Shown: piece by piece, positions 1 to 64,000 of the stretch
Position numbering within the stretch: position 1 is the first letter of the stretch
Layout of the letters: each line of letters starts with the position of its first letter
Source of the DNA: an uncultured Planctomycetota bacterium
GTDB lineage: Bacteria > Planctomycetota > PLA2 > JAEUHO01
Direction of reading: 5' to 3'
Assembly (NCBI GenBank): GCA_963752285.1
Contig: CAVVXN010000001.1
Coordinates: forward strand, 480,001-544,000
DNA length: 64,000 nt
The notes under the pieces: generated by a model
Told to the model about the DNA's origin: nothing
Seen by the model: only the letters and a program-made list of their open reading frames with translations
Database searches by the model: none
Made by a program: the position numbers and the translations under genes

Positions 1-723
1 GCGCAGGACGACGAGACGGGCGCACCGCCGTCCGCGCCATCCCGGGCGCCGCCGCGCGTCCCGGGGTCCTGGATCCGGGTCGCGCGCGTCGGGGGCGTCC
101 CGCTCTTCGTCGATCCCCTGCTGCCGCTGCTCCTCGTGCTCCTCGCGTGGGTCGGCCTCCCCGGGCAGTCCCTGCTCCGCTCCCTCTTCGGGTTCGCGGT
201 GCTCCTCGCCTTGGTCGCGGTCCACGAGGCCGCACACGCGGGGATGGCCCGGCGCCGCGGCCTTTGCGTCGGCGGCATCTACCTCCACCTCCTGCCCGCG
301 GCCTACGTGGAGGCCGGCACCCCGAGCGACGAGTGGCGCGTCGCGCTGGCCGGCCCGGTCGTGAACCTCGTCCTCGGCGGGTTGCTGCTCGTGGCCCGCG
401 CGGCGACCGGTCCGCTCCCGCGGACCGCCGTGGACTGGGCCGCGGACCCCCTCGCCCTGGCCGCGGGCGCGAGCCTCGCGATGGGGGTTCTGAACCTCGT
501 GCCCGTGCTGCCCGCCGACGGGGGACGCGTGGTCCGCGCGCTCCTCGAGCAGCGGTACGGACGACGCGCCGGCCGCCGGGCCGTCGGCGTCCTCGGGATC
601 CTGCTCGGCGGCGGCGGCGCCCTCGCCGCCTGGTTCGGGCTGGGGCGCCCGCTCGGCACCTGGGTCGCGGCGCTGGCGATCTACGCGGCCTGGGTCTCGG
701 GGCGCGAGCTGGTCCGCTCCTGA
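1..723 (+). CDS. Site-2 protease / peptidase M50 family membrane metalloprotease (5'-partial)
   Basis: Frame is open from base 1 (..GSWIRVARVGGVPLFVDP..). HEAAH zinc motif, ALAGPVVN, NLVPVLPADGGRV (NxxPxxPxDG) and several TM segments. Confidence 0.85.
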   Translation, partial: AQDDETGAPPSAPSRAPPRVPGSWIRVARVGGVPLFVDPLLPLLLVLLAWVGLPGQSLLRSLFGFAVLLALVAVHEAAHAGMARRRGLCVGGIYLHLLPAAYVEAGTPSDEWRVALAGPVVNLVLGGLLLVARAATGPLPRTAVDWAADPLALAAGASLAMGVLNLVPVLPADGGRVVRALLEQRYGRRAGRRAVGVLGILLGGGGALAAWFGLGRPLGTWVAALAIYAAWVSGRELVRS

Positions 724-754
724 GCGGGGCGCGGGACGGGGCGGGACGGTTCGT

Positions 755-2788
755 TCAGCGGACCGCGACCACGGTCGCCGCCGCGCCGGTGTTCCCGTCG
801 GCGTCTCGCGACTGAACGACGACGTCGTGCGGTCCCGCAGGCGGCAGATCGAGCTCGGCCTGGTACGTCTCGGTCGCCTCGTCGAGGAGGCCGTCCGTCG
901 AGGCGAGCACCTGCCAGGGACCGCCGTCGATCGACACGCGGATCTCGGCCACCCGGCCGCCCTGCTGGTCCTCGACCTCGCCCTCCAGGAGGAGGTGACC
1001 CTTCGAGGGACGGGCACGGACCGTGACGCGCGGGGGCGTGTTGTCGATCCGGTGCGGGGTCGAGACGAGCGTCGTCTCACGCGCGGAGGACGGCGGGTTG
1101 TCGGGACGGTCCGACACCGTGAGGCGGACCACGTACATCCCGTCGGGGAGCCCCGACGTGTCCCACGCGTACGTCGGCTTGTCGAGCACCTCGTCCTTGA
1201 CGAGTCGCATCCAGTGGGGCGAGCCGACGCGGTTCGCCTCGAGCCGGACGAGCAGGCGGTCCTCGTCGGGGTCGTCCACCTTCCACGTGACCGTGCGGGC
1301 CGGCGTGGGGTCGGGAATCCCACTGTCGTTCGACTTCCCGGCGCGCTTCACCTCGAGCTCGTTGATCTTGGGCGCGCGGTTCGGCGACGCGACCACGACC
1401 CGCAGGCCGCGGAGCTCCGCGTCGCCTCCGTCCAGGGTCGCCCGAAGCTGGAGGAAGCGGCCCTCGAGGTCCGCGGCGCCGCTCGCGCCGTCGAAGCCCC
1501 GGATCGGCTTCCACGCGGACCACGCGTCACCCGGGTCGTCCGTCTCTCCCGCGCGGGCCTCGACCGACTTGATCCCCGATCCCACGACGCTCACCCGGCC
1601 CCAGTGCGCGACCGCGCCCGCGTCGAGGCGCTTCGTCGTGAACGTGCCCGAGGGCGCGCCGGCCTTGGCCCGGTGGAGGACGGCGGGGTTGCTGGTGACG
1701 ACCGCGAGGAACTTCGACTCCGCGCCGGAGAGGATCACGCTGACCTCCGCCTCGGGGAAGTCGGCGAGGATCGCCGGGGCGCGCCCGGTCGTCACGCGGA
1801 CGAGCCGGCCCTCGGGGTACGTGCCCACGACCGCGCCGTCGCCGTCGGCCGCCATCGAGAGCGCGGCCACCCGCTTCTCCTCCCACAGCGTCTCGACCGC
1901 GCCGCTCTTCTCGACGTGGAGCACCACGCCGCTCTGGAGCGACGGGCGCGGGGGCGCCTTCTTCTGCCCGTTCTGCGCGGGCGGAATGTTCATCATCTGG
2001 TTGAGGAGGTTCGAGAGCGTCTGCGGGTTCCCGCCGGCCTGGTCCTGGTTCGCCGCGATGAGGAGGCTCCCGTCCGGCTCCGTGACGAGCCCGACCACCT
2101 CCTGCGCATCGAGGTCGCGGACGACGCTCGACTCGTGACCCCGGACGGACAGGACGAGCCCCTTCGGCGAGGTGCCCACGAGGATCTCGTCGCCGCGCCG
2201 GGCGAGGCACCGCGCGTGGTCGTCGCCGACGTCGAGGATCTTCTCGACCGCGCCGAACGCGTCCACGTGCCACAGGGCGCCCGGCACCCCGCTCGCCGCC
2301 ACGAGTCCACCCCGCGCGTCGGGGAGCAGCGCCCACACGTACTCCGCGGGGATCGAGGCCAGGGGCTTCGCCGTGCCGCCCGCCTCCGCCGTGACCAGGC
2401 GCGCCCCCGGCGCGAGCGCGGCGGCGACCCTCCCTTCGGGGAGGGGGGCGAGCGCAGTCACCATGAGCGCGTCGCCGCCCGTCGCGACGCGTTCGACCTT
2501 GCCAGCCGCGTCCACGCGGAGGAGCTCGCCGCCGTTCCCGGTGCCGACCCAGGTGTCGTCGCCCACCTGGATCGCGGTCCAGGAGGTCGGCGTGTCCAGG
2601 TCCACGGCCTCGAATGCGGGCCCCGGCCGGAGCACGCCGTCGTCCGCGAGGGAGAGCGACGTCCACTCTCCGTCGGCGAACGTCTTCTGGCCCGAGACCT
2701 CCTCGACGTGCGGAGCCGCGGCGATCGCGGCGCGCCCGAGGAACGCCAGGGCCCCGAGGGCGAAGGCGCAGAGGATCCGACGACGCAT
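755..2788 (-). CDS. Secreted beta-propeller protein with C-terminal Ig/FN3-like domains, probable partner of the S55 peptidase
   Basis: ATG at 2788 preceded by GGAGG. Signal peptide MRRRILCAFALGALAFLGRAAIAA, repeated propeller-like GT..G.LL/V motifs, C-terminal WDTSGLPDGMYVVRLTVSD / DNTPP / DADGN Ig-like motifs. Confidence 0.7.
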   Translation of the reverse strand: MRRRILCAFALGALAFLGRAAIAAAPHVEEVSGQKTFADGEWTSLSLADDGVLRPGPAFEAVDLDTPTSWTAIQVGDDTWVGTGNGGELLRVDAAGKVERVATGGDALMVTALAPLPEGRVAAALAPGARLVTAEAGGTAKPLASIPAEYVWALLPDARGGLVAASGVPGALWHVDAFGAVEKILDVGDDHARCLARRGDEILVGTSPKGLVLSVRGHESSVVRDLDAQEVVGLVTEPDGSLLIAANQDQAGGNPQTLSNLLNQMMNIPPAQNGQKKAPPRPSLQSGVVLHVEKSGAVETLWEEKRVAALSMAADGDGAVVGTYPEGRLVRVTTGRAPAILADFPEAEVSVILSGAESKFLAVVTSNPAVLHRAKAGAPSGTFTTKRLDAGAVAHWGRVSVVGSGIKSVEARAGETDDPGDAWSAWKPIRGFDGASGAADLEGRFLQLRATLDGGDAELRGLRVVVASPNRAPKINELEVKRAGKSNDSGIPDPTPARTVTWKVDDPDEDRLLVRLEANRVGSPHWMRLVKDEVLDKPTYAWDTSGLPDGMYVVRLTVSDRPDNPPSSARETTLVSTPHRIDNTPPRVTVRARPSKGHLLLEGEVEDQQGGRVAEIRVSIDGGPWQVLASTDGLLDEATETYQAELDLPPAGPHDVVVQSRDADGNTGAAATVVAVR

Positions 2789-2836
2789 GGGCTTTCCTCC
2801 CGGCATCTCCTGACGGCTCTGAGCCACGCGCGACCG

Positions 2837-4609
2837 TCAGCGTTCGACGTCGAAGACGACCGTGGCCTGGCCATCGACGATGTAGGGGACGTCCCGCCGC
2901 ACCTTCTCGGTGACGGGCTCGAGCTGGGCGCCCGTGCTGTCGTTCGAGCGCGCGAGGCGCGGCAGCGCGGAGAGCGGCACGTTCCGAACGAGGTGTCCGC
3001 CCATGTCGAGGTTCACGCGTCCGGTGGGCACGACGGCGATCAGCTCCGTGCTCTTGTAGAACGCCGCGTACAGCTTCGGGATGTCCTGGACGTCCACGGG
3101 GTTCGCGACCTCGGCGGGAACCATGTCGCCGCCCGTGACGAGGACGGGGAGGCCGCCGGCGGGCGCGTCGGTCGGGATTCGGAGCTTCACGCGCTCGTAG
3201 AAGATCCCGCCGTTCTCCCGGCGCCGGAGCCGTGCGAGCACCTCCACCTCGTCCCCGGGGTGCACCGATTCGCGCGAGGCGGACGCGGCCTCGATCGTGC
3301 ACCTCCGGTCCACGTTCTCGATCTCGACCGAGAGCTTCACCCACTCGAACTCGGCGCGCTCGGTCGGGTGGATCATGACCCGGTCTACGAGGCCCATGAG
3401 GATGCGGGAGAGCCCCGTGTCGAAGCCGGCGATGGTGTCCTCGTAGGACCACGGCTTCTCGACCCCGGCGAGCTTCACCTGGATCGTGTAGCGCTTGCTG
3501 TTGGCCCCGAGCGTGCCCTCCGACCTCGACATCATGTCGCGCAGGGCGATGAACATCATCCGTTGGAAGAAGCTGCGATTCGCGGTGATCTCGACGTGGA
3601 ACGACTCCTTCCGTCCCGTGACCGCGTTCGAGATGTCCACGTCGAACGGCACCATGGGCGCGGTCTTGCCGCGAACGCCGATGATGCCGGCGTCGCGGTC
3701 CTGGATCAGCGCGCCCACGTCGCGGATCGACGCGCCCAGCTTGAAGGAGATCTCCACGCTGGGGACCACCGTGTAGACGTACCCGACGCTCATCGGGAAG
3801 AGCGTCTCTCCCATCCCGATGAAGGGGTGGCCGAACGCGAGGATCTTGTCGCCCTCGATCCAGGTGCACGTGCCGACCGCCGCGACGTTCAGATCGCCGC
3901 GGATCAGGTCCACCACGAGCGCGGAGCCCGGGACGAGCGGCGCGTCCAGGTTCGCCCAGCCGCCGGGTGCGCCGGCGACGAGGCCCCCGCTGACCGTGTG
4001 GGGGTCGAAACCGTACGGCTCCATCGCCGCGGCGATCTCGGCGCGGCCCTTCGCCGTGAATCCGCCGATGGCCAGCGGCGTGGCGATGGGGACGAGCTCC
4101 TTCGCGTCGGCGCCGATCGGCACGGGCGGTCGCTGGCGCAGCGGGGTAGGGGGCTCCGCGCCCGAGGCGCGGCCCTCGAGGGGGCGGTCGGCCTCGGCCA
4201 GCATCGTCTCGATCGGGGTGATCCCCGCCAGCGGCTCCTTCGACCAGGCCCACGTGTAGGAGAGCGCCCCGACCACGCGCCCGTCGATGTACATCGGCGA
4301 TCCGGACATGCCCTGGGCGACGCCCAACCGGGCCAGGTCGTCGCCGAGGCACCGGACGAGGATCACGTCCTCCTTCGCGAGGTAGTGGTGGATGACGTCG
4401 ATCACCTCGACGGGGAAGCGCGTCGTCTTCGTCGCGGAGAGGACCGTGACCACCTCGCCCTTGAGGCCCGGCCGGATGTCCCGGAGCGGGAAGATCGAGT
4501 CGTGGCGGGACGGGGCGGCCTCCGGCGGGTCCTCGCCCGCGCCGGCCGGGCCGACGCCCGCGAGGACGAGGAGCGCAAGGACAGAGGCAGGCAGGCGGAA
4601 GGTCGGCAT
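2837..4609 (-). CDS. SpoIVB-like peptidase S55 domain protein, secreted
   Basis: Signal peptide; GVAQGMSGSPMYIDGRVVGALSY and LAFGHPF motifs typical of S55-domain proteins. Confidence 0.85.
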   Translation of the reverse strand: MPTFRLPASVLALLVLAGVGPAGAGEDPPEAAPSRHDSIFPLRDIRPGLKGEVVTVLSATKTTRFPVEVIDVIHHYLAKEDVILVRCLGDDLARLGVAQGMSGSPMYIDGRVVGALSYTWAWSKEPLAGITPIETMLAEADRPLEGRASGAEPPTPLRQRPPVPIGADAKELVPIATPLAIGGFTAKGRAEIAAAMEPYGFDPHTVSGGLVAGAPGGWANLDAPLVPGSALVVDLIRGDLNVAAVGTCTWIEGDKILAFGHPFIGMGETLFPMSVGYVYTVVPSVEISFKLGASIRDVGALIQDRDAGIIGVRGKTAPMVPFDVDISNAVTGRKESFHVEITANRSFFQRMMFIALRDMMSRSEGTLGANSKRYTIQVKLAGVEKPWSYEDTIAGFDTGLSRILMGLVDRVMIHPTERAEFEWVKLSVEIENVDRRCTIEAASASRESVHPGDEVEVLARLRRRENGGIFYERVKLRIPTDAPAGGLPVLVTGGDMVPAEVANPVDVQDIPKLYAAFYKSTELIAVVPTGRVNLDMGGHLVRNVPLSALPRLARSNDSTGAQLEPVTEKVRRDVPYIVDGQATVVFDVER

Positions 4610-4703
4610 GAGCCCATCCGGCAGGGAGGTGGCCGGATTCTAGCCCGGGGGTCCGCGAGGGCGACCCGGGCCGTGCCGGCGGAGACGCCCTGCCTTTCGA
4701 GCC

Positions 4704-5864
4704 TCAGTCGGCGGACGGAGCGTCCAGGTCCGCGACGAGACGGCGGAGCTTCGTGAGGACGGCGGCCGGTCCCTCGAGGACCACGGCGTGCCCCGCCTCG
4801 TCCGCCACCACGGCGGCCGCAACGCCGTCGCGCGTCCAGGCCTCGGGCGACGCCGCGATGACCCGAGCCACGACATTCTCCACGTCCCGGGCGAGGGCGT
4901 GCTCGAGTCGCACGACCTCGACCGCGGAGGGCGGCGCCTCTTCCTTCTTCGCGGGCGCCTCGGGCAGCGCCACGTCGAGGAGGCGGATCGCCGCCCCGAC
5001 AGCCTCGACGTCCGCGGGCGAACCGCGCGCGAGGATGCGGTTCCCGCGCGGGAGAGCGTGGACGTGGAGCCTCGGGCCGCCCTCGGCGTCGGTCGCCGGG
5101 ACGTTCGGCGCGGGGTCGTTCGCGTCGAGCTGGAGGCGGAGGAGCGGCGCCACCTCGGCGGCGTCGGCGTGCGAGAGGGGGAACACGCGTTGCACGGCCG
5201 CGCGCTTCGCGAGTCTCGTGTCGAACTCCCGGACCAGCCGCCAGACCTGGACGACCGTCGGGGCGAAGTCGGTCACGACGAGCGCGCCCGACTCGGGAAG
5301 CTCGGTGACGGACCCGATGTTCATCCCGGTGACGAGCTTCGAGACCGCCGTGCGGAGCTCCCGGAGCGACGAGGCGTGCTCCACCGGCAGGGTCGCGGTC
5401 ACGAAGACGCCGTCCTCGGAGGCGAGGTCGTCGGCGTTCTGCTCGGTGATGTCCACGCGGATCGGCCGCAGGTGGAGGATCGCGGCCGACTGCCGGACGT
5501 CCAGGACGATCCACGTGGGATCCTCGCGCGGCCCGACCTCGACGACCGCGAGCTCGTAGAACGTGAGCAGCGATCGCGCCCACGAGAAGAGGTGGTCGGG
5601 CGTCCCGCGGCAGAAGAGCGGGCCCGACATCTTCTTCCCCTGGATCTGCCGCGACTGCGGGTCCCACACGAGACGACGCGACGTGGCCTCCGCGACGACG
5701 CGCAGGAAGGCGCCCGTGTCCATGTCCTCGGTGGTCGAGATCTCGACCTGGGGCGCGGCGCCGGGCTCCCCCGCGGGCGCGGTCCTCGAAAGGGCGAGCA
5801 GCAGCGCGCTCGCCCCGAGGACCCCGAACAGGACTCCGACGCACGGCTTCGACCTCGGCTCCAT
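4704..5864 (-). CDS. Secretin N-terminal (GspD N0/N1-N3-like) domain protein lacking the secretin barrel
   Basis: Signal peptide; repeated units of the type V.PL.HADA.EVA..L and NRILARGSPADVEAVGAAIRLLD, ending RRLVADLD. No C-terminal secretin domain. Confidence 0.65.
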   Translation of the reverse strand: MEPRSKPCVGVLFGVLGASALLLALSRTAPAGEPGAAPQVEISTTEDMDTGAFLRVVAEATSRRLVWDPQSRQIQGKKMSGPLFCRGTPDHLFSWARSLLTFYELAVVEVGPREDPTWIVLDVRQSAAILHLRPIRVDITEQNADDLASEDGVFVTATLPVEHASSLRELRTAVSKLVTGMNIGSVTELPESGALVVTDFAPTVVQVWRLVREFDTRLAKRAAVQRVFPLSHADAAEVAPLLRLQLDANDPAPNVPATDAEGGPRLHVHALPRGNRILARGSPADVEAVGAAIRLLDVALPEAPAKKEEAPPSAVEVVRLEHALARDVENVVARVIAASPEAWTRDGVAAAVVADEAGHAVVLEGPAAVLTKLRRLVADLDAPSAD

Positions 5865-5955
5865 CGCCGTCTCCCTTTGGCCCCCCGCGTCGCCGCTCGG
5901 GCGCCCCCCCTTGGACGCCCGTCTCGCGCGCGGCTTCCCCGGCGCGCGGTCCGGG

Positions 5956-6816
5956 CTACGCAGATTGGAGCACGGCGCGGCCGTCGGCCCGAACGACGTC
6001 GAGACGCGACTCCGCGACGAGCCGACCGTCGAGGCGGGCCTGGACGCGCCAGCGGCCCGGGGTCCGCTCGAGGAGGGCTCGCGTCTCGTCCCGCACCGCG
6101 ACCCGGGCGGCGTCCTGGGCGAGGTCCCGGACGGGGGTCAGGCGCACGCTCCGGCTCCGCGCGGCGTGGGAGAAGACCACCAGGAGCGTCGGGCCCGGTC
6201 GCGGCGGGCGGCGCGCCCCGGCCGGCGCGGCGAGGAACACGTCCACCGACACCGGACCGCGCCCGGGCTCGAGTCGGGCGAGACCGTCGGCCGGGGCGCG
6301 TCCGGCGACGCGCACCTCGATCCGGCCCCGGACGCCGTCCAGCCAGGCGGCGAGGCGCCTCCGCCGCGCCCGGGCGCGAACGACGCCGACACCCAGTCCG
6401 AGGAGTCCGAGCAGCCCGCCCGCGAGGAGGACGCGCGCCAGGCCGCGCCCGCGGTCGAGGAGGGCGAGGTCCACGGCGTGGTCGGCGGTCGCGGCGCGCG
6501 CGGCGTCCCCGGGCGCGAGCCGGGCGGCGGCCTCGAGCTCCGAGAGGGCGCCCTCGACGTCACCGGCTGCGAGAAAGGCGCGTCCCGCGCGGTCCATCGC
6601 CTCGGCGGTGGGCTCGCGCTCGGCGGCCGCCCCGAGCCGCCGGGCGCGGACGAGGGAGGTCTCCTCGGGGCGGAGGCCGTCGCCGGACCGCGCGAGCGTC
6701 CAGCCGGCGGTCGTCTCCGCCCCGAGCAGGGTGGCCTCGACGTATCCCCCCCCGGCCACGCCGGCGAGCGCGAGGCCGAGGAGGAGGGGCTTCGTGCGAA
6801 GGGGAGATCGTCGCAC
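5956..6816 (-). CDS. Hypothetical membrane protein with TPR-like segment
   Basis: Two hydrophobic segments flank a TPR-like helix pair (GRAFLAAGDVEGALSELEAAARLAPGD). AAGGA lies upstream of the GTG. Confidence 0.55.
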   Translation of the reverse strand: MRRSPLRTKPLLLGLALAGVAGGGYVEATLLGAETTAGWTLARSGDGLRPEETSLVRARRLGAAAEREPTAEAMDRAGRAFLAAGDVEGALSELEAAARLAPGDAARAATADHAVDLALLDRGRGLARVLLAGGLLGLLGLGVGVVRARARRRRLAAWLDGVRGRIEVRVAGRAPADGLARLEPGRGPVSVDVFLAAPAGARRPPRPGPTLLVVFSHAARSRSVRLTPVRDLAQDAARVAVRDETRALLERTPGRWRVQARLDGRLVAESRLDVVRADGRAVLQSA

Positions 6817-6916
6817 CGTCGGGTCCTTCCCGCGCGTCGTGCGCGAACACGTCCTTCCGCGCGTCCCCCGCGGGCCGTCTTGGCCCGCGCGGGCGCGCGG
6901 CGGGGGGAGAGGAGGG

Positions 6917-7708
6917 TCAGCGCGACGCGGGCGCGGTGCCGAGCGCCTCGTCCAGCGCCTCGCGCGCGTCCGTCGGCGTGGTCAGGTCGAGGTCGGCGGC
7001 GCCCGCCCGGACGGGCAGGCGGGAGACCTCGTAGTACGAGAGCAGCTTGTTCTTCTCGCGCACCTCGGTGCGGACCCTGGCGAGGCGTTCCTGCGCGGCG
7101 GCGAAGCCACTCGACGAGACGCCCGTGTCGCCGACCGCCTCGCGCGTGTGCGCGGCGGCCGTGCGGGCGTCGAGCGACTCGATCTCGGCCGCGAGCACCT
7201 GGACCTCCTGGGCGAGGCGCGCCTGCTCGGTCCGCGCCTCCTCGATGGAGGCGAGCGTGGCCGCGTGCTCCTGCTTCAGGCGATCGAGGTCGGCGCGGCG
7301 CCGTTCGAGGAGCTCGGTCTCTGCCTTGAACGCCCACGCGCGACGGACGGCCTCCTGCTCCTCGGGCCGCGGCGCGGTCGAGGTCGGGACGACCTCGAGG
7401 TCGCGGCGGAGGGAGGTGAGCTCGGTCCGTTCGCGGCCCACGCGGCGCTCGAGGGTCTTCACCTCTCGCTCGGTCTGGGCGACGCTCTCGCCGAGGTTCT
7501 CGGCCGCGACCTCGCCCTTGATCACGCTCTCGGCGTACGAGTCCACGAGGGCGCGCGCCTCGGCGAGCTGCTGCTTCAAGGGCACGTTGGCGGTCAGGTG
7601 CTCGCGGATCTCGCGGCGGGCCTCGCCGATGGCGCCCTTCACGACGTCGACGCCGACGAAGGCCACGAGGGCCGCGCCCGCGACGACAAGGAGGAGGATC
7701 TTCTTCAT
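6917..7708 (-). CDS. Coiled-coil protein with N-terminal hydrophobic anchor/signal, PspA/IM30-like
   Basis: True start MKKILLLVVAGAALVAFVG (ATG 7708, GGAG upstream) lies inside the 904-aa track ORF. The remainder is a long E/R/A/L-rich heptad helical region. Confidence 0.6.
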   Translation of the reverse strand: MKKILLLVVAGAALVAFVGVDVVKGAIGEARREIREHLTANVPLKQQLAEARALVDSYAESVIKGEVAAENLGESVAQTEREVKTLERRVGRERTELTSLRRDLEVVPTSTAPRPEEQEAVRRAWAFKAETELLERRRADLDRLKQEHAATLASIEEARTEQARLAQEVQVLAAEIESLDARTAAAHTREAVGDTGVSSSGFAAAQERLARVRTEVREKNKLLSYYEVSRLPVRAGAADLDLTTPTDAREALDEALGTAPASR

Positions 7709-7719
7709 CGGAACGACTC

Positions 7720-9615
7720 CTAGCGGGGGAGGAACGGGGGAGGGGAAGGGGGGAACCCGAACGCGCTGCGGGGGAGCTCCGGGCGGGCTTCCACCGGAAC
7801 CGGGTGGCGGGGCGCGCGCGTCAGGTGCCGCACGGTGTAGAGGCCCGAGAGGAACCAGGTCGAGAGGAGCACCACCACGAACACGACGAAGGCGATGCCG
7901 ACGCCGCGCCTCCGGCGACGGCGGTAGAACGTCGCGACGAGCACCGCCGTGGCGACCGCGAGGGCCACGAGGCTCAACCGAACGGCGTGCTGGCGTGCCG
8001 GCTCCATGCTCGCCCAGAACGTCCCCAGGTTCTCGGCGACGGGCTGGGGGCCGAGCATCAGGAAGCCCGCGTAGAGCGCCCACAGGAGCGACGCGAGGAG
8101 GAGGACGTGCAGCCAGAACGGCGCGGCGCGCCGCCCCGCCCGCGCCTCGACCCGCACGACCGGCGACGCGACGACGGGCCGGGGCCCCTCGAGCGCGCGG
8201 CGCCCCACCTGGAACGCGCGGCGGGCGCGGTCGGAGGTGAACACGACGAGGCCGTACACGCCGAGCGCCGTTCCGAACGGCGGGAGGAAGAGCAGGAGGA
8301 CGCTCGTCGTGATCTGCCCTTCGCGCGCGCCCTGTGACATGCGCGAGAGCCGGCCGCCCTGACGCAGTAGAAGGATGGCGGCGATGAGCGCGAGCACGCC
8401 CCCGACGCGCGGCCACATCGGGAAGACGCCCTCGAGCACGGAACGTCCGAGGACGCCCACGAACGCGAGGAGGAACAAGACGCCGAACACGCGGTCGAGC
8501 GCGGCGGTCAGGTCCACGTGGCGCAGGATCGAGCGGAGCGCGTCGAGGCTCTCCTCGCCGAGCACGACCGGTTCGGGGGGCGCCGATCGCGCGCGCGGCG
8601 GCGCGGACCGCGACGTGCGGCGGCGGGCCCACGCCTCGTCGATGGCGTCGCCGAACGACGACGCGGAGGCGAAGCGGCGCGCGCGCTCCGGCGCGAGCGC
8701 GCGGTTCACCACGGGATCGAGCACCTCGGGCACGTCGGGACGGACCCGGCTCGGCGGCTCGAAGCGCCCGAGCGGCAGCACGCCCGTGAGCATCTCGTAG
8801 AGCAGCACCCCGAGCGCGTACACGTCGGCGCGCCCGTCGAGGTCCCGTTCGCCGCGGCGCTGCTCGGGCGCCATGTACTCGTACGTGCCGAGGATCACGT
8901 CGGTCCTCGTGAGGAGCGTCGTGGCTTCGGGCCCGCCGTTCGTGGCGAGGCGCGACAGGCCGAAGTCCACCAGGTGGACGCGGCCGTCGTCGTCGAGGAG
9001 CACGTTCTCGGGCTTCAGGTCGCGGTGCACGACGCCTCGCGCGTGCGCGTAGGCGAGCGCGCGGGCGATCTCGCCGGCGATGCGCACGGCCTCGGCGGGC
9101 GGCAGCGGGCCCTGGTGGATGCGGCGGCGCAGGTTCTCGCCGCGCACGTACTCCATCGCGAACCAGAGCCGGCCGTCCTGCTCGCCACGGTCGAGCACCT
9201 CGACGACGTGCGGATGCGAGAGGCTCGCCAGGACGCGCGCCTCCCGGTGGAACCGACGGACGAACGCCGGGTCCGCGGCCAGCTCGCCCGAGAGGATCTT
9301 CACGGCCACCCGACGACGGCCCGGGGCGTCGGTCGCCTCGTACACGCGGCCCATTCCGCCCTCGCCGATCTTGCGGACGAGGCGCCACGGCCCGAGCGAC
9401 GTGCCCACGAGCGGATCGACCTCGGGGGCGCCCGCGCGGGGGTGCCCGTCGTGGACCGTCGCGCGGTGCACGGCGGAGAAGGCGGTCCCGCAGGCGGGAC
9501 ACGCGACGGCCGCGCCGTCCTCGGGGACGGGGACCGGCTCGCCGCACTCCGGACAGTGGGTGGTCCACGTGTCGATGGCGCCCCCCTTCGAGAATGCGAT
9601 GCCCGCCGGGTCCAT
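7720..9615 (-). CDS. Membrane-anchored Hanks-type Ser/Thr protein kinase with N-terminal zinc ribbon
   Basis: CPECG..CPACG ribbon; GEGGMGRVY, VAVK, HRDLKPEN, DFG, GTYEYMAPEQ; multiple C-terminal TM helices. Start uncertain (9615 ATG, 9624 GTG or 9576 ATC). Confidence 0.9.
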   Translation of the reverse strand: MDPAGIAFSKGGAIDTWTTHCPECGEPVPVPEDGAAVACPACGTAFSAVHRATVHDGHPRAGAPEVDPLVGTSLGPWRLVRKIGEGGMGRVYEATDAPGRRRVAVKILSGELAADPAFVRRFHREARVLASLSHPHVVEVLDRGEQDGRLWFAMEYVRGENLRRRIHQGPLPPAEAVRIAGEIARALAYAHARGVVHRDLKPENVLLDDDGRVHLVDFGLSRLATNGGPEATTLLTRTDVILGTYEYMAPEQRRGERDLDGRADVYALGVLLYEMLTGVLPLGRFEPPSRVRPDVPEVLDPVVNRALAPERARRFASASSFGDAIDEAWARRRTSRSAPPRARSAPPEPVVLGEESLDALRSILRHVDLTAALDRVFGVLFLLAFVGVLGRSVLEGVFPMWPRVGGVLALIAAILLLRQGGRLSRMSQGAREGQITTSVLLLFLPPFGTALGVYGLVVFTSDRARRAFQVGRRALEGPRPVVASPVVRVEARAGRRAAPFWLHVLLLASLLWALYAGFLMLGPQPVAENLGTFWASMEPARQHAVRLSLVALAVATAVLVATFYRRRRRRGVGIAFVVFVVVLLSTWFLSGLYTVRHLTRAPRHPVPVEARPELPRSAFGFPPSPPPFLPR

Positions 9616-9626
9616 GTCGAGCACGG

Positions 9627-9642
9627 TTCAAGGCCCGTGCCG
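9627..9642 (-). promoter_or_regulatory. Candidate sigma54 (-24/-12) promoter for the kinase operon
   Basis: Minus strand reads CGGCACGGGCCTTGAA against consensus TGGCAC-N5-TTGC (-12 is GA rather than GC). Directly downstream of a sigma54 activator gene. Confidence 0.5.
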
Positions 9643-9740
9643 ATCGACGGGCGCCAGCCCGTGCCCGCCGAAACTCGTGGCGCAGGGAGAGGTTACGGCG
9701 AGTGGGCGCTCGGAGGCCCCGACCGGACCCGTCCCCGTCG

Positions 9741-9781
9741 TCGAACGAAACGTGTGGCCTCCGACTGGACGTTTCGTTCGA
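9741..9781. promoter_or_regulatory. Perfect 13-bp inverted repeat, candidate upstream activator sequence
   Basis: TCGAACGAAACGT-N15-ACGTTTCGTTCGA, AT-rich for this genome, centred about 145 bp upstream of the predicted sigma54 start site. Confidence 0.6.
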
Positions 9782-9859
9782 TCGAGAGCCCCGGCCGACC
9801 CGCCTCGAATCGCGCGCGGCCGCCGCCCGCTACCCGCCGCCCGGGGCGCGCGCCCCGTC

Positions 9860-11731
<1,872 letters not shown>

Positions 11732-11847
11732 GCCGTGGAAGGTAACCTCCGGACGCCGACCTCGGCCCCGGGTCCGGGACCCGCGCCGCGGGCGGGGCGG
11801 ATCCGCTTGAGCCGGGCCCGTCCGCTGGTCGATGGGGGGGAGTCGTC

Positions 11848-12243
11848 ATGACCTCGTCAGGCCGCCGTCTCTCGCAGCGAAACCGCCTCGAGCGTCCCGT
11901 CGAGGCCACGCTCGGCCTTTGCACCGAGGGCCGCGTCTTCGGCTGGATCGTGGACGAGCAGGACGACGGCATCGGGATGGTCTTCGGCGGCGCGGACGTC
12001 TCCCGGATGGTCGCGCACCGCGACTGCTGCCTCCGGGCCGAGATCGACCTCTGGCTCGTGGACGACCCGACGCTCGACCCCACCCGGCCGATCCCGATGC
12101 GGCTCGCGCACGTGACGCCCTCGGACGACGAGAAGACCTGCCGGGCGGGTCTCGCATTCGACGTCGGCCGCATGCAGCCGCAGGACATCGTCCACCTGCT
12201 GGGCATCTGGCGCCGCCTCGTTCCGGCCACCGAGCGCGCCTGA
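11848..12243 (+). CDS. Small PilZ-like domain protein (degenerate motifs)
   Basis: GGGAG RBS; N-terminal RLSQR (RxxxR), then DEQDDG in place of DxSxxG, and C-terminal AGLAF strand. Confidence 0.5.
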   Translation: MTSSGRRLSQRNRLERPVEATLGLCTEGRVFGWIVDEQDDGIGMVFGGADVSRMVAHRDCCLRAEIDLWLVDDPTLDPTRPIPMRLAHVTPSDDEKTCRAGLAFDVGRMQPQDIVHLLGIWRRLVPATERA

Positions 12244-12271
12244 GTCCCGCGCGAAGCGGGCGGGCCTCCGG

Positions 12272-12631
12272 TTACGTCGGGACGGGCGTCCAGCCCTCCG
12301 ATACGAGGCGTCCGAGGACCTCCGGGTCCTCCCGGCGCGCGCCCGCGCGGAGCGCCCCTTTGTCGAATCCCCGCTGGTCCAGGCAGCGGCCCGCGCAGTA
12401 GATCCCTCCGCCCCGCTCCGCGATCCGGTCGAGGTGCTCCCACGGCGTCCCGGGCCCGGGCTCGCGGAGGGTCTCCGCCACGCCGCGCACGCCGAGGCGC
12501 ACGCCCTCCGAGTGGAGCCAGAGCGCGACCTCGTGTCCCGCGTCCGCGGCGCGCGCCGCCGCGTGGAGCGCCGACGCCGCGCGGTCCGGGTCGTCGGTCG
12601 AATGGGCGAGGACGTAGAGGAGCCGGCTCAC
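12272..12631 (-). CDS. DsrE/DsrF-like family protein
   Basis: GTG 12631; LLYVLAHSTDDPDRA..GHEVALWLHSEGV..IYCAGRCLDQRG matches the DsrE-like pattern with conserved Cys. Confidence 0.75.
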   Translation of the reverse strand: MSRLLYVLAHSTDDPDRAASALHAAARAADAGHEVALWLHSEGVRLGVRGVAETLREPGPGTPWEHLDRIAERGGGIYCAGRCLDQRGFDKGALRAGARREDPEVLGRLVSEGWTPVPT

Positions 12632-12687
12632 GCGGGGCGGAGGATACCCGTCGGGCTGCCCGGCGGGAATCGGGGAAGCAGCCCCCA

Positions 12688-12728
12688 TACGAAGACGGCG
12701 ACCCGCCCCGTAGAGGAGCGGGTCGCCG
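12688..12728 (-). terminator. Probable intrinsic terminator after the 13520-12780 gene
   Basis: Perfect 11-bp stem CGGCGACCCGC (12696-12706) / GCGGGTCGCCG (12718-12728), followed on the minus strand by TCTTCGTAT. Confidence 0.6.
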
Positions 12729-12779
12729 CAGGTATCGAGACTTCGAAGAGGAGCCCGGGTGCGTCCCGGGCGTCGCGGA

Positions 12780-13520
12780 TCAGGCGGCCTCGACCTCCAT
12801 CTGGAAGAGGTCCTTCTGCTCGCCTTCGGCCTTCTTCTGGCGCGCGTCGAGGTCTTCCTTCTCCTTGGCGATCTTCTTCGCCTCGGAGTCGTTCACCCCA
12901 CGCTGCTCCTTGTCCGAGAGGATCTGGCGCTCCTTCGCGATCTTGTCGAACTCGTTCAGCACCTTCCGCAGCGCGCCCACGTTGCGGTCGAGGTTGCCCT
13001 TGTACGACTTCTTCGCGCACTTCTGCATCGCCGACCAGATCTTCGATCCGCTGACCTTCTTGCCGTCGATGACCTCGACGACGTCGTAGTCCACGTCGAT
13101 GAAGACCATGCGCGGCGCGTCGTCACCGGTGTCGGCGAGGAGCTTGTCCTTCGCGGCCAGCTCGGGCGACACCTTGACGCAGCGGAAGAACTTCGAGCCG
13201 ATCCGGACCTTGTCCGGGTCCAGCGCGATCTTGTCGATCTTCGCCATCGCGTCCGCGTCGCCGTCCGCAACGACGTACACCCACATCGGGCGATCGAGCC
13301 GCTCCTTCGCCTCGGGACGGGCCGCGACGGGCGTCGCGGTCGAGTCGTCCGACGGCGTGACCTCGGCGTTGTTCGGTGCGATGTGCTGAGCGCTCTCCCA
13401 CTGGATCGTGAGGACGGCCATACTGGCCGCCGAACGACCTCAGCACCCTCCGATCGCGGTCTGCTGGACGCCCAGCAGCGCCACGGCGGACACCGCCGCC
13501 AGCATGAAGACCTTGCGCAT
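12780..13520 (-). CDS. Candidate secreted selenoprotein (246 aa; Sec27 at UGA 13442-13440; G-C-U-G motif) with thioredoxin-like domain and C-terminal coiled coil
   Basis: Track ORFs 13440..13649 and 12780..13421 are in the same frame and separated only by one TGA. ATG 13520 has an AGGAG RBS and encodes signal peptide MRKVFMLAAVSAVALLGVQQTAIG-GC-UGA-GRSAASMAVL. A SECIS-like hairpin follows immediately. Confidence 0.75.
13404..13439 (-). promoter_or_regulatory. Candidate bacterial SECIS element 1
   Basis: UGA-GGUCGU-UC-GGCGGCC-AGUAU-GGCCGUC-CUC-ACGAUC: 6-bp lower stem, internal loop, 7-8-bp upper stem. The apical loop contains GU and begins 16 nt after the UGA. Confidence 0.7.
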
Positions 13521-13689
13521 CCGTCGCTCCTCTCTTCCTCGACGAAACCTGCCCGGGGGCGGACACCTGGACCGACCCGGGTCTTCCATGAGCATAGCCG
13601 ATCCGACCCCCGGATGCGAACCGGCGACACCGATCAAAACGACGTGCACGGCCGCCGTGTTTCACCCCAGGGCCCCGATCTCGTCGATT

Positions 13690-13970
13690 CTAGGGTCGAA
13701 AGACCCGGCTCGACGCCCCGCTCGGGGGTGGCGGGAAAGGGGACGGCCGGGCGGGCAGCGGGAGGGTGAGAGGGAGGAGGCAGGGACACCACGTCCTGCC
13801 GGCATCCGCCCGACCGTCCAAGGAGGTCGAGGGGACCGAGCCCGGGGCGCGGGGGGCGCGACAGGGAGGGAGGGGAGGGAGGGAGGAGAGACGCCGCGCC
13901 TCTCTCACCACGACACCCGGGACTCGGCTCCTCGGAAATCGAAAAGATCCCGCGGGCACGGGCCCGCTCG
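13690..13970 (-). ncRNA. Candidate structured CCUCCC-rich small RNA or long 5' leader
   Basis: Non-coding stretch downstream of a sigma54 motif, with hairpins (GAGAGA..UCUCUC, GGCAGG..CCUGCC, GGGUC..GACCC) alternating with CUCCC repeats. Boundaries approximate. Confidence 0.35.
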
Positions 13971-13981
13971 GTGAGGACCTC

Positions 13982-13996
13982 GCACTCGGCGTGCCA
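13982..13996 (-). promoter_or_regulatory. Candidate sigma54 (-24/-12) promoter
   Basis: Minus strand TGGCAC-GCCGA-GTGC (GG-N10-GC), one mismatch to TGGCAC-N5-TTGC, in an intergenic region. Confidence 0.65.
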
Positions 13997-14241
13997 AAGA
14001 ACGTGGACCGCGCGGGGCCCATTTTCCGGAGGGAGCCGCGGCGGGCGTCCGCGCGGTTCTCCGTCCCGACACGCCGATGTGGCCGGCCCCGCACGGTGTA
14101 CCGGGAAGGCGCGCTCCCGGAACACCTCGGCGCCGGGGGCGTCGACCCTCGAGGGCTGCGCCGTCGGATGCCGGCGGCCCGTGCCGGTCGCGCGTCGGAC
14201 GGCCGGCAATTCCCGCAGGTCGAGGGAGTAGGATCGGGGCG

Positions 14242-14463
14242 ATGACGTGAACGCCGCTCTCCGGGCGGAAGTTGTTCGCCCTCCTCCTCCTGACCGCCGT
14301 CGGCGCGGCCGTCTACGGCGTTCCCGGCGCGCTGGCGGGCTACGTGGCCGGGTCCCTCCTCGGCGCGTTCCTCCCGAGCCGCGAGGCCGGCGCTTGCGAC
14401 GTCGGCGCGCGTCCGGCGCCGCGAGCCCTCCTCGGGCCGCCCCCCCGTTCCGACGAGGGCTGA
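14242..14463 (+). CDS. Candidate small membrane selenoprotein (73 aa; M-T-Sec-TPLSGRK-[TM]-[TM]-..GACDV); otherwise a 63-aa protein from TTG 14272
   Basis: ATG(14242) ACG TGA(14248-14250) is in frame with track ORF 14272..14463. GAGGGAG lies upstream of the ATG and a SECIS-like hairpin follows the UGA. Confidence 0.55.
14263..14281 (+). promoter_or_regulatory. Candidate bacterial SECIS element 2
   Basis: GGGCGGA-AGUUG-UUCGCCC, a 7-bp stem with a 5-nt loop starting AGU at nt 20 after the UGA. Confidence 0.5.
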
Positions 14464-14604
14464 GCGCTCCGCTCCGTTGGCTCGCCGGTCCGCGCGGGGG
14501 ACGGCGACCGGGCCGTTCGGCCCGATCGCCAACTCGTACAATCCGCTCGCTCCGCGCGGCGCCGTGCCCGGTCGCACGTTCGGCCGCACGCGGGGGGAGG
14601 CTCC

Positions 14605-16248
14605 ATGCGGGTTCGTCTCGCCCCGTTCGCCGCCGCCGTCCTCTCGCTCGGCCTCGCGATCGGCGCACGGGGGCCGCTCGCTCGGGGCGAGGGCGAGACG
14701 GGCGCGCGCGCCGGGTCGGACGCGGAGTCGGCCCGGATCCTCCACCTGCTCCGGCGCGCGACGTTCGGCCCCCGGACCGAGGACGTGGAGGAGGTGCGCC
14801 GCCTCGGCCGCGAGGCCTGGGTGGACCGTCAGCTCCGTCCGGAGGAGATCCCGGACCGTGAGGTGGACGAGCGCCTCGGGGGCTACGAGTCGCTCGGGCT
14901 CTCGACCTCCGAGTACCTCGCGCGGCTCGACGCCGGCCCCGCGCCGCCCCGCGTCCCCGGGCGGGGCGAGAACCCCGACGAGGTGGCGCGCCGCCGCGTG
15001 CGCGACGTGCAACGCCTGCGGAGCCTCGGCGCGAAAGAGGTGCCCGAGAGCGTCCTGCTCCGCGCCGTCTACTCGCGACGCCAGCTCCAGCAGGTGATGT
15101 GCGAGTTCTGGCGGAACCACTTCAACGTGGACGTCAACAAGGACGACGTGCGGTACTACGTCGCCGACTGGGAGCGCGAGGTGCTCCAGAAGCGGGTGTT
15201 CGGGAGCTTCGAGGACCTGCTGCTCGCGACGGCCAGGCACCCCGCGATGCTCTTCTACCTCGACAACCACGTCTCCCAGGCGCCGCGCGCCCGGGGCGAG
15301 AAGGTGCTCCAGGGACACGAGAAGCAGGACCGGACCGACGGCCTGAACGAGAACTACGCCCGGGAGCTGATGGAGCTCCACACCGTCGGCGTGGACAACG
15401 GCTACACCCAGGACGACGTGATCCAGCTCGCTCTCGTCCTGACGGGCTGGTCGATCGGGGGCCAGGGTGGAGACCGCGGCGCGTTCACGTTCCGCGCGGG
15501 CTACCACGCGGGGGGCCGGAAGCGCGTGATGGGGAAGACCGTCAAGGACGGCGGCGTCGAGGAGGGCGAGGAGGTCCTCCGCTACCTCGCCCACCATCCG
15601 AACACGCGGCGTTTCGTCTGCACGAAGCTCGTGCGCTACCTCGTCGCCGACGACCCGCCGCCCGCGATCGTCGACGCCGCGGTCGCGGCCTGGAAGAAGA
15701 CGAAGGGCGACCTCGGCGCCGTGGTGCGCGCGATCCTCCTCCATCCCGACTTCGACGCGCCCGGGAACGTCCTCGCGAAGGCCCGCACGCCGTTCGAGAT
15801 GGTGGCGGCGACGCTCCGCGCGACGCGCGCGGACGTGAAGGACCCCGGCGCCCTCCTGGCGCGCCTGGCGGACATGGACGAGCCGCTCTACCAGTGCCAG
15901 GACCCCACGGGCTACAGCGACCGCGCGGCGGACTGGACCGACGCCGGCGCCCTCGCCGTTCGCTGGACGTACGCGCGGGACCTCGTGGACGGGAGGATCC
16001 CCGGCGTCTCGATCGAGGACAGCCCGATCTTCGCCCTCGTCCGGGACGGGCCGCCCGCGTGGGAGGACGCGCTCGTCGGCGCCCTCTTCGCCGGCCAGAC
16101 GCCGTCGCTCGCGACGCTCGCGCCGATCCGGCGCCGGCTCGTCCGCCTGGAGCCGGGATGGCGGACGCTCGCGCCCGACGCGCGGGTCCAGGCGTTCCGA
16201 GACGTGGTGACGCTGATGCTCGGGTCGACCGACTTCCAGCGGCAGTGA
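14605..16248 (+). CDS. DUF1800 family protein
   Basis: HLLRRATFGP, QLQQVMCEFWRNHFNV, HPAMLFYLDN, NENYARELMELHTVG, HPNTRRFVCTKLVRYLV. Confidence 0.9.
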   Translation: MRVRLAPFAAAVLSLGLAIGARGPLARGEGETGARAGSDAESARILHLLRRATFGPRTEDVEEVRRLGREAWVDRQLRPEEIPDREVDERLGGYESLGLSTSEYLARLDAGPAPPRVPGRGENPDEVARRRVRDVQRLRSLGAKEVPESVLLRAVYSRRQLQQVMCEFWRNHFNVDVNKDDVRYYVADWEREVLQKRVFGSFEDLLLATARHPAMLFYLDNHVSQAPRARGEKVLQGHEKQDRTDGLNENYARELMELHTVGVDNGYTQDDVIQLALVLTGWSIGGQGGDRGAFTFRAGYHAGGRKRVMGKTVKDGGVEEGEEVLRYLAHHPNTRRFVCTKLVRYLVADDPPPAIVDAAVAAWKKTKGDLGAVVRAILLHPDFDAPGNVLAKARTPFEMVAATLRATRADVKDPGALLARLADMDEPLYQCQDPTGYSDRAADWTDAGALAVRWTYARDLVDGRIPGVSIEDSPIFALVRDGPPAWEDALVGALFAGQTPSLATLAPIRRRLVRLEPGWRTLAPDARVQAFRDVVTLMLGSTDFQRQ

Positions 16249-16267
16249 GCAGACCCAAGGGAGCCCC

Positions 16268-17560
16268 ATGGCCATTTCTCGACGCGATCTCCTCCGGGCG
16301 GGCGCCCTCGGCGCGGCCGCCGCGGGCCTCGGCGGCCCCCTCGCACGACGCGTGATGGCTGCGCCGGATCCCGAGGTCTCCGCGCGGCGCGTTCTCGTGG
16401 CGGTGTTCCTCCGCGGCGGGCAGGACGGCCTGAACGTGCTCGTCCCGTACGCGGACCCCCGCTATCCGGAGCTCCGTCCCAACATCCACCTCCCGCCGCC
16501 CGGCGAGGACGGCGGGGTCCTCGACCTCGACGGCACGTTCGGGCTCCATCCCGCCTTGACGGGGCTGAAGCGGCTCTACGACGAGAAGCTCCTCGCGCCC
16601 ATCGTCTGCGTGGGCTCGCCCCATCCCACCCGTTCGCACTTCGACGCGCAGGACTTCATGGAGTACGGCGCGCCCGGCGACCGGCTGGTGAAGACGGGCT
16701 GGCTCAACCGCTATCTCGAGGCGACCGCGCCCGCGGCCGGCCCCGACGCGTCGCTCCGGGGCGTCGCGATGCAGCGCCGCCTGCCCCGGTCGCTCCGCGG
16801 AGCCTATCCGGCGCTCGCCGTGCCGGCGTCCCTCGGCCTCGGCTCGCGACGGCCGCGCGACGGCGACGGGGACGACGTCCTCGACCTCTTCGACCCGCTC
16901 TACGGTCAGCCCGACGCGGCGGCGATGGGCGGAACGCGTCCGGACGAGGACCGCCTGGAGGCCGCCGGCCGCACCACGATCGAGACCTTGAAGCGGCTCG
17001 AGGACGTCCTCGCGTCCACCGGCGGGCGGTCCGCCGCGAGGTGGCCGTCCGACGCGGGCCCGCTCGGAGAGCCGCTCCGCCGGACCGCCCGCCTGCTCCA
17101 GGCCGGGCAGGGCACCGAGGTCGTCGCCGTGGACTGGAACGGATGGGACCACCACATCGGCGAAGGCGGGCCCGGCGAGGAGGGGCAGCTCCCCCGGATG
17201 CTCGGGCAGCTCGACCGCGCGATCACCGCCTTCTTCGAGGAGCTCCGTCCGATGCGCGCCACGGTCACGATGCTCCTCATGACGGAGTTCGGACGCACGA
17301 ACGCCGAGAACGGGAACCGCGGCACGGACCACGGCCACGCCAGCCTGATGCTCGCCATCGGCGGGCGCGTGAAGGGCGGGAAGGTCCACGGCGAGTGGAC
17401 GACGCTCGCGCCGGGCAAGACCTACGAGAACCGCGATCTCGTGGTCACGACCGACTTCCGCACGGTGTTTTGCGAGACGCTGACCGACTTCCTGCGCCTG
17501 CCGGCCGACCGCGAGGTCTTCCCGGGGTTCACCGGCGCGCGGAAGCTCGGTCTGTTCTGA
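16268..17560 (+). CDS. DUF1501 family Tat-exported protein
   Basis: SRRDLL Tat motif; FLRGGQDGLN, RSHFDAQ, GWDHH, TEFGRT..NGNRGTDHGHA; usual partner of DUF1800. Confidence 0.9.
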   Translation: MAISRRDLLRAGALGAAAAGLGGPLARRVMAAPDPEVSARRVLVAVFLRGGQDGLNVLVPYADPRYPELRPNIHLPPPGEDGGVLDLDGTFGLHPALTGLKRLYDEKLLAPIVCVGSPHPTRSHFDAQDFMEYGAPGDRLVKTGWLNRYLEATAPAAGPDASLRGVAMQRRLPRSLRGAYPALAVPASLGLGSRRPRDGDGDDVLDLFDPLYGQPDAAAMGGTRPDEDRLEAAGRTTIETLKRLEDVLASTGGRSAARWPSDAGPLGEPLRRTARLLQAGQGTEVVAVDWNGWDHHIGEGGPGEEGQLPRMLGQLDRAITAFFEELRPMRATVTMLLMTEFGRTNAENGNRGTDHGHASLMLAIGGRVKGGKVHGEWTTLAPGKTYENRDLVVTTDFRTVFCETLTDFLRLPADREVFPGFTGARKLGLF

Positions 17561-17614
17561 GCGGTGCGTCGCTCGACCGCCGGGGCGCGCGCGCCGCCGC
17601 GCCCGGCCCGGCGG

Positions 17615-20275
17615 TCAGTGCCGGGCGGCCCGCACGTGGACCTCCGCCTCCGTGATCCGCACGGGCGAAGCGTCGCCCGCCGGGCGCAGGCGGATCGCCC
17701 TCGGCGAGGTCGCCTGGAAGGAGAGCTCGACCCAGGAGGCCCAGGTCGCGCCCTTCTTCGCGCCGGGGGGCGCGCGCACGGGGCCGGCCCGGAGCTCGAG
17801 CCCGTGCACCTTCCGCCACGGCCCGCGGGGCGAGGATCGGGTCTCGACGACCCACGCCGAGGGCCACGAAGGCGGCTTCGACCCCGCGGCGTGGAGGACG
17901 ACGGCGACGACGTGGTGCTCCGTTCGCGGCCAGCCGAGGACGAGACCGTCGGCCGGGACGTCCACCGTGCCCCCCTCTCGCTTTCCGTCCACGGCGCCGC
18001 GCGCGTCGCTCCCCCCCTCGCCGAGCGTCGCCGTCCCGGGCCGCTCGGCGAGCGCGCGGCCGGCCGGCTCGTACGCGAGGTCCGCGCCCGCGAGCGGCGC
18101 CGCGGGACGCGACCCACCGAGCGAGACCTGCAGGCGTTCGAGGTCCCGGCCGTCCGCCTCGATCCGGATCCGGTGCCATCCCGCGGCGAGGGAGAGCAGC
18201 GCCTCCGGACCGGGCGCGGCGAGCGCCTCCGCGGCGTCGAGGACGGTCTCGCCGTCGACGAGGAGACGGACGGCCCCGCCCGACACGATTCCGATCCGCG
18301 CGAGCCCCGCCGGCGCGCGGAAGAGCCCGTCCAGGACGACGCGCGCCGGCGCCGGGACGCCGAGCGCCCCGAGGTCCGCGGCAAGCGTCCGTCCGCCCCC
18401 CGCCGCGAGGCTCCCGACGACGCCCTCGTGCTCTTTCTTCTCGGCGTCCGTCACGGTCGCGAGGAGGCCCTCGAGCAGCAGGCCCTCCTCGACCGTCGCG
18501 GCGGGGCGTGCGGACGTGGGCGGTTGGACCTCGACGACGAGCGGCGCCGACACCACCCCGCGGCCCTCCGCGCCCGTCCCCAGGACGAGCAGCGTGCTCC
18601 GCCCGAGCCCGAGCGCCGCGGTCGGCACCTCCACGCGCCAGCGCGGTCCCGAGACCGCGGCCGTGGCCACCACCTGGCTCCCGCGGCGGACCGAGAGCTC
18701 GCGCACCTCCCGCGCGGTCCCCGAGAGCACGAGGGGGCGCCCGATCTCGACCGGTCCCGAGGGCGCCTCCGCCTCGAGGCGCGACGCGCCGTTCTGGACG
18801 CCCACGAGCGCGCGCGCGTAGCTCCGCGTCGCGATCGGCCCCGACTCGACGGCCACGACCCGCACGTCGTGCGCCCCGTCGGCGCCGGTCGTCGTGTCCC
18901 ACGCGAGCGGTCCCGGCGGCTCGGCCGTCGCCACCCGCACGCCGTCCACCCAGAGCTCGAGCCGGGCGATGCGGGCGTGTTCGGGCGGCGTCGTCTCGGC
19001 GCGGACCTCGACGCGCCCCTGCACGGGCGCGTCGCCCCGGGGCTCGCCGATCCGCACCGCGGTCGGCCGCGCGAAGGGGCGGGCGAGCGGGTCTCCCAAC
19101 ACGAGGAGCTGGTAGGGGCCCCAGACGCCTTCGTAGAAGGCCTCCGCCAGCGAGCAGCCCCGCGCGTAGTGGAGGTGCATCCACGCGCACGGGAACTTGT
19201 TCGGGATCGCGTAGGGCTCCGCGACGGTCCCGCTGGTCCCGGCGGCGCCGTGTCGGACGAACTCCGTGCACTTCGTCTGGCTCGACGTCCCGAAGTGGGC
19301 GCCGAAGCTCGTCAGGTGCTCGGCGATCGCGCCCGGGAGGAGGTCGGGATCACCCTTCTGCCAGGTGAAGCCCGCGATGCCGGCCACGACGCCGATCGCA
19401 TCGGCCTTGCCCCGCGGCAGCACGCCGTCCTGGCCGTCCTCGCCCTTCTTCAGGATCTCCGCCCGGTGCCCCAGGCCGCGGAGCGCCTTCACGACCGCCT
19501 CGAAGAGCGGCATGCGGGTCGTCGCGCGGATGTCCGGGTTCTCGAGGAGGTACACCGTGCCGCGCGGGTTCGTGAAGTCGCTGGCCTTCGCGCGCTCGAG
19601 GCACGAGATCACCTCGTCCTCGGTGTTCCCGTGGTCGCCCGTCCAGCCGAGCATCACGGCGAGGCGGTACCGGTCGGGCGACGCGCGGTCCACGACGGGG
19701 TCGCCCGACGCGTCCCACGCGGAGGCGGCCGAGAATGCGCGCGAGGCCGGGACCTCGTCCCGGCCGTCCCGGCGGAAGTAGTGGTTCGCCTGGAGGTCCA
19801 GGTACGACCGCGGGTCGGACGCGAGCACGTACCGGTAGAGGAACGTGAGCCCCGTGAGCGACGCGTGCGGGGAGATCGGCGGCCCGAGCTTCAGGTCCTT
19901 CGCCTTCGCGTCGGCGTCGAAGTCCACTGCGTACGGGAAGCCCGTCGAGTACGCGACCACCTCGGTGTCGTCCTCGATCCCCTCGCTCGCGAGCCACTGT
20001 TCGAGGGGCGCGAGGATTTGCGCGCGGAAGCGCTCGACGTCCACGACCGGATCGGACGGCACGTCGTCCAGGTAGAGGACGTGCGTCGGCGGGATGTCGC
20101 GGAGCCGCACGTAGGCGCCGGCGACGCGGACCGACCCCGGGTCCCTCGCGTTCACCACGACCACGGTCGTCTCGGGGCCGCCTCCCGCCCGGGCACGCGA
20201 CGCGAGGGCCACGAGCGCGGCCGGGACGAACGCGAGGAGGAGCAGCCGCGCCCGCTTCGACGTCGCGCCGGTCAC
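17615..20275 (-). CDS. Secreted TIGR03790-like protein with C-terminal Ig-like and PA14/discoidin-like domains
   Basis: VVVVNARDPGSVRVAGAYVRLRDIP, PGAIAEHLTSFG, GAAGTSGTVAEPYA..KFP, GCSLAEAFY..YQLLVLGDPL; then WDTT..ADGAH (Ig-like) and GWHRIRIE segments. Confidence 0.7.
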   Translation of the reverse strand: MTGATSKRARLLLLAFVPAALVALASRARAGGGPETTVVVVNARDPGSVRVAGAYVRLRDIPPTHVLYLDDVPSDPVVDVERFRAQILAPLEQWLASEGIEDDTEVVAYSTGFPYAVDFDADAKAKDLKLGPPISPHASLTGLTFLYRYVLASDPRSYLDLQANHYFRRDGRDEVPASRAFSAASAWDASGDPVVDRASPDRYRLAVMLGWTGDHGNTEDEVISCLERAKASDFTNPRGTVYLLENPDIRATTRMPLFEAVVKALRGLGHRAEILKKGEDGQDGVLPRGKADAIGVVAGIAGFTWQKGDPDLLPGAIAEHLTSFGAHFGTSSQTKCTEFVRHGAAGTSGTVAEPYAIPNKFPCAWMHLHYARGCSLAEAFYEGVWGPYQLLVLGDPLARPFARPTAVRIGEPRGDAPVQGRVEVRAETTPPEHARIARLELWVDGVRVATAEPPGPLAWDTTTGADGAHDVRVVAVESGPIATRSYARALVGVQNGASRLEAEAPSGPVEIGRPLVLSGTAREVRELSVRRGSQVVATAAVSGPRWRVEVPTAALGLGRSTLLVLGTGAEGRGVVSAPLVVEVQPPTSARPAATVEEGLLLEGLLATVTDAEKKEHEGVVGSLAAGGGRTLAADLGALGVPAPARVVLDGLFRAPAGLARIGIVSGGAVRLLVDGETVLDAAEALAAPGPEALLSLAAGWHRIRIEADGRDLERLQVSLGGSRPAAPLAGADLAYEPAGRALAERPGTATLGEGGSDARGAVDGKREGGTVDVPADGLVLGWPRTEHHVVAVVLHAAGSKPPSWPSAWVVETRSSPRGPWRKVHGLELRAGPVRAPPGAKKGATWASWVELSFQATSPRAIRLRPAGDASPVRITEAEVHVRAARH

Positions 20276-20289
20276 TGCGGCGCCGCCGA

Positions 20290-20904
20290 TCAGAACTTGA
20301 CCTGGGGCGCCTCGCGCTCCGCGGGGTCCTCGATCTCGAAGAACTCGCGCTTCTCGAACCCGAACATGCTCGCCACCATGTTCGACGGGAACATCTCGAC
20401 ACGCGTGTTGTAGTCACGCACGTTCGCGTTGTAGAAGCGCCGGGAGCGCTGGATCCGGTCCTCGGTGTTCGAGAGCTCCTGCTGGAGCTCGAGGAAGTTC
20501 GTGTTCGCCTTCAGGTTCGGATACGACTCGGCCAGGGCGAAGAGCTGCCGGAGCGCGCCCGAGAGCATGTTCTCGTCCTTCGCCTGCGCCTCGCGCGAAT
20601 CGTGCGGCGCCGCGGCCTGGTTGCGGGCCTGGATGACGCGTTCGAGCGTCTCCTTCTCGTGGCTCGCGTAGCCCTTGACGGTCTCCACCAGGTTCGGGAT
20701 GAGGTCGTGCCGGCGCTTCAGCTCGGTCTCGATGTCGGCCCACGACTCCTCGACGTGGTTCCTCCGCTGGACGAGGCCGTTGTAGATGCCCATGGCCCAC
20801 AGGATCAGCAGGACCACGATGACGATCGGGACGATGACGCCCCAGGGCGCCCCGCCGTCGGCGAGCATTCCCGGGTTCCACGCCGCCAGGATTCCTGCGC
20901 TCAT
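20290..20904 (-). CDS. lemA: LemA family protein
   Basis: YNGLVQRRNHVEESWADIETELKRRHDLIPNLVETVKGYASHE, AESYPNLKANTNF, RRFYNANVRDYN. Confidence 0.92.
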   Translation of the reverse strand: MSAGILAAWNPGMLADGGAPWGVIVPIVIVVLLILWAMGIYNGLVQRRNHVEESWADIETELKRRHDLIPNLVETVKGYASHEKETLERVIQARNQAAAPHDSREAQAKDENMLSGALRQLFALAESYPNLKANTNFLELQQELSNTEDRIQRSRRFYNANVRDYNTRVEMFPSNMVASMFGFEKREFFEIEDPAEREAPQVKF

Positions 20905-21605
20905 GTCGCTCCTCCCTTCCGGTCACGGGTCTCCGCCCCGAGGTCCTGGAGAACGTACCGGGGAAGCCGGTCCAAGATACCGTCCACGAGGGCCACGGCC
21001 GCGGCGAAGTCGCCGACGTCGAACCGGCCGGACCGCCGCGCCAGGACCCAGGTGCCCGCCATCTCCACGGTGAACCGCGGCGACGCGAGCAGGTACTCGA
21101 TGGTCTTCTGGTGGAGCACGTCGAAGGCCCAGCGCCGGTCCGGCGACTTCACGTAGAACTCGCGACTGAACGCGGCGTGCTCGAAGTCGATGTCGTCCCA
21201 TCCGAGGAAGCCCGCCATCTTGTCGAGCAGGTTCTCCGGTCGGATGAGGAGGGGGGAGAGCGGCAGGCGGCTGTCCACGACGACGCTGGAGAACCGGTGG
21301 TGGTGCGTCTGGCGGTTGCCCTTCGAGTCGGTGCTGTAGGTCTGGTAGTGGTAGTCGAAGGCGCACACCGGCCGGCCGTCGTGCTCGCCCTGCATGACGT
21401 TGAACGCGTACCGGCGGTCCCCCTCCCGGAAGCACGAGAAGGGGGGGTAGCGCCCCTCGATCGCGGTCGTCTTGGCCGTGTCGAAGGACCAGCCGTTCGA
21501 CGAGGCCCAGCCCCCGAGCGTGGCCTTCCGCTTCTGGTCCGCCTTCCAGGACAGCCAGGCCACGAGCCCCGCGATCACGAGGGCGGCCACGAGGAGCACG
21601 GGCAT
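20901..21605 (-). CDS. Hypothetical membrane-anchored protein (DUF3137-like), coupled to lemA
   Basis: ATG 21605, N-terminal TM, AFDYHY..DIDFEHAAFSREFYV. The stop overlaps the lemA start (ATGA). Confidence 0.65.
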   Translation of the reverse strand: MPVLLVAALVIAGLVAWLSWKADQKRKATLGGWASSNGWSFDTAKTTAIEGRYPPFSCFREGDRRYAFNVMQGEHDGRPVCAFDYHYQTYSTDSKGNRQTHHHRFSSVVVDSRLPLSPLLIRPENLLDKMAGFLGWDDIDFEHAAFSREFYVKSPDRRWAFDVLHQKTIEYLLASPRFTVEMAGTWVLARRSGRFDVGDFAAAVALVDGILDRLPRYVLQDLGAETRDRKGGAT

Positions 21606-21756
21606 GAGCTCTGTCAAGTCGTCTCGCTCCGGGGCCGCCCAGGATAGTCGGAGCGGGCTCCTCGGGCGGCCCCCGAAGGGTCCCCCGATCCGGACGGTGG
21701 CCGTCGGCGGGCCCGGATGGTTCAATCCCGGGCCCGGAACCGGGACTGGAGGGTCC

Positions 21757-22194
21757 ATGCGTACGAAGCTCGTGCTCTCGATTTCGATCGTCTCCCTGGC
21801 GGGTCTCGTCGCCGCGTGCGGTGGCAAGGCGGGCGCCAGCGGGCTCGTCGGCACGTGGGTGATCGACAAGGCGCAGACGAAGCAGGAAGCCGCCAAGCAG
21901 GCGAAGCCCGACGAAGACCCGAAGGTCGCGGCAGGCATGATCGACGCCATGACCGTCGAGGCCACGTTCGAGGCCGGCGGCACGTGGAACGCGACCATGA
22001 CGATGCCCGCGCCCCTCGGCGCCTCGAAGGCGGACGGGACGTGGACGCTCGACGGCCAGAACCTCACCATGGCGCTGGTCCACAAGGACGGGAAGGACGC
22101 CCCCGACCCGACCCCCGACAAGGGGACGTTCGACGGAGACCGGATCCGGATGGACATGGGCGGTGGCACGATCATGGTGCTCCAGCGCAAGTGA
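21757..22194 (+). CDS. Lipoprotein, lipocalin-like beta-barrel
   Basis: GGAGG RBS; lipobox LVAAC; LVGTWV..GTWTLDG motifs. Confidence 0.7.
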
Positions 22195-22595
22195 CCGGGT
22201 CCTCGCGTTTCGACGCGGTCGTCGTGGGCGCCTGCTGGGGCGCCCTCGGCGTCGTCCTGGGGGCGTTCGGCGCCCACGCTCTCCCGAAGGTCCGTCCATC
22301 CGGCGGCGCCGAGGCCACGGCGTGGTGGGAGACGGCCGCCCGCTACCACCTCCTGGGCGCCGTGGCGATGGTCGCCGCGGGGCTCCTCGAGCGGTGGACC
22401 GGGCGGCCGTCCCGCGCGGCGTGGGCGTTTCTCGCCGGCTCGGCCGTCTTCTCGGGCTCGCTCTACGCGATGGCGCTCGGGGCGGGCCGGGGGCTCGGGG
22501 CGGTGACCCCGCTCGGCGGGCTCGGCCTGGTCCTCGGCTGGGCGCTCCTCGCCTGGGAGGCGCGTCGTGGGCGCGGACCGGGACCCACGGCCTGA
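22191..22595 (+). CDS. DUF423 (YgdD/TMEM256-like) membrane protein
   Basis: GTGA overlap start; [33 protein letters not shown]. Confidence 0.88.
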
Positions 22596-22615
22596 GGGCC
22601 GCGAGGAGAGGCGCG

Positions 22616-23044
22616 ATGGGCGACGAGGGTGATGAGAAGGTCGTGCGGAGCGAGGCCGAGTGGCGCTCGATCCTGACGCCCGAGCAGTACCACGTCACGC
22701 GCGAGGCGGGGACGGAACCCCCGTTCACGGGCGCGTACTGGAAGACGAAGGCGCCCGGCACGTACGAGTGCGCGTGCTGCGACGCGCCGCTGTTCCGGTC
22801 CGACGCGAAATTCGTCTCGTCGTGCGGCTGGCCCTCGTTCTTCGAGCCTCTCGAGGCCTTTCGACTGGCGGAACGGCGGGACACGTCGCACGGGATGGTG
22901 CGTGTAGAGGTCCGGTGCGGCCGCTGCGACGCGCACCTCGGGCACGTGTTCGAAGACGGACCGCCCCCGACCGGGCTTCGCTACTGCATCAACTCGGCCG
23001 CGCTCCGTCTCCGGCCCGACCCGGCGGACGGCGGGTCGGCCTGA
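22616..23044 (+). CDS. msrB: Peptide-methionine (R)-S-oxide reductase MsrB
   Basis: [52 protein letters not shown]. Confidence 0.95.
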
Positions 23045-23070
23045 GGGGACCCGCATCCACCGGAGGAACC

Positions 23071-23685
23071 ATGACCCGACTCGGACGCCCGACCCTTCTC
23101 GCCGCCTTCGTGCTCGCCGCGGCCTGCGGCGGCCCGGAGAAGAGCGGGCCGTCCACGCCGGGGGCCGTCGCGCCGCACCCCGAGCGGATCGAGGACCTCG
23201 CGAAGGAGGTCCAGTCCGTCCGGGCGGCCGGCGACGAGAAGAAGCTGCTCGCGCTCGTCGCCCCGATGATCCCGACGCATGCGGACCTGGTGGCCCTGGT
23301 GGACGCGAAGCGGCCCGGGGCCCACGCCTTCCTGGACGGGTGGCAGGTCGTCGACCTCCCGGCCGGCGATCCCCGCGTCGCCGCGCTCGCGGCGGCGATC
23401 TTCGGCCCGGGCGACCCCGGGCGGACCGAGACCCGAGCGCACGCCGCCACCACGAAGGAGATCCTGGCGTACGAGAAGGGCGGCACCGCCTACGCGGAGT
23501 TCCCGGGCGGAATGCGCCGCTTCGCCGCCATCCTCGCGGAGCCCGATCGCACGTGGTGGGTGGTGGAGCACGTGAAGCCGGGCGAGGACATGGGGATGAA
23601 GTTCAGCGCCTTCACCCGCACGGCCGACGGACGGTGGCTCTTCTTCCCGAAGCCGTGGCGATCGGTGCCGGGCAGCGGGGACTGA
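23071..23685 (+). CDS. Hypothetical lipoprotein
   Basis: GGAGG RBS; signal MTRLGRPTLLAAFVLAAAC with lipobox-like Cys; ends FFPKPWR. Confidence 0.65.
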   Translation: MTRLGRPTLLAAFVLAAACGGPEKSGPSTPGAVAPHPERIEDLAKEVQSVRAAGDEKKLLALVAPMIPTHADLVALVDAKRPGAHAFLDGWQVVDLPAGDPRVAALAAAIFGPGDPGRTETRAHAATTKEILAYEKGGTAYAEFPGGMRRFAAILAEPDRTWWVVEHVKPGEDMGMKFSAFTRTADGRWLFFPKPWRSVPGSGD

Positions 23686-23742
23686 GCGGCGACGCGGCGG
23701 CCGAGCGGGGGGCGCGTCCGGAACGGGTCCGGACGACCGGAC

Positions 23743-24852
23743 TCACTTGGCGTCGGTCTTGGCCGCCTCGTAGCGGTCGAGGGCCTTCTGCAGGTCCTCC
23801 TTCATCGGGCTCTCGGCCTTCTCGACCGCCTTCTTCTCGAGCTCGATCGCCTGATCGACGTCGCCCTTCTCGAAGTGGACGCGTGCCACGGTGTCGAGGA
23901 TCTCGGGGCTCTCGCCCTTCGTGATCTCGTTCGCGCGGTCCGCGAGCTTCATGGCGAAGTCCAGGTCACGGCGCTTCACCTGCTCGTCGTCCACGACCGT
24001 CCACGCGATCGCGTTCAACGACCCGGCGTCGTCCCACGCGGCCTTGGACACCTCGTCGGCGTACTCGTAGGCCGCGTCCGTGTCTCCGTGCTGCAGGAGG
24101 ATCATCACCTTCTGGACCTTCAGGGGAACGAGGTCCGGCGCGATCGCGATCAGCTCGTCGTAGATCGAGGCCACCTGGCCCCAGTCGTCGTTCGAGGCCG
24201 CCTCCGCCATGCGCTCCTGGGCCGACTCCATCGCCTCCTGGAGCTTCTGCTGGGCCTCGAACTCCTTCTTGAACGCCTCGCGGTCCCATGTCCCCGCGAC
24301 CACGGAGGCGAGCGGCTCCTCGATCGCCATCGGGTGGCCGATCCACTCCACCTTCCCGTCCTTGCCGACCACGAAGGCCGTGGGGATGCCGTTCTGGCCC
24401 GCCGCCTCCATGTAGTCGCGCTGGGTCGAACGGTCGGGGTCGGTCGCCAGCGTGTAGCGGGTGCGGTCGTTCTCGAGCTGGCCGTCCGCGTCCTTCTTCC
24501 AGAGGAACGCGACCACCCAGGGGAGGCTCTCGTCCGAGACCCCGATCACGTGGACCGGCTGCCCGGCGTAGTGTTCCGCGACCTCGGAGAGGTGGGGCAT
24601 CCCTGCGCGGCACGGACCGCACCAGGTCGCCCAGAACTCGATCACGTACACCTGTCCCGGCTCGAAGGTGGTCACGGGCGTGAACTTGCCCCGCCGGTCC
24701 ATCTCGACGCCCTTGACCCAGTACTGGATGTCGAGCGCCGGCGCGGGGTCGCCGATGTCGAGCTTCGCCACGTCTTCGTCCGCCGACGCGGACACGGAGA
24801 ACGACCAGATCGAGCCGAGCACGAGCACGAACAGGGCGAGCGATCGCAGCAT
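23743..24852 (-). CDS. Secreted TlpA-like thiol:disulfide oxidoreductase with C-terminal TPR region
   Basis: Signal peptide; IGDPAP, EFWATWCGPC, GIPTAFVVGKDG; helical LNAIAW / ILDTVARVHFEKGD repeats. Confidence 0.88.
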   Translation of the reverse strand: MLRSLALFVLVLGSIWSFSVSASADEDVAKLDIGDPAPALDIQYWVKGVEMDRRGKFTPVTTFEPGQVYVIEFWATWCGPCRAGMPHLSEVAEHYAGQPVHVIGVSDESLPWVVAFLWKKDADGQLENDRTRYTLATDPDRSTQRDYMEAAGQNGIPTAFVVGKDGKVEWIGHPMAIEEPLASVVAGTWDREAFKKEFEAQQKLQEAMESAQERMAEAASNDDWGQVASIYDELIAIAPDLVPLKVQKVMILLQHGDTDAAYEYADEVSKAAWDDAGSLNAIAWTVVDDEQVKRRDLDFAMKLADRANEITKGESPEILDTVARVHFEKGDVDQAIELEKKAVEKAESPMKEDLQKALDRYEAAKTDAK

Positions 24853-25151
24853 GAGACTCTCCTCTGCCTCCCTCGAGGCGGCCCGCGCTTCGGCGGGAAC
24901 GCGACATCGTACGCGTCGGGGAGCGGGGCCGCGCGCGCCGGGGGTCGGACCGTGGTGCGCCCGCACCATGTAGACCGAAACAGTCCACTTTCTGGCCGCC
25001 GCGGGCGCCCGCCGGCGACCCGGGCCTTGGTCCGCGCTCTCGGATCGCGTTCTTCGCCGCGCCCGCCGAGGCGTACCCTCGGTCCGTGCCGGACCCCGTC
25101 TCGGCGCGGACGCGCGGACCGGCCTTCACCGAAGAGCACCGGGAGACCGCG

Positions 25152-26435
25152 ATGGGAACCGCGAAGCTGATCTTGGACGGACAGGAACGCGAGTACCCGA
25201 CGATCGTCGGGTCGGAGGGCGAGAAGGCCGTGGACCTGCGCAACCTGCGCAGCGACACCGGTTACATCACGTACGACCCCGGGTACGGCAATACGGGGGC
25301 GTGCCAGAGCGGCGTGACGTTCATCGACGGTGAGAAGGGGATCCTGCGCTATCGCGGGTACCCCATCGAGGATCTCGCCGAGTCGGCCACGTTCCCCGAG
25401 GTCTGTCACCTCCTCGTCCACGGGCACCTGCCGAGCAAGGACGAGTGGAAGACGTTCCGGGACCAGCTGACGCACCACACGCTGCTCCACGAGGACATGA
25501 AGAAGTTCTTCGAGGGCTTCCCTCCGCACGCGCACCCGATGGCGATCCTCAGCTCGATGGTGACGTCCCTCTCGACGTTCTATCCCGAGAAGAGCGGCGA
25601 CGACGACGAGCTCAACATCGTCCGCCTGCTCGCGAAGCTGCCGACGATCGCGGCCTTCTCGTACAAGAAGTCGAAGGGCCAGCCCTTCGTCTACCCGCGG
25701 AACGCTCTCACCTACTGCGGGAACTTCCTGCACATGATGTTCTCGGTTCCGAGCGAGGACTACCACGTCCCGCCGGTCCTCGAGAACGCGCTGAACCTGC
25801 TCTTGATCCTCCACGCGGACCACGAGCAGAACTGCAGCACCTCGACCGTGCGCATGGTCGGGAGCAGCCAGGCGAACCTCTTCGCCTCGATCGCAGCCGG
25901 CATCTGCGCCCTCTGGGGCCCGCTCCACGGCGGCGCGAACCAGAAGGTGATCGAGATGCTCGAGACGATCCGCAAGGACGGCGGCGACCTCGACAAGTAC
26001 GTGAAGCTCGCGAAGGACAAGGACTCGAACTTCCGTCTGATGGGCTTCGGACACCGCGTCTACAAGAACTTCGACCCGCGGGCCAAGATCCTCAAGAAGT
26101 CCGCCGACCAGGTCCTCTCGCAGCTGGGCGTCAAGGACCCGTTGCTCGACATCGCGAAGAAGCTCGAGGACGTCGCGGTCAAGGATCCCTACTTCGTCGA
26201 GCGGAAGCTGTACCCGAACGTGGACTTCTACAGCGGCATCATCTACCGCGCGATGGGCATCCCCACCGAGATGTTCACGGTGATGTTCGCCCTCGGTCGC
26301 CTGCCCGGCTGGATCGCGCAGTGGAAGGAGATGCGCCACGATCCGCACGGCCGCATCAACCGGCCGCGCCAGATCTACACGGGCGAGACGAAGCGCTCGC
26401 TCTCGAGCAAGGAGCGCGTCGTCCAGCACGCGTAG
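25152..26435 (+). CDS. gltA: Citrate synthase (type II)
   Basis: YDPGYGNTG, GILRYRGYPIE, HADHEQNCST, GPLHGGAN, MGFGHRVYKNFDPR, YPNVDFYSG. Confidence 0.97.
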   Translation: MGTAKLILDGQEREYPTIVGSEGEKAVDLRNLRSDTGYITYDPGYGNTGACQSGVTFIDGEKGILRYRGYPIEDLAESATFPEVCHLLVHGHLPSKDEWKTFRDQLTHHTLLHEDMKKFFEGFPPHAHPMAILSSMVTSLSTFYPEKSGDDDELNIVRLLAKLPTIAAFSYKKSKGQPFVYPRNALTYCGNFLHMMFSVPSEDYHVPPVLENALNLLLILHADHEQNCSTSTVRMVGSSQANLFASIAAGICALWGPLHGGANQKVIEMLETIRKDGGDLDKYVKLAKDKDSNFRLMGFGHRVYKNFDPRAKILKKSADQVLSQLGVKDPLLDIAKKLEDVAVKDPYFVERKLYPNVDFYSGIIYRAMGIPTEMFTVMFALGRLPGWIAQWKEMRHDPHGRINRPRQIYTGETKRSLSSKERVVQHA

Positions 26436-26465
26436 CACGTCGGGTCGAGCATCCGAACGAACGTC

Positions 26466-26506
26466 GCGCGCGGCGGGGGCGAGAGCCCCGGCCGCGCGCT
26501 TTCGTT
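26466..26506 (+). terminator. Probable intrinsic terminator after gltA
   Basis: GCGCGCGGC-G-GGGGC-GAGA-GCCCC-G-GCCGCGCGC followed by TTTCGTT. Confidence 0.65.
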
Positions 26507-26688
26507 CTCGGGACCACGAGGCTTCGCGTGCGAACCGTCGCTCCGTCGCGGGCGCTCGCATTCCGCGCCGCATCTGGCGCGAACGGCGCGATCATCGCGG
26601 AGTCGTCTCGACATCGCCCGACCGGCCGCCGCGGCGCAGAGCCCACCGCCTCGCCCGCGGCGGTGCGCCGGTCGTAGGGGAGCGCGTC

Positions 26689-29367
26689 ATGTCCCTCCAC
26701 TATCTCGACCGGTTCTTCGAGCCCCGCTCCATCGCCCTCTTCGGAGCGAGCGTCCGCCCAGACAGCGTCGGCGGTCGCGTCTTCGAGAACCTCGTCCAGG
26801 GCGGCTTCGAGGGCCCCATCTACCCGATCAACCCCCGCCGCAAGGAGATCCTCGGCCGCCAGGCCTACCCCACGATCGCGGACATCGGGAAGCCGGTGGA
26901 CCTCGCCGTGGTCGCGACGCCGGCGGAGACGGTGCCGGAGGTCGTCCACCAGGCGGGCGAGCACGGCGTGCGCGCGGTGATCGTCCTCTCGGCCGGCTTC
27001 GGGGAGGCCGACGGGCAGGGCGCCGCGCTCATGCGGCCGCTCCTCCAGGAGGTCCACCGCTACGGGATGCGCCTGGTGGGGCCGAACTGCCTCGGCATCA
27101 TCACGCCGCGCCTCGGCATCAACGCGACGTTCTCCAAGAACGCCGCGAAGCCGGGCTCGCTCGCGCTCGTGTCGCAGTCGGGCGCGCTCTTGACGGCGAT
27201 CCTCGACTGGGCGGCGGCGAACCAGGTCGGGTTCTCGACCCTCGTGTCCCTCGGCTCCATGGCCGACGTGGACTTCGGGCAGGTCCTCGACTACCTCGCG
27301 CTCGACCCGAACACCGAGAGCATCCTCCTCTACGTCGAGGGCATCCGGAACGCCCGCCGCTTCGTGAGCGGGCTGCGCGTCGCCGCGCGGTTCAAGCCGA
27401 CGGTGGTGGTGAAGGCCGGACGCCACGAGGCGGGCTCACGGGCGGCCATGTCGCACACCGGCTCGCTCGTCGGCGCCGACGACGTGTTCGAGTGCGCGCT
27501 GCGCCGCACCGGCGCGGTCCGCGCGATGACCATCGAGCAGCTCTTCGCGGCCGCGCAGTTCCTCTCGACCCACCACCGCGTGGCCGGCGACCGCCTGGCC
27601 GTCGTGACGAATGCGGGCGGTCCCGGCGTGCTGGCCGCGGACCGGGCGACGGACCTCGGCGTCGAGATCGCCGACCTCGCGCCCGACACGACGGCGCGCC
27701 TGAACGAGGCGCTCCCCGCGGCCTGGTCGCACGGGAACCCGGTGGACATCCTGGGCGACGCGACGAGCGAGCGGTACACGGCGGCGGTCGAGGCCTGCGT
27801 CGCGGACCCGGGCGTAGACGGCGTGCTCGTCATGCTGACGCCCCAGGCCATGACCGACCCCACCGCGATCGCGAACGGCGTGGCCGCGACGGCCCACGGG
27901 TCGAAGAAGCCGATCCTCACCTGCTGGATGGGCGAGCAGCAGGTCCGCGCGGGCCGCGAGGTACTGGCGGCGGAGCGCGTCCCGACCTTCCCGAGCCCGG
28001 AGACGGCCGTCGAGGCGTTCGGGTACCTGGCGAGCTACCGCAAGAACCAGCAGCTCCTCGTGCAGGTGCCCGGTCCGCTCTCCCGGGTCGCGGAACCCGA
28101 CGTGGAAGGCGCGCGGCTGATCGTCGAGGGCGCGCTCGGCGAGGGCCGCACCCTCCTGACCGGGGCCGAGTCGAAGGCCGTGCTCAGCGCCTTCGGTGTC
28201 CCCGTGATGCCCTCGATGGACGCCCGGACGGCCAACGAGGCGCTCGTCGGGGCCCGCACCCTCGGGTTCCCCGTGGCGATGAAGATCAACGCCCTGAACC
28301 TGACGCACAAGTCCGACCTCGGTGGCGTGCGCCTCGGCGTGAGCAGCGCGCACGAGGTCCGGTCCGTCTTCAACGACATGATGGCGAACGTCCAGGCCCT
28401 CGCGCCCGAGGCGAACCTGCTCGGCGTCACCGTCGAGAAGATGTACCGGCACGCGCACGGTCGCGAGCTGCTCGTGGGCCTCCTGCGCGACCCGGTGTTC
28501 GGCCCCGTCGTGACCTTCGGCGCGGGGGGCACCGCGGTCGAGGTGATGCGCGACCGCGCGGTGGCCCTCCCGCCGCTCAACGCCTTCCTCGCGCGCGAGA
28601 TGATCCAGCAGACGCGCGTCGCGAAGCTCCTCGGCGCGTTCCGGAACATGCCGCCGGTGAACCTCGACGCCGTGATCGACGTCCTCCTCCGCGTTTCCGC
28701 CCTCGCCTGCGAGCTGCCGCACGTGCAGGAGCTCGACATCAACCCCCTGACGGCCGACGCGGACGGCGCGGTCGCGCTCGACGCCCGGATCGGCGTCGCG
28801 CTCCCCGCGCCCGAGCTCGGGCGCTACGAGCACATGGCGATCCACCCCTATCCCGCGAACCTCGAGACCCGGGTCCAGCTCGCCGACGGCCAGGACATCC
28901 GGATCCGCCCGATCCGGCCCGAGGACGCCTCGCTCGAGCAGGAGTTCGTGCGCCGGCTCTCGCCCGAGTCGAAGTACTTCCGCTTCATGCGGAGCCTGAA
29001 CGAGCTGACGCCCGAGATGCTGGTCCGCTTCACGCAGATCGACTACGACCGCGAGATGGCCTTCCTGGCCACCCTCGGGACGGACGGCAACGAGAAGGAG
29101 ATCGCCGTCGGCCGGTACGTCACGAACCCGGACGCCAAGACCTGCGAGTTCGCGCTCGTGGTCGCGGACGAGTACCGTCGCCTGGGCATCGGGTCCCGGA
29201 TCATGATGGCGCTCATGGAGTCGGCGAAGGGCCGGGGCCTCCGCTCGATCGAGGGCGAGGTGCTCGCGAACAACGCCGCCATGCTCCACCTGATGACGCG
29301 CCTCGGCTTCGTGGTCCGCCCGAGCGCCGACGACCCGAGCGTGAAGCTCATCTCCAAGGAGCTCTGA
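26689..29367 (+). CDS. Bifunctional acyl-CoA synthetase (NDP-forming)-like / GNAT protein (Pat/PatZ-type protein lysine acetyltransferase)
   Basis: CoA-binding N-terminus, GPNCLG, SQSGA, SHTGSL, HKSDLGGV ATP-grasp region, and C-terminal GNAT (IRPIRPED..FTQIDYDREMA..CEFALVVAD..GIG). Confidence 0.9.
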   Translation: MSLHYLDRFFEPRSIALFGASVRPDSVGGRVFENLVQGGFEGPIYPINPRRKEILGRQAYPTIADIGKPVDLAVVATPAETVPEVVHQAGEHGVRAVIVLSAGFGEADGQGAALMRPLLQEVHRYGMRLVGPNCLGIITPRLGINATFSKNAAKPGSLALVSQSGALLTAILDWAAANQVGFSTLVSLGSMADVDFGQVLDYLALDPNTESILLYVEGIRNARRFVSGLRVAARFKPTVVVKAGRHEAGSRAAMSHTGSLVGADDVFECALRRTGAVRAMTIEQLFAAAQFLSTHHRVAGDRLAVVTNAGGPGVLAADRATDLGVEIADLAPDTTARLNEALPAAWSHGNPVDILGDATSERYTAAVEACVADPGVDGVLVMLTPQAMTDPTAIANGVAATAHGSKKPILTCWMGEQQVRAGREVLAAERVPTFPSPETAVEAFGYLASYRKNQQLLVQVPGPLSRVAEPDVEGARLIVEGALGEGRTLLTGAESKAVLSAFGVPVMPSMDARTANEALVGARTLGFPVAMKINALNLTHKSDLGGVRLGVSSAHEVRSVFNDMMANVQALAPEANLLGVTVEKMYRHAHGRELLVGLLRDPVFGPVVTFGAGGTAVEVMRDRAVALPPLNAFLAREMIQQTRVAKLLGAFRNMPPVNLDAVIDVLLRVSALACELPHVQELDINPLTADADGAVALDARIGVALPAPELGRYEHMAIHPYPANLETRVQLADGQDIRIRPIRPEDASLEQEFVRRLSPESKYFRFMRSLNELTPEMLVRFTQIDYDREMAFLATLGTDGNEKEIAVGRYVTNPDAKTCEFALVVADEYRRLGIGSRIMMALMESAKGRGLRSIEGEVLANNAAMLHLMTRLGFVVRPSADDPSVKLISKEL

Positions 29368-29483
29368 CCGGCCCTCGGCCGCGGCCCGGGTCCCCCACCT
29401 CCCTCGGCGTCGCGCGACCGGCCCCGCCGGCCGAGAGCGGCGAACGGGCGCGCCCGGTACACTCTGGACGGGAGCCCCGGCGC

Positions 29484-30224
29484 GTGACCGATCCGACCGA
29501 CTTCGACGTGCGCGTGGCGTGGGGCGAGCGAGGCGTTCTGTCGCTCGCGCCGACCTGCGACGCCCTCGTGATCGTGGACGTCTTGAGCTTCTCGACGACC
29601 GTCTCGATCGTGGTCTCGGCGGGCGCGACGGCCGTGCCAACCCCGCTTCGCCACGCGGAGGCCGACGCGCTCGGACGCGCTCTTGGCGCCGAGGTCGCGG
29701 GGCCGCGGGGCACGCGCCGCTACTCGCTCTCGCCCGTCTCGGTCCGCGGGATCCCGCCGACGACCCGGCTCGTGCTTCCCTCGCCGAACGGTTCCACCCT
29801 GTCGGCGCTCGCGGCGGAGCGCATCGGGCCCGCGGGCGGCGTCCTCGCGGGCAGCCTTCGAAACCGACGCGCGGTGGCCCGCGCGGCCGCGGGGCGGGGT
29901 CCGCGGGTCGGGGTGATCGCCGCGGGGGAGCGCTGGCCCGAGGACGGCTCGCTCCGCCCGGCGCTCGAGGACCTGGTCGGCGCCGGCGCGATCGTGGACG
30001 CGCTGCCCGGCCGTCGCGCCCCCGAGGCCGAGGCGGCCGTCGCGGCGTTTCGCGCCCTCTCGACCGGCGCGGCCGACGAGCTGGAACGGCACCTCCGGGC
30101 GTGCGTCTCGGGCCAGGAACTCGTCGCCCGAGGCTACGCGTCGGACGTCACGGCGGGCGCCGAGCTCGACGCCGACCCCGCCGCCCCGATCCTCCGAGAC
30201 GGCGCGTTCGTCGCCGCGCGGTAG
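29484..30224 (+). CDS. 2-phosphosulfolactate phosphatase (ComB-like)
   Basis: VIVDVLSFSTTV, SLSP, LPSPNGS, AAGERW..LRPALEDLVGAGAI. Confidence 0.85.
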   Translation: MTDPTDFDVRVAWGERGVLSLAPTCDALVIVDVLSFSTTVSIVVSAGATAVPTPLRHAEADALGRALGAEVAGPRGTRRYSLSPVSVRGIPPTTRLVLPSPNGSTLSALAAERIGPAGGVLAGSLRNRRAVARAAAGRGPRVGVIAAGERWPEDGSLRPALEDLVGAGAIVDALPGRRAPEAEAAVAAFRALSTGAADELERHLRACVSGQELVARGYASDVTAGAELDADPAAPILRDGAFVAAR

Positions 30225-30314
30225 CGATCCGAGACCCCTCCGAGCCGAAGGGGAGCGGCTCCGGGTCCGTCCGTGCGGGCGCGGGGGCCACGCGGAGCTA
30301 GCATCCCTTCCCGC

Positions 30315-31505
30315 GTGCGCTGGACCCTCCTCGCGCTCCTCGTCCTCCTCGTCGCGCCCGGCCGCGCGTCCGCGGAGGCCGCCACGCGCCCGGCGCTGCC
30401 GCTCCGCACGGAGGGCCGGTGGATCGTCGACGCGAAGGGCAGGCGGTTCAAGCTCGCCGGCGTCAACTGGTACGGCGCCGAGGAGAAGGACTACGTCGTC
30501 GGCGGACTCGATCGCGCTCCGCTCGAGCGGATCGCGGCGTCGATCCGGACCATGGGGTTCAACTCGGTCCGCATCCCCTGGTCGAACGAGATGGTCGAGA
30601 AGAACCCGCGCGTGGGCGACGCGCACGTCGCGGCGAATCCCCGGCTCGCGGGAAAGCACGCGCTCGAGATCCTGGACGCGGTCGTGGACGCGCTCGGGGC
30701 CGAGGGGCTCGTCGTGATCCTCGACAACCACACGAGCGACGCGGACTGGCCGCACGGAGAGCGCGACGGCAACGGGCTCTGGTGGAACGACCGCTACCCG
30801 GAGAAGAGCTGGATCGCCGACTGGCGCGCCCTCGCACGCCGGTACGCGGCGACCCCCGCCGTCGTCGGCGCCGACTTGCGAAACGAGCCGCGACCGTCGT
30901 TCCTCCGCGACGGCAAACGCCGCGTGCCGGTGTGGGGCGGGGACGACCCGGAGGTCGACTGGAGGTCGGCCGCCGAGCGGTGCGGCAACGCCGTGCTCGA
31001 GGAGAACGCGAGCCTGCTCGTCTTCGTCGAGGGCGTGAGCTTCGCGTCGGACCTGTCGGGCGCGTATGCGAGCCCGATCCGGTTCCAGGTCCCCGGCCGG
31101 CTCGTCTGGTCGGCCCACGACTACGCCTGGTTCCACGAGGGCCTCCGGTCGGCTGGGGACCTCCACGCCGATCTCGGACGGCGATGGGGCTTCCTCCTCA
31201 CGAGCGGCCGGACGTTCACCGCGCCCGTCTGGGTCGGGGAGTTCGGGACCGCCCACACCTCGCCGGACGACGTCTACGCGCCTACGGGTCCCGGGCTGTG
31301 GTATCACGCGTTCCGGGCCTATCTCTACGACGCCGACATCGACTGGTGCTACTGGGCGCTCAACGGGACGCAGTCCAGGGGCGCGACCCGCACGCCCGGC
31401 GCCGAGGAGACGTTCGGCGTCTTCGACCGGGAATGGAAACGGCCCGCGCTCCCGCGCCATCTCGACGCGCTGAGGACGCTCCAACCCGCAACGCAGGGGC
31501 CGTGA
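30315..31505 (+). CDS. Secreted glycoside hydrolase family 5 (endoglucanase-like)
   Basis: Signal peptide; GVNWYGAE, GFNSVRIPWS, ILDNH, DLRNEP (acid/base), SAHDY, WVGEFG (nucleophile), WCYWALN. Confidence 0.9.
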   Translation: MRWTLLALLVLLVAPGRASAEAATRPALPLRTEGRWIVDAKGRRFKLAGVNWYGAEEKDYVVGGLDRAPLERIAASIRTMGFNSVRIPWSNEMVEKNPRVGDAHVAANPRLAGKHALEILDAVVDALGAEGLVVILDNHTSDADWPHGERDGNGLWWNDRYPEKSWIADWRALARRYAATPAVVGADLRNEPRPSFLRDGKRRVPVWGGDDPEVDWRSAAERCGNAVLEENASLLVFVEGVSFASDLSGAYASPIRFQVPGRLVWSAHDYAWFHEGLRSAGDLHADLGRRWGFLLTSGRTFTAPVWVGEFGTAHTSPDDVYAPTGPGLWYHAFRAYLYDADIDWCYWALNGTQSRGATRTPGAEETFGVFDREWKRPALPRHLDALRTLQPATQGP

Positions 31506-31535
31506 AGCCATCTCCCCGCAACCGGACGGGAGGAG

Positions 31536-31700
31536 GTGTCGTCCGGTGGCGTGGCGCTCGGCCCCGACCTGCTGCTGGAGACGCCGCGGCTGTTCCTTCG
31601 CCTCGTGCAGGCGGAGGATGCGGACGCGTGGTGGCGGGCGCTCTGGAAGGACGCCGCGGCGACGCGGTTCCTCCCGCCGCGCGGCTTCGTCAGGGCCGGC
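31536..31700 (+). pseudogene. Truncated RimJ/RimL-type GNAT acetyltransferase remnant
   Basis: GGAGGAGG near the start; LLLETPRLFLRLVQAEDADAWWRALWKDAAATRFLP resembles a RimJ/L N-terminus. After about 50 codons the frame runs antisense into the malQ 3' end. Confidence 0.5.
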
Positions 31701-31702
31701 GG

Positions 31703-33904
31703 CTACCGTTCGGCGCGGAGGGACGCGGCCAGCGCGCGGAAGCGGGGGTCGGCGGCCAGCTCGTCGACGGTCGCCGGGAGGCGACGGCGCCAGCTCGGGT
31801 ACCTGGCCTCCGTCGTGCCGGGGAGGTTCACCTGCTCCGTCACCCCGAGGACGTCCTCCAGCTGAACCGTGACGACCATCGACGGACCGCGCGCGACGTA
31901 GCGGTGGACGGCCGCCGCGAGCTCGGTCGTCATCTCGGGCCACGCGGAGAGGTCCGCGCCGCGGCCCGCGGGCAGGAGGCCCGCGCGCTCGAGCGCGTGG
32001 AGGAGCCGCGCGCGGTCCTCCGCGCGGGCCTGGACCTGCTCCGCCCGGACCTCGTCGCTCGGGAAGAGGTCGAGCGAATCGCGCAGCGCGAGGTCCACCC
32101 CCTCCCACCAGCCCGCGAGCGTCGGCAGGTCGTGCGTCGTCACCGCGACCAGCGCCTGCCGCGGCAGCTCCGCCGGCGCGAGGTACGCGCCGGACTCGTC
32201 CTTCAGGAACACGAGGAGGCGGTACGAGAGGGCGCCCAGGTCGCGAAGGCGCGTGCGGATCTCGTCGGGCACGGTGCCGAGGTCCTCGCCGATCACGAGG
32301 CACTGGTTTCGGACGCTCTCGAGCGCCAGGATCCCGAGCAGGTCGTCCACCGGGTACCGGACGTACGCGCCCTCGGCCGCGCCTCGTCCCGGCGGGATCC
32401 AAAACAGGCGGAGCAGCGCCATCACGTGATCGACGCGGAGTGCGCCCGCGTGCCGCATCGCCGAGCGAAGGCACGCGGAGAACGGCTCGTAGCCCGCGGC
32501 CGAGAGCCGCGACGGGACCCACGGCGGGAGGCCCCAGTCCTGGCCCTTCAGGTTGAAGTCGTCCGGGGGCGCGCCGAAGCCGGCGCCCCGCGCGAAGAGC
32601 TCGGGCTGCCACCAGCACTCGAACCCGGACCGGTCCACGCCCACGGCGAGGTCCTGGTAGAGACCCACCCGGAGCCCCAGGTCGAGGGCGCGCCGGCCGA
32701 CCGCGGCGAGCTGTTCGTCCGCGAGGAGCTGGACGTACTCGACGAACCCGACCTCGTCCGGATGGGCCTCCCTCCATGCCGCAACCTCGGGCGAGTCGGC
32801 GCGCCGGTACGCCTCCGGCCAGACGGGCCAGCCCCACAGCGCCGGGTCCACGCGGCGGAAGTGACGCTCGAGCGCCTCGAAGACCGCGAAGCCCGAGAGC
32901 GCCTCGCCGCGCGCGCGACGGAACGCCTCGAACGCGCGTCCGCGCGGCGTGTCGCGGTCGAGGTGCCGCTCCCGGAAGTGCGCCCAGAGGATCTCCAGCA
33001 CCTCGCGCTTGAGGGCCGCCACCTCGGGCCAGTCCACGAGCGCGCCCGTGCGCGCGGCGAGCCGGCGGGCGCGGTGGTCGGAGGCGTCGATGCGCGCCTG
33101 CGCCTCGGGGCAGGTCTCGAGCTCGGGCACGGCCTCGACGTCCACGTAGACGGGGTTCAGGAAGAGACGCGTCGAGGGGCTGTACGGGCTCGCCTGTCCG
33201 GGCCGCTCGGGGAAGAGCGCGTGGAGCGGGTTCACGCCGACGATGCCGGCGCCGGCCCGGCCCGCCACTTCGACGAGCCGGGCGAGGGTCGAGAGGTCTC
33301 CGGCGCCCCAGTCGCGACCGCCGCGGAGCGCGTACACCTGCGCGGCCGGGCCCCACGTGCGTCCGCCGCGCGCGAGGCCGTCGGGCACGTAGCAGCGGTC
33401 CGGCACGACGACGAGCCGCGTGCTCGCACGCGGCGCGTCCGGTCCCTCGGCGCCGACCTCGAGCCGGTGGTAGCCGAGGGGGAGCGTCCCGGCGACCACG
33501 AGACGGCGCCGCACGCGCGCGCGGCCGTCCACCTCCCGGGCGCCCTCCGCGGCGAGGTCCGCAGGTACGAAACGGCCCTCGCGGACGTTCCCGTCCTCCT
33601 CGGCGACCCGCCACCGGTGCGCCGCGCCCTCGTCGGACGCGGCCACCACCACGGGGACCTCGATCCGCCCGGCCGAGCGACGGGCCATGACCACGGGAGG
33701 GAGGGCGCGGCGCCACCCGTCCTCTTCCCGCCGGGCGAGCGCCTCTGCCGCCTCGTCGTCGTCGGTGGCCGGGACGCCCATCGCCGAGAGGAGCGCCCGC
33801 GCGGTCCCGGGCTCGAGGGCGTGGGTCCGCCCCCAGATGTCCTGGTACTCGGGCTCGATCCCGAGCGCCCGCGCGAGGCGGAGGAGGGGGCCGGTCTCGT
33901 TCAC
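31703..33904 (-). CDS. malQ: 4-alpha-glucanotransferase (GH77)
   Basis: GTG 33904 (GTGA overlap); SPYSPSTRLFLN, YQDLAVG, GAPPDDFNLKGQDWGLPP, LRVDHVM, IGEDLGTVP, TTHDLPT. Confidence 0.93.
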   Translation of the reverse strand: MNETGPLLRLARALGIEPEYQDIWGRTHALEPGTARALLSAMGVPATDDDEAAEALARREEDGWRRALPPVVMARRSAGRIEVPVVVAASDEGAAHRWRVAEEDGNVREGRFVPADLAAEGAREVDGRARVRRRLVVAGTLPLGYHRLEVGAEGPDAPRASTRLVVVPDRCYVPDGLARGGRTWGPAAQVYALRGGRDWGAGDLSTLARLVEVAGRAGAGIVGVNPLHALFPERPGQASPYSPSTRLFLNPVYVDVEAVPELETCPEAQARIDASDHRARRLAARTGALVDWPEVAALKREVLEILWAHFRERHLDRDTPRGRAFEAFRRARGEALSGFAVFEALERHFRRVDPALWGWPVWPEAYRRADSPEVAAWREAHPDEVGFVEYVQLLADEQLAAVGRRALDLGLRVGLYQDLAVGVDRSGFECWWQPELFARGAGFGAPPDDFNLKGQDWGLPPWVPSRLSAAGYEPFSACLRSAMRHAGALRVDHVMALLRLFWIPPGRGAAEGAYVRYPVDDLLGILALESVRNQCLVIGEDLGTVPDEIRTRLRDLGALSYRLLVFLKDESGAYLAPAELPRQALVAVTTHDLPTLAGWWEGVDLALRDSLDLFPSDEVRAEQVQARAEDRARLLHALERAGLLPAGRGADLSAWPEMTTELAAAVHRYVARGPSMVVTVQLEDVLGVTEQVNLPGTTEARYPSWRRRLPATVDELAADPRFRALAASLRAER

Positions 33905-35787
33905 GTCGCGTCGCGCCGGCTCGTCGCCGACGCGCGTACCGGACCGGGGTCGAGGTACCACGCGGTGGTCGAGCCGGGCAGGTGGACGCCGTCCGACGCG
34001 GGATCGCTCGCGTAGAGCGCAGGTCCGGCGGGCCGGTCCGGGAACGCGACCGCGTCCTGCCCGAGGTTCGTGCGAAGCGTCAATGCGCCGCCGTCCGAGA
34101 AGGGCCAGACGACCTCGAGCCCGCCGGAGCCGGCGCGCCGTGTCCGGGCCGTTCCCGGCTCGATCGCCAAAAGACGCGGGACGACTTCGCCGCGGCGCAG
34201 CGCCAGGAGGTGCCGGTAGCGCTCGCGCCAGCGCGCCGGCCCGTCGGTTCGGGGCTGGACCGACGCGAGGACCGCCGATCCGAACGTCGCCTCCGCGTTC
34301 GGGTCGGGGATCCGCGCGCGCGCCGCGGGCGCGTCGAGCCCCGGCCAGCGGGCGAGCTCCTGCCGCCTGCCCTCGGCCACCGCCCGCGCGAGGTCGCCCT
34401 CGAAGTCGCAGAAGAAGGGAAAGGGCCGCTCGGACCCGATCTCCTCGCCCATGAAGAGGAGCGGCACGAGCGGCGAGAGGAGCAGGAGCGCCACGGCGGC
34501 GTGGACCGCGCGCTCGCTCGCCAGCACGGACAGACGCTCGCCGAGCGGGCGGTTCCCGACCTGGTCGTGGTTCTGCAGGAACGCGACGAACGCGGTGGGC
34601 GGGAGGCCGTGGGTCGGCTCGCCGCGCGGACGTCCGCCGCGGAAGGGCGAGGGCTCGCCCTGCCACGCGAAGCCCTCGGCGAGTGCGCGGGCGAGGTGGT
34701 CGAGGGGCGCGTCGGCGAAGTCGCCGTAGGGGCCCGTCGCCTCGCCCGTCAGCGCGACGTGGAGGGCGTGGTGCACGTCGTCGTCCCACTGCGCGACGTA
34801 GAGACGGGGCGCGCCCCGGTCGTCCCGGCGGAGCCAGCGGGTCTCGTTGTGGTCGTTCTCGATGACGAGGTGGACCGCGCGCTCGCGTCCTGGGCCGGCG
34901 TGCGCGGCCTGGGCGAGCTCCTCCAGGAACGACGGGGCGGTCTCGTCGTGGATCGCGTGGACCGAGTCGATCCGAAGCCCGTCGAGGGCGTACTCCTCGA
35001 GCCAGTAGAGCGCGTTGTGGACGAAGAAGTCGCGGACGGTTCGGCGGCGCGGGCCCTCGAAGTCGATGGCCGCGCCCCAGGGGGTGGGGTGGCGGTCCGT
35101 GAAGAAGGGCCTCGCGTACCTCCACAGGTAGTTCCCGTCGGGGCCGAAGTGGTTGTAGACGACGTCGAGGAACACCATCAGGCCACGCGCGTGCGCGGCC
35201 TCCACGAGCGCCTTCAGGTCGTCGGGGACCCCGTACGTGCGGTCGGGCGCGTAGGGGAGCACGCCGTCGTAGCCCCAGCTCCGCCGTCCCGGGAAGTCCG
35301 CGACGGGCATGAGCTCGACCGCCGTCACGCCGAGGTCGGCGAGCGCGTCGAGCCGCGCGATCGCGGCGCGAAACGTCCCCTCGGGCGTGAACGCGCCGAC
35401 GTGCACCTCGTAGAGGACCGTCTCCTCCCACGGGCGTCCGCGCCAGTCCGCGTCGCCCCACGCGTACGCGCGCGGATCGACGACGAGGCTCGGTCCGTGG
35501 ACGTCGTCCTGCTGCGCCCGCGAGGCCGGGTCGGGCACGAGGAGGCCGTCGTCCACCTCGTACCGGTACGGCGTGCCGGCCGGCGCTGCCTCCGTACCCT
35601 CCCACCAGCCGTCGTCCGCGCGGTCGAGGTCCACGCGGCGCTCCGCCGCGCCCAGTCGGAGACGGATCCGCCGCGCGTCGGGCGCCCAGAGGCGGAAGCG
35701 GACCGTGCCGTCGGAACGCACCTCGGCTCCGAAGGGCATCGCGTGCGCCCGCGAACGACCCCGCTCGGGCGCGGGCGGTCCGGTCAC
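33901..35787 (-). CDS. treZ: Malto-oligosyltrehalose trehalohydrolase
   Basis: [58 protein letters not shown]. Confidence 0.92.
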
Positions 35788-37729
35788 GAACGCCCCTCCT
35801 TGAACACCACGAGACCGAGCGGGGGGAGCGTGACGACGAGGGAGTCGAAGAACCCCCCGTGCGCGACGGGCACGCTCTCGACGCCGCCGAGGTTGCCCTG
35901 CCCGCTGCCGCCGTAGATCTCGGCGTCGCTGTTCAGGACCTCGTCCCAGCGGCCGGGCACGGGCACGCCGACCCGGTAGCTGTGCCTCGGGATCGGCGTG
36001 AAGTTCCCGACGACGACGATCGTCTCGCCCTCGCCGTCCGCGCGCCGGAGCCACGAGAGGACGCTCTGCTCGCTGTCGTGGCAGTCGATCCACCGGAAGC
36101 CGTCGGGCTGGTGGTCCTTCCGGTAGAGCGCCGGCTCGCCCCGGAGCAGGGTGTTCAGGTCGCGAACGAAGCGCTGGAGGCCGGACGAGCGCGGGCCCTC
36201 TTCGAGGAGGTGCCAGTCGATGCTCGCGTCGTGGTCCCACTCGCGCGCCTGGCCGATCTCGCCCCCCATGAAGAGGAGCTTCTTTCCCGGGTGCGTCCAC
36301 ATGTAGCCGAGCATCAGGCGGAGGTTCGCGAACCGCTGCCACTCGTCGCCCGGCATCTTCCGGAGCAGCGAGCCCTTCCCGTGGACCACCTCGTCGTGCG
36401 ACAGCGGCAGCACGAAGTTCTCGTGGAAGGCGTACATCATGCTGAACGTCAGGTCGTTGTGGTGGTACTTGCGGTGGATCGGGTCGTGGCCGAAGTAGCC
36501 CAGCGTGTCGTGCATCCACCCCATGTTCCACTTGAAGCCGAAGCCGAGGCCGCCGAGGTACACGGGGCGCGAGACCATCGGCCAGCTCGTAGACTCCTCG
36601 GCGATGGTGACGGCGCCGGGATGCCGTTCGTAGACGAGGGTGTTGAACCGCTTCAGGAACTCGATCGCCTCGAGGTTCTCGCGGCCGCCGAACCGGTTCG
36701 GCACCCACTCGCCCTCCCGGCGCGAGTAGTCGAGATACAGCATCGAGGCCACGGCGTCCACGCGGAGGCCGTCCACGTGGTAGACCTCGAGCCAGAAGAG
36801 GGCGTTCGCGAGGAGGAAGTTCGTCACCTCGTTGCGGCCGTAGTTGAAGATCAGCGTGCCCCAGTCCTGGTGCTCGCCCTGACGGGGATCGGCGTGCTCG
36901 TAGAGGTGCGTGCCGTCGAAGTAGCCGAGCCCGTGCTCGTCCTTGGGGAAGTGCGCGGGGACCCAGTCGAGGATGACCCCGACGCCCGCCTGGTGGAGCG
37001 TGTCTACGAGCTCCATGAAGTCGGTGGGGGAGCCGTGCCGCGCGGTGGGCGCGTAGTACCCGATGGTCTGGTAGCCCCACGAGCCCGCGAAGGGGTGCTC
37101 CGTGATCGGAAGGAGCTCGACGTGGGTGAAGCCCATCGACGTGCAGTACTCCACGAGCGCGTGGGCCAGCTCGCGGTAGGAGAGTGGCCGGTCGCCTTCG
37201 GCCAAAACGCGCCGCCACGAGCCCAGGTGGACCTCGTAGACGGTCATCGGCCCGGCGAGGGGGTCCTCGGCCGCGCGCCGTTCCATCCAGGCGGCGTCGC
37301 GCCACGCGTGGCGCGAGAGATCGCAGACCCGGGACGCGGTCCGCGGGGGCGGCTCGAACGAGAACGCGTACGGGTCGGCCTTCTCGACGTGATATCCGTT
37401 CACGCGGGAGCGGATGGCGTACTTGTAGAGCGCCCCCTCGCCGACGCCTTCGACGAACGCCGTCCACACCCCGCTCTCTCCGGCCGGGCGCATCGGGACT
37501 TGGCCTTCGACCCAGTCGTTGAAGTCGCCGACCACCGAGACGCGCTCGGCGTTGGGCGCCCAGACGGCGAAGTGTGTCCCGCGCCGTCCGGAGATCTCGA
37601 TCTCGTGCGCGCCGAGCTTCTCCCAGGTGCGGTAGTGGGTGCCCTCGCCGAGAAGGTAGAGGTCGTCGTCGGTCAGAAGGCCGCCGTAGCGACGGGCCTT
37701 CGTCCGGGCGCCTTCGGGCCGCGTCGCGC

Positions 37730-37733
<4 letters not shown>
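35784..37733 (-). CDS. glgB: 1,4-alpha-glucan branching enzyme
   Basis: ATG 37733; [57 protein letters not shown]. Confidence 0.96.
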
Positions 37734-40999
<3,266 letters not shown>

Positions 41000-41013
41000 G
41001 CTCGTCTCCCAGG

Positions 41014-43077
41014 TCACGTGAAGTAGTCGAAGTCCCGCTCGGTGCGCGTCTTGCGTCGGAGTCGGAAGACGTGCGCCGGCATCTCGTGCGGATCGAGGCG
41101 CACGTAGTTCCGGGCGCCCGTCCACAGGTAGCGCCCGCCGCCGACGAGGTCGTGCATCTGGTACGTCTCGCGTTCGCCGAGACCGAGGTCCGCGACCGGG
41201 ACGTCGATCCAGCCGTCGTGCACGTGGTGCGGGTCCAGGTTCGCGACCACGAGGACCACGTTCGAGCGGTCGGACGTGAACCGCGAGTAGAAGATCAACT
41301 GCTCGTTGTCCACCTCGTGGAAGGCCACGCCGCGGCCGGACCAAAGCGCGGGGTTCTCCCGCCGGACCTGGTTCACACGCCGGATCAGGTCGCGGAGGTT
41401 TCCCGGTGTTCCCCAGTCCCGGCGTCGGATCTGGTACTTCTCCGAGTCGCGGTACTCCTCGGTGCCCGGGACCGCGTCGTTCTCGCAGACCTCGAACCCG
41501 CTGTACACGCCGTAGCTCGGCGAGAGGGTCGCGGCGAGCACCAGACGGACCTGGAACGCCGCGCGCCCGCCGATCTGCAGGTACTCGGGCAGGATGTCGG
41601 GCGTGTTCGCGAAGAAGTTCGGCCGGAAGAACTCCGCCGTCTCGCCGCAGGCGAGGCTCGTCACGTACTCGGCGAGCTCGCGCTTCCCGTTCCGCCACGT
41701 GAAATACGTGTAGGACTGGTCGAAGCCGACCTTCGCCAGGGCGTGCATCATCTTGGGGCGGGTGAACGCCTCCGCCAGGAACACGACCTCGCGATGGACG
41801 CGCTTCACCTCCCCGATCATCCAGCCCCAGAACGGGATCGGCTTCGTGTGCGGGTTGTCCACGCGAAAGACGCGGACGCCGCGCGCCGCCCAGAAGAGCG
41901 CCACGTCCCGGAGCGCTTCCCAAAGGCCGTGCCAATCCTCGCACGCGAAGTCGAGCGGGTAGATGTCCTGGTACTGCTTGGGCGGGTTCTCGGCGTGCTT
42001 GACGGTCCCGTCCGGGCGGTGCCGGAACCAGCCGGGGTGCTCCTGCACCCAGGGGTGGTCGGGCGAGCACTGGAACGCGAGGTCGAGCGCGAGCTCGAGC
42101 CCGGCCGCGCGTACCGCGTCGTGGAAGCGGTCGAAGTCGTCGAGCGTGCCGAGGTCCGGGTGGACGGCCGTGTGACCGCCCTCCGCGGCCCCGATGGCCC
42201 ACGGGCTCCCCGGGTCCCCGGGGCCGGCGGCGAGCGCGTTGTTCGGGCCCTTGCGGTGGCTCCTTCCGATCGGATGGATCGGAGGGAGGTACAGCACGTC
42301 GAAGCCCATGCCCGCCACGTCCGGGATGTGCGCCGCGGCGTCCGCGAAGGACGCGCCTCGCGTCGGATCTCCGCCCGCCGAGCGCGGGAACATCTCGTAC
42401 CAGGCTCCGTACGCCGCGCGCTCGCGGTTCACGTCCACGACGAGCTCCGGCGCCCACGTCGTCGAGCGGGCGCGGTCGGGCCAGCGGTCCATCACCTCGG
42501 CGAGCGCCGCCGCGGACGCGCGGCCGACGCGCTCCTTCGGCGGCGTTTGCGCCTCGAGCTCCGACGCGAAGCCGCACAGCGCGTCCCGGTCGGCGCCCGT
42601 CGCGCGGTCCGCGGCCTCGCGGACGATCGCCGCGCCCTCGAGGAGGTCGCTCTCGACGTCCTGCCCCGCGTCCCACTTCTTCGCGAGCGCCTCGCGCCAG
42701 CCGGCGAACCGGTCGATCCAGGCCTCCACCGTGTACCGGTGGGGCTCGAGCCGCTCGACGACGAAGCGGCCGCGCCACCGGTCGTTCCCCTGGTTCGTCA
42801 TCGGCGCCTCGCGCCACGCGTCGTCCGACGCGGCGCGGTGCCGGACGACCGCCCGGAGCGTCTCGTGCCCGTCCGAGAGGACGTCCGCCGAGACGACGAC
42901 GTCCTCGCCGACCACGCGCTTCACCGGGTACCGTCCGTCCTCGACCCTCGGCTCCACTCCGGCGACCCAGACGCGTCGTACGGCGTCGCCCGGCGGCGGG
43001 CCGCCGCCCGGCCCGCGGCTCGAATCGCGCTCCATCGCGCGCTTCGGGGCGCGTTCGGGGACCGGGGCCGCGCTCAC
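41014..43077 (-). CDS. glgE: Alpha-1,4-glucan:maltose-1-phosphate maltosyltransferase
   Basis: GTG 43077 with [71 protein letters not shown]. Confidence 0.95.
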
Positions 43078-44298
43078 GACGACGCCCTCCGCCGCCGGGC
43101 GGCTTCCCCGTAGACCTCGATCACCTGCGCCGCCACGACGTCCCAGCCGAAACGCGCCCGGACGTGCCGCCGGCCCGCGCGGCCCATGGCGTCGCGTCGC
43201 GACGGGTCCGCCAGGAGCGCCGAGAGGGCCCGGGCCAGGGCGTCGTGGAACGCGGCGGGGTCGGCCGGCTCGCCGGACCCGTCCCCGGCGGGCTCGAAGC
43301 CGACGAGGATTCCCGTCTCGCCGTCCACCACGACGTCCGGGATGCCGCCCACCCGGCTCGCCACGACCGGCGTCTCGCACGCCATCGCCTCGAGGTTGAT
43401 CAGGCCGAACGGCTCGTAGACCGAGGGACAGCAGAAGACCGCGGCGTGGGCGTAGAGGGCGACCGCGTCCTCGCGCGACACGTGGCGGTCGATCCGGACC
43501 ACGCCGCGGCGCCGGCGCCCGAGCCGTCTTCATCCCCTCCTCCACCTCCCGCTCGACGGCCGGGGCGTCCGCGGCGGACGCGCAGACCACGACGCCCACC
43601 TCCGGCGGGAGGCGGTCGGCCGCGGCGAGGAAGTGGGTGATGCCCTTCTGGCGGCTGACACGGCCCAGGAACAGCACGTACGGGACGTCGGGGTCCACGC
43701 CGAGCGCGCGGACGCGCGCCGGCGCCGACACGGGACGGTAGGCCTCGGTGTCCACGCCGTTCGGGACGACGTGCGTGCGCTCGGAGCGCACGTCGTAGTG
43801 ACGGAGCATCTCGTCCCGGTCTCGCCGCGAGACGCAGATCACCGCGTCGGCGCGTTCCAGCGTGGTCCGCTCGACCCATCGGGACAGGTCGTAGCCGCGC
43901 CCGAGCCGCTCGCGCTTCCACGGCCGGAGCGGCTCGAGCGAGTGCACGGTCACCACCAGGGGCGTGCCCCAGCAGATCTGCGCGAGCGTCCCGCCGAAGT
44001 GGGCGTACCAGGTGTGGCAGTGCACGACGTCGGCCTCGATCGGCTCCGCGGCGAAGAGCAGGTCCGTGTAGAGCGCGCACAGCGCGTCGGCGGGACCGCC
44101 CGGGGCGGCGCCCGCGAAGGGACCGCGGTCGGGGTAGCCCCGCACGCGGAGCCGGGGCGCGGTCGCGTCCTGCTCGCCGAAGCAGCGCACCTCGACGTCG
44201 ATCGAGCGCGCGAGCTCGCGCGCGAGGAACTCGACGTGCACGCCGGCCCCGCCGTACACGTGGGGGGGGTACTCGCGGGTCATCAGGACGGCTTTCAC
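43074..44298 (-). pseudogene. glgA: GT4 glycogen synthase / alpha-maltose-1-phosphate synthase (GlgM-like) with a +1 frameshift near 43527-43530
   Basis: The N-half (MTREYPPHVYGGAGVHV, HSLEPLRPWK, GRVSRQKG) and C-half (CPSVYEPFGLINLEAMACETPVVAS) are in different frames. Removing one A from ATGAAGACGG restores M-R/K-RLGRRRRGVVRID. May be a sequencing error. Confidence 0.8.
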
Positions 44299-46439
44299 GC
44301 GTGCTCCGGCTGGCCCCGCGCGGGCCGGAATACGGCGACGCTCTGCGGGGCGAGGCGGTAGTGCTCGGCGCGGCGCCACAGGCGGCGGCGTTCGTCCGCG
44401 GCGCGCTCGATCGCGGTGTCGAGGAGGCGTTCCCAGCGGAGCACACGGTCGTACGCGGGCAGCCGGAAGACGCGTTCCCGCGGCGCGGCGGAGAGGAGAA
44501 GCAGCAGCGGGTCGCCCGACACGGGACGGCCGCGCGCATCGACCTCGTCGATCGCGGCCTCGGAGAAGACGACCGCGACGCTCCGGCACGACGGGTCGTG
44601 CCAGTCGGCCTGCGTCATCTCGCGTCCCGACGCGTGGTACCAGATCAGGTCGCGGGCCGCGCCCTGCTCGCGCGCCGCCTCGAAGAAGCGTCGCCGGTGC
44701 AGCACGGGCTGCTCGCGGCGCAGGGCGATCACGCGGCGGACGAAGTGGAGGAACCGCAGCCGCTCCTCGTCGAGACTCCAGTCGTGCCAGCTCGTCGGGT
44801 TGTCCTGGCAGTACGCGTTGTTGTTCCCGCCCTGCGACCGCCCGATCTCGTCGCCACCGGAGATCATCGGGACGCCGAGCGACATGAGGAGCGTGGTCAC
44901 GAGGTTGCGCATCTGCCGCCAGCGGAGCGCCGAGAGCGCGGGGTCGTCGGTCGGCCCCTCGGCGCCCCCGTTCGAGGAGAGGTTGTGGGACTCCCCGTCG
45001 CGGTTGTCCTCTCCGTTGGCCTCGTTGTGCTTGCGCTCGTACGAGACGAGGTCGCGGAGGGTGAACCCGTCGTGCGCAGTGACGAAGTTGATGCTCGCGA
45101 CCGGCCGCCGGCCGCTGTACTCGTACAGGTCGCTGCTCCCCGAGAGTCGCGTCGCGAGCTCGCCGAGCCGGCCCTCGTCGCCACGCCAGAAGCTGCGGAC
45201 CGCGTCGCGGTACTTGCCGTTCCACTCGGTCCAGTGCACGGGGAACCGTCCGACCTGGTACCCTCCCTCGCCGAGGTCCCAGGGTTCCGCGATGAGCTTC
45301 ACCTGCGAGATGACCGGGTCCTGGTGGATGATGTCGAAGAACGCGCCGAGGCGATCCACGTCGTACAGCTCGCGGGCCAACGCGCTCGCGAGGTCGAAGC
45401 GGAACCCGTCCACGTGCATCTCGGCGATCCAGTACCGGAGGCTGTCCATGATGAGCTGGAGGACCTGCGGCGACTGCATGTTGAGCGTGTTCCCGCAGCC
45501 CGTGAAGTCGAGGTAGCGGCGCCGGTCGCCGTCCACGAGGCGGTAGTACGCGACGTTGTCGATGCCGCGGAGCGACAGGGTCGGACCGAGGTGGTTGCCC
45601 TCGGCCGTGTGGTTGTAGACGACGTCGAGGATGACCTCGAGGCCGGCCGCGTGGAGTCGGCGCACCATGGTCTTGAACTCGCGCACCGCGTCGAGCGCCG
45701 CGCCGGCGGAGGCGTACCGCACGTCCGGCGCGAAGAACGCGAGCGGGTCGTAGCCCCAGTAGTTGGTGAGCCCGCGCTGGAGCAGGCGCCGGTCGTCCAC
45801 GTGGTGCTGGACCGGCATCAGCTCCACGGCCGTGACCCCGAGCTCGAGCAGGTGCCGAACGATCGGGTCGCTGGCGAGGCCCGCGTAGGTGCCCCGGAGC
45901 TCCGGAGGCACCTCGGGGTGGCGCATGGTGAGCCCGCGGACGTGCGTCTCGTAGATGACCGTCTCGTGCCAGGGCGTGTTCGGGCGCGCCTCCGCGCCCC
46001 ACGTGAACGCCGGGTCCACGACGGCGCAGAGCGGAGCGAACGGGGCGCTGTCGCGCTCGTCCTTCGCCAGGTCCTGCTCCGCCGAGCCGAGCGGGTACGC
46101 GTACATCGCGTCGTCCCAGCGCGTCTTCCGGTGGACGGCCTTCGCGTAGGGATCGGTGAGCAGCTTGCTCGCGTTGAACCGCGCGCCCACCCGGGGGTCG
46201 TAGGGACCGTGGACCCGGTAGCCGTAGAGCTGGCCGGGACGTGCGTCCGGCAGGTACCCGTGCCAGACGTGGTCGGTCCACTCGGGGAGCGCGATGCGGT
46301 GGCGCTCGCCGCGGTCTCCGATCTCGTCGAAGAGGCAGAGCTCGACGCGGTCCGCGTGCTCCGAGAAGAGCGAGAAATTGACGCCCATCCCGTCCCAGGT
46401 CGCACCGAGCGGATACGGCTTTCCGGGCCAGACGTGCAT
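44295..46439 (-). CDS. glgX: Glycogen debranching enzyme
   Basis: ATG 46439; PGKPYPLGATWDG, NYWGY, DVVYNHTAEGNH, DGFRFDLA, AEPWD, NFVTAHDGFTL, GNNNAYCQDN. Confidence 0.96.
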   Translation of the reverse strand: MHVWPGKPYPLGATWDGMGVNFSLFSEHADRVELCLFDEIGDRGERHRIALPEWTDHVWHGYLPDARPGQLYGYRVHGPYDPRVGARFNASKLLTDPYAKAVHRKTRWDDAMYAYPLGSAEQDLAKDERDSAPFAPLCAVVDPAFTWGAEARPNTPWHETVIYETHVRGLTMRHPEVPPELRGTYAGLASDPIVRHLLELGVTAVELMPVQHHVDDRRLLQRGLTNYWGYDPLAFFAPDVRYASAGAALDAVREFKTMVRRLHAAGLEVILDVVYNHTAEGNHLGPTLSLRGIDNVAYYRLVDGDRRRYLDFTGCGNTLNMQSPQVLQLIMDSLRYWIAEMHVDGFRFDLASALARELYDVDRLGAFFDIIHQDPVISQVKLIAEPWDLGEGGYQVGRFPVHWTEWNGKYRDAVRSFWRGDEGRLGELATRLSGSSDLYEYSGRRPVASINFVTAHDGFTLRDLVSYERKHNEANGEDNRDGESHNLSSNGGAEGPTDDPALSALRWRQMRNLVTTLLMSLGVPMISGGDEIGRSQGGNNNAYCQDNPTSWHDWSLDEERLRFLHFVRRVIALRREQPVLHRRRFFEAAREQGAARDLIWYHASGREMTQADWHDPSCRSVAVVFSEAAIDEVDARGRPVSGDPLLLLLSAAPRERVFRLPAYDRVLRWERLLDTAIERAADERRRLWRRAEHYRLAPQSVAVFRPARGQPEHA

Positions 46440-46582
46440 CGAGCAGCCGATCATACCGAGGCGGAAGAGCCCGACCAACCGGTCGGGTCGTGTTGGCGCG
46501 TGGTCCGACGCGCAGAGACGCGCGCTCGCGCGCGCGAGCGATCTACGTGCCGCCGGGACCGTCGTCCGGGCGGAACCTTCGA

Positions 46583-47731
46583 TCACGGCGGCGAATCGCT
46601 CCCGATCTTCACCGGAACCACGATCTCGCGTCGGCTCCGGACGACCTTCACCTGGACGACGTCACCCGGGGACTTGCCGTCGAGGACGTCGAAGAGGTCG
46701 GTCTGGCTCCGCACGCGGTGGCCGTCGATCGCCACGATGACGTCGCCGAGGATCAGCTCGCCCGTGCGCCGGTCGAGGCTCAGCCCGCGCAGGCCCGCGG
46801 CGGCCCCGGGGCCGCCCTCGTACACCTGGCGGACGAGCAGGCCGTCGATGCCGATCCCCCCCACCTGACCCGGCTCGAGCACCGAGACGCCGAGACCGGG
46901 GCTCTCCGGCTTCTCGCCCCGGATCAGCATCGGCACGATCCGGTTCACGGTGTCGATCGGCACGGCGAACCCCACGCCGGCGGACCCGCCCGAGGGGCTC
47001 ACGATCGCCGTGTTGACCCCGATGACGCGCCCCGCGCTGTCGAGCAGGGGACCGCCGGAGTTCCCGGGGTTGATCGCGGCGTCCGTCTGGATCACGTCGC
47101 GGATCAGGTGGTGCGTCTTGGAGCGGATCTCACGGCCGAGCCCGCTGATGATTCCCGAGGTCATGGTGTGGTCGAGGCCGAACGGGTTCCCGATCGCGAA
47201 CACGATCTGACCCACCTGGAGGTCCTTCGAGGTCCCGATCGCGACGGGCGGTAGCTTCGAGGGGTCGATGCCGTCCACCGCGAGTACCGCGAGGTCCTTG
47301 TCGGGCGCGGTGCCGACGAGGTCGGCGTGCGCCGTGGTCCCGTCGCCGAGCGTCACCGTGAACCGGTCGCCGCCGTTGACGACGTGGAAGTTCGTGACGA
47401 TGTAGCCCCGGTCGTCCCACACGAACCCCGAGGCCTCGCCCTGGGCGACCTCGGCCAGGTTGAAGTCCCAGTCGCGGACCAGGGCGAGGTTCCGGATGTG
47501 GACGACGGACGGGGCCACCCGGCGGTTGATGCGGATGCCGAGGTCCTCGACCGGTTGGAGGTCGGGCCGGGGGGTGACGGCCCGCGGGACGGCGTCGGGG
47601 TCGTGGAGGGCCGGCGGCGGCCGGAGCCACCGGTCCCAGACGAGGACGCCGACCGCGACCACGAGGATCACGGTCAAGAGGGGGAAGGCGGGGCGCGGGC
47701 GGCCGAAACGGGGGTCGTGAGCGAGGTCCAT
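46583..47731 (-). CDS. HtrA/DegP-like trypsin serine protease with one PDZ domain
   Basis: N-terminal TM; IVTNFHVV, DLAVL, QTDAAINPGNSGGPLL, C-terminal PDZ (GGPGAAAGL..GDVIVAIDG). Confidence 0.92.
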   Translation of the reverse strand: MDLAHDPRFGRPRPAFPLLTVILVVAVGVLVWDRWLRPPPALHDPDAVPRAVTPRPDLQPVEDLGIRINRRVAPSVVHIRNLALVRDWDFNLAEVAQGEASGFVWDDRGYIVTNFHVVNGGDRFTVTLGDGTTAHADLVGTAPDKDLAVLAVDGIDPSKLPPVAIGTSKDLQVGQIVFAIGNPFGLDHTMTSGIISGLGREIRSKTHHLIRDVIQTDAAINPGNSGGPLLDSAGRVIGVNTAIVSPSGGSAGVGFAVPIDTVNRIVPMLIRGEKPESPGLGVSVLEPGQVGGIGIDGLLVRQVYEGGPGAAAGLRGLSLDRRTGELILGDVIVAIDGHRVRSQTDLFDVLDGKSPGDVVQVKVVRSRREIVVPVKIGSDSPP

Positions 47732-47852
47732 CCCGTCCTTCTATCGCCTGGGGCGGGCGCACATCGGCTTCGGGCCGGGGCGGACTCGGGCTCAACGCGC
47801 GCGCCCGCCGGCCGACCCAAGGGGATGCCCCCTCGCGGGGACGGGATTCCCC

Positions 47853-49946
47853 ATGCCCCTGAAGCTCCTCCTCGGCCTCCTCGCGCTGCCGCCCCTCTGG
47901 TTCGGCGAGGTGCCCGTCGCGTCGCACCTCGAGCCCGGCACGCTCGCCGGCGTCGTCCACGTGACGGCCGGCCCGAGCAGCGGGAGCGCGTTCCTGCTCG
48001 CCTACGGAGACGGCCGGTACCTGGTGACGGCGCGACACGTGGTCTCCCCCGCCCTCGACGAGCCGGGGACCCCCCTCACGTTCCGCGTGGGCGGGCGGCG
48101 GGGCCGTCCGATCCGGGAGGTCGCCCTGCTCGCCGACGACGCGCGCACGGACGTGGCCGTGTTCACCTTCGCGGACGACCCGCAGGTCCCGTACTTCCCC
48201 GAAGGCGCGGGCCTCGTGCCCGAGAACGACCTGGAGCTCGCCACCTCGGTCTTCCTGATCGGGTACCCGGCGTCGCTCAAGCAGACGTACGGATCGTCCG
48301 AGCTCCGCGTCGTCGGCGGGTGGGTGGCGGGCCTCGAGAAGCGGGTCCCCGGCTCGACGGTCGAGTACGTGGACCTCGACATGCCCGCCGTCGAGCACGG
48401 CCACTCCGGCGGGCCCATCGTCCGGCTCCAGCAGCGCGTGGTCGCGATGGCCGTGCAGCGGCGCACGGGGAGCGTCAGTCCCACGATCGGGGCCACGTAC
48501 GCCGTGCCCATCAAGTACGTGACGTCCTTGATCGACGGGACGCCCGTGGACGAGGACCTGACCGACCTCGACGAGATGCTCCGCGACACGACGCTCGTCT
48601 GCGGGGTCTGCCTCGAGGGGAAGAACGACTACGACGTCTGGGCGCAACGGATCCACCGCGAGACGGGCGAGGCCCTGTGGGGCGACCAGGGCATCGCCGT
48701 CGCGTCGTCCCGCCTGTCCGAGGCGCGGTGCGTCTCCGTCCCGTCGCTGGCGGGCAGCGTCCTCGTGGTGCACACGATCGAACAGTCGGACGGGTCGGAC
48801 GCCGACGTCCTCGTGCAGCGCGTCTCCCGCTACGGCGAGCTCCTCTTCGAGGAGGGTCGCTCGAGCCTTCCGGTGGCGGGCACGGCGCGTCCCGAGCGCG
48901 CGCCCGACGCCGTCTCCGACGGCCTCGGCGGCGCCGTCGTCACGTGGGAGGTCGAGCTCCAGGGGGGCGACCGCGACGTGTACGCCCAGCGCATCGACCC
49001 GGACGGGGCGCCGCGCTGGGGGAAGGACGGCGTCGGCGTGGGCACGGCCGGCGTCCCCGAGACCGCGCCCTCGCTGGTGCCCGACGGCTCGGGCGGCGCC
49101 ATCGTCGTGTTCGAGCGCCACCTGCCCGGCGGCGACGTGGACGTCGTGGCGCAGCGGGTGGACGGGGACGGCCGCCTCGCCTGGCTCTCGGGGACGCGGT
49201 CCCTCGAGGTCGCCGCCTCGGCCCGGCGCGAGGAGCATCCCCGCGCGGTCCCCGACGGCGCGGGCGGGGCGATCGTCGTGTTCGACGCCGACGCGCCCGA
49301 CGGCGGCCGCGCGGTGTGCGCGCAGCGGGTCTCGGTGCACGGCGACCTCTTGTGGAACGGCGGGGCGCCGGTCCGGCTCTCGACCTGGCGCGCCACGGGC
49401 GCTCGCACCGCGGCCGACGTGGTCCCCGACGGTCGCGGGGGCGCCTTCGTCGCGTTCGAGGTCCTGACGAGCGACGACCCCGAGGACTCCGACGACGTGG
49501 ACCTCGCGGTGCAGCACGTGACCGAGTCGGGAGCGCTCGCGTGGGGCGACGCCGAGGACGGCGATCGCGCGGGCGTACTCGCGGCGAGCACCCGGTTCGC
49601 CGAGCGCGCCCCGAGGCTCGTGGCGGACGGCGAGGGCGGGGCGGTGGTCGCGTACGTGTCGGGCAGCGAGAACGGCGACCTCGACGTCTGGGCCCAGCGC
49701 GTCGGAGCGGACGGCGCGCTCCGCTGGTACGGCGGGCGGCGGTCCGCGGAGGTGGCGCTCACGTTCCTCTCGGAGCACACGATCTCGCTCGTCGAACGCA
49801 GCCGGGACCGCGTGATCCTCTGCTTCGAGATCGACCGCGAGGACGGCCGTCCCAGCGTGGGCTGCCAGGCGCTCGACCTCGACACGGGGCGAGCGCTCTA
49901 CGGCGGGGGGAAGCTGCCGGTCCTGGTGGTGGAACCGGCGGACTAG
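47853..49946 (+). CDS. Secreted trypsin-like protease fused to about 7 beta-propeller-like repeats
   Basis: VTARHVV / DVAV / GHSGGP triad; C-terminal ~60-aa repeats with PDG.GGA.V.F/W and D..AQR[IV]...G...W. Confidence 0.75.
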   Translation: MPLKLLLGLLALPPLWFGEVPVASHLEPGTLAGVVHVTAGPSSGSAFLLAYGDGRYLVTARHVVSPALDEPGTPLTFRVGGRRGRPIREVALLADDARTDVAVFTFADDPQVPYFPEGAGLVPENDLELATSVFLIGYPASLKQTYGSSELRVVGGWVAGLEKRVPGSTVEYVDLDMPAVEHGHSGGPIVRLQQRVVAMAVQRRTGSVSPTIGATYAVPIKYVTSLIDGTPVDEDLTDLDEMLRDTTLVCGVCLEGKNDYDVWAQRIHRETGEALWGDQGIAVASSRLSEARCVSVPSLAGSVLVVHTIEQSDGSDADVLVQRVSRYGELLFEEGRSSLPVAGTARPERAPDAVSDGLGGAVVTWEVELQGGDRDVYAQRIDPDGAPRWGKDGVGVGTAGVPETAPSLVPDGSGGAIVVFERHLPGGDVDVVAQRVDGDGRLAWLSGTRSLEVAASARREEHPRAVPDGAGGAIVVFDADAPDGGRAVCAQRVSVHGDLLWNGGAPVRLSTWRATGARTAADVVPDGRGGAFVAFEVLTSDDPEDSDDVDLAVQHVTESGALAWGDAEDGDRAGVLAASTRFAERAPRLVADGEGGAVVAYVSGSENGDLDVWAQRVGADGALRWYGGRRSAEVALTFLSEHTISLVERSRDRVILCFEIDREDGRPSVGCQALDLDTGRALYGGGKLPVLVVEPAD

Positions 49947-49956
49947 CCGACCCGGC

Positions 49957-51861
49957 TCAGCGCGGCCGGGCGGCGATCCGGGCGGCGGCGTCCACGCGGA
50001 CGTACTCGAACCAGCGCGGACACAGCTCGTTTCCGCGGAAGTTGTGGACCCAGGCGTGGACGGCGTCGAGCTCGAGCCGACGGAACTCGAGCCGCCACGG
50101 GCAGTCCTGCGCGAGGATCTCCTGCATCTCGCGGTAGAGCTTCGTCCGCTCGTCGCCCGGGGGGAGCGAGCGGGCGGCCTCGAAGGCCTCGTCGTACTCC
50201 GGGTTCTGGTACCCGCCGGCCAGCGCGTCGGGATGTCCCGGCGCGTAGAAGAGGTCGAGGAACGCGCGGGCGTCCGGGTAGTCGGCCTCCCACGAGGCGC
50301 GCCACGTCCGCGCCGCGCCGGACTGGATCCGGCGGGCCATCTCGGGCCAGGTCACGTAGACCGGAGCGAGCGAGAGACCGATCGACTTCGCCGCCTCCCC
50401 GAGGCGGCGGAACGCCTCGCGCGTGCCGGGGTGGTCGAGGACGTCCATCTCGATCGGGCCCGGGCCACCGTCCGCGAGGACGCCCGCCTCCGCGAGCACC
50501 TCGCGGGCGGCGCCGAGCGCCTGGTCCATCGACTCGTCGGCCTGCCGGATCCAGGGGGCCATGAACGTCGGGTCCGACTCGGGGAACTCGTCGAGCAGGA
50601 TCCCCTCCACCGGCAGGGCGGCGCCGCGGTACAGGTCGTGGATCGCCCACGCCGCGTCGTCCGCGAGCGAGAGCGCGCGCCGGAGCGCGGTGCCCTTCTC
50701 GCCGGCGGGGCGCCCGAGCACCGGGTCGGACATGCGGTACGCGAGGTAGAAGATCTCGAGGCGGGGGCGCGCCTCGAGACCGATCCCCCGCTCCGCGAGG
50801 CCGGGCCGGAGCGACCGCGTCGTCGGGTCGATCGTCGCGGGCACCTCGGCGGGCGGGACGGTCGCCACGTCACAGCGGCCCGCGAGGAACGCGGCCCACG
50901 CCTGCTTCGGGTCGGTCACGAACGTGATCGCGACGCGCGGCGAGAGCGGAAGCCGTCGGCCGGCGTCCGCGAGGTACCCCGCCTCGGCGTCGCCGCGGCG
51001 GCCCCGGGCCGGATACGTGCGCTCGCGGTACGTCTCGCTCGCGCCGAGCACGAGGCTCCGCCCCGGCGAGAAGACCTCCACGACGTACGGGCCGGTCGTG
51101 ACCGCGTGCTCGCCGAAGCGTTCGCCGTACCGGCGCACGGCCTCGGGCGGGTAGATCGACGCGAGCGGCGAGGCCAGGAGCCAGCGGAGCTCGGGGCAGG
51201 GTCGCACGAGCGTGAGCCGGACCGTGTGGGCGTCCACCGCGGCGACGCCCGGCACCGCGGGATAGCCGGCGCCGGGCCCGTAGTCGGTCCGCCGCGGGTC
51301 GGGCGTCTGCCGGGCCGACGCCTCCAGGAACGCGTCCGCGCCGGTCACCCGTCCCCCGAAGAGGTAGCGACCGTTCGTTCCGACCCGCGCGTCGAGCAGT
51401 CGCAGGAGCGAGAAGACGACGTCGTTCGCCACGAGCGCGCGCGTGCGCGACGCGCCGAAGCACGGGTCGGGCGCGTAGCGGACGCCCTCGCGGAGGCGGA
51501 TCGTCCAGGTGAGGCCGTCCTTCGAGACCTCGGGCGGCGCGGCCGCGAGCGACGGCTCGAGTCGGTACGGGCGCGCGAGGTGGTCGTACGCGTAGAGACG
51601 GTCGTAGACGTTGGCGACGATCGTGCGCGCCATCGCGCCGGTCGCGGCCGCGGGGTCGAGGCTCGTCACGGCCTCCGCGAAGGTCAGGTCGAGCGTGCCG
51701 CTCGGCTCCGCGGCGCGCCCGGGCCGCAGGGGGCCGAGCAAGGCCGCCGCGGCGAGGAGCGGTGGGAGGGTCCATGCGAGGCGACGCCCGCGCCCGGCGC
51801 GACCCCGCGTGGGCGGGCGGGATGCGCCGCGCCGGGCGCGCGCCTCGCGGGGCGGGGTCAT
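49957..51861 (-). CDS. ABC transporter substrate-binding protein, family 5 (peptide/nickel)
   Basis: ATG 51861 (ATGA overlap); SLDPA, VSKDGLTWTIRLREGVRY, TGPY, LRRALSLA, W.ADYPD, YQNPEYD. Confidence 0.85.
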   Translation of the reverse strand: MTPPREARARRGASRPPTRGRAGRGRRLAWTLPPLLAAAALLGPLRPGRAAEPSGTLDLTFAEAVTSLDPAAATGAMARTIVANVYDRLYAYDHLARPYRLEPSLAAAPPEVSKDGLTWTIRLREGVRYAPDPCFGASRTRALVANDVVFSLLRLLDARVGTNGRYLFGGRVTGADAFLEASARQTPDPRRTDYGPGAGYPAVPGVAAVDAHTVRLTLVRPCPELRWLLASPLASIYPPEAVRRYGERFGEHAVTTGPYVVEVFSPGRSLVLGASETYRERTYPARGRRGDAEAGYLADAGRRLPLSPRVAITFVTDPKQAWAAFLAGRCDVATVPPAEVPATIDPTTRSLRPGLAERGIGLEARPRLEIFYLAYRMSDPVLGRPAGEKGTALRRALSLADDAAWAIHDLYRGAALPVEGILLDEFPESDPTFMAPWIRQADESMDQALGAAREVLAEAGVLADGGPGPIEMDVLDHPGTREAFRRLGEAAKSIGLSLAPVYVTWPEMARRIQSGAARTWRASWEADYPDARAFLDLFYAPGHPDALAGGYQNPEYDEAFEAARSLPPGDERTKLYREMQEILAQDCPWRLEFRRLELDAVHAWVHNFRGNELCPRWFEYVRVDAAARIAARPR

Positions 51862-52988
51862 CCGCCGCTCCCGGCCGCCGGGGTCGGCGCCCGCCAGACG
51901 AGGTCGAGTCCCCGGGGGGTCGTGAGGATCTCCGACACCCGCCCGGGCTCCAGCTCGGGCACCGCGCCCAGGAGCGCCCCGAGGGCCTCCTTCGTGACGC
52001 CTCCGCCGGCCGGCGCGGTCTCGGCGTCCTCCGACCGACACGCGGCCTCGAGCGGGAAGTACGCGTCGCCCTTCTCCACCGCCTTCTTCACGTCCTTCAG
52101 GACCTTCTGGGCGGCGGCCTTCGACCGCTTCACGCCGTCCGCGCCCTCGGCGCCCTTGAAGCGGACGAGGATGTGGTGGTACGGGCCCTCCCGCCCTTTC
52201 GCCTGCCGCGGCACGTGCGCCTCGCCCCCGCGCGCCCCGCGCGCGAGGATCCAGTCGAAGCCGAGCGCGAGGTAGTCGTCCTCGGGCACCTCGTGGCCGA
52301 GGCCCTCGACGGTGAAGAACGCGCACGCGCCCTTCGACCGCTTCTTCGCGAGGCGCTCGAGGTACGCCTCGACGTCGGGGATCCGCGACGCGTTCGGGTC
52401 GTCGAGCCCGAGGAACGCGCACACGCGCAGGTCCTGGTGGCGCGTGTCGGGGATCTCGGGGGCCGCGGTCGTGAGTCCGCCCGCGTAGAGGCCAGGCGCG
52501 CGGGCCAGCGTCTCGAGCGTCATCGTTCCGCCGGCGGAGTGACCCCAGAGGATCACGCGGTCCTTCGCGATCGGCCGCGTCTCGACCACGTGCTTCGTGA
52601 GGGCGACCACGGTGTCCACGTCCTCGGCGCCCCACATGAAGCCCGGGCGCCCCTCGGCCACCACGGCCTCGTGTCCGGCCACCACGAGGCACCACGCGCC
52701 GCGCGCGCCGAGGAGGTTCGACATCGCGAAGTTCTTGGGATTGCCGCCCGCGCCGTGGAGCCCTACCACGAGGTCGGCCGGCTTCCCGGACCCCGCCCCG
52801 TCCGCCTCCCGCCCGGGAGGGGCCATCAGCCAGCCCTGGGCCGTGGGCGCGCCCTCGATCTCCAGGTGGGTCCACTCGCCGTCGGGGGCCTCGACGACGA
52901 CCACCTTCGGCTCGCCTCGGGCCGCGGCCCAAGAGCCGGACAGGAGGGCGAGGAGGGCGAGGCCGAGGAGGAGGACGGGCGGGCGCAC
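51858..52988 (-). CDS. Secreted alpha/beta-hydrolase fused to a parvulin (PpiC)-like domain
   Basis: Signal peptide; LHGAGG, GHSAGG nucleophile elbow, D.., GLGH; then HHILVRFKGA..RSED..GG..PGRVSEILTTPRGLDLV. Confidence 0.7.
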   Translation of the reverse strand: MRPPVLLLGLALLALLSGSWAAARGEPKVVVVEAPDGEWTHLEIEGAPTAQGWLMAPPGREADGAGSGKPADLVVGLHGAGGNPKNFAMSNLLGARGAWCLVVAGHEAVVAEGRPGFMWGAEDVDTVVALTKHVVETRPIAKDRVILWGHSAGGTMTLETLARAPGLYAGGLTTAAPEIPDTRHQDLRVCAFLGLDDPNASRIPDVEAYLERLAKKRSKGACAFFTVEGLGHEVPEDDYLALGFDWILARGARGGEAHVPRQAKGREGPYHHILVRFKGAEGADGVKRSKAAAQKVLKDVKKAVEKGDAYFPLEAACRSEDAETAPAGGGVTKEALGALLGAVPELEPGRVSEILTTPRGLDLVWRAPTPAAGSGG

Positions 52989-53020
52989 CGCGCCCGATCA
53001 TACGTCCCGGCCGGTCGGGG

Positions 53021-53926
53021 TCAGAGGGTCGCCAGGAGGTCCTTCGCCTTCGCCTCGAGGTCCGTGCCCTTGAGCTTCGAGGCGAGGCGCCTCAGCTCGC
53101 TCTTCACGGCGATCGGGTCGCTCGCGGCCTTCGTGCGGATCTCCTCGATCTTCGCGTCGGCCACCGCCAGGATGTCGGTCTTGGCCTTCTCGACGTGGGC
53201 CGTGACGTCCTCCGGCGCATCCTTCACCTTCGAGGTGGCGTGCTGGAGGATCTGGACGGCCTTCGCGTAGTCCTCCTTGGCCGCCTTGGCCCAGGCGTCG
53301 TCCTCGGCCTCGAGGATCTTCTGCCAGGCCTTGGGCGAGAAGCCCTCGCCGTGCTCCTTCTGGAGCGACTTCGTCACCTCCTCGATGTCCTCCATGATCG
53401 ACTTCGCGCTGTGCCCGCCGCCCTCGTAGCGCTTGAGCTCGGTCAGGGTGAAGGGGTCCACGAGGCAGGTGAAGGGGATCTTGCCGGTGTCGTTGTAGGT
53501 CCCGGCCTTGCTCGACGCGAGCGCGAGCATCTCGGCCGGGGTGAGTCCCGGGAACTCCACGAGGCACTCGACCTCCTGGCCCCGGGCGGTCGTCTTGTAC
53601 GTGGCGGCCTTCGGGCTCTTCTCGTCGATGCCCTCCTGGAGACGCTCGAGCGCGATCACCTCGACCGTGTGCTCGCGCGCGAAGGCGATGTACTTGTCGT
53701 TGCACATCAGGGAGGCGTGCATCCCCCAGCACGGTCCGCAGTAGAAGCCGTGGTTGTGGACCACGATCGGAACGTGGAGGAGCTTGGCCTCGGCGACCGC
53801 GTCGTCCCAGGAGTGCGCGAGCCGGACGCAGTCTACGGGCTCGCCCTCCTTCGCGGCCGCGGCCGACGAGACGCCGGCCACGACGGCGAACGCGAGGAGC
53901 ATGGCACAGACGGGGCGGATGGACAT
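53021..53926 (-). CDS. Secreted thioredoxin-fold protein (CGPC) with helical C-terminus
   Basis: ATG 53926 with AAGGGAG; signal peptide; WDDAVAEAKLLHVPIVV..YCGPC; cis-Pro-like KIPFT. Confidence 0.7.
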   Translation of the reverse strand: MSIRPVCAMLLAFAVVAGVSSAAAAKEGEPVDCVRLAHSWDDAVAEAKLLHVPIVVHNHGFYCGPCWGMHASLMCNDKYIAFAREHTVEVIALERLQEGIDEKSPKAATYKTTARGQEVECLVEFPGLTPAEMLALASSKAGTYNDTGKIPFTCLVDPFTLTELKRYEGGGHSAKSIMEDIEEVTKSLQKEHGEGFSPKAWQKILEAEDDAWAKAAKEDYAKAVQILQHATSKVKDAPEDVTAHVEKAKTDILAVADAKIEEIRTKAASDPIAVKSELRRLASKLKGTDLEAKAKDLLATL

Positions 53927-54216
53927 GCCGGAGACTCCCTTCGAGCGCGCGATCTCTGCGCGCACGCACTTGATTTCTACCACCGCGTCGGACCTCGGCC
54001 ACCGGGCGAACGGCCCCCGGATCGCGTCGGGCGGCCCCGATCGTCCGTGGAGAGGGGGGTCGTGCTCCCTCTTCCCGATGGACCGCGCGCCGCCGATCGT
54101 CGCTCTCGATGCGCGCGGTACCCTCGGGGCCCTCGCGCTCCCCCGCCCGGCCGGGGCGGGGACCGGGAGGACGAGGCAGGTACGCTGGCCGCCCTCGGGC
54201 CGGCCGGGGAGGACGG

Positions 54217-55584
54217 ATGAGCCGCATCTACGACTCGATCCTCGAGGCGATCGGGAACACCCCCCTGGTGCGTCTCCGCCGGATCGGCCGCTCGACCGGC
54301 TGCGAGATCCTCGTCAAGTGCGAGTTCATGAACGCCGGCGGCTCGGTCAAGGACCGCATCGGCCGGCGGATGGTCGAGGTGGCGCAGGCCTCGGGGCGCA
54401 TCCGCCCCGGCGACACCCTGATCGAGCCGACGAGCGGGAACACCGGGATCGGCATGGCCCTCGCGGCGGCGGTCTACGGTTACCGCATGATCGTCACGAT
54501 GCCCGAGAAGATGAGCCGCGAGAAGCAGGTCGTGCTCGAGGCGCTCGGCGCGGAGATCATCCGGACGCCGACCGAGGCGGCGTGGGACGCGCCGGAGAGC
54601 CACATCGGCGTGGCGAAAGAGCTCCAGCGGATCCTCCCGAACGCGCACATCCTCGACCAGTACACGAACCCGGACAACCCGCTCGCGCACTACGAGGGGA
54701 CCGGTCAGGAGATCCTCGATCAGACGGGGGGCGCGCTCGACTTCCTCGTCCTGACCGCCGGCACCGGCGGGACGATCACCGGTGCGGCGCGGATGGTGAA
54801 GGAGCACGTGCCCACCTGCCGCATCGTCGGCGTGGACCCGGTGGGGTCGATCCTCGCGGGGCCCGGTCCGATCGGCGCGTACAAGGTCGAGGGGATCGGC
54901 TACGACTTCGTCCCGGACGTCCTCGACCAGGGCGTGGTGGACGAGTGGATCAAGACCGAGGACCGCGAGTCGTTCCTCATGGCGCGCCGCCTGATCCGCC
55001 AGGAGGCGATGCTCTGCGGCGGGAGCAGCGGCGCCGCCGTGTGGGCCGCGGTCGAGATCGCCCGGCGCCACGGTCCCGGGAAGCGCATCGTGACGATGGC
55101 CTGCGACTCCGTCCGCAACTACATGACGAAGTTCCTCGACGACCGCTGGATGCGCGAGAACGGCTTCACGGAGCGAACGTGGGAGACCGCGACGCTCGGC
55201 GACGTCCTCCGCTCGGCGCCCCGCCGCCCGCTGGTGACGGCCGGGAGCGGCGAGCCGGTGGGGGCGGTCGTGGAGCGCATGAAGAAGGAGGCGGTCAGCC
55301 AGGTCCCGGTCGTGGACGACGGCCACCTGGTCGGGATCGTGACCGAGACCGACCTGCTCCGGGGTCTCCTCGAGGGGCGCGCGCGGCCCGAGCAGCGGGT
55401 GGCCGAGGTGATGTTCCGCGGCGTGCGCACGGTCCCCGAGCACGAGGACGCCGGGGTGCTCAACGATCTCTTCGCCGATGGGTACGTCGCGCTGGTCGTG
55501 GACGAGGAGGAGGGCCTCGCCGGGATCCTGACGCGGCTCGACCTGGTCGAGTACCTGACGCGCACGTCCGGCTCGGGTCGGTAG
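54217..55584 (+). CDS. cbs: Cystathionine beta-synthase (PLP domain plus CBS pair)
   Basis: IGNTPLV, GGSVKDRIG, EPTSGNTGIG, MPEKMSREK, DQYTNPDNPLAHY, YKVEGIGYDF, DSVRNYMTKF; C-terminal CBS domains. Confidence 0.92.
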   Translation: MSRIYDSILEAIGNTPLVRLRRIGRSTGCEILVKCEFMNAGGSVKDRIGRRMVEVAQASGRIRPGDTLIEPTSGNTGIGMALAAAVYGYRMIVTMPEKMSREKQVVLEALGAEIIRTPTEAAWDAPESHIGVAKELQRILPNAHILDQYTNPDNPLAHYEGTGQEILDQTGGALDFLVLTAGTGGTITGAARMVKEHVPTCRIVGVDPVGSILAGPGPIGAYKVEGIGYDFVPDVLDQGVVDEWIKTEDRESFLMARRLIRQEAMLCGGSSGAAVWAAVEIARRHGPGKRIVTMACDSVRNYMTKFLDDRWMRENGFTERTWETATLGDVLRSAPRRPLVTAGSGEPVGAVVERMKKEAVSQVPVVDDGHLVGIVTETDLLRGLLEGRARPEQRVAEVMFRGVRTVPEHEDAGVLNDLFADGYVALVVDEEEGLAGILTRLDLVEYLTRTSGSGR

Positions 55585-55660
55585 CGCGTCGCCGGATGGA
55601 CGCCGGCTCGGCCTGTGACGGAATGGGCCGAAGCCCCGGACTCGATTCCTCCGCCGGCTC

Positions 55661-57028
55661 TCAGGCCACCGGGCGGTGGATGTCGTAGCGCTTGATCTTC
55701 TCGTAGAGCGTCGAGCGGTCGATGCCGAGGATCTCGGCCGCGGCCTTCACGTTCCCCTCCGTGCGCTCGAGCGTGGTCTCGATCGCGCGGCGCTCGATGT
55801 CCCTGAGGCTCATGTTGGCGGGCGGCGCCCAGCCCGTGCGCTCCTCCTGGCGGCGCTTGAGGAACGAGAAGTCGTCCTCGGTCAGGATGCGGTCCCGCGC
55901 GATCACGATGGCGCGTTCGATGGCGTTCACGAGCTCGCGCACGTTGCCCGGCCAGTCGTACGAGGCGAGGAGACGCAGCGCGGGTTCCGAGATGTCGGTC
56001 ACCTCCTTGCCGAGCTCCGCGGAGATCCGCTCGACGGAGCTGCGCGCCAGGAGCGGGATGTCCTCCACGCGCTCGCGAAGCGGCGGGATGTGGATGGTGA
56101 TCACGTTCAGTCGGTAGAAGAGGTCGTCACGGAACTTGCCCTCGCGTACGGCCTCCTGCAGGTTCACGTTCGAGGCGGCCACGACGCGGACGTCCACCTC
56201 GATCTCGTCGTTGCCCCCGACGCGGCAGAAGCGGCGCTCCTGCAGCACCCGCAGCAGCTCCACCTGGAGCTTCGGCGAGATGTCCCCGATCTCGTCGAGG
56301 AAGATCGTGCCTCCGTTCGCCTGCTCGAACTTCCCCTTGCGCTGCCCGACGGCGCCCGTGAAGGCCCCCTTCTCGTGGCCGAAGAGCTCCGACTCGAGCA
56401 GGGTCTCGGCGAGCGCGGTGCAGGGGACGGCGACGAACGGCGCGTCCTTTCGTTCGCTCGAGGCGTGGATCGCGCGGGCCACCATCTCCTTGCCCGTCCC
56501 GCTCTCGCCCTGGATGAGCACGGTGCTCCGGAGACCGCCGACGTTCTCGACGAGGGCGAAGATCTCGTGCATCGTCGCGCTCTTGCTCACCATGTCGTGA
56601 AAGGTCCACTGTTTGGCGAGTCGCTTCCGGAGCAGGAGGTTCTCCCGCTGGAGGTTCTTGATCCGGAGGATCCGGTCCACGATGAGGGAGAGCTCGTTCG
56701 GGTTGCAGGGCTTGACGATGTACTCCTGCGCGCCCTCCTTGATGGCCGTCACCGCCGTGTCCACCGTCGCGTAGGCCGTCACGATCACGATCGCCGCGTC
56801 CGGCTGCATCGTGCGGATCTCGCGCATCGTCTCGATGCCGTCCATTCCGGGGGGCATCTTGAGGTCGAGGAAGTACACGACGTACTCGCGGGCCCGCGCC
56901 TTCTCGACCGCCTCCTCGCCCGAGGCCGCGGTCTCGACGGCGTGGCCGTCCTCGCTCAGCCAGACGGCGATGGACTCGCGTTGGACCGGCTCGTCGTCCA
57001 CGACCAGGATGCGGGCTCTCGTGTTCAT
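55661..57028 (-). CDS. NtrC-family sigma54 response regulator (REC-AAA+-HTH)
   Basis: VVDDE, DLKMP, GESGTGKE, ELFGHEKGAFTGA, WPGNVREL, LGIDRSTLYEK. Confidence 0.95.
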   Translation of the reverse strand: MNTRARILVVDDEPVQRESIAVWLSEDGHAVETAASGEEAVEKARAREYVVYFLDLKMPPGMDGIETMREIRTMQPDAAIVIVTAYATVDTAVTAIKEGAQEYIVKPCNPNELSLIVDRILRIKNLQRENLLLRKRLAKQWTFHDMVSKSATMHEIFALVENVGGLRSTVLIQGESGTGKEMVARAIHASSERKDAPFVAVPCTALAETLLESELFGHEKGAFTGAVGQRKGKFEQANGGTIFLDEIGDISPKLQVELLRVLQERRFCRVGGNDEIEVDVRVVAASNVNLQEAVREGKFRDDLFYRLNVITIHIPPLRERVEDIPLLARSSVERISAELGKEVTDISEPALRLLASYDWPGNVRELVNAIERAIVIARDRILTEDDFSFLKRRQEERTGWAPPANMSLRDIERRAIETTLERTEGNVKAAAEILGIDRSTLYEKIKRYDIHRPVA

Positions 57029-57041
57029 GGTGCGCTCGGTT

Positions 57042-58709
57042 TCATGGTGCGCTCCTCTCGGGGCCCGGCGGTTCGGGCGGGGCCGGTGCGGCCGGCTCCG
57101 GCGGCGCCGCGCGCTTGAGCGAGACGGGATGGAGCGGCAGCCGGACGGTGAACGTGGCGCCGTTCCCGAGCTCGCTCCTCACGCTCAGCCGCCCGCCGTG
57201 GGCCTGCACGATCCCGTAGGCGACCGACAGCCCCAGCCCGACGCCCTTCGCGCCCTGCTTCGTGGAGAAGAACGGGTCGAAGATCCGGGAGACGATGTCC
57301 GCGGCGATGCCCGGGCCCGAGTCCTTGACCTCGAGCAGGACCATGTCGGAATCGACGTCGAGCCCCGTCGAGACGGCGAGGCGCCCGCCGTCCTTCATCG
57401 CCTCGACGGCGTTCAGCGCGAGGTTCATGACGACCTGCTCGATCTGCGAGGCGTCGCAGGGGACGGGCGGGAGGCCGGGGGCGAGCGAGAGGACGAGCTC
57501 GATCCGGGAGAGCTCCACGCGGTGCTCCACGATCTCGAGCGTGACCTCGACGATCTGGTTCAGGTCGGCGTGCGCGCGCTGCGGCGTGGAGCGTCGCGAG
57601 AAGGCGAGCAGGTCGCGCACGATCTTGCCCGCGCGCGCGGACTCGTCGGCGATCTGGCCGAGGTGGCGCCGGAACGCCGGCAGGCGGTCCGCGGGGACCC
57701 CGTCCTCGCCGAGGATCCGCTGGAGGAACATCGCCAGGTTGTGGACCGCCGAGATGGGGTTGTTGACCTCGTGGGCGACGCTCGCCGAGAGCTGTCCGAG
57801 GGAGGCCAAGCGGTCGCTCTGGACCAGCGCGGCCTGCGCGACCTCGAGCTTTCGGGTGCGCACCTCGACCTCCTGCTCGAGCCTGTCGGTGAAGCGTGCG
57901 TTCGCGTCCCGCGCTTCGCGCAGGCGTTCCCGCATCGTCTCGAACGACGCCGCCAGGTCGCCGAGCTCGGTGTGGGTCCGGACCCGGATCGGGTGGTCGA
58001 GGTCTTGCGCCGCCACCCTCCGCGTGCTCTCGATGAGGTCGCGGATCGGCCGCGCGACGAACCGCGACACGAAGAAGGTGATCAGCGCTCCGATCACCAG
58101 CACCTTGAGCACCGCGAGCCCCGCGGCTCGCGCCTGCATGTTCGAGAGCTCCTGGTCGAGATGGCCGAGGTCGAGGGCCACGTCGAGCACGCCGAGCACC
58201 CGGTGCCGCGGGTCGTGGGCGTGGCACGCCGTCGTGCTGCACGAGGGCTCGTTGAAGAAGGCCGTGACCATGGCGATCACGCGGTGCCCGTCGGGGGCGT
58301 CGAAGAACCGCGCGCGGCGTTCCGGGGCGATCTGGACCTCGGGCGGGTTCGTGCGGTGGCACACCTGGCAGGCGTCCGACTCGAGCCCGGCCGTCGGGGC
58401 GACCACGGGGTCCGTCGAGTAGGTGACGCGCCCCGTCCGGTTGAAGAGGCGGATCGAGCGGACCCCGTGGCGCGTCGCGATGGCGCGCATCACGTCGTAC
58501 GCGTCCTCCTTGCGGCCCGCCTGCATCGCGTGCCAGGTGGCGCTCGTGATGCTCCGGGAGAGCTGGTCCGCGGCCTGGATCTTCTCCTCGACGACCTGCC
58601 GCTCCAGCTCCGTGGCGCTCATCCAGGCCGAGAACCCGCACTCGATGGCCACGAAGAGGGTGAGAGCCAGGATCAGTCTCGGGGCGAGCCGGCGCGAGAA
58701 CCACCTCAT
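57042..58709 (-). CDS. Sensor histidine kinase with periplasmic heme-c motifs and HAMP domain
   Basis: ATG 58709; two TMs flank CQVCH and CSTTACH; HAMP; H-box AHEVNNP; N, G1 (DSGPGI), F and G2 (GVGLGL) boxes. Confidence 0.9.
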   Translation of the reverse strand: MRWFSRRLAPRLILALTLFVAIECGFSAWMSATELERQVVEEKIQAADQLSRSITSATWHAMQAGRKEDAYDVMRAIATRHGVRSIRLFNRTGRVTYSTDPVVAPTAGLESDACQVCHRTNPPEVQIAPERRARFFDAPDGHRVIAMVTAFFNEPSCSTTACHAHDPRHRVLGVLDVALDLGHLDQELSNMQARAAGLAVLKVLVIGALITFFVSRFVARPIRDLIESTRRVAAQDLDHPIRVRTHTELGDLAASFETMRERLREARDANARFTDRLEQEVEVRTRKLEVAQAALVQSDRLASLGQLSASVAHEVNNPISAVHNLAMFLQRILGEDGVPADRLPAFRRHLGQIADESARAGKIVRDLLAFSRRSTPQRAHADLNQIVEVTLEIVEHRVELSRIELVLSLAPGLPPVPCDASQIEQVVMNLALNAVEAMKDGGRLAVSTGLDVDSDMVLLEVKDSGPGIAADIVSRIFDPFFSTKQGAKGVGLGLSVAYGIVQAHGGRLSVRSELGNGATFTVRLPLHPVSLKRAAPPEPAAPAPPEPPGPERSAP

Positions 58710-58916
58710 CGTCCGTCCGTCCCGCCTGCGCTTCCGAGGGGTCGGCGCGATCGCTGCATGGCTCGCTCTTGGGGAGCGCGCGCGGCGCGGTCCCGGTTGC
58801 CACATCGTACCCGCGGCCGTGTCGTGAGCCGTCTCGCGACGCGGTGCTCCGTGGGATTCAGTCGAGGTAAGCCCTTCGGACGCAAACGAACGTCACCCTC
58901 CTCGCGACGCGCCGCT

Positions 58917-58952
58917 GTCGGCGAATCCGACCCGCGCGTCTGGGATTCCGGC
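58917..58952. promoter_or_regulatory. Tandem dyad sites, candidate activator binding sites
   Basis: GTCGG-CGAAT-CCGAC (58917-58931) and an 11/15 copy GTCTG-GGATT-CCGGC (58938-58952), 21 bp apart and upstream of the sigma54 motif. Confidence 0.45.
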
Positions 58953-59052
58953 ACCGCCGCGCGCGGTCCACGACCGGGTGCCGGTGCGCCTGCCGACGCA
59001 TGTGTCGTGGGTGCCACGAGATGCGTCGATGTGCGCGCGGCGAACGCCCGCG

Positions 59053-59069
59053 GGGCACGGGTCGTGCCG
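59053..59069. promoter_or_regulatory. Candidate sigma54 promoter (palindromic, readable on both strands)
   Basis: Plus strand GGGCAC-GGGTC-GTGC; minus strand CGGCAC-GACCC-GTGC; both GG-N10-GC. Confidence 0.55.
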
Positions 59070-59124
59070 GTGCGAGGGTCGGGAAGGGCACAACGAGCCC
59101 TTCCCTCCGACCCGGAGAGCCGCC

Positions 59125-59379
59125 ATGCACGTCATCGCCGCCTCGCTCGACGCGCTCCTGATCCTGAACGTGGTGCTCGCGGCGCTCGTCGCGGGCGCCG
59201 TCGTGAGCGTCGCCGTCGCCGTCGCGCTCGACCTCGCGGAGCGCCGCCGGTGGCGGGTGATGGTCCCGCCGTGCTGGCCACCCCCCGGCGTGGACCCACG
59301 TGACGCGTACGCCGACGAGCTCCGGCGGCCGCCGACCCGTTCCGGGCGGGCCCCGAGCCACGGAGGAGGGAAGCGATGA
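59125..59379 (+). CDS. Small membrane protein (84 aa), first gene of the hybAB-like operon
   Basis: GGAG RBS; one long hydrophobic helix; the stop overlaps the next start (ATGA). Confidence 0.55.
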   Translation: MHVIAASLDALLILNVVLAALVAGAVVSVAVAVALDLAERRRWRVMVPPCWPPPGVDPRDAYADELRRPPTRSGRAPSHGGGKR

Positions 59380-60197
59380 GTCAAGAAACCGCCACGGCGA
59401 GCGCCCAGAGCCACGGGCTGCTCTTCGACATGGTGCGGTGCGCCGGATGCCGGAAGTGCATCGGCGCGTGCCTCGAGAAGCAGGGGTTCCCCGGCGATCC
59501 GAAGGACGTGAAGGAACTCTCCGCCCACGCCTACACCGCGATGACCGACTTCGACGACCACCATCTCCGGAACATGTGCCGGCACTGCCTCGTGCCCTCG
59601 TGCGCGAGCGTCTGCCCGGTCGGCGCGCTCCAGAAGACCGCCGAGGGCCCGGTGACCTACGACAAGGACAAGTGCATCGGGTGTCGCTACTGCATGATCG
59701 CGTGCCCGTTCAACATCCCGCGGTACGAGTGGAACGAGCCCGTTCCCGCGGTCCGCAAGTGCGACATGTGCATCGACCGGATCCGCAAAGGCGAGGTGCC
59801 GGCGTGCGCGGCGGCCTGCCCCTACGAGGCGACGGTGTTCGGCACCCGCGAGGAGCTCCTCGAGATGGCGCACGCGCGCATCGAGGAGGACCCGGATGAG
59901 TACTACGACCACGTCTACGGCGAGCACGAGATCGGCGGGACGTCGGTGCTCTTCCTGGCGCCGAAGCCCGAGCCGGCGATCGGATACAAGCCGATCCTCG
60001 GCGACAAGCCGCTGCCGGGACTCACGATGAAGCAGCTCGACCGGCTCCCCGCGATCATCGTCGGGGGGAGCGCGGCGATGCTCGCGATCTGGTGGATCAC
60101 GAACCGACGCGACGAGGTTCGCGCCTGGGAGGCCAGCCGGTCCGACGAGGCGGGCTGGCGTCCGATCGACGGGAGGAACGGCCATGACCGCGCCTAG
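59376..60197 (+). CDS. 4x[4Fe-4S] electron-transfer subunit, HybA/FdnH-like
   Basis: CAGCRKCIGAC, CRHCLVPSCASVCP, CIGCRYCMIACP, CDMC..PACAAACP; HVYGEHEIGGTSVLFL; C-terminal TM; no Tat signal. Confidence 0.9.
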   Translation: MSQETATASAQSHGLLFDMVRCAGCRKCIGACLEKQGFPGDPKDVKELSAHAYTAMTDFDDHHLRNMCRHCLVPSCASVCPVGALQKTAEGPVTYDKDKCIGCRYCMIACPFNIPRYEWNEPVPAVRKCDMCIDRIRKGEVPACAAACPYEATVFGTREELLEMAHARIEEDPDEYYDHVYGEHEIGGTSVLFLAPKPEPAIGYKPILGDKPLPGLTMKQLDRLPAIIVGGSAAMLAIWWITNRRDEVRAWEASRSDEAGWRPIDGRNGHDRA

Positions 60198-61455
60198 CGT
60201 TCGCGAGAAGCCCTACCGGCTGAGCTTCTGGAAGGGCATGTTCTTCGTCATCGTGGCCGTGGGCCTCGGCGCGACGATCGTGCGCATGATCGAGGGGCTG
60301 GGGGCCGTCACGAACCTCTCCGACAAGTACCCGTGGGGGCTCTGGAAGGCCTTCAACGTCCTCGTGGCGATCGGCCTCGGGGGGGCCGGGTTCACGATCA
60401 TGGGCACGGTGTACGTGTTCAACGCGCGCCGGTACCGTGCGATCGTGAGGCCGGTCGTGCTGATGGCCTTCCTGGCGTACCTGAGCGCGTCCTTCTCGCT
60501 CTTCCTCGACATCGGGAAGCCCTGGGCGATCTGGCACCCGATCGTCATGTGGAACCCCCACTCGGTCCTCTTCGAGGTCGCGTGGTGCCTGATGCTCTAC
60601 ACGTGCGTGCTCACCTTGGAGGGGTCGGGCATGCTCTTCGAGCGGTGGAAGTGGCACCGGATGGCGCGCATCCAGCACGCGGTGACGCTACCGATCGTGA
60701 TCCTGGGCGTCGTGCTCTCCACGCTGCACCAGTCGTCGCTCGGCGCGCTCTTCCTCATCGTTCCCGGGAAGCTCCACGGGCTCTGGTACACGGAGCTGCT
60801 GCCGCTCCTCTTCTTCATCTCCGCGATCTGCATGGGACTGGCCATGGTGGTGGTCCTCGCCCGTCTGGCCACGCGGGGGCTCGGGCACGCGATCGACCCG
60901 ACGGTGCTCGGGCGTCTGGCTCGGATCCTCGTCGCGATGCTCTGGGTCTACGGCGTGACGCGCGTCTACGACCTGGGCGTGAAGGGCAACCTGCCGCTCG
61001 CGTTCCGCTTCGACTACGAGTCCGTCATGTTCCTCGTCGAGTTCGCGCTCGGCGTGGTCCTGCCCGCGGTGCTCCTGACGTTCCCGAAGATCCGGACCAG
61101 CGCGAAGGGACTCTACGCGAGCGGCGTCCTCGTGATCTTCGGCTTCATCGCGAACCGGCTCAACGTGAGCATCACCGGGTTCGAGGCGGCGCAGGGCGGA
61201 CACTACGTCCCCGCGTGGCCCGAGATGTTCGTCACCCTGATGGTCGTCGCGCTCTGCTTCGGCGCCTACACCTTCGGCGCGCGGTACCTGGACGTGTTCG
61301 CCTCGAACGGGCACGACCACGGGCGAAGCCCGCTCGGCCCGCACGGCGGCGGGGACCGGCGCGGCCGGGCGCGGCCGCCGGCGCGCGTCGAGGCCGACAT
61401 CGCCCCCTGGGAGCGCCGGATCCGCGGCGCGGTGCCGGATCCGCGTCGCAACTGA
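60184..61455 (+). CDS. NrfD/PsrC-family membrane subunit, HybB-like
   Basis: GLGAVTNLSDKYPWGLW, DIGKPW, SVLFEVAWC, LSTLHQSSLG, NRLNV; about 10 TMs. Confidence 0.9.
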   Translation: MTAPSVREKPYRLSFWKGMFFVIVAVGLGATIVRMIEGLGAVTNLSDKYPWGLWKAFNVLVAIGLGGAGFTIMGTVYVFNARRYRAIVRPVVLMAFLAYLSASFSLFLDIGKPWAIWHPIVMWNPHSVLFEVAWCLMLYTCVLTLEGSGMLFERWKWHRMARIQHAVTLPIVILGVVLSTLHQSSLGALFLIVPGKLHGLWYTELLPLLFFISAICMGLAMVVVLARLATRGLGHAIDPTVLGRLARILVAMLWVYGVTRVYDLGVKGNLPLAFRFDYESVMFLVEFALGVVLPAVLLTFPKIRTSAKGLYASGVLVIFGFIANRLNVSITGFEAAQGGHYVPAWPEMFVTLMVVALCFGAYTFGARYLDVFASNGHDHGRSPLGPHGGGDRRGRARPPARVEADIAPWERRIRGAVPDPRRN

Positions 61456-61482
61456 GGGGGGGCTCGCCCTCCGGCCGACGCG

Positions 61483-62898
61483 TCAGCGCGCGCCGCCGCC
61501 CGCCCGGGCCGCGGCGCGCGCGTCCGTTCGGCAGTCGTCGCGGCTCGCGATCACGTCCATCTCGCCGCGCCCGTCGAGCGCGCGGCGCAAGGCGTCCACG
61601 CCTTTTGCCACCTGGTCCCGCTCCCGTTCGGGGAAGCGGAGTCGGATCGTCATGTCGCAGCGGTCTCCCTCGATGGCGCCGACGAGGCGCGGCGCGAGGA
61701 GGTCCACGATCTCCGACGCGTGCTGGAACCGGTCGGCGGGGCGCTTCTTCGTCGTGCGGCGGATCACCTCCGCGACGTCCTCCGGCACGTTCACAATCCG
61801 CTCCGCGGGGTCCGGGAACGGCTCCTTCAGATGGGCGTCGAAGATCCGCTCGATCTCGCGGTACGGGAACGGGGAACAGCCGGTGAGCAGGCGGTAGGCC
61901 GTCGCGCCGAGCGAGTAGAGGTCGGAGCGCCCGTCCACGGGTCGGCCCTCGATCGCCTCGGGCGCCACGTACGCGGGGCTGCAGAGCAGCTCTTCGTCCG
62001 GGTCGGTCTTCCGGTCCACCTGCCCGGTCGCGATGCCGAAGTCCACGAGGCGCAGGCTGCCGTCGGGGAGGAGGAAGAGGTTGCTCGGCTTGAGGTCGCG
62101 GTGCACGACGCCGAGGTCGTGGGCGTACGCGAGCGCCGAGGCGACCTCGTAGAGCACGCGACGCACGGCGTCGCCGTCGAGCGGGCCCTCGCGCGTCAGG
62201 TGTCGCTCGAGGTCGGTCCCCTCGAGCCGCTCCATGACGATGAAGTAGGTTCGGTACGCCTCCTCCATGTCGTAGACCTGCACGATGTTCTCGTGGCGGA
62301 GGGAGGCGAGGACGCGGGCCTCGTTCCGGAAGCGCTGGCACATGTCGCCGTGGAAGACGAGCGAGTGCGAGAGCATCTTCACGGCGACGGGTCGTCGCAT
62401 CTCGACGTGGTAGCCCTCGAACACCGTGGCCATGCTGCCGCGGCCGAGCACCCCGACGAGGTGGTACTTGCCCACCCGGCGCATCGTGTCCGACTCGAGG
62501 ATCCGTCTCCCCAGGATCTCGGTCAGGAACGCGGCCAGCGGGGGGTGGGCGCGGAGCTGCGCTTCCAGGTGCTCCCGCTCGATCACCATGCAGGAGCATT
62601 CGGAGACCGCCACCACGTCCGCGGTGCGGGGCTGCCCCGTGAGGAGCGCCATCTCGCCGAAGAGGTCACCCTGGCCGAGGTGCGTGGTGAAGCGGACGCG
62701 GCCGTCGTCGCCGGGGACGCGGATCTCGACCTGGCCCTCCAGGATCACGAACATCGCGTCGCCCGGCTCCCCGCACCGGACGATCGTGGTCCCCGGCGGG
62801 TACACCCTCCGCTCCGAGCGCTCCAGCAGGCGGTGGGCCTCCTCGCGCGACAGGGTGTGGAACGCGTCGAGGCTGCGGAGGAAGGTGAGCTCGGCCAT
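61483..62898 (-). CDS. Cyclic-nucleotide-binding domain / Ser/Thr kinase fusion
   Basis: ATG 62898; GEPGDAMFVILEG..FGEMALLTGQPRTADV, then GRGSMATVF, VAVK, HRDLKPSN, DFG, YVAPE. Confidence 0.9.
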   Translation of the reverse strand: MAELTFLRSLDAFHTLSREEAHRLLERSERRVYPPGTTIVRCGEPGDAMFVILEGQVEIRVPGDDGRVRFTTHLGQGDLFGEMALLTGQPRTADVVAVSECSCMVIEREHLEAQLRAHPPLAAFLTEILGRRILESDTMRRVGKYHLVGVLGRGSMATVFEGYHVEMRRPVAVKMLSHSLVFHGDMCQRFRNEARVLASLRHENIVQVYDMEEAYRTYFIVMERLEGTDLERHLTREGPLDGDAVRRVLYEVASALAYAHDLGVVHRDLKPSNLFLLPDGSLRLVDFGIATGQVDRKTDPDEELLCSPAYVAPEAIEGRPVDGRSDLYSLGATAYRLLTGCSPFPYREIERIFDAHLKEPFPDPAERIVNVPEDVAEVIRRTTKKRPADRFQHASEIVDLLAPRLVGAIEGDRCDMTIRLRFPERERDQVAKGVDALRRALDGRGEMDVIASRDDCRTDARAAARAGGGAR

Positions 62899-63049
62899 GT
62901 CCACGGAATGATACCGCCCGCCCGCGCCCGGATCGGCCCCCTCTGATCGTCCAACCGCCGCCCGAGGCTTGACCGAGTTCGACGGGGGCGGAATCGTTCG
63001 GATCGCCCCGCCCGGGCCCCCGGACCCGTTCTGGTATCTTCCCGGCCCC

Positions 63050-64000
63050 ATGGAAGCGCGCGCCGTCTTCGATCAGAGCCTCGGGTACTTCCTTCGCCCC
63101 ATCGCCGACCTGTTGGACGACGCGTCCGTCAGCGAGGTGATGATCAACGGCCCGGACACGATCTACGTGGAGCGGAAGGGCAAGCTCGAGCGGGTCCCGA
63201 ACCGGTTCCCGGGCCACCACGACCTCCTCGCGTGCGCCCGCAACATCGCGCAGTTCTCGGGCAAGCGGATCGACGAGTTCGTCCCCCGATTCGACGGGCG
63301 GCTCCCCGACGGCTCCCGCGTGCACGTGGTCCTGCCGCCGTGCGGGCGGAACGGGATCACGGTCGCGATCCGCAAGTTCTCGAAGTCCACGCTCACCCTC
63401 GACCGTCTCGTCGAGTACGGATCGCTCTCGCCCCAGGGGCGCGAGCTCCTGGGCCTCCTCGTCTCCCTCGACAAGAACATCGTCGTCTCGGGGGGGACGG
63501 GCAGCGGGAAGACGGCGCTCCTGAACGCGCTCTCCGGGGCCATTCCCGGCCACGACCGGATCATCGTGATCGAGGACACCTCGGAGCTGCAGCTCCAGCA
63601 GGAGCACGTGGTCTCGCTCGAGGCGCGGGCTGCCGACCGGTACGGCCGGGGCGCCGTGACGATCCGGGACCTACTGCACTCCTCCCTGCGTCTGCGGCCG
63701 GACCGGATCATCGTCGGCGAGTGCCGCGGCGGCGAGGCGCTCGACATGATGCAGGCGATGAACTCGGGGCACGCGGGGTCCATGACCACCCTCCACGCGA
63801 ACAGCCCGCGCGACGCGCTGGCCCGCCTCGAGACCCTGGCCCTGCAGGCGGACGTGGAGATCCCGCTCCTCGCCATGCGGGCCCAGATCGCCTCCGCGGT
63901 GCACGTGATCCTGCAGACCGACCGGCTGTCGGACGGGAGCCGCAAGGTGGTGAACGTCAGCGAGGTCCTCCCGCTCGACACCGAGGGCCGCTACCAGACC
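63050..64000 (+). CDS. cpaF: CpaF/TadA-family pilus assembly ATPase (3'-partial)
   Basis: Not in the track because it has no stop in the window: SEVMINGPD, RLPDGSRV, IRKF, SGGTGSGKT, IEDTSEL, LRLRPDRIIVGECRGGEA, MNSGHAGSMTTLHAN. Confidence 0.92.
   Translation, partial: MEARAVFDQSLGYFLRPIADLLDDASVSEVMINGPDTIYVERKGKLERVPNRFPGHHDLLACARNIAQFSGKRIDEFVPRFDGRLPDGSRVHVVLPPCGRNGITVAIRKFSKSTLTLDRLVEYGSLSPQGRELLGLLVSLDKNIVVSGGTGSGKTALLNALSGAIPGHDRIIVIEDTSELQLQQEHVVSLEARAADRYGRGAVTIRDLLHSSLRLRPDRIIVGECRGGEALDMMQAMNSGHAGSMTTLHANSPRDALARLETLALQADVEIPLLAMRAQIASAVHVILQTDRLSDGSRKVVNVSEVLPLDTEGRYQT

Follow-up and report, generated by a model that had tools for sequence, protein, structure and literature searches.

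The gene at positions 13520-12780 (-) of the window (the whole stretch of 64,000 nucleotides analyzed here, from an uncultured Planctomycetota bacterium) is a genuine selenoprotein gene that has been mis-annotated and whose family is apparently undescribed. It is a single continuous gene for a signal peptide, a G-C-U-G motif, a CxxC-less thioredoxin fold and a helical hairpin. Sequence comparisons support a read-through gene with a conserved UGA, a hairpin under selection and Cys counterparts among the homologues. In the functional reading that we prefer, the gene would encode an exported selenoprotein whose N-terminal Cys-Sec pair has a redox role and whose fold serves as a docking body; we give this statement as a whole a probability of about 0.5.

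With its in-frame TGA read as Sec, the gene (12780..13520, (-)) encodes 246 amino acids, as delineated from the sequence and from homology across the TGA over residues 1-246. The start codon is the ATG at 13520; an AGGAG ribosome-binding site (13527..13531, (-)) lies 6 nt 5' of it. The frame is open to the terminal TGA at 12782-12780, and the TGA at 13442-13440 (codon 27, context A-I-G-G-C-stop-G-R-S) is the sole in-frame stop ahead of it. The ORF lister places the start at the ATG at 13421, a codon that lies within a hairpin and has no AGGAG-like site at the usual distance. A preliminary description of this locus had drawn attention to the AGGAG site and the 24-residue signal-like leader upstream of the TGA, and to the buried ATG at 13421 with no ribosome-binding site; the sequence bears out both points. 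Residues 1-24 (13449..13520, (-)) comprise a basic start, a hydrophobic core and A-I-G ahead of the predicted cleavage site, and are assigned as signal peptide from the sequence and from homologues. They are followed by G25-C26-U27-G28 (13437..13448, (-)), the predicted mature residues +1 to +4, as placed by homologue comparison and by the TGA. An assembly slip is not the cause of this TGA: two contigs crossing the site, from public runs X1 and X3 of one study that is possibly the source of the assembly, carry TGA unchanged, and neither of them has the TGC or TGG that had been named as a refuting sign.

A search for the Sec machinery, likewise suggested in advance, found all four components in the source genome (G000; 4.64 Mb, 89% complete). 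The genes selA, selB and selD score above the curated cut-offs, selD with an in-frame TGA of its own, and a tRNA-Sec with the anticodon TCA is present. Because TGA is the main real stop codon of this genome, terminating 736 of the 994 long, clearly coding genes, a general recoding or reassignment of UGA was rejected. We detected selA in 37 of 39 genomes of the same order and in 68 of 70 distant carriers of the family; none of six genomes from other families that lack selA matches the family profile, a small sample. A crude genome-wide TGA scan, which missed the gene at 13520-12780 and hence provides no census, revealed TGA at the position of the catalytic Cys in genes resembling those for peroxiredoxin and TlpA. 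Five in-frame TGA candidates of the source genome have SECIS-like hairpins (C4:141550 (-), C5:1821586 (+), C5:65360 (+), C5:252206 (-) and C5:1051408 (-)); their contexts are peroxiredoxin-, TlpA- or thioredoxin-like (T-P-G-U, W-U-G-P-C, V-U-G-S-C, T-U-V-P-C and W-U-P-W-C).

Just 3' of the UGA at codon 27 lies a SECIS-like hairpin (13404..13439, (-)) whose upper stem closes an A-G-U-A-U loop at 13424-13420. The hairpin agrees with the one written out in the preliminary description, and its loop begins at nt 16 downstream of the UGA, as had been noted there. The 40 nt from the UGA onward fold with -20.3 kcal/mol (z = -4.4), a value that was reached by 0 of 200 shuffles; in longer windows (60-100 nt) competing folds appear (z -2.8 and -1.4), and a window beginning upstream gave -0.95. 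The model for bacterial SECIS elements in the legend to Fig. 2 of PMC13188914 asks for a loop of 3-9 nt, a G in loop position 1 or 2, a distance of 16-37 nt from the UGA and an MFE <= -7.5. Scoring of the UGA, which had been proposed as a check, was done with our own script rather than with bSECISearch, and it found a GUA loop, an A-U closing pair, a spacing of 16 and an upper stem of -12.6 kcal/mol, in agreement with this model.

Comparison with related genes argues that the hairpin is under selection as RNA. The loop Ser codon is AGT in 30 of the 31 genes with an R/I-S-x-A-S motif; AGT occurs at 2 of the 329 other Ser codons of the same genes and at 1.2% genome-wide. In the sole non-AGT gene, the loop Ser is 42 nt from the UGA and a different hairpin lies nearer. 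We aligned the stems of 29 of these 31 genes, leaving out two with a 42-nt spacing: 86% of the cells in the 8-pair stem form pairs, compared to 29-44% when the register is slid, and in 27 cells both sides have changed. Covariation amounts to 0.26 versus 0.11 after shuffling, with 0 of 500 shuffles reaching the observed value, a significance that is overstated by the kinship of the aligned genes. A strict SECIS-like test of our own (G[GU] in a loop of 3-9 nt, a stem of >=5 pairs, spacing 15-37) was passed by 71 of 101 family UGAs; the controls, true TGA stops and mid-gene codons, passed in 149 of 736 and 135 of 994 cases, respectively. The family UGAs that pass include those of long-armed members, whose hairpins are of unrelated sequence.

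Matches to the read-through protein occur in 42 of 61 related genomes. With a profile built from 48 members, homologues were detected in 97 of the 401 genomes searched across the phylum; 624 cluster representatives match the family at E <= 0.001. The family, which is large and stems from uncultured Planctomycetota, is missing from the selenoprotein catalogues checked; 13 close loci from a narrower alignment are all titled Planctomycetota MAGs, and a plasmid collection yielded no match. All 30 of the best homologous loci possess one TGA directly after the signal peptide, with homology on both sides of it. The wider set comprises 114 homologous frames from loci L005-L054 and L083-L135, a non-random sample of best matches and hand-picked distant ones from which L055-L082, largely repeats, were left out. 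In 101 of these frames a TGA follows a hydrophobic leader. The other 13 consist of one U-C copy whose frame is broken upstream, three frames with Cys only, four (L108, L111, L113 and L117) devoid of the arm and its Cys, and five Sec-less fusions to HEAT-vWA or kinase/FGE proteins. Full-length homologues with Cys at the same place read CGCC, CCC, CSSC, CACC, CEHC or CGC, and also CGGCC or CKGC; the spacing of these Cys counterparts varies. Conservation of the TGA among homologues, with Cys at the site in others, had been proposed as a check and was found. Read-through as Sec, as the preliminary description had proposed, is backed by the conserved TGA, the selected hairpin, the Cys homologues and the Sec machinery, and the TGA at 13442-13440 is almost certainly decoded in this way.

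Two to six paralogues per genome are common, and at least ten genomes carry tandem paralogue pairs. The second paralogue of the source genome (C3:484567-485283; L041:3535-4308) reads G-U-C, with the order of the pair reversed, and shares the A-G-U loop. In the fusion proteins (L047-L050 and L046) the thioredoxin-plus-hairpin module, with no Sec, is embedded in HEAT repeat plus vWA proteins of about 750 amino acids or in a protein of 1598 amino acids with Ser/Thr kinase and FGE-sulfatase domains. Because Cys-free homologues and such Sec-less fusions exist, the body appears to be functional without any chalcogen.

The G-C-U-G tetrapeptide had initially been taken as the defining motif, but it turned out to be one variant of a family that swaps its reactive residues. 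Among the 101 TGA members we found U-C (41), C-U (32), U-x(2-6)-C (13), U-U (8), other arrangements with U (6) and U-G-U (1; L135), i.e., 69 Sec-first versus 32 Cys-first members. On a quick domain tree, a careful tree search being unfinished, order and spacing of Cys and Sec changed at least 26 times; for U-U, well-supported (starred) branches of this tree force at least 4 changes. The eight U-U members (L039, L119, L122, L124, L125, L128, L133 and L134) contain two adjacent in-frame TGA codons after the signal peptide, and six of them pass the strict SECIS-like test with a loop in range of both UGAs. Translational coupling via the TGATG overlap of U-C and U-U members was considered and rejected, since the downstream domain is not in the frame of this ATG. 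Two Cys-only homologues (L043 and P0067) have a mature start H-C-D, and several Sec members read G-U-G-G-R-C-G, with the same 2/6 spacing. Of the 101 members, 67 have G and 21 have Q directly ahead of the first Cys or Sec. The proposed export signal is borne out by the leader in the sequence and by 76 of the 101 TGA-bearing homologues, in which small-x-[AGS] and then one residue precede the first Cys or Sec; from this cleavage pattern, the pair is predicted to occupy mature positions +2/+3.

We modeled the read-through protein with AlphaFold2 on a 48-row alignment (pLDDT 87, pTM 0.80; 46-61 for the low-confidence leader and motif). After the conserved R29-S30, the model predicts a short ordered helix (residues 31-37; 13410..13430, (-); pLDDT about 94 for residues 31-40). 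It is followed by a thioredoxin-fold domain (residues 38-172; 13005..13409, (-)), assigned from the model, a fold search and conservation, and by two long helices (177-206 and 211-239; 12804..12992, (-)) that would form a charged helical hairpin. The best match of the fold search was to 4ruv (Z 11.6, rmsd 2.5 over 99 residues; VIA-align), and the top 50 matches are nearly all thioredoxin folds (thioredoxins, DsbD gamma, DsbH and AGR/ERp18). The active-site position (84-89) reads ADGDAD, and there is no CxxC, UxxC or CxxU after strand 2. Both the thioredoxin-like domain lacking a CxxC and the coiled-coil-like tail of the preliminary description are recovered in the model. Only 6 of the 101 members, one well-supported clade with R-E-C-x-x-C and an N-terminal Sec, have a CxxC at this position; a few members have C-x5-C. 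Conserved residues include W41 (97/101), P78 (96/101), F112 (99/101) and R29 (86/101), as well as Pro136 (87/101), which in the model occupies the thioredoxin cis-Pro position and aligns with V-P-R of AGR3.

Two of the structural expectations did not hold. A flexible linker had been envisaged between motif and domain; the low-confidence Thr/Pro/Ala stretch (about residues 43-75) is instead predicted to be a loop inserted in the thioredoxin domain because the structural matches begin at residue 38-41. Likewise, a long swinging arm is not predicted for this protein: its arm is short, because C26-U27 lie about 4 residues from the helix that is ordered from residue 31 onward. Among other members there are Gly/Pro arms as long as about 70 residues.

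Inspection of the genomic neighborhood revealed a DsrE/DsrF-like gene downstream (12272..12631, (-); Pfam PF02635, E 1.6e-6), whose link to the selenoprotein gene is uncertain. A DsrE-like gene lies 3' of the selenoprotein gene in 9 of 30 loci (L005-L034, counted by eye), an arrangement limited to part of the host family. In the source genome, the two genes are separated by a strong 15-bp GC-rich hairpin after the stop codon (12695..12729, (-); -35 kcal/mol for a 55-nt window). This hairpin is terminator-like with a weak U tail; a consensus scan did not call it as a terminator, and such a scan found no sigma-70-like promoter. Upstream, across a gap of about 1 kb, lies a divergent DUF1800 and DUF1501 (Tat signal) pair (window 14605-17560 (+)). 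A universal operon partner was rejected since the neighbors vary by lineage. G071 carries a family gene directly upstream of selA and in the same orientation, as does G122 at two loci; in G307, a family gene and selA are divergent. These genes (L139:6198-9481, L140:2248-5415, L138:6020-8367 and L137:3-1535) come from three genomes of two families. Downstream of U-C paralogues in three genomes we noted small lipoprotein-like ORFs (L041:4483-4740, L035:5610-5843 and L036:3062-3367) that share a C-x-Q-x-C/S-C-V-W/R motif; one of them was scanned and had no Pfam match. In one distant genome, a MACPF-domain ORF (L136:2824-4620) lies downstream of the family gene.

Under the redox reading, SelB acting on the hairpin would deliver Sec at the UGA, and signal peptidase I would cleave after A-I-G (G24), so that the mature periplasmic protein would begin with G-C-U-G. 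The Cys-Sec pair, as the sole reactive center, may cycle between selenol/thiol and selenenylsulfide and thereby reduce or isomerize disulfides, peroxides or oxidized thiols of envelope partners. The thioredoxin fold, its CxxC lost in most lineages, would act together with the helical hairpin as docking body, and the pair might be re-reduced from outside, e.g., by exported TlpA-type selenoproteins of the same genome. A redox role is favored by the clade of six that keeps the CxxC along with the N-terminal Sec, and by Sec-containing peroxiredoxin or TlpA-like genes that adjoin the family gene at four loci (L012, L029, L053 and L016). A tightly defined catalytic site is disfavored chiefly by the freedom in the order of the pair and by the existence of Cys-free homologues; so many changes of order and spacing are odd for a stereochemically exact center. 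The Sec-less fusions, six members without a second Cys or Sec within 6 residues and the lack of a universal gene neighbor weigh on the same side. Framed more broadly, the family is probably an undescribed, phylum-wide exported class in which signal cleavage would release an N-terminal Cys/Sec redox or metal center whose order is free, with several lineages that would decode adjacent UGAs (Sec-Sec) from one SECIS and form a vicinal diselenide.

The same variability would suit a ligand set whose order is of no importance and whose number can change (CU, UC, UU, UGU, U-x(2-6)-C, CCC, CGCC), and the N-terminal pair and free N-terminus may bind a soft metal or metalloid (Cu, Hg, Ni, As) in a periplasmic chelator, chaperone or sensor. 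The H-C-D start of the two Cys-only homologues resembles the nickel hook of NiSOD, which fits this idea. An N-terminal Gln may cyclize and block the amine, so that the Gln at +1 in 21 of the 101 members speaks against metal binding, as do the CxxC retained in one clade and the loci examined, where genes for metal resistance or metal transport do not regularly adjoin the family gene. C-U motifs mark the organometal proteins SaoL and HgcA in the passages of a preprint (bioRxiv 10.1101/2022.07.06.499078), a further point in favor; overall, we regard a metal site as possible but rather doubtful. The family genes beside selA, the recurrent adjacent U-U and the many paralogues could alternatively reflect an abundant exported selenium sink, carrier or sensor that parks Se outside the cytoplasm or reports its supply, with one or two Sec by lineage. 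We consider this unlikely: the selA link is found in three genomes only and is absent from the source genome, one or two Se per 220 residues make a poor store, and Cys-only versions exist. Planctomycete envelopes are rich in cystine, and the N-terminal Sec or Cys might form a covalent Se-S or Se-Se link to a partner or another copy, the fold and hairpin of this structural or adaptor protein being binding modules. The tandem pairs and the occurrence of the module without any Cys or within fusions would agree with such a tether; a static link, for which no partner was identified, leaves the costly, phylum-wide retention of Sec unexplained, and we hold it to be about as improbable as a selenium sink.

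Two further alternatives concern the reading of the N-terminus itself. The preliminary description had considered I-G-G-C as a lipobox, with Cys26 lipidated and Sec27 as residue +2. A loose lipobox pattern fits the gene at 13520-12780 and four close relatives, but the other 27 of the 32 Cys-first members (with E-C, P-C or Q-C ahead of the pair) and all 69 Sec-first members fail it, and the polar Q-Q-T stretch ahead of the site is as in signal peptidase I substrates; lipidation is therefore highly unlikely. Equally remote is a TGA that is a true stop, in a pseudogene or between a leader peptide and a separately started ORF, or that is read as Trp. In its favor, 35 of the best 150 database homologues (hand count) begin exactly at the position of the hairpin Met, and Trp, which had been named as a sign against Sec, does occur at the codon (TGG) in one homologue, L138, the neighbor of a second selA in a genome whose contamination is 6%. 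The 30 of 101 family UGAs that fail the SECIS-like test also count against Sec, as do G005, G008 and G099 (92%, 57% and 90% complete), which carry TGA homologues and in which selA was not found. Against these stand a TGA conserved across dozens of families, selection on the hairpin at the level of codons, the Cys alignments, the Sec machinery and the use of TGA as the main stop codon.

The family would add a large group to the bacterial selenoproteome, one in which Sec stands at the beginning of an exported protein and not in the thioredoxin site. Gene callers leave a cytoplasmic-looking, Cys-free stub in the databases, so that the export signal and the reactive site are hidden. The natural series of C-U, U-C, U-U, U-G-U and C-C on one scaffold offers a test of Sec over Cys in a vicinal pair, and of whether one bacterial SECIS serves two adjacent UGA codons.

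In line with the preliminary description, we found no described selenoprotein family that corresponds to this protein in NCBIfam 20.0, a release that includes the models of Haft and Tolstoy 2025, or in Table 1 of PMC13188914. Pfam and NCBIfam 20.0 hold no family for the read-through protein (NCBIfam: 0 at E <= 10). In NCBIfam 20.0, the 48 members gave scattered coiled-coil matches in the 25 of 35 rows listed, and the 34 of 47 distant members scanned gave two weak coiled-coil matches; among the NCBIfam matches listed, none is to NF040734, NF033934, NF040728 or NF040863, the models considered for the C-U motif proteins. A PDB sequence search returned only weak AGR2/AGR3 and coiled-coil matches, and nothing meaningful for the CxxC-keeping L132. 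Table 1 (119 families) and the text portions of PMC13188914 contain no such architecture, no adjacent U-U motif and no mention of Planctomycetes or signal peptides. The abstract, passages and genome list of BSepDB (PMC13326102), the last including Planctomycetes, show no family of such architecture; nor does one appear in passages of the deep-Sep paper (PMC12013277), the SAO preprint (10.1101/2022.07.06.499078) or PMC10779653. Among the papers listed by full-text literature searches, none describes the family, the search for adjacent Sec being a weak one that returned unrelated words.

The nearest folds are those of DsbD gamma, DsbH and the Thioredoxin_7 proteins of the ERp18/AGR2/AGR3 type. 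Pfam Thioredoxin_7 is matched by 3 of the 48 members, and an AGR3 profile aligns weakly (E 0.011) on the active-site loop and Pro-Arg. The family differs from these proteins by the absence of CxxC/CxxS in 95 of the 101 members, the loop after strand 1, the added helical hairpin and the N-terminal Sec. G-C-U-G also stands at the chain end of mammalian thioredoxin reductase. There, as described in passages of PMC10779653, adjacent Cys and Sec are able to form a selenenylsulfide, but the motif is C-terminal and is combined with a flavin domain, whereas here it is N-terminal via signal cleavage, its order varies and there is no homology; an FAD/NADPH disulfide reductase body is absent from the gene at 13520-12780. 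Because the order of the pair swaps freely, the likeness is an analogy for one subgroup. According to passages of the SAO preprint, SaoC (Cys-Cys/Cys-Sec-COOH, with a signal peptide), KCU-star, SaoL and HgcA share the adjacent Cys-Sec, and SaoC is exported with a terminal pair; in SaoC and KCU-star, however, this pair lies at the C-terminus, in contrast to the N-terminus here. The bacterial thioredoxin-fold selenoproteins in Table 1 of PMC13188914 (Trx, TlpA-like, Redoxin, DsbA/DsbG-like and Trx7/PDZ NF041199) share with this family the UGA followed by an in-frame SECIS, the thioredoxin fold and Sec/Cys pairs among homologues, and some of them are exported; none of their NCBIfam models matched the proteins scanned. 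Their Sec resides in a UxxC/CxxU site of the fold, whereas in the family described here this site is mostly lost and Sec, predicted at position +2 or +3 of the mature chain, would not be part of the fold.

Follow-up and report, generated by a model that had tools for sequence, protein, structure and literature searches.

The in-frame TGA found within this Planctomycetota gene is very probably read as selenocysteine (Sec), and sequence comparison suggests that the gene encodes an exported thioredoxin-like protein belonging to a widespread family of this phylum which is missing from the current catalogues of selenoproteins. The explanation as a whole, in which this gene-level claim is combined with a redox mechanism, is given a probability of about 0.8. 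The gene-level part bears most of this figure, and the redox mechanism taken alone is a tentative proposal that falls somewhat short of an even chance. If confirmed, the bacterial selenoproteome would gain a new and large family in Planctomycetota, for which there is no Pfam or NCBIfam model. Its architecture would be unusual, with a thioredoxin fold devoid of CxxC and a reactive Cys-Sec pair placed at the exported N-terminus, right after the signal peptide.

The gene, its in-frame TGA and the adjoining hairpin

The gene is located on the (-) strand of the window, i.e. the whole 64-kb stretch of DNA that was analysed (Table 1). The original prediction described a single gene split by one in-frame TGA at codon 27, preceded by an AGGAG ribosome-binding site and followed by an internal ATG (13421) poorly suited for initiation. 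All these elements were recovered: the frame extends over the TGA, the AGGAG motif is present at a proper distance from the upstream start, and the internal ATG, which has no Shine-Dalgarno sequence at a usable distance, lies within the loop and 3' arm of a hairpin. The 26 codons on the 5' side of the TGA (MRKVFMLAAVSAVALLGVQQTAIGGC) are characterized by a GC3 of 0.96 and are of coding type; the GC content of the window is 73%. TGA is the stop codon of 26 of the 34 genes predicted in the window and the gene's own stop in five of the eight orthologues. Six other pairs of open reading frames in the window are joined by TGA, and they were rejected as Sec candidates, since the printed sequence around each TGA holds no Cys or redox motif at the junction. 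In a scan of positions 12200-13900 neither a sigma-70 promoter nor an intrinsic terminator was found.

Table 1. Positions of the gene, its parts, the hairpin and the downstream neighbour within the window.
Feature	Position	Strand	Remarks
Shine-Dalgarno AGGAG	13527..13531	(-)	6 nt 5' of ATG 13520
Read-through gene	13520..12780	(-)	246 codons, one in-frame TGA
Start codon ATG	13520-13518	(-)	opens the frame carrying TGA at codon 27
Signal-peptide-like segment, codons 1-25, MRKVFMLAAVSAVALLGVQQTAIGG	13446..13520	(-)	positive n-region, hydrophobic core
Cys26 codon TGC	13443..13445	(-)	nearly invariant; candidate lipobox Cys or redox/ligand partner of Sec
In-frame TGA, codon 27, proposed selenocysteine codon	13440..13442	(-)	TGA in 8/8 orthologues; Cys in relatives
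Peptide G-R-S-A-A-S after Sec, codons 28-33	13422..13439	(-)	conserved
SECIS-like hairpin	13404..13439	(-)	directly 3' of UGA; folds, RNAalifold, pair counts
Lower stem	13439-13434 with 13409-13404	(-)	kept in some loci only
Upper stem	13431-13424 with 13420-13413	(-)	recovered by RNAalifold
Apical loop GUA	13423-13421	(-)	internal ATG 13421-13419 in loop and 3' arm
Thioredoxin-like core, about residues 75-175	12996..13298	(-)	AF2, Foldseek; without CxxC
C-terminal long helical hairpin, residues 177-239	12804..12992	(-)	AF2
Gene's own stop TGA	12780..12782	(-)	frame open from codon 27 TGA to here
DsrE/DsrF-like small ORF, directly downstream	12272..12688	(-)	same strand; Pfam DsrE

The gene was compared at the DNA level with seven related loci from different Planctomycetota MAGs (L001-L007; n = 8 with the window gene). 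The same layout, comprising a ribosome-binding site, a start codon, a signal-peptide-like segment, Cys-TGA-Gly and a continuing frame, was present in all eight, and a GGAG-type ribosome-binding site precedes the upstream start in each of the seven related loci. The codon at the Cys26 position was TGC throughout this set, and 28 of the 29 full-length forms have Cys in the Cys26 column; 16 forms were aligned, while the remainder were read from their N-termini. The expectation that homologues would keep either TGA or a Cys codon at position 27 was borne out in part: TGA was found in all eight DNA-checked genes, and Cys stands in its place in five full-length relatives (P0031, P0053, P0078, P0076 and P0175), with flanks conserved on both sides; a further clade has Asp, Glu or Gly there. 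The UGA is conserved and Cys-containing homologues retain similarity through the site, as is characteristic of a candidate bacterial selenoprotein gene. The criteria set out in 10.1101/2022.07.06.499078 ask, among other things, for no fewer than ten candidate members, 100% of them having TGA at the site; eight members were verified here at the DNA level, all with TGA. The peptide following the Sec codon has its counterparts in the Cys and Asp forms (GRSSAA, GRSAAC, SRSAAA and HRSAAS). These forms need no SECIS, and the conservation therefore points to a constraint on the peptide as well as on the RNA.

With a threshold of E up to 1e-3, 502 representative clusters belong to the family. Twelve of 13 close relatives begin exactly at the motif that follows the TGA, as do 46 among the 150 representatives listed, nine of them with Leu or Val starts; the sets of 12 and 46 may overlap. 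In a tree of 66 rows, each DNA-verified Sec gene nests among proteins cut at the post-TGA motif. Since ordinary translation halts at the TGA in the eight DNA-checked genes, the gene caller drops both the signal peptide and the putative active residue. The database relatives starting at the post-TGA residue look likewise cut and would therefore be mislabelled as cytoplasmic hypothetical proteins.

The hairpin which had been proposed to start directly behind the UGA is indeed the minimum-free-energy structure of the 45 nt beginning with this codon (-21.2 kcal/mol, z = -3.25; 1 of 200 shuffles equally good), and a longer stretch of 61 nt reached -32 kcal/mol (z = -3.97, 0 of 200 shuffles). The published constraints for bacterial SECIS elements comprise a loop of 3-9 nt, a stem of 4-16 bp, a G in the first two loop positions, a spacing of 16-37 nt and a minimum free energy of at most -7.5 (PMC13188914). 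All eight genes contain a hairpin with a loop of 3-5 nt that starts with G followed by U or G, an upper stem of 6-8 bp and a ΔG between -8.6 and -13.1. The spacing between the UGA and the loop, by our own count, is 16 nt in six genes, 23 nt in L005 and 15 nt in L003, the last being under the published range. L005, divergent in sequence, forms its own model-compliant hairpin. The covariation of the stem, another expectation of the original prediction, was detected: paired cells amounted to 79.5% versus at most 46.4% when the partners were slid, and the covariation score was 0.204 versus a shuffled mean of 0.092, a value of 0.204 being reached in 0 of 500 shuffles. Pair 15-33 may serve as an example, being GC in three genes, CG in three and UG in one through changes at wobble positions. 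The lower stem is not conserved across the loci, and an Rfam scan of the 64-kb window gave no match.

The Ser codon of the loop is AGT in seven of the eight genes, and AGT accounts for 0.9% of the 770 Ser codons in the 34 genes of the window. Synonymous-codon identity over the 11 codons after the TGA was not raised (119/171, 0.70, versus 1337/1917, 0.70, elsewhere); the rare codons in the stem and loop of the hairpin stand out despite this zone-wide value. A compliant hairpin of -12.5 kcal/mol or better follows 18 of the 798 UGA triplets in the window (2.3%), and one of -7.5 or better follows 15% of them. A single hairpin is therefore modest evidence for recoding, and it is the conservation in eight of eight independent genomes that lifts the hairpin above chance.

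Protein fold and relation to described families

The read-through protein was predicted to contain a thioredoxin-like domain without its own CxxC and a coiled-coil tail, and the structural comparison agrees with this. The AF2 model (pLDDT 83.8, pTM 0.76) has core strands at residues 79-83, 113-117, 137-141 and 147-152, which alternate with helices 89-99, 103-111, 119-129 and 158-172, so that the modelled core shows the beta-alpha-beta-alpha-beta-beta-alpha order of thioredoxins. The tail is modelled as helices 177-206 and 211-239, with a pLDDT of 94-97 over residues 171-240. The place of the CxxC is held by D-A-D-A (within V-Y-V-V-A-D-G-D-A-D-A), and P136, the Pro of the putative cis-Pro loop, is nearly invariant. 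Some distant members carry Cys motifs at the helix-1 site, namely CEGC in P0168 and CDGxCGGAC in P0075 and P0097. Thioredoxin-fold proteins predominated among the Foldseek matches in the PDB, the best being DsbH, ERp19, DsbD-gamma and thioredoxins, which aligned over about 100 residues with target TM-scores of 0.5-0.65. Their probability was about 1.0, but the E-values were weak, ranging from 1e-3 to 1e-2 with none under 1e-3. Further down, the list also contained some GST chains and unrelated matches. In the ESM Atlas, the ordinary open reading frame led to unnamed Planctomycetota clusters and to thioredoxin-like leads. At E up to 1, the read-through protein matched no Pfam or NCBIfam (release 20.0) model, those of thioredoxins included, and a sequence-profile search of the PDB gave nothing significant (occludin coiled coil, E = 0.059; thioredoxin 1syr, E = 0.49).

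In animal thioredoxin reductase, Gly-Cys-Sec-Gly forms the C-terminal redox centre. The likeness lies in an adjacent Cys-Sec followed by Gly at a chain terminus, and possibly in a mobile selenenylsulfide/selenolthiol shuttle beside a redox fold. However, the dyad is C-terminal there and N-terminal here, the animal enzyme is a cytosolic flavoenzyme whereas the present protein is an exported one of thioredoxin fold, and its SECIS lies in the 3'-UTR rather than in frame as in bacteria. The full Gly-Cys-Sec-Gly motif put forward by the original prediction stood only in part, as C-U-G is present in all eight genes but the leading Gly in four (the others having S, S, A and E). Membership among the reductases with a GCUG motif was rejected on the N-terminal position of the motif, its incomplete Gly and the lack of an oxidoreductase domain; no pyridine-nucleotide-disulfide oxidoreductase domain was found with Pfam or NCBIfam. 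The resemblance to thioredoxin reductase is possibly a functional analogy without homology, and on this analogy a selenenylsulfide arm is plausible. The flexible linker proposed for such an arm did not find support in the model, where the dyad lies about four residues before the confidently modelled helix 31-37 and thus forms a short N-terminal tip.

The catalogue of 119 selenoprotein families published in 2026 (PMC13188914 Table 1) holds no counterpart to the Cys-Sec family, which, together with the lack of a Pfam or NCBIfam model, agrees with the earlier view that it is not a described selenoprotein family. The word Planctomycetota does not occur in the text of the 2026 review or of the BSepDB paper, while Tables S8 and S9 of PMC4807772 list Sec genes and selenoprotein candidates of Planctomycetes and could bear on a prior description. 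Thioredoxin-fold selenoproteins with UxxC or CxxU motifs include Sec-thioredoxin, thiol:disulfide interchange protein and the DsbA-like and DsbG-like families, as well as Trx7/PDZ, the HUIPC-motif and the VPGUxxT families (PMC13188914 Table 1). These share with the present protein a thioredoxin-like fold, a Sec paired with Cys, frequent export and a bacterial SECIS directly after the UGA. In contrast, their Sec occupies the canonical CxxC site where helix 1 begins, whereas here it would lie at the mature N-terminus, about 60 residues before that site, and the read-through protein is matched by none of their Pfam or NCBIfam models. Among DsbH, Thioredoxin_7 and DsbD-gamma, which are the best structural matches, likewise exported and of thioredoxin fold, are found the nearest named Atlas clusters, with scores of 0.83-0.86 that are leads only. 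Unlike the Cys-Sec family they carry CxxC, their Pfam models miss it, and the Cys-Sec family adds to the DsbH type a conserved N-terminal segment and the long C-terminal helical hairpin.

Adjacent Cys-Sec is known from the CU-motif selenoproteins, among which 10.1101/2022.07.06.499078 and PMC13188914 Table 1 name the HgcA N-terminal extension, SaoC, SaoL, SaoB, MbdU, KCU-star and the Csac_0668 family. Their genes are also truncated in databases at the CU, non-Sec relatives have Cys-Cys, and in HgcA, as in the present gene, the CU resides in an N-terminal extension that had previously been missed. The fold, the phylum (here Planctomycetota) and the genomic context are different. Membership in these families was rejected, as no NCBIfam model matched at E up to 1 in release 20.0; the Csac_0668 model belongs to CDD and is outside the NCBIfam comparison.

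Possible roles of the Cys-Sec pair

The N-terminus had been described as resembling a signal peptide, and this was confirmed in all eight genes, each with a positively charged n-region and a hydrophobic core, followed by small residues ahead of the Cys. In the window gene there are two positive charges within the first eight residues and the best 11-residue Kyte-Doolittle mean is 2.55. We infer that the product is exported, that Sec is inserted at the UGA and that the Cys-Sec dyad is the working centre. Decoding of UGA codon 27 would be aided by the hairpin starting directly behind it, the protein would leave the cytoplasm by means of its N-terminal signal peptide, and processing would bring the dyad within the first few residues of the mature form. 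It would be followed by G-R-S-A-A-S, a short helix packing on the thioredoxin-fold domain and the long helical hairpin. In the mechanism favoured here, the dyad may stand in for the lost CxxC, cycling between the selenolate/thiolate and the selenenylsulfide, and electrons may be passed to extracytoplasmic partners, e.g. the Sec-containing peroxiredoxin lipoprotein of BCP type which adjoins the gene in two related genomes.

In these two genomes (L004 and L007) a peroxiredoxin gene is placed directly upstream, with TGA at the peroxidatic Cys, and when read through the proteins match AhpC-TSA over positions 1-123 of 124 (E = 2.5e-31 and 6.1e-32). Peroxiredoxin is an established selenoprotein family (PMC13188914 Table 1). 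The link to a lipoprotein Sec-peroxiredoxin suggests an extracytoplasmic selenium-based antioxidant or redox module. In L006 an adjacent exported open reading frame contains a U-G-P-C motif; it was rejected as a paralogue of the Cys-Sec family (hhalign probability 0.3%). The small reading frame directly downstream of the window gene matches Pfam DsrE (E = 2.4e-6; score 28.1 bits, cut-off 22.7) and has a counterpart in the equal position in L001, L002, L004 and L007. Its Cys residues are not conserved across the loci, and therefore it was rejected as an obvious thiol partner and no such role is claimed for it. Neither selA, selB, selD nor tRNA-Sec was found within the 64-kb window, where ARAGORN detected no tRNA; Sec machinery has been described in some Planctomycetes (PMC4807772).

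The signal peptide may also be of another type. A possible, if doubtful, reading is that the protein is a lipoprotein, with Cys26 modified by diacylglyceryl, cleavage by signal peptidase II and Sec as the +2 residue, whose selenol would act alone at the surface of the membrane. Seven of the eight Sec forms agree with a permissive lipobox pattern that ends at Cys26, versus one of 21 non-Sec full-length forms (P0031), in which an additional Cys preceding the C-C pair is the one that fits the lipobox. The neighbouring Sec-peroxiredoxins of L004 and L007 have lipoprotein-like N-termini too. Against this, the usual Leu at -3 is found in none of the eight, Glu stands at -1 in L007, and the non-Sec relatives carry clean AxA sites for signal peptidase I one to three residues before the Cys and have D or H at -1, by which a lipobox is ruled out. 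If Cys26 were lipid-modified, it could not form a selenenylsulfide with Sec. It is somewhat unlikely that the mature protein begins with a lipid-modified Cys followed by Sec at +2, the membrane-tethered selenol working together with the neighbouring lipoprotein Sec-peroxiredoxin; neither the literature searched nor the 119-family catalogue (PMC13188914) yielded a lipoprotein with Sec at +2. The lipoprotein reading would leave room for a redox as well as a ligand role of the Sec.

A ligand role is the core of a further proposal, rated as unlikely, in which the same selenoprotein would use its Cys-Sec tip as a soft-metal or metalloid site, acting as a periplasmic chaperone, sensor or scavenger, and the thioredoxin-like domain would be a scaffold only. 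U, C, D and E, which were observed in the Sec column, are metal ligands without exception, and the likely mature N-termini contain His or extra Cys nearby (HCD.., DCDH.., GCCCG.., GEGCACC.., DEGCEHC..). Several CU/CC selenoproteins have been tied to organometallic or mercury chemistry in 10.1101/2022.07.06.499078, and the CU-motif family MbdU was named as a metal-binding protein (PMC13188914). Asp or Glu in the Sec column was observed in 13 full-length relatives (Gly in one); these residues can substitute for a ligand and not for a catalytic Sec, so that catalytic redox chemistry suits this clade less well than a ligand role does. The Asp/Glu forms, however, make up a single derived clade and may simply have changed their function. 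Moreover, inspection of the window and the seven loci revealed no metal-handling genes next to the gene, and no organometallic or mercury genes near it. The informative neighbours are redox enzymes, i.e. the Sec-peroxiredoxin in two loci and the UGPC protein in one, and a typical redox motif, CxxC, occupies the Cys-Sec site in two relatives (CEHC and CSSC). The Asp/Glu clade and the lack of conservation of the leading Gly of the GCUG motif, in turn, speak against the redox mechanism, as would a lipid modification of Cys26.

Other readings of the internal stop

It is very improbable that the TGA is a real stop, with a 26-residue upstream peptide, a cytoplasmic protein of 213 residues initiated at the internal ATG and a hairpin that is incidental or regulatory. 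Gene callers do annotate the relatives as starting after the TGA, a genuine start at the equivalent Met is possible in some distant members of the family, and the codon at the internal position is ATG in five of the eight genes and GTG in two. In L003, however, it is AAG (Lys), and the internal ATG of the window gene is devoid of a ribosome-binding site and buried in the hairpin. The frame, the Cys-TGA junction and the peptide from the TGA to the Met are conserved in all eight genes, the Cys forms run on uninterrupted, with a signal peptide but no Met at this position, and no cargo would be left to a signal peptide that ended where it is cleaved. A less likely addition to the Sec reading is reinitiation at the conserved AUG of the SECIS loop when selenium is scarce, giving a cytoplasmic form without the signal peptide; the localisation of the protein would then depend on selenium.

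In other systems, a downstream structure can stimulate the readthrough of a stop codon. Reading of the TGA as Trp, Cys or Arg by a near-cognate tRNA, or some other recoding stimulated by the hairpin, might accordingly be considered, and the relative P0095 has Trp aligned to the TGA column. Such a reading is highly improbable, as the hairpin fits the Sec-specific bacterial model, the alternation of Cys and Sec next to an adjoining Cys is a classic signature of selenoproteins, and in related genomes TGA takes the place of the catalytic Cys codon in a peroxiredoxin, whose family is among the established selenoproteins (PMC13188914 Table 1). A sequencing or assembly error or a recent pseudogene has a practically negligible chance: although a one-base change of TGC or TGG would yield TGA, the codon is present in eight of eight independent assemblies, where the frames are intact and the hairpin is conserved, and dozens of metagenomic relatives are cut at the identical residue.

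Layout of the gene and conservation of the in-frame TGA

The minus-strand gene spanning 13520 to 12780 had been originally predicted as an ORF split by one in-frame TGA behind an AGGAG ribosome-binding site, and translation of the window returned this layout. The codons ahead of the TGA encode MRKVFMLAAVSAVALLGVQQTAIGGC. The ordinary ORF call opens at an internal ATG (13421), which has no usable Shine-Dalgarno sequence and is located within a hairpin, as had also been noted. At the sequence level, the original prediction is confirmed as written.

Positions of the gene, of its surroundings in the window and of features in the orthologous loci from Planctomycetota MAGs (L numbers)
Feature	Position	Strand	Remark
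Start codon ATG	13520	-	ORF translation
AGGAG Shine-Dalgarno	13531-13527	-	6 nt upstream of ATG 13520
In-frame TGA, codon 27	13442-13440	-	ORF translation
Own TGA stop of the gene	12782-12780	-	frame open through 219 codons past the codon-27 TGA
DsrE/DsrF-like small ORF	12272-12688	-	immediately downstream of the gene
Sigma-54 activator (FHA, GAF domains)	9860-11731	-	near the gene
ResA/TlpA-type thiol-disulfide oxidoreductase	23743-24969	-	408 aa, exported-looking, about 10 kb from the gene
Hydrophobic 63-codon ORF	14272-14463	+	shares the frame of the DUF1800 gene that follows, TGA between
4Fe-4S dicluster protein and NrfD-like membrane protein	58978-61455	+
Predicted peroxiredoxin ORF	L004 1052-1693		..FPKALTGG-TGA-TLEGCGF.., TGA at 1376
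Predicted peroxiredoxin ORF	L007 4912-5613		..FPKASTPG-TGA-TVEGCGF.., TGA at 5302
Exported ORF with UGPC context	L006 890-1819		..HGST-TGA-GPCK.., TGA at 1154
ORF with DinB_2 and FGE-sulfatase domains	L002 about 7330-8604		right after the DsrE-like gene
Direct repeat, roughly 28-nt period	L007 4431-4894		two blocks about 250 nt apart

Apart from the window's own ORF, a protein search returned 13 relatives, 12 of which begin at the residue aligned with the internal Met. A shared start of this kind could reflect genuine initiation or a conserved stop upstream, between which DNA alone discriminates. A scan of the genome collection yielded seven loci, all in Planctomycetota MAGs, each of which was translated with TGA shown as U. 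A GGAG-type ribosome-binding site, a start codon (ATG in six loci, GTG in L003), a signal-peptide-like segment and an in-frame remainder were present in all seven, and in each of them Cys-TGA-Gly is followed by [R/A]-S-[A/S/P]-A-[S/T]. Across the window and these loci (eight sequences), the codon at the 'internal start' is ATG in five, GTG in L005 and L007, and AAG (Lys) in L003; because it varies in this way, the position is not a conserved initiation site. TGA is not reassigned in general: it is the own terminator of five of the eight orthologues and of 26 of the 34 predicted window genes, and therefore any recoding must be local. No selA, selB, selD or tRNA-Sec was found within the 64-kb window (44 ORFs scanned by Pfam; RNA searches). 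Several Planctomycetes have documented Sec machinery, according to PMC4807772.

The SECIS-like hairpin

The hairpin drawn in the original prediction is exactly the fold obtained for the 45 nt from the UGA (-21.2 kcal/mol, z = -3.25, one of 200 shuffles as good), and a 61-nt stretch reaches -32 kcal/mol (z = -3.97). The bacterial SECIS consensus, as given in PMC13188914, comprises a 4-16 bp stem, an apical loop of 3-9 nt with G at position 1 or 2 and then usually G/U, a UGA-to-loop distance of 16-37 nt and an MFE <= -7.5 kcal/mol. When all eight sequences were scored against it, a CGGCCA[GUA or GUG]UGGCCG-type hairpin proved common to seven, with a spacing of 16 nt save in L003, which has lost the closing pair and shows an AGUAA loop at a spacing of 15. 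The eighth, L005, is unlike in sequence and has its own hairpin, CGGUGAG[GGUC]CUCACCG, at 23 nt. The energies range from -8.6 to -13.1 kcal/mol.

RNAalifold recovered the same upper stem from the eight-sequence alignment. In a pair count, 79.5% of cells were paired, versus 27.7-46.4% after shifting the 3' partners by 1-3 columns. Covariation scored 0.204, with a shuffled mean of 0.092, and 0 of 500 shuffles reached it, a figure which, for eight related sequences, is not a probability. The pair between alignment columns 15 and 33, both codon third positions, is G-C in three sequences, C-G in three and U-G in one. The lower stem persists in some of the sequences only. The proposed SECIS element is thus supported by consensus-type hairpins in all eight sequences and by a covarying upper stem. 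In the GC-rich window, a compliant hairpin of <= -12.5 kcal/mol follows 18 of 798 UGA triplets by chance, and one of <= -7.5 kcal/mol follows 120 of 798. General synonymous constraint after the UGA is not elevated (119/171 versus 1337/1917, both 0.70). The loop G-U derives from the Ser codon AGT in all seven sequences sharing the hairpin type, and AGT makes up 0.9% of the 770 Ser codons in the 34 window genes; this rare loop codon is one specific, strong signal. The window's lower-stem codons GGT and CGT are also rare (4.4% and 5.5%).

Family, residue at the TGA column and predicted export

An exhaustive profile search returned 502 representative clusters at E <= 1e-3, 250 at 1e-10 and 59 at 1e-30. 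Defined by its core domain in the 502 clusters, the family is apparently centred on Planctomycetota and has no Pfam or NCBIfam model. Among the 150 listed representatives, 46 begin exactly at the x-x-L-x-I-x-W motif after the TGA region, a crude regex assigns some N-terminal extension to 32, and 72 are fragments or too diverged for placement. The 46 motif-start proteins open with Met (37), Leu (6) or Val (3); a gene caller falls back on Leu or Val as first residue if a stop closes the frame immediately before. Fused members also exist, such as P0098 (1598 aa, profile match at residues 647-816), in which the N-terminal residues resemble, by eye, a protein-kinase glycine-rich loop.

Twenty-one full-length non-Sec proteins were gathered from the longer forms and from a second word-based search with a full-length alignment (43 matches, E <= 1e-10); for the resulting 29 full-length forms, 16 sequences were aligned and the other N-termini were placed by the R-S anchor. 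The TGA column holds U in the eight DNA-verified genes, C in five relatives (P0031, P0053, P0078, P0076 and P0175), D in 12 (P0062, P0085, P0176-P0180 and P0182-P0186), and E (P0187), G (P0181), S (P0063) and W (P0095) in one each. The preceding Cys is found in 28 of the 29 forms, the exception being P0076 with CEHC. The Cys forms are continuous, have a signal peptide and lack a Met at the 'internal start'. Their sequence just past the site (GRSSAA, GRSAAC, SRSAAA) is conserved, and since these genes need no SECIS, this segment is constrained as peptide as well as RNA.

A quick maximum-likelihood tree was calculated from 66 rows (8 Sec, 37 motif-truncated, 5 Cys, 13 Asp/Glu and 3 other); all further representatives, being fragments or distant, were omitted. 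Every DNA-verified Sec gene lies among the truncated proteins, and both groups together span the tree. The Cys forms divide into two distinct starred clades, and the Asp/Glu forms with the Gly form make up one starred clade nested among the truncated forms. The simplest reading of this unrooted tree, which does not fix direction, is a widespread Sec state that changed twice to Cys and once to Asp/Glu.

The signal-peptide-like N-terminus of the original prediction recurs in all eight Sec forms as positive charge at the start, then a hydrophobic core, with small residues leading up to the Cys. A permissive lipobox pattern ending at this Cys fits seven of the eight Sec forms versus one of the 21 non-Sec forms. 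In 18 of these 21, D, H or E stands within two positions preceding the Cys and therefore does not allow a lipobox; most non-Sec forms have, by eye, AxA-type signal-peptidase I sites 1-3 residues ahead of it. Judged from sequence, the protein may be exported as a lipoprotein or as a soluble protein, and either way the Cys-Sec pair is predicted within mature residues 1-5.

Predicted fold, possible role and neighbouring genes

The AlphaFold2 model (21-sequence alignment; pLDDT 83.8, pTM 0.76) has low confidence over residues 1-26 (pLDDT <50 for 1-4, 6-8 and 10-26) and over an acidic linker at about residues 51-70. It is confident for a short helix (31-37) and for the conserved L-x-I-x-W segment, and it further comprises a beta-alpha-beta-alpha-beta-beta-alpha core (79-172) and a long helical hairpin (177-239). 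The top Foldseek matches in the PDB are mostly thioredoxin-fold proteins (DsbH, ERp19, DsbD-gamma, thioredoxins), with a probability of about 1.0 and target TM-scores of 0.5-0.65 over about 100 residues, at E-values of 1e-3 to 1e-2 only; some glutathione S-transferase chains and one unrelated match appear lower in the list, at lower probabilities. The Atlas feature search with the ordinary ORF placed unnamed Planctomycetota clusters first (0.92-0.96), followed by Thioredoxin_7, Thioredoxin_2 and DsbH clusters (0.83-0.86), which are leads only. D-A-D-A occupies the thioredoxin CxxC site, and P136, the Pro of the putative cis-Pro loop, is nearly invariant. Some distant members have Cys motifs at the canonical CxxC site. 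Model and Foldseek matches agree with the proposed thioredoxin-like domain that lacks its own CxxC, and the model places a helical hairpin in the tail.

TGA-bearing genes also adjoin three of the orthologues. The L004 and L007 ORFs directly upstream have lipoprotein-like N-termini and, from their sequence, are BCP/PrxQ-type peroxiredoxins with a TGA at the predicted peroxidatic position; their read-through translations cover positions 1-123 of the 124-position AhpC-TSA profile (E = 2.5e-31 and 6.1e-32, respectively). Ordinary gene callers would split such genes. Peroxiredoxin is an established selenoprotein family in PMC13188914 (Table 1), which also reports that selenoprotein genes cluster with functional partners. 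The L006 ORF, directly downstream, combines the thioredoxin-type U-G-P-C motif with a long helical C-terminal part and gives only sub-threshold Thioredoxin_7 and DsbH matches; as kin of the Cys-Sec family it was rejected, hhalign showing no relation. These neighbours help the case for Sec use indirectly.

The N-terminal Cys-Sec pair may stand in for the CxxC that the thioredoxin fold has lost and would cycle via a selenenylsulfide. Such a redox role is favoured because of the thioredoxin-like fold with its conserved cis-Pro, the Sec/Cys alternation at the site, the occurrence of CxxC at this site in two relatives and the redox selenoproteins among the neighbours. The main rival is that the N-terminal tip is a ligand or metal-binding site: U, C, D and E, all metal ligands, share one column, with His or an extra Cys nearby, and CU/CC motifs have been tied to organometallic chemistry by other authors (10.1101/2022.07.06.499078). 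Membership in the GCUG class of thioredoxin reductase, to which the Gly-Cys-Sec-Gly motif had been likened, is rejected, as the motif is at the opposite terminus, there is no flavoenzyme and the first Gly is not conserved. The predicted product would belong with the known bacterial SECIS-dependent thioredoxin-fold selenoproteins, except that its Sec is shifted to the N-terminus of the mature protein, right behind the signal peptide.

Neither Pfam nor NCBIfam has a model matching the read-through protein at E <= 1. New bacterial selenoprotein families turn up regularly. None of the 119 prokaryotic families and subfamilies in the whole Table 1 of the 2026 catalogue PMC13188914, the part of it consulted, has this architecture, and the models of its seven CU-motif families (HgcA, SaoC, SaoL, SaoB, MbdU, KCU-star, Csac_0668), one CDD-only model excepted, do not match. 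Literature searches on planctomycete, lipoprotein/exported or novel prokaryotic selenoproteins yielded no description of it, and the accessible portions of the BSepDB paper and of the PMC13188914 review do not mention Planctomycetes. The earlier view that this is not a described family is consistent with these model and catalogue searches, as far as the sources extend. This is very probably a true selenoprotein gene, from a family not yet described, and the full statement, an exported selenoprotein of an undescribed family read through the TGA, is given a probability of about 0.8. It would be a publishable addition, with an annotation fix for a large family and an unusual Sec placement, and it leaves the known rules of Sec decoding unbroken.

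The DsrE-like neighbour keeps its position in the window and in four of the seven loci (L001, L002, L004, L007); its Cys residues are not conserved across loci, and therefore nothing is drawn from it. The domain architecture of the L002 ORF next to it is presumably that of EgtB/OvoA-type sulfoxide synthases. The L007 repeat blocks lie just upstream of the predicted Sec-peroxiredoxin gene. The 63-codon ORF and DUF1800 were rejected as one TGA-joined gene: the junction lacks a Cys or redox setting, and DUF1800 opens with a start and a signal-like N-terminus of its own. Ahead of the 4Fe-4S/NrfD pair there is only a 133-aa ORF without Pfam matches, with no large catalytic subunit adjacent. Homologues of the sigma-54 activator were found by tblastn in L001, L007 and, partially, L004. 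The ResA/TlpA-type protein matches AhpC-TSA, Redoxin and Thioredoxin and, weakly at its C-terminus, the TPR-repeat PrsT model.
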